A stretch of 26,437 nucleotides of DNA, taken from the IMG/VR virus record IMGVR_UViG_3300042887_000392, positions 1 through 26,437 of that record; one strand, given 5' to 3'. The stretch is from a virus. Its lineage: Duplodnaviria; Caudoviricetes. Under the pieces are notes generated by a model, which had not been told where the DNA came from, did not search any database, and saw only the letters and a program-made list of their open reading frames with translations. Every line of letters starts with the position of its first letter. Position 1 is the stretch's first letter. The position numbers and the translations under genes were made by a program. This document shows positions 1 to 26,437 of the stretch, in pieces.

Positions 1-903
1 ATCATAGAAGAGTCTTACGAAAGAATTGGTCTTGTAAATAATACAGGTAACCAAATGAAAGCCGCTCGTCGCTCGCTTAACATTCTATTTCAAGAATGGG
101 GCAACAGGGGACTTCATTACTGGGAAGTTGCACAAAATTCTATCTCAATGGTAGAAGGTCAAACTGTTTATACAATTTATAGATCATCAACTGATGGAAC
201 ATCAGATGGTACTTTTAGTTATTTAAATGGTGCAATTACTGCAGCAGATACAACTTTAATATTAGATTCAGTTTGGCAGTTTCCAACATCAGGAACTTTA
301 TTAATTGGATCTGAACAAATTACTTATACTGGAACAAATACAAGTGCTAATTCTATAACAGGTTGTACGCGTGGTGCTAATGGTACAACAGCTGCAATTC
401 ATGCAGATAATACTGCTGTTTATGATTATGATTCTATTACTTATGGTCCAGATGATATTTATGAAGCATCATATAGAAATACACAACAAGTTCCAGTTGC
501 AGATTTTCCACTTACAAAAATAGATAGATCAGTTTACAATTCACTATCTTCTAAATTTTCACAAGGTCAACCTACACAATACTGGGTACAAAGATTTATA
601 GATAAAATTACAATCACTTTATATTTAACACCAGGAGCGGATCAGGTGAATAATGTAATGCATTATTACTATGCAAAAAGAATTCAAGATGTTGGAGCTT
701 ATACAAATATTACAAACGTTCCATATAGATTTGTTCCGTGTATGTGCGCAGGACTTTCTTATTATTTAGCAATTAAATTTGCACCACAAAGATCACAAGA
801 GATGAAATTATATTATGAAGATGAATTAAAAAGAGCATTAGAACAAGATGGTTCTTCTTCTAGTTCATTTATAACACCTAAAACTTACTATCCGAGCGCA
901 TAA
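1..903 (+). CDS. Head-tail adaptor / tail tubular protein (P22 gp4-like), 5'-truncated
   Basis: The frame is open from base 1 (IIEESYERIGLVNNTGNQ-MKAARRSLN), so the real start is upstream of the window rather than at 55. Motifs ARRSLN..FQEW.NRG, G.PTQY, VPYRF.P....GL.YYLA. Carries a ~67-aa inserted beta domain (223-423). Confidence 0.75.
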   Translation: MIEESYERIGLVNNTGNQMKAARRSLNILFQEWGNRGLHYWEVAQNSISMVEGQTVYTIYRSSTDGTSDGTFSYLNGAITAADTTLILDSVWQFPTSGTLLIGSEQITYTGTNTSANSITGCTRGANGTTAAIHADNTAVYDYDSITYGPDDIYEASYRNTQQVPVADFPLTKIDRSVYNSLSSKFSQGQPTQYWVQRFIDKITITLYLTPGADQVNNVMHYYYAKRIQDVGAYTNITNVPYRFVPCMCAGLSYYLAIKFAPQRSQEMKLYYEDELKRALEQDGSSSSSFITPKTYYPSA

Positions 904-1484
904 TGGGAAATCTATCAAACGGAAAATATGCTTACATGATCTCAGACCGTTCTGGTCAGAGATTTCCATATCAAGAAATGGTACAAGAATGGAATGGATC
1001 ATGGGTTCATATTACAGAATACGAACCAAAGCATCCACAATTAGAACCTAAACCACATAACGCTGATCCAGAAGGATTACAATATGCTCATCCTGATAGA
1101 ATAGAACCACCTGTAATTATTGAACTGACACCAAATCCTTTTACAACTATTAAATACGCAGGAAATACTTATATTAATGTTTATTCAGAAGATCATGGAA
1201 GATCTACTGGCAATGTAGTTAGATTCAGAGGACCACCTGAAGTGTTGATTCCGGGCACGCCTACGCGCGAGACTTCGTTTGAATTAGTACCTTCATTTGA
1301 TGGTGTTACAGATATTTCAAATGCAAATGGTTTTACTATTACAGTTGGAAAAATAAATTCATCTGGTATTGTAAGTGATCCATTGAATTATTTTTATTTT
1401 AGAAGTACAGATACAGCAACAACAGGAGATGTTTCTGGTGGTGGAGCACAATGTTCTGCAGGACCAGTAACTTTACAGGCTTAA
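903..1484 (+). CDS. Virion structural protein with C-terminal beta-sandwich (E1 FCCH-like) domain
   Basis: 193 aa, TAATG-coupled to the upstream gene. N-terminal ISDRSG.RFPY..M..EWNG..VH..EYEPKHPQL motif; C-terminal INVYSEDHGRSTGNVVRF...GGG pattern. Confidence 0.6.
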   Translation: MGNLSNGKYAYMISDRSGQRFPYQEMVQEWNGSWVHITEYEPKHPQLEPKPHNADPEGLQYAHPDRIEPPVIIELTPNPFTTIKYAGNTYINVYSEDHGRSTGNVVRFRGPPEVLIPGTPTRETSFELVPSFDGVTDISNANGFTITVGKINSSGIVSDPLNYFYFRSTDTATTGDVSGGGAQCSAGPVTLQA

Positions 1485-1485
1485 T

Positions 1486-2142
1486 ATGACATACGCAGAA
1501 TTAGTAACTAAAATTAGAAATTATACAGAAGTTGATTCAAATGTATTTACATCAACTATTGTAAATGGATTTATCGAAGATGCTGAATGGAGAATTCAAA
1601 GAGATGTAGATTCTGATAATAATAGAAAATATGCAACAGCTACAATTATTGCAGGTCAACCTTATGTAAGTACACCTTTATTAACAGATCAAACTTTGAT
1701 TATTAGAGAAGCTCAAATTATTCCATCAGGTGTATATAGTAGTAATGCCGTAGTAGAATATAGAGATACAGGTTTTATTAATGAATATAATGCTACTAAT
1801 GCTCAAGGATTACCTAAATACTTTAGTTATTGGGATGAACAAACTATTGTATTAGCCCCAATTCCAGACTTGACATATACAATGCAATTAAATTATACCT
1901 TGAAGCCAGCAGGATTATCTGCTATTAATACGACAACATATTTAAGTCAGCAATTTCCCTCTGGCTTGTTATATGCATGCCTTGTTGAGGCTTACGGTTT
2001 TTTAAAGGGTCCTGCTGATATGATTCAGTTCTATGAACAAAAGTATCAATCAGCGTTACAAGGATTCTCTATTGAACAAATGGGAAGAAGAAGACGAGAT
2101 GAGTATCAAGAAGGTGCTCCTCAGATTCAAAAACAAGGATAA
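1486..2142 (+). CDS. Second head-tail adaptor / tail tubular protein paralog
   Basis: 218 aa. MTYAEL...IRNY start, FI..AE.RI.R helix, G.PKYF, LAP.PD..Y...L.Y and LLYACL.EA..FLK motifs typical of podovirus adaptors. Confidence 0.7.
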   Translation: MTYAELVTKIRNYTEVDSNVFTSTIVNGFIEDAEWRIQRDVDSDNNRKYATATIIAGQPYVSTPLLTDQTLIIREAQIIPSGVYSSNAVVEYRDTGFINEYNATNAQGLPKYFSYWDEQTIVLAPIPDLTYTMQLNYTLKPAGLSAINTTTYLSQQFPSGLLYACLVEAYGFLKGPADMIQFYEQKYQSALQGFSIEQMGRRRRDEYQEGAPQIQKQG

Positions 2143-2157
2143 TAATTAGGAGTTAAT

Positions 2158-2595
2158 ATGGCTATAACACAAGCAGTTCCAAATTCTTTCAAAGAAGAAT
2201 TATTTCAAGCTGAACATAATTTTAACGCAGTAGGCGGAAATGTTTTTAAACTTGCTCTATACACATCAGCAGCAACTTTAAATTCAGCTACAACTGTTTA
2301 TACATCTACTAATGAAGTTGCTAACTCTGGACAGTACACAACAGGTGGCGGAGTATTAGTAAATGTTGGAACTTCAGTTTCTTCTGGTGTTGCATATGTT
2401 GATTTTGCAGATATATCTTTTACAGGTGTTACACTTACAGCAAGAGGAGCTTTAATTTATAACACTTCCAATTCTAATGCTGCAGTTGCAGTTTTAGATT
2501 TTGGTTCTGATAAAACAGCTACATCTGGAACATTTACAGTTCAATTCCCAGCAGACACAACATCAGCGGCTATTTTAAGAATTGGCAACGCGTAA
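2158..2595 (+). CDS. Small virion structural / tail-associated protein
   Basis: 145 aa, AGGAG at 2148-2152. FKLALYTS, Y..GG..L, ARGALIYN and VLDFG.DK...G.FT.QFP motifs are common in phage tail-associated proteins. Confidence 0.65.
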   Translation: MAITQAVPNSFKEELFQAEHNFNAVGGNVFKLALYTSAATLNSATTVYTSTNEVANSGQYTTGGGVLVNVGTSVSSGVAYVDFADISFTGVTLTARGALIYNTSNSNAAVAVLDFGSDKTATSGTFTVQFPADTTSAAILRIGNA

Positions 2596-2610
2596 TAGGA
2601 GTAACCTATT

Positions 2611-3510
2611 ATGGCTAACGATTATAAATGGGGCCAACTAGCTTGGAGTACAGGTGATTGGGGACTTCAAGAACCAGTACTTGATGGTTGGGGTGCTTAT
2701 GGTTATGGTCTTTCAGCATGGGGCAATAATACATTAAGTGTTACAGTTTCTGTAACAGGACAACAATTAAATATAAATTTAAATTCGGTTTCTATCTCAG
2801 CAGAGATTAATACTGGATGGGGAAGATTAACTTGGGGTCAGAATGACTGGGGTGGAGAAGGACTTTCAGTTTTTGTTTCAACAATTGGTCAACAATTAAA
2901 TATAAGTTTAAATTCTATTTCATTAGATTTAAATTCAATTGCTTCATTAACAGGCCAACAATTAAATATTGCTGAAGGAATTGTAGATCCAAATCCAGAT
3001 GTTATTTTAGAAGGTCAACAATTAAATATTTCTTTAGATAATGTAACTATAACTGCAGATGCATTAACAAGTTTAACTGGTCAACAATTAAATTTATCAT
3101 TAGGAACAGCAATATTAGATGCTAATACAATAGCTGGAGTTACTGGTCTTGGTCTTGCAATGCCTATACCAGGAGAAGTTGTTGTTGGAGCAATTGTAGT
3201 AGTTGAAATAACTGGTAATGGATTAGCTATAGCAGAAGGTTCTTTAGATCCTGGTCCAGATGTTGCTTTAACAGGTCAACAAGTAAATATATCATTAAAT
3301 AGTGTATCTATTGATGTAAGTGTTAATGCTTTACCTAGTGGTCAACAATTAAATACATCATTAGGAAACCTAGGATTTGCTTCAACTGGAAGTGTTACTT
3401 TAACAGGAAATGGCTTGACTGTGACTTTAAATAGTATAAATAATCAAATCTGGACGGAAGTAAATACCGGAACTGATGCGACTTGGACAGAGGTTGACAC
3501 AGCCGCTTAA
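2611..3510 (+). CDS. Repetitive virion (tail fiber-like) protein with WG triads and GQQLN repeats
   Basis: 299 aa, AGGAG at 2597-2601. Three W/Y-G-x3-W/Y-x4-WG motifs, about ten (T)GQQLNISL-type repeats, almost no basic residues. Confidence 0.6.
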   Translation: MANDYKWGQLAWSTGDWGLQEPVLDGWGAYGYGLSAWGNNTLSVTVSVTGQQLNINLNSVSISAEINTGWGRLTWGQNDWGGEGLSVFVSTIGQQLNISLNSISLDLNSIASLTGQQLNIAEGIVDPNPDVILEGQQLNISLDNVTITADALTSLTGQQLNLSLGTAILDANTIAGVTGLGLAMPIPGEVVVGAIVVVEITGNGLAIAEGSLDPGPDVALTGQQVNISLNSVSIDVSVNALPSGQQLNTSLGNLGFASTGSVTLTGNGLTVTLNSINNQIWTEVNTGTDATWTEVDTAA

Positions 3511-3521
3511 TTTGATAAAAA
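3494..3521 (+). promoter_or_regulatory. Putative sigma70-type promoter for tail fiber operon
   Basis: TTGACA (3494-3499, inside the last codons of the upstream gene), 16-bp spacer ending TGa, then TAAAAA (3516-3521). AAGGA at 3531-3535 precedes ATG 3545. Confidence 0.4.
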
Positions 3522-3544
3522 CAATAAAATAAGGAATTTAAAAT

Positions 3545-4534
3545 ATGCCATCAAGTTATTCTACAGATTTAAAACTAGAACTCATGGTAACAGGCGAAAA
3601 CGCCGGTACATGGGGAGATATTACAAATACAAACTTAAACATTTTACAACAAGCAATTGCTGGTTATGATTCAGTTGCATTAAACGCTACAACTGGAGCT
3701 ACTTTAACATTTTCTAATGGTATTTTATCTAATGGTAAAAACGCTGTTATAAATTTAACAGGAACTATAACAGGAAACGTTAGTGTTATTGTTCCAGATG
3801 GAATTGAAAAAACATATATTATTAAAAACTCTACAACTGGTTCTTTTACAGTACAAATTAAAACAACATCAGGAACAGGTCCAACATTTGCTGCAACAGA
3901 TAAAGGATTTAAATTAGTTTATTCTAATGGAACAGATGTTGTGGATGTTTCTTTATCTTCACCTCCAGGTGGATCAGATACTCAAGTTCAATTTAATAGT
4001 GGTGGAACTGCATTCGGTGGTTCTGCTAACTTTACTTGGGATGGAACAAATGTTGTTATTGATTCAGAAGGTGCATTAAGATTAGGAGATTCTGCAGGAA
4101 CAGAATATGTTGGATTAAAAGCTCCAACTACAGTTTCATCTACTTATACATTAACATTACCAACAGCAACAGGATCAGCAAATCAAGTTTTACAAACAGA
4201 TGGTTCTGGTAATTTATCTTTTGCTACAGTTACAGGTGGAGCTGCATGGCAAGCAGTAGTGACTAGTAGTTTAACTGTTACTGCTAAAAATGGATATTTT
4301 ATAAATACATCATCAGCTGCAATTACAGCAACTCTTCCAGCTTCTCCAACTCTTGGAGATTTTATTTCATTCATTGATTACTCTGGAACATTTGACACTA
4401 ATAATTTAACCATTGCAAGAAATGGTAAACCTATACAAGGTGTAGCAGAAGATTTAACCGTGTCAGTTGAGCGCGCTGGACTTACACTTGTATTTACAGA
4501 CAACACTCAAGGCTGGCTATTACAGAATAAATAA
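3545..4534 (+). CDS. Tail fiber protein with C-terminal T4 gp9/gp10-like domain
   Basis: 329 aa. N-terminal anchor LKLELM.TGEN.GTWG..TN.NL; shaft motifs PGGSDTQVQFN and LTLP...G...QVL.TDGSGNLSF; C-terminal GYFINT....T.TLPASP..GD...FID...F.TNNLTI.RNG..I.G...DL...GW. Confidence 0.8.
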   Translation: MPSSYSTDLKLELMVTGENAGTWGDITNTNLNILQQAIAGYDSVALNATTGATLTFSNGILSNGKNAVINLTGTITGNVSVIVPDGIEKTYIIKNSTTGSFTVQIKTTSGTGPTFAATDKGFKLVYSNGTDVVDVSLSSPPGGSDTQVQFNSGGTAFGGSANFTWDGTNVVIDSEGALRLGDSAGTEYVGLKAPTTVSSTYTLTLPTATGSANQVLQTDGSGNLSFATVTGGAAWQAVVTSSLTVTAKNGYFINTSSAAITATLPASPTLGDFISFIDYSGTFDTNNLTIARNGKPIQGVAEDLTVSVERAGLTLVFTDNTQGWLLQNK

Positions 4535-4536
4535 CC

Positions 4537-5517
4537 ATGGCTACTTATAAAGGTATAAATGGTTTTGCAGTTCAATCAGTTGCATCAGATCCATCTCCAT
4601 TAGACGAAGGACAAGTTTGGTATAACAATGCTACTTATGCTTTTAAACTAGCGGCAGTTACAACTGCTGGAACTTGGGCAACAGGTGGAAATTTAAATAC
4701 AGCAAGATGGACTGGACAAGGTTCTAATGTAGGTACACAAACTGCTGCATTATATAATGGTGGATCATCACCTGGAAATACAAATGTTACAGAATTATAC
4801 GATGGAACTTCATGGACAAATTCAACAAATGCTCCTGCTAATGTAAGAGATGGATCATCTTTAGGTGTACAAACTGCTGCATTAGTTTTAGGTGGAAATG
4901 GTCCACCAAATGTAGCATCAGCTAATGTTTTATCATTTAATGGATCTGCTTGGACATCTGCTCCTAGTTTAACTGGTACTATGGTTTCTCAAATGAGTGT
5001 AGGAATTCAAACTGCTGGTTTAGCTTTTGGAGGAAGATCACAAACTGCACCAGTAACTGGATCACAAAATTATAATGGTTCATCTTGGACTAATGGACCT
5101 TCTATGGTTAATTCACATTATAGTGCAGGAGCTGCAGGAGTTCAAACTGCTGCTTTAGCTATATCTGGAGGTCAATTTCCACCAGATGCTGCAACATCTA
5201 CAGTAGATTCTTATAATGGAAGTGCTTGGACTAGTATTACTGCTGTAAACACAGGTAGAAATAATACATCTGGTTGTGGAACACAAACAAGTGCTTTACT
5301 TTTTGGAGGAGGTCCAGCTTCTACTGCAACAGAATTATGGAATGGAACTTCTTGGACAACTACAGGAAGTTTATCTACAGGAAGACAGCTACTAGGTGGA
5401 ACAGGTCTTACATCAGCAGGTCTTGCTATGGGTGGAGAACTTGGAGGAGCATCTTCAGCAACTGAAGAATTCACAGGTCCAGGAGCCCCAGTAACTAGAA
5501 CGATAACAACTTCGTAA
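4537..5517 (+). CDS. Kelch-like six-bladed beta-propeller protein 1 (putative receptor-binding protein)
   Basis: 326 aa. Six G-x-QTAAL-xx-GG...TE-x-Y/W-NG-x-x-WT repeats, N-terminal SDP....GQVWYN module, C-terminal TEEFTG...TITTS. Confidence 0.8.
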   Translation: MATYKGINGFAVQSVASDPSPLDEGQVWYNNATYAFKLAAVTTAGTWATGGNLNTARWTGQGSNVGTQTAALYNGGSSPGNTNVTELYDGTSWTNSTNAPANVRDGSSLGVQTAALVLGGNGPPNVASANVLSFNGSAWTSAPSLTGTMVSQMSVGIQTAGLAFGGRSQTAPVTGSQNYNGSSWTNGPSMVNSHYSAGAAGVQTAALAISGGQFPPDAATSTVDSYNGSAWTSITAVNTGRNNTSGCGTQTSALLFGGGPASTATELWNGTSWTTTGSLSTGRQLLGGTGLTSAGLAMGGELGGASSATEEFTGPGAPVTRTITTS

Positions 5518-5564
5518 TATACAATGATTATGAAAAATGGTATAAATATAAATTAATAAGGAGG
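5518..5564 (+). promoter_or_regulatory. Putative sigma70 promoter plus strong Shine-Dalgarno
   Basis: TATACA (5518-5523), 17 bp ending TGG, TATAAA (5541-5546); AAGGAGG at 5558-5564 before ATG 5569. Confidence 0.5.
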
Positions 5565-5568
5565 AAAC

Positions 5569-5862
5569 ATGGCATATAAATACTGTGTAGCAGAATGTTG
5601 GGGAAAAGGATTTATCACACATGATGATTCATCTAAATTCCAAGTTTCTGGATTCCCAGGTAATGTTTGGCAAATACCAGCAAACAGCCAAGATGCAAAT
5701 CTTTGGGTTAATAAAGTAGCTGGAATTTGGAAAACAAAAGCAGAAGCACAAGCTATAGTTGATGTAGAAGTTACAGCGGCTCAAGCAGCGTGGGATGCTT
5801 TACCTGATGATCAGAAAACAAATTTAAGTAGACAAAGACCAACTGCTATCATTTTAGAATAA
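5569..5862 (+). CDS. Hypothetical protein between propeller genes (possible fiber adaptor/chaperone)
   Basis: 97 aa with a strong SD. WGKGFITH...GFPGNVW motif and C-terminal helix ending RP..I.L. Function inferred from position only. Confidence 0.55.
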   Translation: MAYKYCVAECWGKGFITHDDSSKFQVSGFPGNVWQIPANSQDANLWVNKVAGIWKTKAEAQAIVDVEVTAAQAAWDALPDDQKTNLSRQRPTAIILE

Positions 5863-5869
5863 AATTTTT

Positions 5870-6841
5870 ATGGCAACGTATTACGGAACATATGGACAAA
5901 AAGTCCAGTACCTAGCGTCCGATCCATCTGATCCACAGGTTGGTCAGGTGTGGTATAATTCTACGTCTGCGACTTTGAAGGTGAGACAATTAGTTACAAC
6001 CAATGCTTGGGCGAGCGGAGGGAATTTAAATACAAGTGGTGCATACGGAGCAGCAGTAGGTGATGCATCAGCAGGATTAAGAATGGGTAATTATCCTGGT
6101 TCTGAGACGGTAACAGAATCTTACAATGGAACTTCATGGACATCAGTTACTTCTTTAAATACTGCAAGAGTTTATAACGGTGCTGCAGGAATTCAAACAG
6201 CAGCTATAACATTTGGTGGTGGTCCTGGAGGAACACCTACAACAAGTACAGAATCTTGGAATGGCTCTAGTTGGACAACGGTTAATTCAATGAATACTTC
6301 TAGAACAGCTCCAGCAACAGAGGTTGGTACACAGACAGCTGCATTGGTATCTGGTGGAGAGACTCCTGCTTTAACAACAGCAACAGAATCATGGAATGGA
6401 ACAAGTTGGACAACACTTCCAGCTACAATGAATACAGCAAGAAGTTTTGGTGGTTCAGGTGGAACTCAAACAGCTGCAATATCTTTTGGTGGATCTACTC
6501 CTTCAAAAACAACAGCTACAGAATTATATAACGGTACAAGTTGGACAAATTCATCTGCAATACCGTTTGCTAGAGATCAAATGGGATCTGGTGGAATACA
6601 AACTGCAGTTCTAGGTTATGGAGGAAGAAATGCTGCAAATTCAATACAAAATGGAACAATTTCATGGAATGGTTCTGCTTGGTCAAATCTTTCTAATATG
6701 GGTACTGGAAGATATGGAATTATGGGTGCAGGAACTCAAGCATCTTCTTTAGCAGCAGGTGGTTATTCTGGTTCATATGGAGCTCTTACAGAAGAATGGA
6801 CAGGAATAGTAGCAACAACCAAAACAGTAACGGTATCATAA
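5870..6841 (+). CDS. Kelch-like six-bladed beta-propeller protein 2
   Basis: 323 aa, same architecture as 4537..5517 (MATY.G..G..VQ..ASDP...GQVWYN; six repeats; TEEWTG..TVTVS). Confidence 0.8.
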   Translation: MATYYGTYGQKVQYLASDPSDPQVGQVWYNSTSATLKVRQLVTTNAWASGGNLNTSGAYGAAVGDASAGLRMGNYPGSETVTESYNGTSWTSVTSLNTARVYNGAAGIQTAAITFGGGPGGTPTTSTESWNGSSWTTVNSMNTSRTAPATEVGTQTAALVSGGETPALTTATESWNGTSWTTLPATMNTARSFGGSGGTQTAAISFGGSTPSKTTATELYNGTSWTNSSAIPFARDQMGSGGIQTAVLGYGGRNAANSIQNGTISWNGSAWSNLSNMGTGRYGIMGAGTQASSLAAGGYSGSYGALTEEWTGIVATTKTVTVS

Positions 6842-7821
6842 TGGCACAATACACAGGAATACAAGGACAGAATATTTTAATAGTAAGCTCGGATCCAGCA
6901 AATCCGACTGAAGGTCAGATTTGGTATAATTCAACAAGCAATCTTTTGAAAGGTTATCAATTTGCAACTGTTAATTCTTTTGCTACTGGTGGAACAATGG
7001 GAACAGCAAGATATGGTTTAGCAGCAGCAGGAACACAAACAGCGACTGTTGCATTTGGAGGTGGATCACCTTACACTGGAGGAGCTACAGAATTATACAA
7101 TGGAACATCTTGGACTTCTAATCCAACTTCAATGTCTCCAGGTACATATGTACTAGCAGGTGCAGGTACTCAAACTGCAGCATTAGCTTTTGGTGGAAAA
7201 ACAGGACCTGGTGCTCAAAGTAGTCAAGCTCAAAAATTTAATGGTTCAACTTGGTCACCAACGGGAAGTTTAGGTAATGCAAGATATACTATATCTGGAG
7301 CAGGACTACAAACAGCGGCTTTAGCTTTTGGTGGTGTAAAAACCCCAGGAGAACAAGGTCAATCAGCTACAGAATCTTTTGACGGAACTTCTTGGACAAC
7401 GGTTAATTCAATGAATACTGCAAGAGGAAATTCTGGTGGTTGTGGAACTCAAACAGCTGCTTTAGTTGTAGCTGGAACAACTTTTCCATCTAGTGTAGCT
7501 AATAATGCTGTTGAAACTTGGAATGGAACTTCTTGGACTTCAGTAACTAATTATCCTATATCTAAAGGATTTTTGGCAAGTTTTGGAACACAAACTTCTT
7601 CCATTACTTGTGGTGGATTACCTGTAGTCGCAACTACTAATTTATGGAATGGAACAGCATGGACTGCAAATCCAACAGGATTAAATACAGGAAGAGGACA
7701 ACAATCTGCTGCAGGTACAACAACAGCTGGATTAGTTGCTGGTGGATCACCTCCTAATAGTGGATTAACAGAGGAATGGACTGGCCAAGCATTACAAACA
7801 AGAACAATAACCACTTCTTAA
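6841..7821 (+). CDS. Kelch-like six-bladed beta-propeller protein 3
   Basis: Start corrected from 6796 to 6841 because MAQYTGIQGQ aligns with the N-termini of both paralogs and gives a TAATG overlap. 326 aa, six repeats, ends TEEWTG...TRTITTS. Confidence 0.8.
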   Translation: MAQYTGIQGQNILIVSSDPANPTEGQIWYNSTSNLLKGYQFATVNSFATGGTMGTARYGLAAAGTQTATVAFGGGSPYTGGATELYNGTSWTSNPTSMSPGTYVLAGAGTQTAALAFGGKTGPGAQSSQAQKFNGSTWSPTGSLGNARYTISGAGLQTAALAFGGVKTPGEQGQSATESFDGTSWTTVNSMNTARGNSGGCGTQTAALVVAGTTFPSSVANNAVETWNGTSWTSVTNYPISKGFLASFGTQTSSITCGGLPVVATTNLWNGTAWTANPTGLNTGRGQQSAAGTTTAGLVAGGSPPNSGLTEEWTGQALQTRTITTS

Positions 7822-7825
7822 TCCC

Positions 7826-7854
7826 TTTACATTTAACCTAACATAGCTTATATA
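7826..7854 (+). promoter_or_regulatory. Putative sigma70 promoter giving a leaderless transcript
   Basis: TTTACA (7826-7831), 17 bp, TATATA (7849-7854). ATG 7861 follows after 6 nt with no SD. Confidence 0.5.
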
Positions 7855-7860
7855 CATCTC

Positions 7861-8535
7861 ATGACAGAGAAGAGAGATATAAAAGAGCTTATACAACAAG
7901 AAGAAACACACCTTAATAATCTACTTGAACCAAATGATTTAAAATCATTTAAGGGAATGGTGGATGAACTTCGAGATACTTGGACTAAAAAACAAATATT
8001 TAGAACTGAAACAGAAGCTAGAATTTCAGTATTACAAGATAATCGTTATCCAAATAATGCTTCTAAATACTGGCAATGTGTTAGAGAACAAAGTGTATTT
8101 CTTGAAAATTTAATGTCCTTATCTTTTGATTACAGACGTAATGAAGCTAAAATTAAATGGCTTACTAAAAAAGTAGAAACTGAAACAGATGAATATAAAT
8201 TAGAAAATTATAAAATAGATTTAGATGAAAAGATTTATTCTAAAGCTAATATGGAAGCCGTTGCAAAAGATAGAATGAGAGAAATTAATATGTGGTCTAA
8301 ATTAAAGTTAGAATTTAATGATGGTACATTTAATGATAAAAATGTAAATGAACATCAATTAGAAACATATCATCAAGTATATTTAAACAAAGCTAAAACA
8401 TTAACTTCAGGATCATCTCAACCAGAAGTATTTAATGTGGTGGGTCAATTAGAAACTATTGAAAGAGTTAAGAAATCAGGTGAATTAAAATACGATAAGA
8501 AAGAATCTATTACTTATGGAAAGCAAAACTCATAA
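7861..8535 (+). CDS. Conserved phage coiled-coil hypothetical protein
   Basis: 224 aa, Lys/Glu-rich helical. FRTETE.R.SVL.D..YP..ASKYWQCVREQ and KDRMREI..W motifs; no catalytic motif recognised. Confidence 0.55.
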   Translation: MTEKRDIKELIQQEETHLNNLLEPNDLKSFKGMVDELRDTWTKKQIFRTETEARISVLQDNRYPNNASKYWQCVREQSVFLENLMSLSFDYRRNEAKIKWLTKKVETETDEYKLENYKIDLDEKIYSKANMEAVAKDRMREINMWSKLKLEFNDGTFNDKNVNEHQLETYHQVYLNKAKTLTSGSSQPEVFNVVGQLETIERVKKSGELKYDKKESITYGKQNS

Positions 8536-9307
8536 GAAGATCTTCTTCTTATTAGCTCTTCCAAGATCAGGTAACACTTTATTTGGTTCAATCATGAATC
8601 AAAATCCAGATATCGCAGTAACTGCTAATTCTATTACATTAGAAATAATGAAAGATGTATTTCTACTTAAACAAACTGATGTGTTTCAAAATTACCCAGA
8701 TCATAAATCATTAGATAACGTATTGTCTTCCGTCTACAACACTTATTATAAAGATTGGAATTATAAGTATATCATTGATCGTGGTCCTGTAATGACACCA
8801 GGTAATTTAATGTTAATGAAACAACATTTAGGTCAACCTATAAAGTGCATAGTTATTTGGAGAGATCTATTAGATGTTCTTGCATCATATATTAAATGGT
8901 TTGAAACAGAACCTTCTGCATTTCCTAATAAATATGGCAAGAAAACAATAGAGGAAAAACTTTGGATGCTGATGAATGTAGATGGTGCAATTGCTAAAGA
9001 TTTAATAGCAATACAAAATGCATTAAAACCAGAACATAAATATATGTGTCATTTTCTTAAATATGATGAATTAGTAAATGATACGGAAAATCAAATTAAC
9101 AAGATATATGACTTTTTAGAAATACCTAGATTTAATCATAACTTAAAATCCTTGAATCAATTTAAAGTTAATGGTATAGGTTATGACGATAAAGTGGTTG
9201 GAAATAGAATGCATACTATTAGAGAAGAGATTAGAAAGGAATCAAATCCTTACCGAGCAATGATACCTGAAAGTATTATTAAAGCGTATGGACATATTGT
9301 ATTATGA
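8516..9307 (+). CDS. PAPS-dependent sulfotransferase family protein
   Basis: 263 aa. 5'-PSB loop LPRSGNTL...NQNP, 3'-PB RD..D.LAS, and KYDELV......KIYDFL motif. Confidence 0.85.
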   Translation: MESKTHKKIFFLLALPRSGNTLFGSIMNQNPDIAVTANSITLEIMKDVFLLKQTDVFQNYPDHKSLDNVLSSVYNTYYKDWNYKYIIDRGPVMTPGNLMLMKQHLGQPIKCIVIWRDLLDVLASYIKWFETEPSAFPNKYGKKTIEEKLWMLMNVDGAIAKDLIAIQNALKPEHKYMCHFLKYDELVNDTENQINKIYDFLEIPRFNHNLKSLNQFKVNGIGYDDKVVGNRMHTIREEIRKESNPYRAMIPESIIKAYGHIVL

Positions 9308-9693
9308 AAATTTTAATATTTGGATTACCAGGATCTGGCAAATCTACATTTGCAAAGAAACTAGTTGAGAATAAAAAAATACCTCACTTTAATGCTGATG
9401 AGATTAGAAAGTTATTTGAAGATTGGGATTTTACAGAAGATGGTCGTAAACGACAAGCTAATCGTATGATGACTATGTGTGATCTTGCAGTTAATCATGT
9501 TGTTGTAGACTTTGTTTGTCCATTTGAATCTTATAGATCTTTTTATGATATGAAGATTTGGATGAACACCATTAATAAAGGAAGATTTGAAGATACGAAT
9601 AAAGTTTTTGAAAAACCTAAAAAAGTAGATTTTGAAATAACTGATTTTAATTACGATAACATAATAAAGGAGATACATGATAGACTACTCTAA
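9304..9693 (+). CDS. Adenylylsulfate (APS) kinase-like P-loop kinase, short form
   Basis: 129 aa. GLPGSGKS Walker A, NADEIR....DWDF...GR..Q..R, DFVCP....R and FEKP match CysC-like kinases, but the protein is shorter than cellular CysC. Confidence 0.75.
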   Translation: MKILIFGLPGSGKSTFAKKLVENKKIPHFNADEIRKLFEDWDFTEDGRKRQANRMMTMCDLAVNHVVVDFVCPFESYRSFYDMKIWMNTINKGRFEDTNKVFEKPKKVDFEITDFNYDNIIKEIHDRLL

Positions 9694-10024
9694 ACCCACA
9701 GCACAGATGCTTGGACGTTGGCAGCCATTCCATGATGGACATTTAGCTTTATTTAAAGAGATATTAAAGAAGACTGGTCAAGTTTGTATAATGGTTAGAG
9801 ATCAAGTTCCTACAAAAGATAATCCATTTAAATTTGATGAAATAAAACAACGTATAGAAGAAAAACTTAAAGACTATATTGGTAAATTTGAAGTTGTAAA
9901 AGTTCCTAATATTACCAATATATGTTATGGTAGAGGTGTTGGTTACAAGATTGAAGAGATTGTATTGCCAAAAGAAATACAAGAAATATCGGCTACTAAA
10001 ATTAGAAAAGAGATGGGACTATGA
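9677..10024 (+). CDS. HxGH nucleotidyltransferase (cytidyltransferase-like), possible minimal ATP sulfurylase
   Basis: 115 aa, AAGGAG at 9667-9672. GRWQPFHDGH and C-terminal ISATKIR motifs. Confidence 0.75.
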   Translation: MIDYSKPTAQMLGRWQPFHDGHLALFKEILKKTGQVCIMVRDQVPTKDNPFKFDEIKQRIEEKLKDYIGKFEVVKVPNITNICYGRGVGYKIEEIVLPKEIQEISATKIRKEMGL

Positions 10025-10671
10025 ACTTTAATTTTACATTTCTAGGACAATCTATCCTACGATATGAAACTCCTTTAGATATATTTCATGCAGTTAATCA
10101 ATCATATGAACAAAAATTTAATACATTAGAACCAGCAAATAAACAATTAGTTGGAAAGATTAAAGATGAACATTCTTTATTTTATGATGGAGAAGATGAA
10201 TCTAAAATGAAAAGACATAATATGTTACCTAAAAATGTTTTAGATTGGTTTATGGAAATGTTTCATCATTATTTAGAATTTAATCATATTAGACAATATG
10301 AAACACATTTAAATTCAATCTGGGTTAATGAAATGAAAGCACATGAATATAATCCTGTACACGTGCACCAGGGCAATTTGTTTACTGGTCTATCTTCAGT
10401 TATGATTTTAAAGTTACCAAATACTTATGGTGTAGAGTATTCTGCAGAACAAGCTCCACAAAATGGTAAACTACAAATATTAGGTGCAAGCAATGGTCAA
10501 TTTGCTAAAGTTGATTATGAACCACCAATGAAGTTAAGAGACTTTTATATATTTCCTTATGATATGAGACATTGTGTATATCCATTTAATGGAACAAATG
10601 ACACTAGACGAACATTAGCAGCTAACTGCGATGTATTATATAACCCAATCATCAATAGAGGAGCACAATGA
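10021..10671 (+). CDS. 2OG-Fe(II) oxygenase superfamily protein (HxH type)
   Basis: 216 aa. WVN......YNPVHVH...LSSV, FP....HCVYPF, RRTLAAN. Confidence 0.8.
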   Translation: MNFNFTFLGQSILRYETPLDIFHAVNQSYEQKFNTLEPANKQLVGKIKDEHSLFYDGEDESKMKRHNMLPKNVLDWFMEMFHHYLEFNHIRQYETHLNSIWVNEMKAHEYNPVHVHQGNLFTGLSSVMILKLPNTYGVEYSAEQAPQNGKLQILGASNGQFAKVDYEPPMKLRDFYIFPYDMRHCVYPFNGTNDTRRTLAANCDVLYNPIINRGAQ

Positions 10672-11243
10672 TAACAGAACCACGTTGGAAGTCGTTGATT
10701 GTTGAAACAACTAGTCCAATATTTACACCAGAACAATGTCAGTTAATTATAAATGCAGGTAGATCTGAACCCGTTGAAAATGGTCAAGTAGGTGGAGGAC
10801 AAGGTGGTACAGTAGATACAAAGGTTAGAACTTCACACATTAGTTGGATACCTTTTAATAAAATGCCTGAAATGTATAAAACATTAGAAACTATTATGAG
10901 AAAAACAAATGGTAATCATTTTGGTTTTGAAGGAATGCAAATAACCGAGCCCGCACAGTACACAGAATATCCTGCAGGTGGATTTTATGATTGGCATATA
11001 GATTCAGATGTTAATTGTGTAAATGAACCTCCTGTGCGAAAAATATCTATGACCTGTCTATTATCACATGAATCAGAATTTGAAGGTGGTGGACTTGAAC
11101 TTATGTCAGATGGAAAGATTGCAAGACCTAAACAAGGACAAGCTATATTCTTTGCATCATACATTAGACACCGTGTAATACCTATTACAAAAGGAGTTAG
11201 AAAATCACTTGTGATGTGGTTTGGGGGTCCATCTTTTAAATGA
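10668..11243 (+). CDS. 2OG-Fe(II) oxygenase, prolyl 4-hydroxylase/PKHD-like
   Basis: 191 aa. YDWHID, RKIS, FEGG.L, HRV.P.TKG.RKSLV.W..GP. Confidence 0.88.
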   Translation: MITEPRWKSLIVETTSPIFTPEQCQLIINAGRSEPVENGQVGGGQGGTVDTKVRTSHISWIPFNKMPEMYKTLETIMRKTNGNHFGFEGMQITEPAQYTEYPAGGFYDWHIDSDVNCVNEPPVRKISMTCLLSHESEFEGGGLELMSDGKIARPKQGQAIFFASYIRHRVIPITKGVRKSLVMWFGGPSFK

Positions 11244-11830
11244 ATAGAGAATTATTTTTTGCAACACCTGTTTATGTTAAGGACGTTGGATCTGAAGAAT
11301 TTAACAATAGATTAAAACAAAATATTATTAACTGGTCGAATAAAGATAAAGGTATTCAAAGAACTAATACAAATGGATGGCATTCAACTGATGATATGCA
11401 TACTAAACCTGAATACAAAGAATTAGTTGATTTATTATTTGAAGCACAAAAACATATTTACAAAGAAGAACTATTAGACAATGAACCATTTTTAGGTAGT
11501 ATGTGGGCAAACATCAATCCACCACACGGATATAATAAAGCTCATACTCATCCAAATTGTTTATGGTCTGGAGTTTATTATGTAAAGACTCCAAAAAATT
11601 GTGGACACTTAACAATAATGGACCCTAAATCAGTTGCAGCAATGACGTATCCAAGAAGAAAAGAAGGAGAACTTCCATCTTATTTATGGAGAGATGTTCA
11701 TTTTGAACCAGTTGCTGGACGACTTATAATGTTTCCAGCATGGCTTAATCATTGTGTTGATCCTAATAAATCTAATGATATAAGAATATCAGTATCTTTT
11801 AATTTTTTACAGAGAGGAATGTTTGTATGA
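11240..11830 (+). CDS. 2OG-Fe(II) oxygenase, TIGR02466-like (HxH type)
   Basis: 196 aa. LFFATP start, WANIN....YN..HTHPN...SGVYY, FPAWL.H.V..N....RISVSFN. Confidence 0.85.
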   Translation: MNRELFFATPVYVKDVGSEEFNNRLKQNIINWSNKDKGIQRTNTNGWHSTDDMHTKPEYKELVDLLFEAQKHIYKEELLDNEPFLGSMWANINPPHGYNKAHTHPNCLWSGVYYVKTPKNCGHLTIMDPKSVAAMTYPRRKEGELPSYLWRDVHFEPVAGRLIMFPAWLNHCVDPNKSNDIRISVSFNFLQRGMFV

Positions 11831-12483
11831 GTTTTGCACAAAATAAATATCAAGTAATCAAAAAAGCAGTTTCATATGAACTTGCTAACTTTGTATTTAA
11901 TTATTTTTTACTTAAAAGAGATGCAGTTAATTATTTATACTCAAATAATCTAGTAGCTGAAAATGGTATGTTTGGTACTTGGAAAGATGCACAGGTTCCA
12001 AATGTTTATTCTCATTATGCAGATTTTGTTATGGAAACATTACTTATGAAAGTAATGCCTATAATGAAAAAAGAAACTAATTTAGATTTAATACCTACTT
12101 ATTCTTATGCAAGAATTTATGAAAAAGGATCTATCTTAAAAAGACATAAAGATAGACCATCTTGTGAGATATCTACAACATTAAATTTAGGCGGAGATTC
12201 TTGGCCAATATTTATTGATCCAACAGGATCTAATAACGTAATAGATGAATATAAAAACATAATGAAACCTAATGCTCCAGCAGGTATAGAAGTTAATTTA
12301 GAACCAGGAGATATGTTAGTTTATTCTGGATGTGAATTAGAACATTGGAGAGAAGAATTTAAAGGAAATGTTTGTGGTCAAGTTTTCTTGCATTATAACC
12401 ATATAAATGGACAGTTTGCACAATCCAATTTATATGATAAAAGACCTCTATTAGGATTACCATCATTCACTAAAGTAGTGTAA
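11827..12483 (+). CDS. 2OG-Fe(II) oxygenase-like protein (phage HxDRPSCE family)
   Basis: 218 aa. PTYSYARIY..G..L.RHKDRPSCEIS.T, GD...Y.GC..EHWRE, QVFLHY. Confidence 0.75.
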   Translation: MSFAQNKYQVIKKAVSYELANFVFNYFLLKRDAVNYLYSNNLVAENGMFGTWKDAQVPNVYSHYADFVMETLLMKVMPIMKKETNLDLIPTYSYARIYEKGSILKRHKDRPSCEISTTLNLGGDSWPIFIDPTGSNNVIDEYKNIMKPNAPAGIEVNLEPGDMLVYSGCELEHWREEFKGNVCGQVFLHYNHINGQFAQSNLYDKRPLLGLPSFTKVV

Positions 12484-12506
12484 ATCAACAGATTTGGTGG
12501 TATAGA
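12478..12506 (+). promoter_or_regulatory. Putative extended -10 promoter, likely leaderless
   Basis: GTGTAA (12478-12483, includes the upstream stop), 17 bp ending TGG, TATAGA (12501-12506). ATG 12515 follows after 8 nt with no SD. Confidence 0.4.
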
Positions 12507-12514
12507 GATTTCTT

Positions 12515-14692
12515 ATGCCATTACAAAAAATACAGTTTAAACCTGGTTTTAATAAACAACAAACAGCAACCGGAGCCGAAGGGCAATGGATTGAAGGTGA
12601 TAATATAAGATTTCGTTACGGAGAGCCTCAAAAAATAGGTGGTTGGCAGCAATTAAATGCAAGTACCTTAGCAGGACCCGTTAGAGAACAATTAACTTGG
12701 ACTGCATTAGATGGTAAAAAATATGCAGCTTTAGGTACTTCTAAAATATTAGCAATTTTTTATGAAGGATCTTTTTATGATATTACACCACTTCAAAATG
12801 CTGTAACTGGATGTACTTATACATCAACTACAGGATCAAGTACTGTTACTATTACAAAATCAGCGCATGGATTACAAATAGGAGACTATTTGATATTTTC
12901 TGCAGCAACAACTCCAGGATTACCTACAACAAGTTATAACTCAGCAAGTTTTACAACTAATGCATTTGAAGTAAAAACAACTCCAACTGCAGATACATTT
13001 ACTCTTACTATGCCAACATCTGAAACAGGAACAGGTGTTACTGCCGGTGGAACTTTAACTTTTCAAGCATATGAAACAATTGGTCCTGCTACACAAACTC
13101 CAGCATATGGATTTGGAACTGGAGCATTTGGAGGAGTTGTTATTCCTAGTGTAACAAATCAATTAAATGGAGCAATCGATGCAATAGTTACAACTATTAC
13201 AGTCGATTCAACAGGAGGTTTTCCAAATTCAGGTACGATTGATATTGATAGTGAATTAATTACTTATACTGGTAAAACTGGAACTACTTTTACAGGTTGT
13301 GTTAGAGGAGCTGAAGGATCAACTGCAGCATCTCATTTAGATAATGCAATTGTAACTAATGCAACATACTGGCAAGGTTGGGGAGAAGAATCTTCTGTAA
13401 CAAGCGTTACACTCGCTCCTGGCTCCTGGTCACTCGATAACTATGGACAGATTCTAGTTGCAACCATTAAGAATGGTAAAACATTTACTTGGGATCCATC
13501 TAATGCATTAAGATTACAAACACGTGCTACCGTTGTTGCAAACGCTCCAACAGCTTCTATTATGACTTTAGTTTCAGATAGAGATAGACATTTATTTGCA
13601 CTTGGAACTGAATCTACGATTGGAGATCCATCAACACAAGATCCAATGTTTATAAGATTCTCAAATCAAGAAGATATTAATACTTGGAATCCAACAGTTA
13701 CAAATACAGCAGGTACATTTAGACTAGATACGGGCAACGAGATTATAGGAGCTGTGCAAGGTAAAGATTATATATTAGTTCTTACAGATCAAGCAGCTTA
13801 TACAATTCAATACGTAGGTCCTCCATTTACATTCTCAATTAGACAGGTAGGTACAAACTGTGGATGTATTGGTCAGCATGCATTAGTTTATGCACAAGGT
13901 GCTGTATTTTGGATTGGATTCGGTGGAGGATTCTTTGCATTTGATGGAACTGTTAAACAAATACCTTCTCTTGTTGAAGACTTTGTATTTACAACAACTG
14001 GAGATAATTTAGGTATTAACTATGATACAAGTCAAATAACTTATGGATATCATAACTCTTTATATAATGAAGTAGGTTGGAATTATGCAAAAGCAGGATC
14101 TAATCAAGTAGATAGAAATGTTGTTTATAACTTTGTTGAAAATACTTGGTCAGTTGGAACTTTAGCAAGAACTACTTATAAAGATGCAGGCACATTTAGT
14201 TTACCTTATGCAACACAATACAATGCAACTGGAACACCAACATTTCCAACTATTAATGGTGTAACAAATACTTATGGATCATCTAAATATTGGATACAAG
14301 AAACTGGTGTTAATGAAGTAGATGCAAGTGGAAACGTTACTGCAATAGCTTCTTATGTTAAATCTGGAGATTATGATTTATCAGAACAAGGTTTAGCTGG
14401 AGATGGTCAATTGATTATGCGTGTCAAAAGATTTATTCCAGACTTTAAGAGCTTAGAAGGTAATGCAAAAATAACTTTATTCTTTAGAGATTATCCAGCA
14501 AATAGTGAATCAACTCCTTCTACAACTCCACCAACAATTACTGGACCATTTACAATTACATCTTCAACAACTAAAGTAGATACTCGTGTTAGAGGAAGAC
14601 AAGTGAGTTTAAAAATTGAAAATGATGCGGTTGATGAAACTTGGAGATATGGAACTTTGAGATTAGATATTGAAGCAGGTGGAAGAAGATAA
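12515..14692 (+). CDS. Tail hub / packaged-DNA stabilization protein (P22 gp10-like, tail tubular B position)
   Basis: 725 aa, beta-rich. FKPGFNK, NIRFR.G.P.KIGGW, IRFS.QED...W.PT.TNTAG, GPPFTF...Q....CG, R.RGRQ, WR.G..RLD...GRR. Two inserted beta domains in the N-terminal third. Confidence 0.8.
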   Translation: MPLQKIQFKPGFNKQQTATGAEGQWIEGDNIRFRYGEPQKIGGWQQLNASTLAGPVREQLTWTALDGKKYAALGTSKILAIFYEGSFYDITPLQNAVTGCTYTSTTGSSTVTITKSAHGLQIGDYLIFSAATTPGLPTTSYNSASFTTNAFEVKTTPTADTFTLTMPTSETGTGVTAGGTLTFQAYETIGPATQTPAYGFGTGAFGGVVIPSVTNQLNGAIDAIVTTITVDSTGGFPNSGTIDIDSELITYTGKTGTTFTGCVRGAEGSTAASHLDNAIVTNATYWQGWGEESSVTSVTLAPGSWSLDNYGQILVATIKNGKTFTWDPSNALRLQTRATVVANAPTASIMTLVSDRDRHLFALGTESTIGDPSTQDPMFIRFSNQEDINTWNPTVTNTAGTFRLDTGNEIIGAVQGKDYILVLTDQAAYTIQYVGPPFTFSIRQVGTNCGCIGQHALVYAQGAVFWIGFGGGFFAFDGTVKQIPSLVEDFVFTTTGDNLGINYDTSQITYGYHNSLYNEVGWNYAKAGSNQVDRNVVYNFVENTWSVGTLARTTYKDAGTFSLPYATQYNATGTPTFPTINGVTNTYGSSKYWIQETGVNEVDASGNVTAIASYVKSGDYDLSEQGLAGDGQLIMRVKRFIPDFKSLEGNAKITLFFRDYPANSESTPSTTPPTITGPFTITSSTTKVDTRVRGRQVSLKIENDAVDETWRYGTLRLDIEAGGRR

Positions 14693-16113
14693 TGGCAAAG
14701 ATAACAGCTTATATACCAGAACCAACAGATAATTATGATGTTAATAATCAAAGACAAATACTTGAATCAATTACTACAATTAAAAATCAACTTAACTTTG
14801 GATATCAACAAGACTTAATTAACGAACAAGCAGCAATGTTACAATTTATGTATGGAAATCAAAATGGATTTGGATGTGATACAGGTACTCCATCTAATCC
14901 TACAGTTATAATTCCAGGTGGAACTAGTGTTGATGCTTTTGGAAGATTTAGAGTATCTGAACCTTTTACATTATTTGATTCACAAAATAGATATGCAGAA
15001 GACGATCAATTTAGTTCATCTACAACAGGAGCAGGATCTACTGTTACATTTGCAACAAATGAATCTTCAGTAAATTTAAATGTAGGTACAGTATCAGGTG
15101 GTAAAACTGTAAGACAAACATTTAGAAGAATGCCTTATCAACCTGGTAAAAGTATGCTTATTCTTACAACATTTTGTATGAATGCAGCTAAAGCAAATCT
15201 TAGACAAAGAATTGGTTATTTTGATGATAATAATGGAATTTTTTTAGAAAAAAACGGAACATCAAATCCATCCTTTACAATTAGAACAAATACATCTGGA
15301 ACTCCTGTAAATACAAATACAGCATCTCAATCTAGTTGGAATGGAGATAAATTAGATGGAACTGGACCAAGTGGTTTAACTTTAGATTTAACTACAGTTC
15401 AAATATTTTGGACGGATTTAGAATGGTTGGGAGTGGGTAATGTTAGATGTGGATTTGTTATTAATGGACAACTTATAGTTTGTCATACATTTCAATGTGC
15501 AAACCAAACTGGGAAAACAAAAGTATATATGGAAACAGCTATACTTCCAGTTAGATACGAAATTGAAAACACAGATACAACAGCAACATCGTCTACATTA
15601 AAACAAATTTGTTCAACTGTTATTTCAGAAGGTGGTTATCAACAAACTGTTCAAGATACTATTGCAAGGAGAACTGCTATACTTGGAACAATTTCAACTA
15701 CATTTTTACCTCTTGTATCTATTAGACTTAAATCAACATCTGCAGGCGCAGTTGTATTATTGAATAGAGTAAACGTATTACCTACAACAAATCAAAGTTA
15801 TGAAATATGTATTATGAAAAATTCTACATTAACTGGAGCTTCTTGGACATCCTTATCAAGTAATATGGAATATGATGTAACTGCTACCGCAATGACAACT
15901 TCTGTTGATGGTATTTATCAAAATGATTATGTAACATCATCTGCACAAGGAAGAGCAGTATTAGCAGCGCCAACAGGATATAACTTTGCATATCAATTAG
16001 GAACATCACTTGCTGGAGTATCTGATACATTTACATTAGGAATTAGGACAGTATCTGGTGCGACTACAGGAGATGCTATAGGATCAATATCATTTTACGA
16101 TTTAACAATATAA
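14692..16113 (+). CDS. Putative tail needle/plug-like protein fused to a ~390-aa beta-rich domain
   Basis: 473 aa, TAATG-coupled to the hub gene. N-terminal ~55-aa helix, Gly/Pro linker, then a DAFGR.RVS.PFTLFD...YQPGK...EWLGVG.VR domain. Confidence 0.55.
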   Translation: MAKITAYIPEPTDNYDVNNQRQILESITTIKNQLNFGYQQDLINEQAAMLQFMYGNQNGFGCDTGTPSNPTVIIPGGTSVDAFGRFRVSEPFTLFDSQNRYAEDDQFSSSTTGAGSTVTFATNESSVNLNVGTVSGGKTVRQTFRRMPYQPGKSMLILTTFCMNAAKANLRQRIGYFDDNNGIFLEKNGTSNPSFTIRTNTSGTPVNTNTASQSSWNGDKLDGTGPSGLTLDLTTVQIFWTDLEWLGVGNVRCGFVINGQLIVCHTFQCANQTGKTKVYMETAILPVRYEIENTDTTATSSTLKQICSTVISEGGYQQTVQDTIARRTAILGTISTTFLPLVSIRLKSTSAGAVVLLNRVNVLPTTNQSYEICIMKNSTLTGASWTSLSSNMEYDVTATAMTTSVDGIYQNDYVTSSAQGRAVLAAPTGYNFAYQLGTSLAGVSDTFTLGIRTVSGATTGDAIGSISFYDLTI

Positions 16114-16114
16114 C

Positions 16115-16456
16115 ATGGCTATATTTTATAAAAATCAGGGATTTAGTTTAACAACAACAAATGCAACTACTGTACTAAGTATTAATACTTCTTCAGTTGC
16201 AATCGTTAAAGATATCGCTGTAACTAATACAGGATCAAATGCAGCTACACTAGATATGTATGTTTATGACTATTCAGCTTCTACAACATATCAATTTATA
16301 CACGCAAGTGTTGCAGGTGCATGTAATGGTAATGCGGCTCAGACAGTCTTGAATTTAGAAGAAGGAGATGCTATATTAGCACAAACAGCAACTGTTAATG
16401 TTATTAAAGGCGTTATCAGTTATGCATTATTAGATAGAATAGGAACGAATGGATAA
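16115..16456 (+). CDS. Small beta-rich virion protein
   Basis: 113 aa. VK.I.V.N and L.LE.GD.I pattern of small phage beta-sandwich proteins. Confidence 0.55.
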   Translation: MAIFYKNQGFSLTTTNATTVLSINTSSVAIVKDIAVTNTGSNAATLDMYVYDYSASTTYQFIHASVAGACNGNAAQTVLNLEEGDAILAQTATVNVIKGVISYALLDRIGTNG

Positions 16457-16637
16457 TCTACCCAAGATAGAATGTCAGACAGTAGAAATTATTAAAAGTA
16501 AGAAAACCGGAAAGACTTATAATAATATGGAAGAATTTCTAAAAGAAAATAAAATTGAAGATTTACAAAAAGATTTATCTATTACTATTACAAACAAAGG
16601 ATTAGATTTAATACAGAAAGTAATGAATCAAAAATGA
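16449..16637 (+). CDS. Hypothetical protein
   Basis: 62 aa, overlaps both neighbours. KKTGKTY motif. Confidence 0.55.
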   Translation: MDNLPKIECQTVEIIKSKKTGKTYNNMEEFLKENKIEDLQKDLSITITNKGLDLIQKVMNQK

Positions 16638-17569
16638 ATCCTAGAGGCGGAACAGAATTACAAGTAGAATTACTTGAAAAATTTGTAGATAAAAAATTAT
16701 TAGATCAAGTACAAATAACAACATCTGTACCTGAAAAAATACCATTACATCCAAATAAACCAAACATACTTTGGCAACAAAATTCATATGACCAAGGTAA
16801 TTTAGCCCCATGGTTTAAAAATAAAGACAATCATAATAAATATGATTGGTATGTATTTAATTCACATTGGTGTTATGAAAAATTTAGAATGATGTTTGAT
16901 ATACCAACATATAAATCATTAGTTATTAAAAATGGAATAGATAAGATAAAACCTAGAGATTTAAGTTATAAAAAAGGAAAACCAATTAAATTAATCTATA
17001 CATCAACTCCATGGAGAGGATTGAATGTATTACTTGCTGCAATGCAATTAGTTCAAAATCCATTGATACATTTAGATGTTTATTCTTCAACTCAAGTATA
17101 CGGTGATCAATTTAAATCAGCAAATGATGAACAATTTAAAGGTTTATATGAACAGGCTAAAGCTTTACCTAATGTAACTTACATTGGATATAAGCCAAAT
17201 GAATATATAAAAGAAAATTTAAAAAATTATCATATGTTTGTTTACCCTAATATTTGGGAAGAAACATTTTGTATATCAGCATTAGAAGCCATGGCCGCAG
17301 GACTTTATTGTATCACAACAGACTATGGTGCTTTATATGAAACTTGTGCAGAGTTTTCAGTTTATGTTCCATATGAAAAAAATTATATAAAACTTGCTCA
17401 AACATTTGCTAAAGTAATTGATGCTGCATCTGCTCAATTAAACGAACAAAATGTAAAAGATCACTTAAAATTTCAAATAGATTATACAAATAAATATTAT
17501 TCATGGGAATCAAAGGCAATGGTTTGGAATAGATTTTTAGAAGGAGTTTTAAATGCAAGACGCAAGTAA
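16634..17569 (+). CDS. Glycosyltransferase, GT-B fold (GT4-like)
   Basis: 311 aa. GGTE, YTSTPWRGL..L, YP..WEETFCISALEAMAAG (E-x7-E), GAL.E. Confidence 0.88.
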   Translation: MNPRGGTELQVELLEKFVDKKLLDQVQITTSVPEKIPLHPNKPNILWQQNSYDQGNLAPWFKNKDNHNKYDWYVFNSHWCYEKFRMMFDIPTYKSLVIKNGIDKIKPRDLSYKKGKPIKLIYTSTPWRGLNVLLAAMQLVQNPLIHLDVYSSTQVYGDQFKSANDEQFKGLYEQAKALPNVTYIGYKPNEYIKENLKNYHMFVYPNIWEETFCISALEAMAAGLYCITTDYGALYETCAEFSVYVPYEKNYIKLAQTFAKVIDAASAQLNEQNVKDHLKFQIDYTNKYYSWESKAMVWNRFLEGVLNARRK

Positions 17570-18449
17570 ACCTATTTGGTTTAAAAAAATTAAAGATACA
17601 GATACTATTGATTTAAAACAGCATGCAAAAACTATTAATATAGGAACACCTTTATATAAAATATTTGTAGCAACACCAGTTCATAGTGAATGTTCAATTC
17701 ATTACACACAAGCATTATTAAAGTTTCAACAACAATGTATGATGAACAATATCATGGTATCTTTTTCACTTCTTAAATCATCATTAGTTACACAAGGAAG
17801 AAATTTATGTGTGGCTGGTTTTTTAAATGATCCTTCCAATTATACTCATTTATTATTCATAGATTCTGATATTGATTTTAGTTTTGAAACCATAATCAAA
17901 ATGTTAAAATTAGATAAAGAACTAATAGCAGCTCCTTATCCAATGAAGTATATTAACTGGGATCAAGTATGGGATAGAGTTCAATCTAATAAAATTAAAA
18001 CTAAAGAAGAATTGATGAGATGTGGATTCATATATCCAATAAAAATGGATAACATGATTGATCCTAAAAAGAATCAAATTACAGTTGTGAATGGTGTTAT
18101 GGAAGTATCCCATGCTCCAACTGGATGTATGTTAATTAAAAGACAAGTATTTGATAAAATGATTAAAGCGTATCCAGAAGATAGAATCGAGCAACATACA
18201 ATTGTAAATGGAGAAGCTAAAATTACTGAAAACATGTACAACTTTTTTGATACAATTCATGAATCAGATAGTAAAAAATATTATGGAGAAGACTTTGGAT
18301 TCTGTAAAAAATGGACAAAAATAGGTGGAAAATGTTATTGTTATGTTGAAGATCCTATTACTCATATTGGTGAATATCAATATTCAGGTAGTTTAAAAGA
18401 TAATTTAGAATTCGTTAATACCGTTGACGATTCAAAGAAAAACAAGTAA
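17553..18449 (+). CDS. Glycosyltransferase, GT-A fold (GT2-like)
   Basis: 298 aa, AAGGAG at 17541-17546. VATP, SLV..GRN, LLFIDSD (DxD), TGCMLIKR.VF, EDFGFC..W, H.G. Confidence 0.82.
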   Translation: MQDASKPIWFKKIKDTDTIDLKQHAKTINIGTPLYKIFVATPVHSECSIHYTQALLKFQQQCMMNNIMVSFSLLKSSLVTQGRNLCVAGFLNDPSNYTHLLFIDSDIDFSFETIIKMLKLDKELIAAPYPMKYINWDQVWDRVQSNKIKTKEELMRCGFIYPIKMDNMIDPKKNQITVVNGVMEVSHAPTGCMLIKRQVFDKMIKAYPEDRIEQHTIVNGEAKITENMYNFFDTIHESDSKKYYGEDFGFCKKWTKIGGKCYCYVEDPITHIGEYQYSGSLKDNLEFVNTVDDSKKNK

Positions 18450-18452
18450 AGT
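18424..18452 (+). promoter_or_regulatory. Putative sigma70 promoter for ejection-protein operon
   Basis: TTGACG (18424-18429), 17 bp, TAAAGT (18447-18452, includes the upstream TAA stop). A second TATAAT lies at 18480-18485. Confidence 0.55.
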
Positions 18453-18502
18453 ATACGTTTTCAGGACTCTGTGCCTGCCTATAATTAACTAATGTATTAA
18501 AT

Positions 18503-20377
18503 ATGGATTCTATAGCTACGGCACGAGATTTTTTTATAAACCAACAAGGAATGAGCCCTGACCAAGCTGACATGATAGTTAGTCAAGGATTGCAGGCTTA
18601 TAATCAACAAACACAACCTAGAAGCATGATGCAAATGGCATCAGGTGGTATTGCAAGACTTGGTTATCAAATGGGTGGAAGCCCAGTAGGTGTTCAAACA
18701 ATGCCTATGGATTATGGTCAATCATTACAAGTACCTCAACTACAACAATCTATGTTTACTCCAACGGGAAGTGCAACATCTAGTCCGTTATTAAACTATG
18801 GGCAAACAGGAATTGGAAAAGCAGGTGGAACACCTTTAACAATGCGTGGTGGTGGTATTGCAAGATTAGGTTATCAAGAAGGTGGAATGACAATGACACA
18901 ATTTGGAGCTCCACAAGAAGAACCTATATTTCCAAGATTAGAAACTTTAAGTGAAAACTTAGGACAAGCAGAAGAAAAATTAGGAACACCATCTAATAAT
19001 CAATTTGGTATTTCTCCTATGACTTCTGCATTTACAGGGCAACCTAGATTTGGTTACGAATCTGGTGGTGTGACTGTGCCATCACAAGGATCTGAAATGT
19101 CACAACTTGGACAAATGGATCCAGCACAAGCTGTAGAAGTAATTACTAAATTATTAATTGAGAATGGAGTTCCTCCAGAACAAGCACAACAATTAGCATT
19201 ACAAATTATACAAATATTTGCACAAGGTGGAGAACCCGCGGTTGAAGAATTTGCAAATCAATTAGAACAACAAGAAACAGAAGCAATGGCTTCTGGTGGT
19301 ATTGCAGGATATGGTTATAGACAAGGATATTTTGTAGGTGGTATTGCTAAAGCAGTTGGAAGTGTATTTAAAGGAGCAGCAAAGGCAGTTTCAGGGGTTG
19401 TTAAAGGAGTAGCTAATGCAGTTAAATCAGTTGTTAAAAGTGATATAGGTAAATTAGCTTTACTTGCAGGTGGTGCATATTTAATGATGAATCCTGGAAT
19501 ACTTTCAGGATTAGGTGCAGGAACTGCAGCAGGAACAACAGCTGCTCAAACAGCGGCATTAACAGAAGCAGGATTAGGTGGATTAGGTGCTACATCTTTA
19601 ACTGCAGGAACAGGTTCTTTAGTATTACCAACAGCGGCTTCTGTAGGAGCAGCATTGCCTGCAACGGCTGGAGGATTAACAGCAGCGGGTGGATCACTTG
19701 CTCTACCTGCAGCAACATCAATAACAGCGGATGCATTAGCAGCTGCAACACCTAGTTTTTTTGAAACTGCTAAATCTGTAGCAATGGATCCATCTTTTTC
19801 AGGAATTAAAGCATTAGGACAACAAGGATTATCTAGTATTGCAAATTTAGGTTCAGAAGCACTAGATTATGCAAGTAAAAATAAATTAAGTACGGCTCTT
19901 ACACTTACAAATTTAGCTTCACTAGGGGCTCAATTAGGTATGCCAAGAAATGAAGGTGAAGATGACATGTCTTATGAAAAAAGATTAAAAGAAGCTCAAG
20001 GTTATTTAACTAATTATGGAAGAAATTTAAAAATAACTAATCCTTATTTCTATCAGAGAGAAGGTGCAGTAAATCCATTTGCTCCAACTATGGCAGCTAA
20101 TGGTGGTATAATGGGATATGCAAAAGGTGGATCAATGGTTCCTCCTGCTAGACAAATTGAAGGTGGTATTATAGAATTAGATGCAAGAAAAACAGGTGGA
20201 TATATTCCATATGGTAAAAAGGAACGAGTAGATGACGTTCCTGCAATGCTTGCAAAAGATGAATTCGTATTTACTTCACGTGCAGTCAAGGCTGCAGGTG
20301 GTGGAAGCGCGAGAAAAGGAGCTGCTAAAATGTATGCACTTATGAAACAATTAGAATCAAAAGGAGCTAGAGCGTAA
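18503..20377 (+). CDS. Internal virion / DNA ejection protein with repeated xxGG motifs and tape-measure-like C-terminal domain
   Basis: 624 aa, Gly/Ala/Gln/Met-rich. Five MA.GGI..GY..GG-type units, amphipathic then hydrophobic Ala/Gly segments, C-terminal GG.IP...DDVPAML..DEFVFT..AV. Confidence 0.7.
   Translation: MDSIATARDFFINQQGMSPDQADMIVSQGLQAYNQQTQPRSMMQMASGGIARLGYQMGGSPVGVQTMPMDYGQSLQVPQLQQSMFTPTGSATSSPLLNYGQTGIGKAGGTPLTMRGGGIARLGYQEGGMTMTQFGAPQEEPIFPRLETLSENLGQAEEKLGTPSNNQFGISPMTSAFTGQPRFGYESGGVTVPSQGSEMSQLGQMDPAQAVEVITKLLIENGVPPEQAQQLALQIIQIFAQGGEPAVEEFANQLEQQETEAMASGGIAGYGYRQGYFVGGIAKAVGSVFKGAAKAVSGVVKGVANAVKSVVKSDIGKLALLAGGAYLMMNPGILSGLGAGTAAGTTAAQTAALTEAGLGGLGATSLTAGTGSLVLPTAASVGAALPATAGGLTAAGGSLALPAATSITADALAAATPSFFETAKSVAMDPSFSGIKALGQQGLSSIANLGSEALDYASKNKLSTALTLTNLASLGAQLGMPRNEGEDDMSYEKRLKEAQGYLTNYGRNLKITNPYFYQREGAVNPFAPTMAANGGIMGYAKGGSMVPPARQIEGGIIELDARKTGGYIPYGKKERVDDVPAMLAKDEFVFTSRAVKAAGGGSARKGAAKMYALMKQLESKGARA
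18635..20131 (+). repeat. Dispersed peptide repeat (M/Y/F)-x-x-G-G, five units
   Basis: Units at 18635-18679, 18842-18886, 19046-19069, 19286-19342 and 20090-20131. The first two share ggtggtattgcaagaYtWggttatcaa at 18644-18670 and 18851-18877. Confidence 0.85.
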
Positions 20378-21210
20378 TGGCTGAAATTACACAAACACAA
20401 ACATTACCAGCACCATTTATAGAAGCTTTAGGTAAAACCTATGGGGAACAATTAACATCAGCTATTGGTGGTTTAAAAGATTTAGATGTATCTAAAATTT
20501 ATGGACCACAATTTGTAGCTCCACAAGGAGCTCTTGCTGAACAGGCACAACAATTGGCTGGTGGACTTGGAGCATATCAACCTTATTTACAAGCAGCACA
20601 GGCTGCAACTGGACCTACTGCATATCAACAGTATATGTCTCCATATCAACAAGATGTTATTAACACAACTTTAAGACAATATGATATTCAATCACAAAAA
20701 GGTCTACCAGCACTAGCAGCACAAGCAATAGCAGCAGGTGCATATGGAGGAGGACGTGAAGGTGTACAAAGAGCAGAATACCAAACACAATCAGATTTAA
20801 ATAGAGCTTTACTTGAAGCACAATTAAGACAACAAGGATTTGGTCAAGCTCAAAGTTTAGCAACTAATCAATTTAATCAACAAATGCAATTAGCTGGTCA
20901 ACAACAAGGATTATTAGGACAACAAATATCTGGGCTTTCTGCATTAGGTGCACAACAACAAGCGCAACAACAAGCTCAATTAGAAGCACAAAAACAATTA
21001 GAATATCAAAAAATTTATCAACCTTTACAAACTGCTCAACAATTTGGTCAAGGTATTACAGGTCTTATTGCTGGATATCCTCAACAAACTCAACAGCAAA
21101 TTGCTCCTTCTCCTTCAGCTTTACAAACAGGTTTAGGTGCTGCTTCAACGTTGGCAGGTATATATAAAACATTATTCCCAAGTCCGTTGCAAATACAACA
21201 GGTAAGATAA
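20377..21210 (+). CDS. Gln-rich DNA ejection / pilot protein
   Basis: 277 aa, TAATG-coupled. YMSPYQQDVI, GAYGG.R.G...AE, L...GF.QAQ, Gln-rich coiled coil, C-terminal GLG...LAG hydrophobic segment. Confidence 0.7.
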   Translation: MAEITQTQTLPAPFIEALGKTYGEQLTSAIGGLKDLDVSKIYGPQFVAPQGALAEQAQQLAGGLGAYQPYLQAAQAATGPTAYQQYMSPYQQDVINTTLRQYDIQSQKGLPALAAQAIAAGAYGGGREGVQRAEYQTQSDLNRALLEAQLRQQGFGQAQSLATNQFNQQMQLAGQQQGLLGQQISGLSALGAQQQAQQQAQLEAQKQLEYQKIYQPLQTAQQFGQGITGLIAGYPQQTQQQIAPSPSALQTGLGAASTLAGIYKTLFPSPLQIQQVR

Positions 21211-21215
21211 ATTAA

Positions 21216-22223
21216 ATGTCTAGAATATTAAGAAGACCAATGTTTAGAGGTGGGTCAATAAGTAGTGAAGGTATTATGTCTGTACCTAGAAAAAAATATG
21301 AAGAAGGAACTGATGCGGGTGGAGTACAAGATTTTGATATTTCTAGTTATGGATATCCTTATGATCAAGGCGATGGAGGTAGTGATTACACTGCTTTAGC
21401 AGGTAAATCAGAAGATTTAAATATTAACCCTTCTTTGATTAAAAAAGAAACTGCTCAAATAAAAGATAAAGCAAAAATATATAAAGCTTTAGGACAAGAA
21501 GTAGAAGAAGGATCTTATGGAGATTTACTACTTAAAGAATATTTGGGTAATAGACCAGATCCAATGGGTAAATTTTTAATTAATTTTGGTTTAAATTATA
21601 TGTCAGCTAGACCAAGAGGTGGTAAATTTGGAGCATTTGCAACAGCTGCGGATGCTGCTAAAAAACCTACAGAACAATTATATGCAGACATAGACACTGA
21701 TAGACTATTAAAATTAAAATTAATGGGTGCTCTTTCTAAGAGTGATGGTAAAGGAGCATTTGAAAAAAAGATAGATGCTATTTGGAAATCAGAACAAAAT
21801 AAACCTGAAGGTAAAAGAAAATTTAATTCAAGAGAAGAAGTTGTAGATACTGTACTTAGTACAGAACAATATACAAAACAAGAATCACCTGAAGTAAGAA
21901 TTGAAAAAAGAACAGCTGAAATTTTAAAAGAACCAGGTGGAGCTGCTACTAGAGAATCTGCAAGAAATAAAGCTGAGTTTGAATTATATTCAATTAATAA
22001 AATACCAAAAACTGAAAAAGAAAAAATAAATTTTAACAATCCATATTTTATTGAAGTAGGTCAAATTATTCAAAAACCTGGTTCTACAGATTTTAAATTA
22101 GAAGGAGTAACAGAAGGAAATTTAAAACAATTTAAAACTAATAGAAACTACGTAGATCCAAATACAAGATCCGTTTATACATATCTAGGACCTAATACAT
22201 TTAGATTTGTATCAAAATATTAA
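21216..22223 (+). CDS. Putative internal virion / ejection protein
   Basis: 335 aa. N-terminal IL.RPMFRGG...GI motif, central FL..FGL...S...GG amphipathic segment, charged C-terminal half. Lies within the ejection block. Confidence 0.55.
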   Translation: MSRILRRPMFRGGSISSEGIMSVPRKKYEEGTDAGGVQDFDISSYGYPYDQGDGGSDYTALAGKSEDLNINPSLIKKETAQIKDKAKIYKALGQEVEEGSYGDLLLKEYLGNRPDPMGKFLINFGLNYMSARPRGGKFGAFATAADAAKKPTEQLYADIDTDRLLKLKLMGALSKSDGKGAFEKKIDAIWKSEQNKPEGKRKFNSREEVVDTVLSTEQYTKQESPEVRIEKRTAEILKEPGGAATRESARNKAEFELYSINKIPKTEKEKINFNNPYFIEVGQIIQKPGSTDFKLEGVTEGNLKQFKTNRNYVDPNTRSVYTYLGPNTFRFVSKY

Positions 22224-22231
22224 AGGTTCAT

Positions 22232-25200
22232 ATGTCAAACGAAAACTTTGATAGCATTAAAGAATTAGAAAATGCAGAAGATAATCAAGTATTTTCTAAA
22301 GTAGATAAACCAATTCCAAACGTATCTGATTTCAGTGATTATGTAACTCCACAAGAAGTTACAGATGGTTTAACTTACAAAGCTCCTAAACCTACGGTCG
22401 ATCGTAAAGAATTAACAATTGAAGAAAGACTTGCACAAGGTCCTAAATATAAAGATAAATCTAAATTAGAAACAATTTTATTTGGACCAGATATAGAATT
22501 ACAAGGTGACTTTGGAATACCGGCACAAAGAGTGGTTGAAAGATTATATAGAAAAGGAGCGGGTAAAGAAGTAGAGCCTGTAGATAATTTTTCAACAACT
22601 GAATCTATGGTTGCTGGATTAATAGATGGAAATATAAAATTAGTTAAATTCCCAGTTAATATTGCATCAGAAGTAATAGACTTTGCAAGAGGGTCAGGAG
22701 TTGAGCCAGATAAAAGTGCAGTTGCAAAGGTCGAAAAATATTTTACAGATAGTATACTTGGAAAAATTGCAACTGAAGCAGAAGACATTGCATTTACCGA
22801 TGCCGCAGGAAAATTAACTTCTGCAGCTACTCAAATTCTTGGACTTTCAAAACCAACACAAGCATTAAGTGATTGGGGATTTAAAACTGCAAATAGATAT
22901 TTTGAAGCAGCAAAACTTGGTAAAGTTGCGACCAATAGTAAAAGTTTAGAACGAGCAACAAAAGAAGCTTTAAGATTAAATCAATTAAGTGGTAAACAAA
23001 AGTTTGCATCTTTTATGATTGGTGGTGGGCTTGGTATGGCTGCAGTTGCTGATCCAGAAGAATTTGGAACATTATCTGAATTACTAGAAGGAACAAGATT
23101 TGAAAATACATTAGGTGTACTTGGATTAGACCGTGAAAAAAAACAAGATCCACAAGATGAAGCGGCAAGAAGACTTTGGAACAGAACTAAATTAGGAATA
23201 GAACAAGGATTAATAACATGGCCTATTTTATTTGTAGGTGGAAAAATTGGTAAAATGATAAATAAACAATCTAAAGATGTTTATGCAAGTAACGAAGATT
23301 TAGATAGATGGATTGAAAAATATTTTATGACTCCATTTAAATCTAGAGGTGTAAAGCCCGATGAATTATTTGAGGAAATGCAAAGGGTAAAAGGTAAAAT
23401 ATCTTCAGGACAAGTTGCTTCAATAGATATAATAAAAGATATAGACGCAACTCTTCTTAAAATTGCAAAAGAATCTGGTATTAATAAAGGAACTCCTGAG
23501 TTAAAAAGATTAATAGGAAGAATGGATGAACTACTTGTTACAGGATCTGATATTGTTAAAGGTAAAGAATTTTTATTTAAAGGCTTTGATCCTAAAAAAT
23601 TATCTGAATTTAAAAAATTTACATCAGCAGAACTTGGATTAGGTGCAGATCAAATAGAAAGATTGGTTGCAGAATTAGCAAAAGCTAGGAATATATTTAA
23701 TACATATAAGAATACATTTTTTGCAGGAGGTAATATAAATGCTGCGGCTAATGATTTTGCTAAAATTATGTCTGAAAGAATGCAAAACATTTGGACATCA
23801 GAATATAGAATATTTGAAGATAATTTTAAAATATTTCCGTGGCTAAGATATAAGCCAATTCAATCTAATTTAGATGATGCTAAACAAGTATTAGGACGTT
23901 ATGCAGCTCAAAATGGAGCAAGATTAACAGATCAACAATTAGATGAACAATTACAAACAATATTAAAAGAAGTAAGAAGGGATCCATTAACAGGATCTCC
24001 AGAATTTCCTTTATACAATCAAAGTATTTTAGCTGAAGATGGAATACAATATATAAACATGGCTAAAAGTTTTGAAGGTGGAAAATTTAAGCCAAGTGAT
24101 TTATTTAAAAAAGAAGAAGATGTTAGAAAATTTCAAAGATTGTTTGGACAAAAAAGAGATTTAAGAAATACAATTGCAAGTACTATGTCTGATCTTGCAA
24201 CTCTTACTTCAAAAGATACATTTTATAATAATATTTTAAAACTTAATGATGATTTAATAAAACAAAAAAGACCTGGAATATTTTATGATAGTCCAACAGC
24301 AGCAAGAAGTGGTTTAAGAAATGTTATAGATGGAGATAATATTATAACTACAAAAGGTGGGTTAAATATAAAATCTCCTATTGGTGAAGATTTTTATACT
24401 AATCCTTTAAATGGTAAGTATACATCTAAACCTTATGCAGATGCTTTAAATTTTTCTGAAAAAGTATTGTTTGATGAAGTAGCAAGAAATACTTGGTATC
24501 AACATTTAGTTCTTATTCCAAAAGGATTAACACAAGTTTCAAAAACAGTATTAGGTCCTTTTACACATACAAGAAACTTTATAACTCAAGGACAATTTGT
24601 TTTAGCAAATGGTAATTTATTTAAAGATCCTAAAAAAATAGCGGAAAATTTTAAACGAGCTTTTAATACTGTTCAACCGCAACTTATTTATAGAAATTTA
24701 CCTAAAGATCAAGCTATGGCAAGATTTTTAATTGAAGAAGGAGTTATGAGTTCGAGTGCTATTGCTGCGGATATATCAGGTTTAATAGAAGATATGTCTA
24801 AAACAGGAGATGTTTATTCAAGGCTATTTGGAAAATTTGGTAATAAAATGAAAGATCTTTATAAATTTGCTTTTGATTTATATGTTGCAGAAGATGATAT
24901 TTGGAAAGTTTATAGTACTTTTTCTGAATTTGATAATTATAAAAATCTTTACACTAATGCTGTTAAATCAGGAAAACTTAAAAACATGCCAACTGATTTA
25001 GAAATAATGAAACAAGCAACAAAAATTGTAAGAGATACTTTACCAAACTATGCATACGTTGGTGATTTTATTAAATCTATGAGAAGAACTCCACTTGGAA
25101 ACTTTATGTCTTGGCCAGCATCTGTAATAAGATCTGGATTAAAAACATTTGAACTTGCACAAAAAGAAATAAAAGATCCTATTTTACATTCACAAGGTGT

Positions 25201-26437
25201 AAAAAGAATGATGACTTTTGGAACAGTTACTGCTGCTTCATTACCTGCAATTCAATCAATGGTTCACGGAGTTTATGGTGTTACAAATAAAATGGTAGCT
25301 GCGGCTAGGTTTTTTGTTCCTGATTTTTCTAGGAACTCAACTCTTATATTAACACAAGATGCAGACGGTAATTTTAAATATATAGATGGAAGTGGTTCAT
25401 TTGTTTATGATACATTAACTTCTCCTTTCCAATCTACAATAGCTGAAATCAATATATCAACTCCATATGATCCAAAAGCTCCTATTATACCTGCAGCATA
25501 TAAAGGATTAATTAGAGGAATTGGAAAATTAATGGAACCATTTATTAGTGAATCTATTTGGTTAGAAACATTTAACAATTTAGTTGTTAGAAATGGTGTG
25601 ACTCCTGATGGAAGAAGATTATGGAATCCACAAATGGATGCGCCTGATAAAGTAATAGAAGCTTTAAAATATTTTATAGAACAAACTGCGCCAGGATCTT
25701 ACAAACAATCAGTTCGTTTAAAAAAATCAATTACCGGTGAGCCTGGAGCAAGAGGTGAAAAATATGAAATTAATGATGAAATAGCAGGATTCTATGGTTT
25801 AAGACAAATTAAATTAGAACCAATTAAAAAAATGGACTTTAAATTAAATGAATATCAAAAAGCAGTCGCTGATGCTCGTAAAATATTTACAGTTCCAGCA
25901 CAAAAAGGTGGAGAGTTATCAGGAGATGAGTTTATAGAAAATTTTTATTATGCCAATAGAAAAAAATATGAAGCTATGAATAATTTAAAAATTACAAATG
26001 AAATGGCTGAAATATTAAATGTAACTAAAAATCAATTAGCTAGAGCATATGATGATAGAAATTTATTAAAAGATTATAAATATTTAGAATCAAATAACTT
26101 TAGACCTTATACTATAAGTAAACCTTTAGTGCAAAAAACAGAAGAAATATACAAAGATTTATCTACAAATTTTGATAACATTGAAATAACAAAAACATTA
26201 AATAATCAAACTTTAAATAGTTTATCAAGAATGATTAGAGACATGTCTAGAGTTCCTTTAGGAGAAAATTTAAATAATTATATAAACATTGAAGATTATT
26301 TAATTGGAGACAAGCCATCTCTACTAGGACCGAGAAGCGAGGGGCCAGTTAATGTTCAACCATTACCACCACAACCTCAACCTAATCCACAAGTGGTATC
26401 TAAACCTCCAATACCTATGAATCAACAATCTGGCTTG
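22232..26437 (+). CDS. Large internal virion / ejection protein, 3'-truncated (at least 1402 aa)
   Basis: Not in the ORF track because it has no stop in the window. ATG 22232 gives MSNENFDSIKELENAED. The stretches I translated stay open in one frame (KTVLGPFTHTRNF, YVAEDDIWK, TLPNYAYV...RRTPLGNFMSWPA) through to KPPIPMNQQSGL at the window end. I did not translate every codon. Confidence 0.85.
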   Translation, partial: MSNENFDSIKELENAEDNQVFSKVDKPIPNVSDFSDYVTPQEVTDGLTYKAPKPTVDRKELTIEERLAQGPKYKDKSKLETILFGPDIELQGDFGIPAQRVVERLYRKGAGKEVEPVDNFSTTESMVAGLIDGNIKLVKFPVNIASEVIDFARGSGVEPDKSAVAKVEKYFTDSILGKIATEAEDIAFTDAAGKLTSAATQILGLSKPTQALSDWGFKTANRYFEAAKLGKVATNSKSLERATKEALRLNQLSGKQKFASFMIGGGLGMAAVADPEEFGTLSELLEGTRFENTLGVLGLDREKKQDPQDEAARRLWNRTKLGIEQGLITWPILFVGGKIGKMINKQSKDVYASNEDLDRWIEKYFMTPFKSRGVKPDELFEEMQRVKGKISSGQVASIDIIKDIDATLLKIAKESGINKGTPELKRLIGRMDELLVTGSDIVKGKEFLFKGFDPKKLSEFKKFTSAELGLGADQIERLVAELAKARNIFNTYKNTFFAGGNINAAANDFAKIMSERMQNIWTSEYRIFEDNFKIFPWLRYKPIQSNLDDAKQVLGRYAAQNGARLTDQQLDEQLQTILKEVRRDPLTGSPEFPLYNQSILAEDGIQYINMAKSFEGGKFKPSDLFKKEEDVRKFQRLFGQKRDLRNTIASTMSDLATLTSKDTFYNNILKLNDDLIKQKRPGIFYDSPTAARSGLRNVIDGDNIITTKGGLNIKSPIGEDFYTNPLNGKYTSKPYADALNFSEKVLFDEVARNTWYQHLVLIPKGLTQVSKTVLGPFTHTRNFITQGQFVLANGNLFKDPKKIAENFKRAFNTVQPQLIYRNLPKDQAMARFLIEEGVMSSSAIAADISGLIEDMSKTGDVYSRLFGKFGNKMKDLYKFAFDLYVAEDDIWKVYSTFSEFDNYKNLYTNAVKSGKLKNMPTDLEIMKQATKIVRDTLPNYAYVGDFIKSMRRTPLGNFMSWPASVIRSGLKTFELAQKEIKDPILHSQGVKRMMTFGTVTAASLPAIQSMVHGVYGVTNKMVAAARFFVPDFSRNSTLILTQDADGNFKYIDGSGSFVYDTLTSPFQSTIAEINISTPYDPKAPIIPAAYKGLIRGIGKLMEPFISESIWLETFNNLVVRNGVTPDGRRLWNPQMDAPDKVIEALKYFIEQTAPGSYKQSVRLKKSITGEPGARGEKYEINDEIAGFYGLRQIKLEPIKKMDFKLNEYQKAVADARKIFTVPAQKGGELSGDEFIENFYYANRKKYEAMNNLKITNEMAEILNVTKNQLARAYDDRNLLKDYKYLESNNFRPYTISKPLVQKTEEIYKDLSTNFDNIEITKTLNNQTLNSLSRMIRDMSRVPLGENLNNYINIEDYLIGDKPSLLGPRSEGPVNVQPLPPQPQPNPQVVSKPPIPMNQQSGL

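Follow-up and report, generated by a model that had tools for sequence, protein, structure and literature searches.

The window analysed here is a stretch of 26,437 nucleotides of viral DNA. It carries a structural module; tail genes, oxygenases and glycosyltransferases are followed by a cluster of four genes, a predicted ejection cluster on the plus strand. The first gene (18503..20377, +) encodes a protein of 624 aa and is the ortholog of gp82 of HTVC027P. The second (20377..21210, +) matches PHROG 4287, 'DNA ejection protein', with an E value of 5e-7, and the third (21216..22223, +) has at aa 9-13 an N-terminal copy, MFRGG, of the signal described below, without the module that ends the first gene. 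The large fourth gene (22232..26437, +), of more than 1400 aa and open at the window end, occupies the ortholog position of HTVC027P gp85.

HTVC027P is the closest cultured relative and is described as a podovirus (bioRxiv 2019.12.14.876532). When the C-terminal 94 aa of the 624-aa protein were searched against 50,697 phage records, three matched, the best of them being gp82, and the order of the cluster genes is the same in HTVC027P and DSL-LC04. Shared gene order and the PHROG match of the neighbour support the assignment of the locus to a likely ejection cluster. Given this gene position, and the amphipathic and Gly/Ala-rich segments of the protein, we consider it likely, as judged from sequence, to be an ejection (internal virion) protein that is packaged in the head and injected ahead of the DNA. 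The ORF has no match in Pfam or NCBIfam; this result, together with a podovirus as the closest cultured relative, led us to reject an annotation of the whole protein as a tape measure.

Several other features of the window deserve mention. Two glycosyltransferase-like genes (16634-18449) lie directly before the ejection cluster, are kept in HTVC027P and may modify virion proteins. At 4537-7821 there are three tandem paralogs (326, 323 and 341 aa) with WT/WS-rich repeats and a common N-terminal motif, which are probably tail-fibre or propeller-like proteins; a 97-aa gene sits between the first two. Likely auxiliary genes, assigned by reading the sequence only, are found inside the structural module at 8516-12483, namely a sulfotransferase-like, an adenylylsulfate-kinase-like and a cytidylyltransferase-like gene and four 2OG-Fe(II) oxygenase-like ORFs.

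The preliminary description had noted five repeated GG units in the 624-aa protein, and all five were confirmed. Unit 1 (18635..18679, +; aa 45-59) and unit 2 (18842..18886, +; aa 114-128) are double motifs, MASGG...YQMGG and MRGGG...YQEGG, respectively. An optional cassette (18887..19045, +; aa 129-181), the second in the window and present in 28 of 121 close relatives, separates them from unit 3, RFGYESGG (19046..19069, +; aa 182-189). Unit 4, MASGG...YFVGG (19286..19342, +; aa 262-280), is directly followed by a Lys-rich amphipathic helix (19343..19441, +), which has the top hydrophobic moment of the protein, is matched by a comparable element in 80 of the 128 orthologs and is predicted from its sequence to be membrane-active. 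Next come a mildly hydrophobic and highly variable Gly/Ala-rich segment (19442..19942, +), unit 5, MAANGG...YAKGG (20090..20131, +; aa 530-543), and the C-terminal module (20186..20374, +; aa 562-624), which starts with a degenerate motif of its own, RKTGG, and contains the conserved residues D577 and E587. A sixth motif, FAQGG (19217..19231, +; aa 239-243), was absent from the earlier list of units and occurs 111 times among the 120 close relatives listed.

The relaxed pattern [FYM][AQSNRKE]xGG has 8 matches in the ORF, compared to a shuffle mean of 0.59, or 1.26 when the GG pairs are kept, and none of 20,000 shuffles reached at least 8 matches in either test. For the stricter pattern xAxGG there are 7 matches, a number reached by 0 and 11 of 20,000 shuffles in the two tests. 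Among the other 27 proteins of the window, three have one relaxed match each. It is important to point out that the patterns were fixed after the sequence had been seen, and counts in orthologs are therefore a better test than shuffles of the ORF.

For these counts, the 161 module-bearing ORFs from the fetched loci were reduced to 128 non-redundant orthologs by removal of open, short and redundant ones. Upstream of the module, they contain 408 motifs, compared to 163 expected, and for a subfamily further away, of which 65 of 80 members were kept, the count is 201, compared to 111 expected. The number per ortholog ranges from 0 to 9, with 8 of the 128 having no motif upstream of the module, so that the unit number indeed varies while the motif is conserved, as the preliminary description had proposed to check. 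The C-terminal 100 aa matched in 402 of 517 candidates; the best 120 of these 402 belong to separate 90% clusters, yet they are 93-100% identical over this part. In the 89 close relatives with a full start, the median identity is 95% for the last 62 residues and 35% for aa 331-455. Altogether 18 cassette architectures were found among 91 close relatives with a full start, and cassettes are gained or lost whole, at the units, although the segments were cut at motifs and their boundaries are thus partly given by construction. In addition, a Hint domain (PF07591), which is another self-processing element, is found in a few of the long orthologs of this family.

At the DNA level, unit 2 is 72% identical to unit 1 over 43 nt, and units 1, 2 and 4 are mutually 72-77% alike. 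These similarities, along with the gain and loss of cassettes at the units, would fit with the units being flexible Gly linkers or recombination joints that spread by duplication and have no protein reader. We consider this improbable, since the same peptide consensus recurs across unrelated genes and phage orders and at fixed distances from the module, and since the motif is depleted in two neighbouring genes that also contain Gly.

We now turn to the C-terminal module, a strongly conserved stretch of about 62 residues. A search of 1.84 billion clusters at 50% identity gave 3,947 relatives of it at E 0.001. No Pfam or NCBIfam family matches it, and a PDB search with the single sequence gave no match. 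A profile built from the orthologs, on the other hand, matches the Douge tape measure (8ZDO) in two copies with E 1e-4; this part of the protein is reported to have no resolved density in the structure (PMC13033339). The module of a distant ortholog found 928 phage records at E 0.1; of the 60 listed, 53 carry a tape-measure annotation. In profile-profile comparison, the module matches the tape-measure set with 98.1% probability (E 8.8e-14), and lambda gpH with 71% for one subfamily and 87% for the other (39.9% in an initial comparison). Conversely, the tape-measure profile recovers 105 of the 149 domains from the ortholog loci at E <0.001. The profile similarity to the type found at lambda gpH 734-780 covers GG-h-h...D-x-h-P-A-x-L-x-x-G-E-F-V, and RKTGG at the start of the module is in register with FAxGG of the tape-measure copies, with YAKGG 23 residues upstream. 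We conclude from these sequence comparisons that the C-terminal module is homologous to an unnamed module of siphophage tape measures, including lambda gpH. The resemblance to tape-measure C-termini suggested earlier thus holds, and the gpH tail quoted for that suggestion agrees with the actual sequence.

In tape measures, the module occurs together with the motif. A set of 120 long relatives, most of which have tape-measure Pfam domains, contains one to four module copies each, 196 in total. The motif xAxGG is found 12-45 residues upstream of 140 of these copies and downstream of 83, with backgrounds of 9.4% and 13.7%, respectively, from 6,000 random windows. As hand-picked controls, the tape measures of HK97, P2 and Mu and the C-terminal 649 aa of that of TP901-1 show neither a module match nor [FY]AxGG. 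The combination is present in phages of Proteobacteria, Bacteroidota and Actinomycetota hosts. Of the bridging profiles, E and F are linked at 95% (reversed controls at most 1.1%), and for the module subtype linked in this way, 38 of 105 cases are short basic ORFs. These ORFs, ending in the subtype, are 68-151 aa long, and some are almost the module alone. There are also single tape-measure-like proteins, for example an ORF of 1502 aa, with both lambda-related and T5-related module types, each behind xAxGG.

The signal is not confined to proteins that have the module. In the third cluster gene, a leader motif is present in 94 of 104 distinct orthologous sequences, without a module, while the second and fourth genes are depleted of motifs (29 vs 113 expected and 50 vs 96 expected, respectively). 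In HTVC027P, the module was found in gp82 only, among the 67 of 87 genes examined. Five copies of the unit in its long form are present, in gp41, gp42, gp47 and gp82, compared to a shuffle mean of 0.12 (maximum 1 in 300), and the short motif is found in 7 of the 14 proteins of gp41-54, in 2 of the 26 of gp1-40 and in 4 of the 22 of gp55-81. At gp41-gp52 of HTVC027P (21952-31000), the signal is carried by two large genes that lie between terminase and portal, and also by a number of small basic proteins. Since the signal is present in genes without a module, the system is wider than the single self-processing polyprotein that had been proposed for this gene. The simplest reading of the HTVC027P sequence would be one reader and many tags. 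In addition, gp50 and gp52 match PHROGs that also occur within longer proteins, which suggests cassettes that exist both free and fused. No virion proteomics for the HTVC027P group was found in the literature, and a term search of PMC9599517 gave no mention of ejection, protease or tape measure.

This distribution also bears on whether the motif is cut at all. Some motifs in HTVC027P are so close to a protein end (2-11 residues) that cleavage there would have little effect, which counts against cutting. The motifs could instead be docking tags that stay uncut, with a module on the portal (as for the crAss001 gp45 domain) or at the tail tip binding the xAxGG strands and thereby loading and ordering the cargo. 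The motifs at protein ends and on the small basic proteins gp44-gp50, as well as the leader copy in the third gene, are consistent with such a role. The same applies to the upstream motif of the tape measures, which runs directly into the module and may be no more than the strand with which it opens, and to the fact that no catalytic constellation was seen. On the other side stands lambda gpH, which has the module and is cut in that region.

For lambda, the gpH cleavage product gpHC of ca 14 kDa is reported to stay in the particle (PMC12617516). Of the loss of the gpH C-terminus assumed in the preliminary description, the cut is therefore right, but the fragment is retained. The cleavage site and the catalyst were stated in 2025 to be unknown (PMC12617516). 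In the gpH sequence, the module lies between FATGG (733) and YATGG (778), and a cut between F733 and A734 would yield 12.5 kDa, compared to the ca 14 kDa reported.

A further possibility is that the motif is cut by a separate protease, encoded by the phage (lambda gpK would be an example) or by the host, with the module being structural or presenting the substrate. Lambda gpK has peptidase domains. It is reported to be needed for lambda tail assembly (PMC10721106, PMC12617516) and to be absent from the virions (PMC10721106), and the title of a 1973 paper points to host involvement in the T5 cut. Motif and module span, however, phages of hosts from three bacterial phyla, no protease is annotated in the T5 tail region shown, and HTVC027P has no annotated maturation protease, its sole annotated protease being an M15 peptidase (most of its genes are unannotated). 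A separate protease is thus rather unlikely in our view.

In T5, pb2 is reported to be cut after R1127, on the basis of proteomics and intact mass (PMC10038345). This bond is R↓AEGG (the arrow marks the cut), one of only two xAxGG strings in the 1219 aa of pb2. R↓AEGG is the start of a module type present in an estimated ca 12,000 viral stretches, whose profile finds pb2C with 94.5% (E 1.2e-4). The site is disputed, as V1148 was assigned earlier and R1127 is also a trypsin site (PMC11937520). For the tape-measure product of a T5 relative, 121.1 kDa was measured (PMC3326045), which is nearer to the 121.7 kDa computed for R1127 than to the 123.9 kDa for V1148.

The third case is gp45 of crAss001, whose resolved portal-bound piece has A425 of NAFGG as its first residue and stops short of FAYGG. 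It is through residues 425-552 that gp45 binds the portal wing, and a second piece, in the tail barrel 420 Å away, lies between two other motifs (PMC10172136). The protein was modelled as one intact chain, and the main text makes no mention of cleavage; the four peptide regions named there do not span a motif (PMC10172136), but most tryptic peptides that did so would be long. In the gp45 type, the motif precedes the domain core by 23 residues in 27 of 27 relatives. The profiles of the T5-type and crAss-type domains gave no significant match to the module (<5%), the gp45 domain being in register with it in hhalign nonetheless, and bridges from F to crAss and from E or F to T5 showed no link. 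PF25725 was twice the nearest named family in the atlas, with scores of 0.82-0.85 that serve as leads only. Some tape-measure proteins do contain both lambda-type and T5-type modules, preceded in each case by xAxGG. Two other ideas were dropped. Equating the second cluster gene with the C-terminal part of crAss gp45 failed (0.3%), and a bacteriocin double-glycine leader, considered in view of the amphipathic helix that follows YFVGG, is not favoured, as both outside anchors for the register put the boundary before AxGG and not after GG.

The lambda, T5 and crAss001 anchors for cutting are indirect, none of them being decisive. The binding of gp45 to the portal wing fits with docking. Against docking are two points: T5 pb2 is reported to be cut in the same register in which the ordered piece of gp45 starts, and the module and the gp45 domain gave no significant sequence match. 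A docking tag is possible and, by our estimate, nearly as likely as self-processing.

As to the module itself, a 149-row alignment spanning the subfamilies has just two invariant columns, D577 and E587; its rows were partly selected on these residues. In 150 close representatives found without patterns, both are 99-100% conserved, as are many other residues, and nowhere does a Ser, Cys or His reach 99% conservation. A Glu at the place of E587 is the sole residue that recurs, by eye, in the lambda, crAss and T5 types. Two AlphaFold2 models, from alignments of 53 and 134 sequences, have pTM values of 0.45 and 0.43 and are confident only for the C-terminal helices, with low confidence in the N-terminal half. 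No active site was seen in them, nothing above noise was found in the Foldseek PDB, VIA wide and VIA second-look searches, and BFVD returned only unnamed phage proteins. Models this weak allow no claim of a new fold, nor of a distinction from 7QOG.

The reading that we favour, with a probability of roughly 40%, is self-processing by the module at the x-A-x-G-G units. The units would be maturation signals in an ejection precursor that is loaded as one chain. The C-terminal module would read them and probably cut before the Ala, both in its own chain and in other signal-bearing virion proteins, the register x↓AxGG being borrowed from T5 pb2 and crAss001 gp45. Catalysis would be centred on the conserved Glu, E587 here and E755 in lambda gpH, with a water molecule activated by it as the attacking group; because Ala follows the bond, an intein-like nucleophile is unlikely and a Glu-activated water would be required. 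The cuts would serve to free a 25-kDa piece that starts with the amphipathic helix, for crossing the cell envelope, and would also release small optional peptides.

What counts for self-processing is the motif enrichment, the cassettes, the tape-measure homology, the bracketing by xAxGG, the three outside anchors and the lack of an annotated maturation protease in HTVC027P. The assignment is kept tentative by the disputed T5 site, the unlinked T5 and crAss domains, gp45 having been published as intact, and the motifs at protein ends. The motif-free orthologs, the lack of a catalytic Ser, Cys or His and the small size of the module also weigh against it. A bolder version, which we regard as possible but less likely, is that a Glu-dependent autoprotease module of about 60 residues is common to siphophage tape measures (lambda, T5, actinophages), crassvirus cargo and pelagiphage ejection proteins. 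It would cut x↓AxGG in cis and in trans, would be the catalyst of the gpH cleavage at F733↓A734, and would make one ejection gene a swappable array of peptides.

Maturation cuts in tape measures and head cargo were already known. In the literature searched, with thin coverage of subscription papers, no description of the motif or the module was found. New here are the homology to the lambda-type module, tested by sequence profiles, and a cultured relative in which a single module stands beside many tags. The tape measures of long tails and the ejection proteins of short-tailed phages become tied to each other by a shared module and a shared signal. At 50% identity, 3,947 protein clusters have the module, and it occurs in a marine phage group that ranks among the most abundant. 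If it reads and cuts the signal, it would explain the cleavage of lambda gpH, for which a candidate site and residue are now named in the phage that is best equipped for experiments. Whether the signal is cut or only bound, a portable means of loading peptides into virions would be useful to phage biologists.

Among known systems, one close counterpart is lambda gpH, whose homologous module is bracketed by FATGG and YATGG and which is cut nearby and then ejected. However, gpH serves as a tail ruler of the coiled-coil type (PF06791, PF09718) and has two motifs, whereas the present protein belongs to a podovirus, has no tape-measure domain, has six or more motifs and carries the module at its very end. 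T5 pb2 (pb2*, pb2C) is similar in its reported x↓AxGG cut directly before a small Glu-containing module, but that module is of the GE.GxE type without a profile link, and there is one site only, itself disputed. The crAss001 protein C1/gp45 (PF25725; PDB 7QOG) is likewise the first cargo gene after the tail stabilisation gene, with cassettes between xAxGG motifs and a conserved domain bracketed by them; its domain differs in being internal, 128 aa long and without significant sequence similarity, and gp45 is published as uncut. In prohead-protease processing, as reported for SPN3US gp245, a short consensus likewise marks multiple sites in head cargo. T4 gp21 is a further example of such processing of internal proteins. 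In the SPN3US type, a dedicated protease gene acts on another consensus, while the candidate reader here is part of the cargo.
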